Shown: positions 1 to 6,563 of the stretch, piece after piece
Position numbering within the stretch: position 1 is the first letter of the stretch
Layout: every line of letters starts with the position of its first letter
Source of the DNA: an uncultured archaeon
GTDB taxonomy: Archaea; Asgardarchaeota; Jordiarchaeia; Jordiarchaeales; Jordiarchaeaceae
Direction of reading: 5' to 3'
Assembly: GCA_964510585.1 (NCBI GenBank)
Contig: CAZECW010000092.1
Location: 1-6,563, forward strand
DNA: 6,563 nucleotides
Translations under genes and position numbers: made by a program
Notes under the pieces: generated by a model
Databases searched by the model: none
The model's input: the letters and a program-made list of their open reading frames with translations, nothing else
Told to the model about the DNA's origin: nothing

Positions 1-90
1 TGCTGACAACTCGCCTTGAGAATACATTTCTAATATTTCTTTTAGGAACTTCTTTCTTATTCGTTCAGGAATCGCTGGAGTAACATTCAT
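1..90 (-). CDS. 5' part of a UPF0175-like antitoxin (small HTH protein), truncated by the window edge
   Basis: My translation from ATG at 90-88 is MNVTPAIPERIRKKFLKEILEMYSQGELSA, open to position 1. LEMYSQGELSA resembles the UPF0175 'lY.eG.lS' motif. The ATG overlaps the TAA of the upstream DUF3368-like frame (TAATG). Only 30 codons are visible. Confidence 0.55.
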   Translation of the reverse strand, partial: MNVTPAIPERIRKKFLKEILEMYSQGELSA

Positions 91-611
91 TATTCCCACC
101 TCAACAAATTCTCCTTCACTTTTTCAATTATGTCGTCGCTCATTCGATAACCAGAACTCACTAGATTTTCAATATATTGGATTAATTGCCGTGGAGATAT
201 AATCTTACTTTTAACAGCCTCAACTAACACACCCAAACAGCCTCTTACTTTAAATCCAGAGGACTCCGCCGCATCCCTAATTTCCTCCTCATTTGCCAAA
301 ACAATTGCAGCATTATTTTCCTAGCCAGTTGAATCACTTCGGCATTACTTAAACTCACTTCATATTCCCCCATTATTTCTCTAGTTTTTTTCCCTATCCA
401 TAACCTGTACCACATTTATCAAATCTGATCTTACCGCTTCCGAAGTCTCCAAGGAGCCTGGTAGCCTCCAGCCCTCGATTACAACCTCCCTATAAATTCC
501 TTCAGGGATCATTATCTCTTTGAATTGTTCTTTTAACAGATAAAATCGCCCTATTGCTGATAGATGTATCAAAATCGATGCGTCTGCAACTACTTTCAAA
601 TCACACCCCAT
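90..611 (-). pseudogene. DUF3368-like PIN-type nucleic acid-binding toxin, interrupted by two compensating frameshifts (pseudogene or homopolymer sequencing errors)
   Basis: The N-terminal ORF has KVVADASILIHL and IMIPEGIYREV. The C-terminal ORF has ANEEEIRDAAESSGFKVRGCLGVL and GYRMS. The 81 nt between them hold 4 in-frame stops, but the shifted frame reads TREIMGEYEVSLSNAEVIQLAR, matching the family 'L..gEaEaI.LA.E' segment. The true start may be TTG at 599-597, behind a GGGGTG SD-like sequence. Confidence 0.8.
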
Positions 612-830
612 ATTTAATGAATTTTCCCCATTAATACAGTTTACGATTCACAAAACCGTTGGTGAGAAGCCCAAGTCGCGGTGAGTGTCAACCTTCAAGA
701 AATCTTCATCCAGTTTTCACAAAAATTAGCACGACAACTTTAAATTAGACTTGTTCCCGACTCCTTGAAATCACCGATTACTATCTTTGGTTAGATAGGT
801 AAGATAAACTGTTCGCTTCTTCTTTAACTT

Positions 831-1221
831 ATGTGTCCCAAAAACTTAACCAGCAGGAAACGCCCCACATAGTTCTGGCACCCGCAACATCCACATGCCC
901 CCTGTGCGAAAACGAGCTACGCGTAAGAAAAACCATTATCCGGAAGCCCAAGGGGAAAATCCGCGGTCTCCAAGGTGACGTTAAGGGAGCTCAACTTGCG
1001 CCAACCCCGACTGCAAACTGTACCTCGCAGATGATAAACAGCGAAAAAAAAGTTAAAAAGAAAAATCGGGGAAGAACAGTCAAGAAGGCGAATTTAACGT
1101 TATCAAAGAATGGCAAGGCTTTATGGAGAAGATAAACACTAACTTTTACCAAAGCATTGCTAAGAGAGTTTTAGCGGGGGCTAAGCTGAGCTACCTGCGT
1201 CTTTTCACTCCCCTAACTTAA
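831..1221 (+). pseudogene. Degenerate Zn-ribbon-containing, transposase-like gene fragment
   Basis: The track frame gives TCPLCENELRVRKTIIR...IRGLQGDVK. A shift near 985-996 continues as CANPDCKLY (TGC at 997). After an in-frame TAA at 1054-1056 it reads KEKSGKNSQEGEFNVIKEWQGFMEKINTNFYQSIAKRVLAGAKLSYLRLFTPLT to TAA at 1219-1221. The CxxC...CxxxxC layout resembles N-terminal Zn ribbons of transposases. No DDE core and no convincing terminal repeats are visible. Confidence 0.45.
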
Positions 1222-1280
1222 ACGGGAATCTTTAAGAATTTCTTTATGAGGACAGTCATTGTGGCCTTTTCTTTCATAAA

Positions 1281-1320
1281 TATTTAAATAAATGTTAGTA
1301 ATAATCAGGAGTAGGGTGAT
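1281..1320 (+). promoter_or_regulatory. Putative archaeal TATA box and Shine-Dalgarno site of the pRiA4b ORF-3-like gene
   Basis: TTTAAATA at 1283-1290 lies within the palindrome TATTTAAATA. GGTGAT at 1315-1320 sits just upstream of ATG 1323. Confidence 0.5.
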
Positions 1321-1322
1321 TT

Positions 1323-1916
1323 ATGAAGAAAAAGAATTTCAGCCAAGTGTACCAATTTAAGATCACGTTAAAGGGTAGTAAGCCGCCTATTTGGCGGAGG
1401 ATACAGGTTCCGGAAACCTACACCTTTTGGGACCTACATGTAGCGATTCAGGACGCTATGGGTTGGTCATTTAGCCATCTTCACGAGTTTGAAGCCATTG
1501 ATCCTTTAACCGGCTCTGTGGTGAGTATAGGAACCCCACATAAAGACTATTGGAAAGAGGTTCTCCCGGAATGGAAGGTGAAGATAGCTGACTATTTCTC
1601 TATGAAGAATAGGTCTGTGGATTACGTGTACGATTTCGGTGACAATTGGGTTCATAAGGTGGAATTGGAGAAAATTCTTCCCGCAGAAGAGGGCATTAAT
1701 TATCCAATATGCGTCAAGGGGAAAAGAGCCTGCCCCCCTGAGGACTGTGGCGGAATTTGGGGGTACGAAGAATTATTGGAAATCTTAAAAAATCCCAACC
1801 ATGAAGAATACGAAGAAACATTAGAGTGGCTTGGCAAAGATTTTGACCCAGAGCACTTTGACCCAAAAAAAGTCAAATTTCATAATCCCGACAAACTCCG
1901 AAAAGAAATCGAGTAG
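1323..1916 (+). CDS. Plasmid pRiA4b ORF-3 family protein (MM3350-like / IS1096 passenger TnpR-like)
   Basis: Hallmark motifs YQFKITLKGSKPPIWRRIQVP, DLHVAIQDAMGW..SHLHEF, YVYDFGDNWVHKV and CVKGKRACPPEDCGGIWGY. Intact 197 aa ORF with SD. Confidence 0.95.
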   Translation: MKKKNFSQVYQFKITLKGSKPPIWRRIQVPETYTFWDLHVAIQDAMGWSFSHLHEFEAIDPLTGSVVSIGTPHKDYWKEVLPEWKVKIADYFSMKNRSVDYVYDFGDNWVHKVELEKILPAEEGINYPICVKGKRACPPEDCGGIWGYEELLEILKNPNHEEYEETLEWLGKDFDPEHFDPKKVKFHNPDKLRKEIE

Positions 1917-1919
1917 TAT

Positions 1920-2025
1920 CGAAATAAATAGGGCTTATTTATCGGATCAAAGCAACAATTTCCATCTATGGTTAACATTCAGATATTAAGAAGACGTCTA
2001 GGGTTTATTTCGGTTGCTTTGAGCC
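1920..2025. repeat. Cluster of short inverted and direct repeats downstream of the pRiA4b-like gene
   Basis: GGATCAAAGCAAC (1944-1956) is the reverse complement of GTTGCTTTGAGCC (2013-2025) at 12/13 positions. CGAAATAAA (1920-1928) is the exact reverse complement of TTTATTTCG (2004-2012). Direct repeat TAGGG(C/T)TTATTT at 1929-1940 and 1999-2010. Confidence 0.4.
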
Positions 2026-2081
2026 TTTATTCTCTCTCACCCTACAAGTTTTTTTCCTTAAAACCATTTCAGAATGGGGAC

Positions 2082-2098
2082 TATTTATACCTCTTTTT
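2082..2098 (-). promoter_or_regulatory. Possible BRE-TATA promoter pointing leftward, away from the cas operon
   Basis: The minus strand reads AAAAAGAGG-TATAAATA, a purine-rich BRE-like run followed by a TATA box. No credible downstream protein gene is present. Confidence 0.3.
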
Positions 2099-2260
2099 AT
2101 GGAGGAGTGGGGGAGGGGTGAGTTTTCCGGATGTGAAGTGGAAAAATCTATTGGATGGTCTTGGTGGCTTCCGTCTGGGCTAAATGGGCGGGTTTTGAAG
2201 GTTTTTTGGTTTGGGTTTGTGGGTTTTGTGCTGTTATTTTTGGATTTTAAATGTAAAAAT

Positions 2261-2274
2261 GGAAATATATTTCC
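2261..2274. promoter_or_regulatory. 14-bp perfect palindrome, candidate operator upstream of the adaptation operon
   Basis: GGAAATATATTTCC is its own reverse complement and ends 27 nt upstream of the TTTATAAA box at 2302. Confidence 0.45.
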
Positions 2275-2294
2275 GAAATGTTTATATTTTTCCC

Positions 2295-2310
2295 AATGAA
2301 ATTTATAAAT
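2295..2310 (+). promoter_or_regulatory. Putative BRE/TATA promoter of the DUF2797-like-cas1-cas2-cas4 operon
   Basis: AATGAAA is followed by TTTATAAA (2302-2309), about 30 nt upstream of ATG 2339, which fits archaeal promoter spacing. ATTTATAAAT (2301-2310) is palindromic. Confidence 0.55.
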
Positions 2311-2338
2311 GTAAATTGCGAGAGAGAGTGAAAAAAGG

Positions 2339-3238
2339 ATGATAGCAACAACACAACAAATAGTCATCCCCCACACAAAAGAAATAGCCCCCCAAGAAGA
2401 CATCCAATTCATAGTAAGAGGATACAGTTGGCGCCCCTTCCTAGGATTCTGCCTACCACACATAGACATAATATCACATCTGGGACTAGGAAGCGCACCA
2501 CTCTTTGGGGAACACACACTCCCACTCACAAAAGAAAAATACTGCCTGGAATGCCTAAACCCCACAAGCGGAGACTCCCAGTACTGCGAAGAATGCCAAA
2601 AACTCGTCAAAATACTAAGGCTAGAGTGCATAACGAAGGGGGCTGGGGCACCCTACAACCAGCAATGCAACCCAGAAAAACCACCATGCAATTCACCCTG
2701 GGCAGAACAACTATGCAAGGAGGAACACGTAATATACATAGCAGGCTTCGGAGAACTCTTCAAAGTGGGAGTAACCAGAGCAGAGAGATGGAGCACCCCA
2801 GACGGATACAAGTATCGACTAATAGAGCAGGGAGCAGACTGCGCCGCAGTACTCAGAGGAAACCTAAACCTTGCAACCGCCCAAGAAAAAGAACAAATTA
2901 TAGCTGAAGCCCTAGAGCTAGAAACAAGAGTTGGATTCGAGTACAAAGCAGAAGAATTCGCAAACCCAAAAGGCCCACAAATCAGGGAACTGGAGGAATT
3001 AAGCCGGGAAGCTGCAAAAAGATTCGATTTACGTGAAGTTTGTCTCCTTGACCTAAGCCAGGTTTACGGCTTACCACCCGAATTAAATGTGGATGTGAAC
3101 TTGTGGCAGATTGAAGACATTTTTGGAAAAGTTGTTTATGTTAGGGGGAACATTCTATACCTTCAAGCTAACAGTTTACTCCTGGCCCATGATTTGAGCT
3201 CTGCGAGGGGGAGAGGGATAATCTGTGAGGAGGACTAA
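2339..3238 (+). CDS. DUF2797-like Cys-rich protein with a GIY-YIG/T5orf172-like motif; putative metal-binding nuclease
   Basis: 299 aa. Cys cluster C69xxC72, C83xxC86, C97, C110, C117, C126. It is followed by HVIYIAG (130-136), KVGVT (142-146), RLIEQGA (160-166) and AQEKE (181-185), matching my recollection of the DUF2797 consensus H.VYLA...KVG.T...R..QGA. Codon usage resembles the adjacent cas genes. Confidence 0.75.
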   Translation: MIATTQQIVIPHTKEIAPQEDIQFIVRGYSWRPFLGFCLPHIDIISHLGLGSAPLFGEHTLPLTKEKYCLECLNPTSGDSQYCEECQKLVKILRLECITKGAGAPYNQQCNPEKPPCNSPWAEQLCKEEHVIYIAGFGELFKVGVTRAERWSTPDGYKYRLIEQGADCAAVLRGNLNLATAQEKEQIIAEALELETRVGFEYKAEEFANPKGPQIRELEELSREAAKRFDLREVCLLDLSQVYGLPPELNVDVNLWQIEDIFGKVVYVRGNILYLQANSLLLAHDLSSARGRGIICEED

Positions 3239-3243
3239 AAAAG

Positions 3244-4296
3244 TTGTTACTTGAAATAACCAGTCACGGCTCCTTCATAGGAAAGAAGGGTCAATGTATT
3301 AAAATTACCTGTGGAGGGGAAAAACTCAAAGAGGTCCCAGTTGTTAAACTAACAGAAATAATAGTTTCCGCCTCAACAAGCATATCTTCTGATGCTGTGA
3401 AGCTGCTGGCGGAGAACGGTGTACCAGTACTATTTATGGGTGGAGGAAAACCTGTAGCACTGCTTCACGGATTTTTTATGCATGGCACAGTCCTAACACG
3501 CAGAGAGCAGATAACTGCCTACGGAGATGAGAGGGGAACACATCTTGCCAAGGCATTTGTGGATGCGGGAATGACAAACAAGCACCGCCTCCTCAACTAC
3601 TTTGCAAACAGCAGAAGGCGCACCGACCCAAAAGTGGCAGAGGGTCTGGAAACAGCCACCCAAGAAATAAAAAGAGTCCAAGAAAAACTAGGAGAAATAA
3701 ATGGGCTGATTATGGAAAACCGCTACGAGTTGATGGGCCTTGAGGCTGAAGCCACACGCATCTACTACCAGGCTCTAAGACTAATCCTCCCAGAGGAAAT
3801 AAGGTTCCAGAGGAGGGAAAAAAGGCCACCCAGAGATCCATTTAACGCCGCCCTAAGCCTGGGATACACCATACTAAACAGTAGGGTGCTGGCAGCGGTA
3901 ACCGCTTGTGGATTGGAGCCCTTCGCAGGATTCCTACACGCAGACCGCTCCGGAAAACCATCACTGGTTCTTGACTTATCAGAGGAATTCAGACAGCCAG
4001 TAGTGGATAGAACCGCAATAAGCATGTTCACACAGGGAACACTAACAGCAAAAGATTTTGAACACACGGGCGGAAGGCTACAATTCAGTGAGCAAGCCAA
4101 GAGGAGATATATTGAAGCCATACTCAACAGGCTGGAAAACGAAGGAAAACAGGGGGAGGACAAAACATCCCTGGAAAACATGATATTCCACCAGGCAAGA
4201 GAAATTGCACGTTACCTCCTTGGAAAATCTCAACGCTACACCCCATACACTTTCGAGTGGTGGGGAACAACAGGGGGAGAAAATCAAAGTGAATAA
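3244..4296 (+). CDS. cas1: CRISPR-associated integrase Cas1
   Basis: 350 aa. LMGLEAEATRIYY (catalytic E), RPPRDPFNAALSLGY, GFLH (catalytic H) and LVLDLSEEFR (catalytic acidic residues). TTG start with GAGGAGG at 3227-3233. Confidence 0.98.
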   Translation: MLLEITSHGSFIGKKGQCIKITCGGEKLKEVPVVKLTEIIVSASTSISSDAVKLLAENGVPVLFMGGGKPVALLHGFFMHGTVLTRREQITAYGDERGTHLAKAFVDAGMTNKHRLLNYFANSRRRTDPKVAEGLETATQEIKRVQEKLGEINGLIMENRYELMGLEAEATRIYYQALRLILPEEIRFQRREKRPPRDPFNAALSLGYTILNSRVLAAVTACGLEPFAGFLHADRSGKPSLVLDLSEEFRQPVVDRTAISMFTQGTLTAKDFEHTGGRLQFSEQAKRRYIEAILNRLENEGKQGEDKTSLENMIFHQAREIARYLLGKSQRYTPYTFEWWGTTGGENQSE

Positions 4297-4567
4297 CATT
4301 GTAACATATGATGTGCCTGATGACCGCTTACGGGCAAAAATTGCCTCCCGACTCTTTGAATACGGCCTCAAAAGACTACAGAAAAGTGTATTTATAGGGG
4401 AGATGAGTAGAAACAAGGCCGAAATGCTAGCCCTAGAGTTGGAAGACCTAGTAGGTGGAGAACCCGCAGACATACGCATTTTTCCCGTGTGTGAGAGATG
4501 TTTTGAGGCCCACATTGTTGTGTGTGAACTCCACGATGTGAGTGAGGAAGAGGTGGTTATAACTTGA
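4289..4567 (+). CDS. cas2: CRISPR-associated protein Cas2
   Basis: IVTYDVPDDRLRAKIA, GLKRLQKSVFIG and IRIFPVCERC motifs. The start is reassigned from the track's 4205 to GTG 4289 (92 aa, typical Cas2 length, GGGGGAG upstream, 8-nt overlap with cas1). Confidence 0.95.
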   Translation: MNNIVTYDVPDDRLRAKIASRLFEYGLKRLQKSVFIGEMSRNKAEMLALELEDLVGGEPADIRIFPVCERCFEAHIVVCELHDVSEEEVVIT

Positions 4568-5163
4568 CAGTCTGGGAATGTGTGAGGCCAAGAATCATTT
4601 TTACAGCCGAAGACATAAGGCAATACGGATACTGCAAGCGCAAACCCTACTTCCGCCACGTTTTAAAGGCAAGATTCACACCCTCAGTTAAAATGGTGAG
4701 AGGACAAAAAATACATGAAAAAACCTGCAGAGCCAAAAGCGTCGAAACAGAAGAAAATAGGGGAGTCTCAAGATACTATAACATATATCTTTGCTCCGAA
4801 GCCCTAGGACTAGCAGCCATAATAGACTACTTCGAATACGACGGCGAAAAAATAACACTAGTAGACGTAAAATCCGGTAAGGGAGCCTCAAAAACCCTAT
4901 TTGAAGGATACTACCTACAAATGGCAGCATACGCACTGCTTGTGGAGATATGCCTCGACATACCCGTCAAAAGCGTGCTAATACGGTACGAAGACGACAA
5001 AAAAGAAAAACTGCTGGAAATAGACTTCAAAGCAAAAGCCACAGTAATCCAGATACTAAAAAAGCTAAGAGAAATGGTTGAAAACGAAGTCATACCACCA
5101 CCAACAAACAATCCCAAAAAGTGCACAGACTGCGAAGCATGGAAAATATGCAGGAGAGTTTGA
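4564..5163 (+). CDS. cas4: CRISPR-associated RecB-like exonuclease Cas4
   Basis: 199 aa. DIRQYGYCKRK (first Fe-S Cys), G.KIH, IID, VDVK and QMAAY RecB motifs, and C-terminal KCTDCEAWKIC (three Cys). TTGA overlap with the cas2 stop. Confidence 0.95.
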   Translation: MTVWECVRPRIIFTAEDIRQYGYCKRKPYFRHVLKARFTPSVKMVRGQKIHEKTCRAKSVETEENRGVSRYYNIYLCSEALGLAAIIDYFEYDGEKITLVDVKSGKGASKTLFEGYYLQMAAYALLVEICLDIPVKSVLIRYEDDKKEKLLEIDFKAKATVIQILKKLREMVENEVIPPPTNNPKKCTDCEAWKICRRV

Positions 5164-5189
5164 GAGCTGTTAAGTTTGTGTTTAAATAA

Positions 5190-5204
5190 GAAAAAGTTTA
5201 TAGA
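5190..5204 (+). promoter_or_regulatory. Putative BRE-TATA promoter just downstream of cas4
   Basis: GAAAAAG-TTTATAGA is close to the archaeal consensus. A GAGGTG SD-like sequence follows at 5209-5214. Confidence 0.35.
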
Positions 5205-5354
5205 TAAAGAGGTGGGAATATTTATTTGAATGCGAAATTTGGGAAGATGTTTACTCTTTTCTCCATTTTCGAGATAGTCACATGATTACCAAAAAGGGAA
5301 GATAGGGAAAATTTCTGTAAATAGTTTGCAAAAATTGTAGTGTAAATGTCGGCG

Positions 5355-5369
5355 TTATTAAGCTAATAA
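5355..5369 (+). promoter_or_regulatory. TATA-like box within a short inverted repeat upstream of cas3
   Basis: TTATTA-AGC-TAATAA. TTATTAAG (5355-5362) lies 27-34 nt upstream of ATG 5389. Confidence 0.3.
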
Positions 5370-5388
5370 ATTGATTGAGTGAGAAATT

Positions 5389-6563
5389 ATGACGAGTAAT
5401 GGAGATGCTGAAGAGATTGCGCGAGAGGTGTTCTCTACTCTTGGAATAAACAATCCATACTTGGAACAATTAGAAGTTTTTAATCATATATATCTTAATG
5501 CGAAGAAGGGAGTCGCTCCATTCACATTTGTAAAATTGCCTTGTGGTTATGGTAAGACTGAAAGTGCGATTGCCCCCTTCTTCGCCCAGTTTTCTATCGG
5601 TGAGTGGTATTTAGCGCCTCGTATGATCTATGTTCTGCCGACACAGGCACTATGTCAACAGATTAAAAACAGAATCACTGAAAAGGTAAGTAGGATTAAT
5701 CCAAAATTAGTAGTAGAGTCACATCATGGTTCTCATCCTTTAGATGCGTATTTCTTTTCAGATGTTGTTGTTACAACTTTAGATCAGTTCTTGTATGGAT
5801 ATGTAAGGACATATAAACATCTTATAAGCCAGATAGATTTACCTGCAGGGAGCATTGCTCTTTCCTATGTTGTTTTCGACGAGGCGCATATGTATAGTCC
5901 ATATACACATGCGCTAATGCGCGCAATGATCGAAATTCTGAACAAATCAAATGTTCCATTTACTTTAATGACCGCAACAATGCCTGATTCTCTTTGTAAT
6001 GACTTTAAAAGAGATTTGATTAACTTAAAGGAGGTATCATATAAAAGGGGTAAAGTAATTGAAAGGAGTCTTAGTGTAGAAATTAAAAATGAGGAGTTAG
6101 TACCAAATAATACGGACAACTCTGCTCTTAAAGAGGCTGAAGATGGAGAGCGAGTATTAGTTGTTTGCAATACTGTAGGTGGAGCAATTAAGTTCTATAA
6201 TAAAATAAAAGAAAGAAGAGACGATGTTGTATTAATTCATGCAAGATTTACTGTTAGTGACAGAAACGATAAAGAGGAGAAAATTATTGAAAAACTTGGA
6301 AAGAAGGGTTCAGGAGGTATTGTGGTCTCAACACAAGTTTGCGAAGTTGGTTTGGATATAAGCGCAGATATTTTATTAACAGAGTGCGCTCCAGCAGACT
6401 CATTGATCCAAAGAATCGGCAGATGCGCAAGATGGGAAAGAGCAAATGAAATTTCCAGAGGAAAAGTTATAATCTACAAAGCCAGAGATTTTCCACCTTA
6501 CTTTGAAAAACATTTAAGCGATACTTGGGAATATCTAAATAAAAATAAGGTAGACTCCTGTAA
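5389..6563 (+). CDS. cas3: CRISPR-associated helicase Cas3' (no N-terminal HD domain), truncated by the window edge
   Basis: My translation is open for 391 codons to the window end; the terminal 'taa' is out of frame. Motifs: LPCGYGKTE (motif I, from residue 50), IYVLPTQAL, VVVTTLDQF, DEAH (5878), MTAT, LVVCNTV, IHARF, STQVCEVGLDI and QRIGRCAR (6409). These are Cas3-type SF2 motifs, and the gene is next to cas1/2/4. Confidence 0.95.
   Translation, partial: MTSNGDAEEIAREVFSTLGINNPYLEQLEVFNHIYLNAKKGVAPFTFVKLPCGYGKTESAIAPFFAQFSIGEWYLAPRMIYVLPTQALCQQIKNRITEKVSRINPKLVVESHHGSHPLDAYFFSDVVVTTLDQFLYGYVRTYKHLISQIDLPAGSIALSYVVFDEAHMYSPYTHALMRAMIEILNKSNVPFTLMTATMPDSLCNDFKRDLINLKEVSYKRGKVIERSLSVEIKNEELVPNNTDNSALKEAEDGERVLVVCNTVGGAIKFYNKIKERRDDVVLIHARFTVSDRNDKEEKIIEKLGKKGSGGIVVSTQVCEVGLDISADILLTECAPADSLIQRIGRCARWERANEISRGKVIIYKARDFPPYFEKHLSDTWEYLNKNKVDSC

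Follow-up and report, generated by a model that had tools for sequence, protein, structure and literature searches.

A DUF2797 gene directly 5′ of cas1 as a candidate spacer-acquisition gene in Asgard archaea

Does the DUF2797 gene that precedes cas1, cas2 and cas4 in a hot-spring Asgard archaeon (Jordarchaeia) belong to the CRISPR adaptation machinery, and what might its product do there? CRISPR adaptation is known mainly from Cas1-Cas2 acting with Cas4 or host exonucleases, and both the cutting of the non-PAM prespacer end and the function of Csa1-type proteins remain poorly resolved. The window analysed here, a stretch of 6,563 nucleotides, is an entire contig (Table 1). An original prediction, made from sequence alone, held that a DUF2797-like gene heads the adaptation operon in the position normally occupied by csa1, and that an unrelated nuclease may have replaced Csa1 there, supplying or trimming prespacers.

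Layout of the locus and its promoter region

The first gene of the operon encodes a protein matching Pfam DUF2797 (PF10977) over residues 61–276 (E 1.9e-12; 47.9 bits against a family gathering cut-off of 25), in agreement with a whole-genome scan; there is one copy in the source genome and one per module. Its TAA stop codon (3236–3238) leaves a 5 nt gap before cas1, whose ribosome-binding site, 10 nt before the TTG, is embedded in the final DUF2797 codons, while cas1 and cas2 overlap by 8 nt and cas2 and cas4 by 4 nt. The conserved acidic and histidine residues of Cas1 (E167, H232 and D244) are unchanged across 24 relatives. No terminator-like sites were found on the + strand within the operon, nor was a CRISPR array found in a search of the window. 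Third-position A+C content is 0.74 in DUF2797, 0.64 in cas1 and 0.79 in cas4, compared with 0.47 for cas3′ downstream and 0.48 for the PRiA4 gene upstream, and DUF2797 and cas4 rank in the top 1–3% for this measure among the 1,888 long ORFs of the genome. As a separate upstream region precedes cas3′ and its codon style differs, we place it outside the adaptation unit.

Table 1. Coordinates of features in the 6,563-nucleotide window.
Feature	Position	Strand	Basis
Promoter/operator region	2258–2311	+	Upstream alignment of Jordarchaeia loci; function inferred
DUF2797 gene, Cas-linked clade, 299 aa, ATG start, first gene of operon	2339–3238	+	ORF and Pfam
C4 zinc ribbon (C69, C72, C83, C86)	2543–2596	+	Conservation; weak Pfam Zn_ribbon_15 match
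Second cysteine cluster (C97, C110, C117, C126)	2627–2716	+	Alignment
GIY-YIG-like alpha/beta domain, residues 129–243 (predicted)	2723–3067	+	AlphaFold model, structural matches, conservation
GAGGAGG ribosome-binding site of cas1	3227–3233	+	Sequence
cas1, TTG start, 350 aa	3244–4296	+	Pfam Cas_Cas1, E 1.9e-80
cas2, likeliest start GTG 4289, 92 aa as in relatives	4289–4567	+	
cas4, TTG start, 199 aa	4564–5163	+	
cas3′ helicase, N-terminal 391 aa, truncated by contig end	5389–6563	+	

Alignment of the regions upstream of seven Jordarchaeia loci revealed a near-invariant block (2258–2295) that contains TTTATAT (2281–2287) and a perfect palindrome, GGAAATATATTTCC (2261–2274), present as an exact copy only once in the window. 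A TATA-like element, TTTATAAAT, lies outside this block at 2303–2311, and since the two positions differ, either element could be the TATA box. We infer that the operon is transcribed from this conserved promoter (∼2258–2311) and that translation of cas1 is coupled to that of DUF2797; a search of sequencing runs found the stretch in seven hot-spring DNA runs and in no RNA run. Sliding nucleotide identity against five relatives dips only at 2930–3100, and in this recombination test the nearest relative never changes. A switch in codon style near 3089 is not explained by the test.

The layout set out in the original prediction therefore held in most respects, namely the DUF2797-like gene at the head of the operon, the 5 nt gap and embedded Shine-Dalgarno sequence, the overlaps between the cas genes, and the A/C-ending codon style that DUF2797 shares with them. 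Its statement that the gene follows the operon's TATA box held only in part, TTTATAAAT being present but the conserved block with TTTATAT lying elsewhere, and the co-transcription and translational coupling it proposed fit the layout, both remaining inferences. Assignment to type I-A was not shown: csa1 is absent from the locus, and near-identical modules sit with other effector genes, as described below.

Linkage of DUF2797 to cas1 across Asgard genomes

The Cas-linked DUF2797 clade is strictly tied to cas1, with gene order and orientation unvarying, and it co-diverges with Cas1 and Cas4. Across a survey sample of 400 Asgard genomes the family divides into two clades (SH-aLRT 100 for the split). 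Members of one, patchily distributed over at least 13 family-level groups, lie directly 5′ of cas1-cas2(-cas4) in 41/42 distinct genes, the exception being truncated by a contig end, whereas cas1 or cas2 occurs within 8 kb of the other, solo, clade in 0/40 loci. At the strong-hit loci of other Asgard genomes, DUF2797 precedes cas1, cas2 and cas4, all on the same strand, in 28/29 cases (a contig end truncates the remaining one), cas1 also adjoins DUF2797 in 11 further loci, and no member of the Cas-linked clade was found distant from cas1 in the loci examined. The junctions with cas1 are 1–10 nt or overlapping, and position and strand are fixed among proteins that are only ∼25% identical. Dozens of independent Asgard lineages share this gene order, so it cannot be put down to chance, and the operational definition of a cas gene (adjacency to core cas genes that recurs in independent lineages with a conserved orientation and is absent in solo paralogues) is satisfied. 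Pairwise distances correlate at 0.90 for DUF2797-Cas1, 0.89 for DUF2797-Cas4 and 0.89 for Cas1-Cas4, with 0/999 permutations reaching the observed value in a Mantel test, and the groupings in the DUF2797 and Cas1 trees are congruent. Kinship of the host genomes does inflate both the linkage counts and the distance correlations.

The search beyond Asgard archaea was made with a Cas1 alignment, taking the best 80 Cas1 relatives in 185,579 species. DUF2797 is present in 25 of these loci, every lineage-named one of which is Asgard (Jord-, Frey-, Baldr-, Njord-, Thor-, Hel-, Borr-, Heimdall- and Hodarchaeota), and in none of the non-Asgard loci among the 80. The slot 5′ of cas1-cas2-cas4 is instead held by a Csa1-like gene in 18 non-Asgard archaeal loci, with 7/7 of those tested being Pfam Csa1; indeed, the Cas1 relatives from Bathyarchaeia, Methanofastidiosia and Theionarchaea have true Csa1 in the place of DUF2797 (Pfam E 1e-73 to 1e-77). 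The predicted csa1-slot idea is directly supported by these nearest non-Asgard relatives.

DUF2797-cas1-cas2-cas4 also travels as a whole, pairing with one effector module or another. Cas1 proteins 86–89% identical to that of the window are found beside type I-D genes (Csc1/Csc2) in one relative and beside a Cas7/Cas5-type effector set in another, while the window carries a different cas3′, for which the best PADLOC model is Cas3a1 and inside which the contig stops. A cas7-cas5-cas3′ fragment was observed on another contig of the source genome. Csa3-type regulators are separately encoded in related loci. At least 10 loci have an array, with up to 105 repeats, 230–530 nt upstream of the DUF2797 gene, and the gene often adjoins the leader side of an array. 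The repeat belonging to the Jordarchaeia genes was observed at the start of contig C136.

Predicted fold and conserved residues

The AlphaFold model of the protein (pLDDT 90.3, pTM 0.86) predicts a GIY-YIG-like core together with a C4 zinc ribbon, a second cysteine cluster and a beta-barrel built by strands from the two termini. The zinc-ribbon cysteines are unchanged in 81/82 aligned proteins from both clades, the exception being gapped at this point. Seven cysteines of the protein are invariant, the cysteine ligands as a whole being conserved in all but one or two of the 82 proteins, and C97 is restricted to the Cas-linked clade. Within the predicted core, Y133, K142, G144, R160, Q164, E185 and K203 are invariant in 82/82 proteins across both clades, and G165 is nearly so, although pairs of Cas-linked members differ by 73% on average.

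Comparison of residues ∼120–243 with 48,161 chains using VIA returned GIY-YIG nucleases as all of the top five matches, with modest Z scores of 3.8–5.1 (At-HIGLE 5.1, Slx1 4.5 and 4.3, I-TevI 4.2, UvrC 3.8), and the matching AFDB clusters bear the names MUG113 and GIY-YIG. Foldseek found nothing in the PDB at E up to 0.001, and a profile search of PDB sequences gave only weak zinc-ribbon-type matches (RecR, L37e) at E > 0.005. Independently of the present analysis, a 2026 preprint describes a cryptic GIY-YIG fold in DUF2797. The first motif tyrosine of GIY-YIG nucleases is present as Y133; the second is absent, K142-V-G144 occupying its place with lysine in 82/82 proteins. Lysine at this position is the pattern of the T5orf172/MUG113 branch, domains for which, to our knowledge, nuclease activity has not been generally demonstrated. 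R160, in helix 157–164, and E185, in helix 178–191, match the arginine and metal-binding glutamate of GIY-YIG enzymes, an equivalence drawn by position without superposition.

In other Asgard groups the position upstream of cas1-cas2-cas4 is taken by a larger homologue of 440–570 residues (hhalign probability 98.8%). This homologue retains the N-terminal strands, zinc ribbon, cysteine cluster and C-terminal strands, and is without Y133, K-V-G, R160 and Q164. The loss of these motif residues means that catalysis is not essential to cas1 linkage everywhere.

Three outcomes would have refuted the original prediction: a lack of recurrent linkage to cas1, the protein proving to be a divergent Csa1 or Cas4, or the association being catalogued already. 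All were checked, and none refuted the idea. Linkage was recurrent, as the contrast of the two clades (41/42 against 0/40) demonstrates. A divergent Csa1/Cas4 was rejected at an hhalign probability of 0.4% against a profile of seven true Csa1 sequences; Pfam gives no Csa1, Cas4 or PD-(D/E)XK match in the protein, and neither do the NCBIfam and PADLOC Cas profiles match it, so that the predicted lack of Csa1/Cas4 RecB motifs held. Neither could we find a link between DUF2797 and CRISPR in the literature searched, within whose limits an earlier description in Makarova 2020 CRISPR J (PMC7307682) or Shmakov 2018 PNAS (PMC6003329) is not excluded. A replacement nuclease that supplies or trims prespacers is supported as a candidate, its nuclease activity and role remaining inferences.

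Proposed role, alternatives and comparison with known systems

We favour, at slightly better than even odds (probability about 0.55), the reading that DUF2797 is a dedicated part of an Asgard-specific DUF2797-cas1-cas2-cas4 adaptation module, acting as a second nuclease beside Cas4. Confidence differs between its parts: functional membership of the module is highly probable, while a catalytic role in prespacer processing falls a little short of even odds, nuclease activity being inferred and no binding data being available. In the favoured reading, the Cas-linked protein would have been recruited from the housekeeping DUF2797 lineage and sits where the nearest non-Asgard modules carry Csa1. 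Its zinc ribbon and barrel may bind DNA, and it would serve with Cas4 in prespacer generation or trimming, cutting most plausibly at the prespacer end that Cas4 does not process, a role that by analogy may resemble that of Csa1 or of the second Cas4 of type I-A. As cas4 is still present, a second nuclease is not strictly required.

A bolder version is possible. Cas-linked DUF2797 may be a core adaptation nuclease that has gone unrecognised in Asgard archaea, of GIY-YIG type, exapted from a housekeeping paralogue and displacing Csa1; DUF2797 and Cas4 would then cut both prespacer ends, setting spacer length and orientation, and the enlarged form, catalytically dead, would persist elsewhere among Asgard lineages as a subunit with a structural role.

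The alternative that survives best, and which also remains possible, is that DUF2797 is a non-catalytic adaptation factor whose zinc ribbon and barrel bind the leader, repeat or prespacer, or dock on Cas1-Cas2, making it an architectural or specificity subunit comparable to IHF in bacterial integration, with the GIY-YIG-like fold as a scaffold only. It is supported by the 440–570 residue cas1-linked homologues, which keep the ribbon, cysteine cluster and strands and not the motif residues, by K142 in place of the canonical second tyrosine, and by the frequent position of the gene against the leader side of the array. Against it stands the invariance of the seven motif residues in such divergent proteins, which is the pattern of an active site.

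It is very unlikely that DUF2797 is a transcriptional autoregulator of the adaptation operon acting through the upstream palindrome. The protein does have a zinc ribbon, and the palindrome is invariant and lies 65 nt before the start codon, but in related loci Csa3-type regulators have genes of their own, the protein is large with an enzyme-like conserved core, and the inferred translational coupling to cas1 points to production in stoichiometric amounts, which would be unusual for a regulator and therefore counts against this idea. A mere passenger beside cas1, such as a selfish GIY-YIG endonuclease of the homing type or a defence or toxin gene independent of the module, is likewise very unlikely, for although some homing endonucleases have GIY-YIG domains (I-TevI being one of the structural matches) and defence genes gather in islands, the position, strand and tight junctions with cas1 are fixed across divergent lineages, co-divergence equals that of Cas1-Cas4, there is a single copy per module and in the source genome, and no clade member was found away from cas1.

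As a very probable module member whose function is inferred, Cas-linked DUF2797 is a strong candidate for an unrecognised spacer-acquisition gene in Asgard archaea, and for a new cas gene family missed by NCBIfam and PADLOC profiles. Its linkage to cas genes gives a first functional context to DUF2797, a widespread uncharacterised family, and its presence in the Csa1 slot offers a natural non-orthologous replacement with which the function of that slot can be tested. It may also illustrate in detail how a housekeeping gene is recruited to a defence module and how, in one branch, the catalytic motif is then lost.

Compared with the GIY-YIG superfamily (Slx1, the UvrC N-terminal domain, I-TevI and HIGLE), DUF2797 has invariant Tyr, Gly, Arg and Glu residues ordered as expected, differing in the lysine for the second tyrosine, in cleavage activity that is only inferred, and in a GIY-YIG-like domain predicted to be embedded between the zinc ribbon with its cysteine cluster and a split beta-barrel. 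Cas4-2 of type I-A and, in some type I-E systems, the DnaQ-like exonuclease domains that are fused to Cas2 are thought to trim prespacer ends; they too are extra nucleases encoded with cas1-cas2, whereas DUF2797 belongs to a different protein family and its role is only inferred. Solo DUF2797 proteins (the Asgard housekeeping clade, and those of bacteria and haloarchaea) have the Pfam family, architecture and invariant residues in common with the Cas-linked clade, but form a separate clade that lacks C97 and is near-universal in some Asgard families where the Cas-linked one is patchy; their conserved neighbours (Roadblock/LC7, radical SAM, class-V aminotransferase and unknowns) give no functional lead. 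The closest parallel in position is Csa1, found with the Cas1 lineages most closely related to those of Asgard archaea, which shares with DUF2797 the slot directly 5′ of cas1, the strand, the cas2 and cas4 that follow, and a cysteine-rich protein of ∼300 residues, and differs in fold, that of Csa1 being the restriction-endonuclease-like PD-(D/E)XK fold of the Cas4 family and that of DUF2797 being, as predicted by the model, GIY-YIG-like.

Gene order and junctions of the operon

The window comprises the whole of contig C92 from a 3.78 Mb metagenome-assembled genome; its DNA is present in hot-spring metagenomes, and the closest relatives of its proteins bear the names Candidatus Jordarchaeum or Freyarchaeota (Asgard archaea). 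The DUF2797 stop codon lies 5 nt before the cas1 TTG, and the overlaps are 8 nt between cas1 and cas2 and 4 nt between cas2 and cas4. These junctions, including the embedded GAGGAGG, are as the original prediction described them, and the A/C-ending codon style it ascribed to all four genes also held, being rare for this genome and stopping at cas3'. Co-transcription and translational coupling of DUF2797 with cas1 remain inferred.

Features of the window (nucleotides) and of the DUF2797 protein (residues)
Feature	Position	Strand	Details
Two small head-to-tail ORFs	90-611	-	76 aa (no Pfam match) and 69 aa (DUF3368, E 1.1e-7)
PRiA4_ORF3-family protein gene	1323-1916	+	Pfam E 1.6e-70
Near-invariant block	2258-2295		~38 nt
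Perfect palindrome in block	2261-2274		GGAAATATATTTCC, then TTTATAT
DUF2797 gene	2339-3238	+	299 aa; Pfam E 1.9e-12, over threshold
GAGGAGG	3227-3233		Within final codons of DUF2797
cas1	3244-4296	+	
cas2	4289-4567	+	
cas4	4564-5163	+	
cas3' helicase, start only	5389 to contig end	+	225-nt spacer after cas4
C4 zinc ribbon	residues 69-86		Predicted model
Four more cysteines	C97, C110, C117, C126		
Alpha/beta domain	residues 129-243		Predicted model

Third-codon use switches within the operon (3089-3543): T3 is ≤0.16 over 2339-3088 and then 0.24-0.32 across the last 50 codons of DUF2797 and the first 100 of cas1, after which the sequence is again A/C-rich. Sliding identity to relatives gives the same nearest relative throughout this stretch, and the cause is unexplained. 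The block upstream of the operon is near-invariant in seven Jordarchaeia loci, with variable flanks; it is possibly an operator, overlapping the probable TATA box, and related loci code for Csa3-type regulators. The PRiA4_ORF3-family gene just upstream of the operon is of unknown function; in a related Jordarchaeia locus (L004, 6725-7339) such a gene also adjoins the operon, on the opposite strand. The two small ORFs could represent either a toxin-antitoxin-type pair or a single PIN-like gene broken by a frameshift or stop.

Linkage to cas1 and behaviour as a module

A profile of the DUF2797 protein and its relatives, searched against 400 Asgard genomes, gave bimodal matches: ~40 strong and full-length, dispersed among 13 or more family-level groups, and ~120 weaker, near-universal in a few families. 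DUF2797, cas1 and cas2 lie in order on one strand in 28 of 29 strong-match loci from other genomes, at protein identities down to ~25%, the 29th locus being truncated by a contig end; cas4, scored only where the fetched flank or contig extends that far, is also in order, and cas1 is likewise adjacent to DUF2797 in 11 further loci. Among weak matches, by contrast, cas1 or cas2 occurred in 0/40 loci, each fetched with 8 kb either side. A long branch splits the two classes in a maximum-likelihood tree (SH-aLRT 100), placing 41 cas1-adjacent genes and the truncated one opposite 40 solo genes. Recurrent linkage to cas1 therefore held for one clade only. A single copy each of cas1 and DUF2797 occurs in the window's genome, with no solo paralogue.

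One Asgard genus (L080, L083, L084 and L086; genomes G053-G056) encodes DUF2797 followed by a Cas1-like gene of very low score (23-26 bits, against 385-490 for normal neighbours on the same profile), cas2 and cas4, although in L086 no Cas1-like gene scored at that position. The opposite strand carries, in divergent orientation, a further Cas1 gene that scores well.

Pairwise distances of DUF2797 correlate with those of Cas1 (0.90) and Cas4 (0.89), the observed value being reached in 0/999 Mantel permutations. The Cas1-Cas4 correlation is also 0.89, so DUF2797 follows the module as closely as the core genes follow one another. Lineage groupings are alike in the DUF2797 and Cas1 trees; common host ancestry adds to the correlations. 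Within the genus, modules with 86-89% identical Cas1 neighbour a type I-D effector set in one relative and a Cas7/Cas5 set in another, and the cas3' in the window is of a third kind; DUF2797-cas1-cas2-cas4 therefore move as a unit. The data show DUF2797 as the first gene of one particular Asgard adaptation module, conserved in that place and co-evolving with the module.

In at least 10 loci an array, with up to 105 repeats, is found 230-530 nt upstream of DUF2797; other loci have one shortly after cas4. In the window's genome the CRISPR loci are broken up over small contigs. One of these, C136 (1-240), starts with three copies of a 37-nt repeat, CTTGCAAAAAGAGTTCCTCAGAAACGAGGATTGAAAG, with spacers one and three identical, probably through assembly collapse; another, C123, has cas7 (DevR/Csa2) and cas5, together with the beginning of a second cas3'.

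Predicted fold and possible roles

The AlphaFold model (39-sequence alignment; pLDDT 90.3, pTM 0.86) packs N-terminal strands (22-68) against C-terminal ones (253-295), with weak matches to Tudor-, BAH- and Hfq-like barrels. For the alpha/beta domain, the top five of 48,161 solved chains are GIY-YIG nucleases, at modest Z-scores (HIGLE 5.1, Slx1 4.5 and 4.3, I-TevI 4.2, UvrC 3.8), and AlphaFold DB cluster matches include entries labelled MUG113 and GIY-YIG; Foldseek against the PDB gave no match. On structural matches alone this predicted fold would be tentative. A 2026 preprint assigns DUF2797 the same fold by a different method, with CRISPR unmentioned in the relevant passages. Y133, K142, G144, R160, Q164, E185 and K203 are invariant in 82/82 aligned proteins of both clades, and G165, the four zinc-ribbon cysteines and three of the second cluster in all but one; C97 is restricted to the Cas-linked clade. 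Model and sequence together point to a protein predicted to bind zinc, with a GIY-YIG-like fold and a set of invariant residues resembling an active site. Lysine replaces the canonical second tyrosine of GIY-YIG nucleases, so by that feature the protein falls short of strict membership.

In two Asgard groups (f18 and f20; L098-L112) a 440-570-aa protein lies upstream of cas1-cas2-cas4, in modules with a Cas1 that nests among DUF2797-linked Cas1. Unrecognised by Pfam, the protein is a homologue of the DUF2797 clade (hhalign probability 98.8%, E 7e-17, 175 columns), retaining the strands as well as the zinc ribbon and the Cys cluster, with a helical insertion and with Y133, K-V-G, R160 and Q164 lost. 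We regard it as a derived form that broadens the cas1 association; in group f19 the upstream protein has no match to the profile.

Our favoured reading, held at a probability of roughly 0.55 as a whole, is that the protein belongs to the adaptation module and, by inference, would bind DNA, act as a second nuclease beside Cas4 to produce or trim prespacers, and so assume Csa1's role. Membership in the module is very likely; the nuclease and prespacer roles remain inference and, taken alone, are somewhat less likely than not. It is possible instead that the protein is a non-catalytic architectural or docking subunit, the chief argument being that the enlarged homologue lost motif residues and still lies upstream of cas1, so that catalysis, if any, is not needed everywhere. 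That it is a regulator is very unlikely, and a passenger gene, set against the co-evolution shown, slightly more so.

The csa1 position in related systems

No Csa1 or Cas4 relation is detectable in the DUF2797 protein, and that identity is rejected, in line with the lack of their RecB motifs in the original prediction. NCBIfam and PADLOC, Cas profile sets included, gave no match, and the literature searched mentions DUF2797 in connection with the GIY-YIG fold or in other contexts, with no CRISPR link; some relevant surveys were outside its scope.

A Cas1 alignment was scanned against one genome per species (185,579 species) and the 80 nearest relatives kept. DUF2797 lies directly upstream of cas1 in 25 of these loci, and all lineage-named carriers are Asgard (Jord-, Frey-, Baldr-, Njord-, Thor-, Hel-, Borr-, Heimdall- and Hodarchaeota); a contig carrying the label 'Thermoproteota' is identical to one of an Asgard genome from the window's order. 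It is absent upstream of cas1 in all bacterial, Bathyarchaeia, Archaeoglobi, Thermococci, Methanofastidiosia and Theionarchaea loci among the 80. Asgard cas1 loci without DUF2797 either have the order cas3-cas4-cas1-cas2, their Cas1 forming a separate clade, or belong to a small cas1-cas2-cas4 group whose Cas1 clusters with that of Bathyarchaeia.

Cassettes of the csa1-cas1-cas2-cas4 type are usually described for Sulfolobales type I-A. Among the Bathyarchaeia, Methanofastidiosia and Theionarchaea loci L174-L210 they are common in Bathyarchaeia, and few Cas1 proteins from outside Asgard are as closely related as theirs to Asgard DUF2797-linked Cas1.

A gene of ~300 aa fills the same slot in 18 of the non-Asgard archaeal loci and is Pfam Csa1 in 7/7 tested (E 1e-73 to 1e-77), so the analogy with the csa1 position held for the nearest relatives of the DUF2797-linked lineage. 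With Csa1 in that slot, and Asgard loci without DUF2797 forming other groups, DUF2797 marks one adaptation-module lineage: as far as we have searched, a CRISPR adaptation module of a known kind in which a new accessory gene family stands in place of Csa1.
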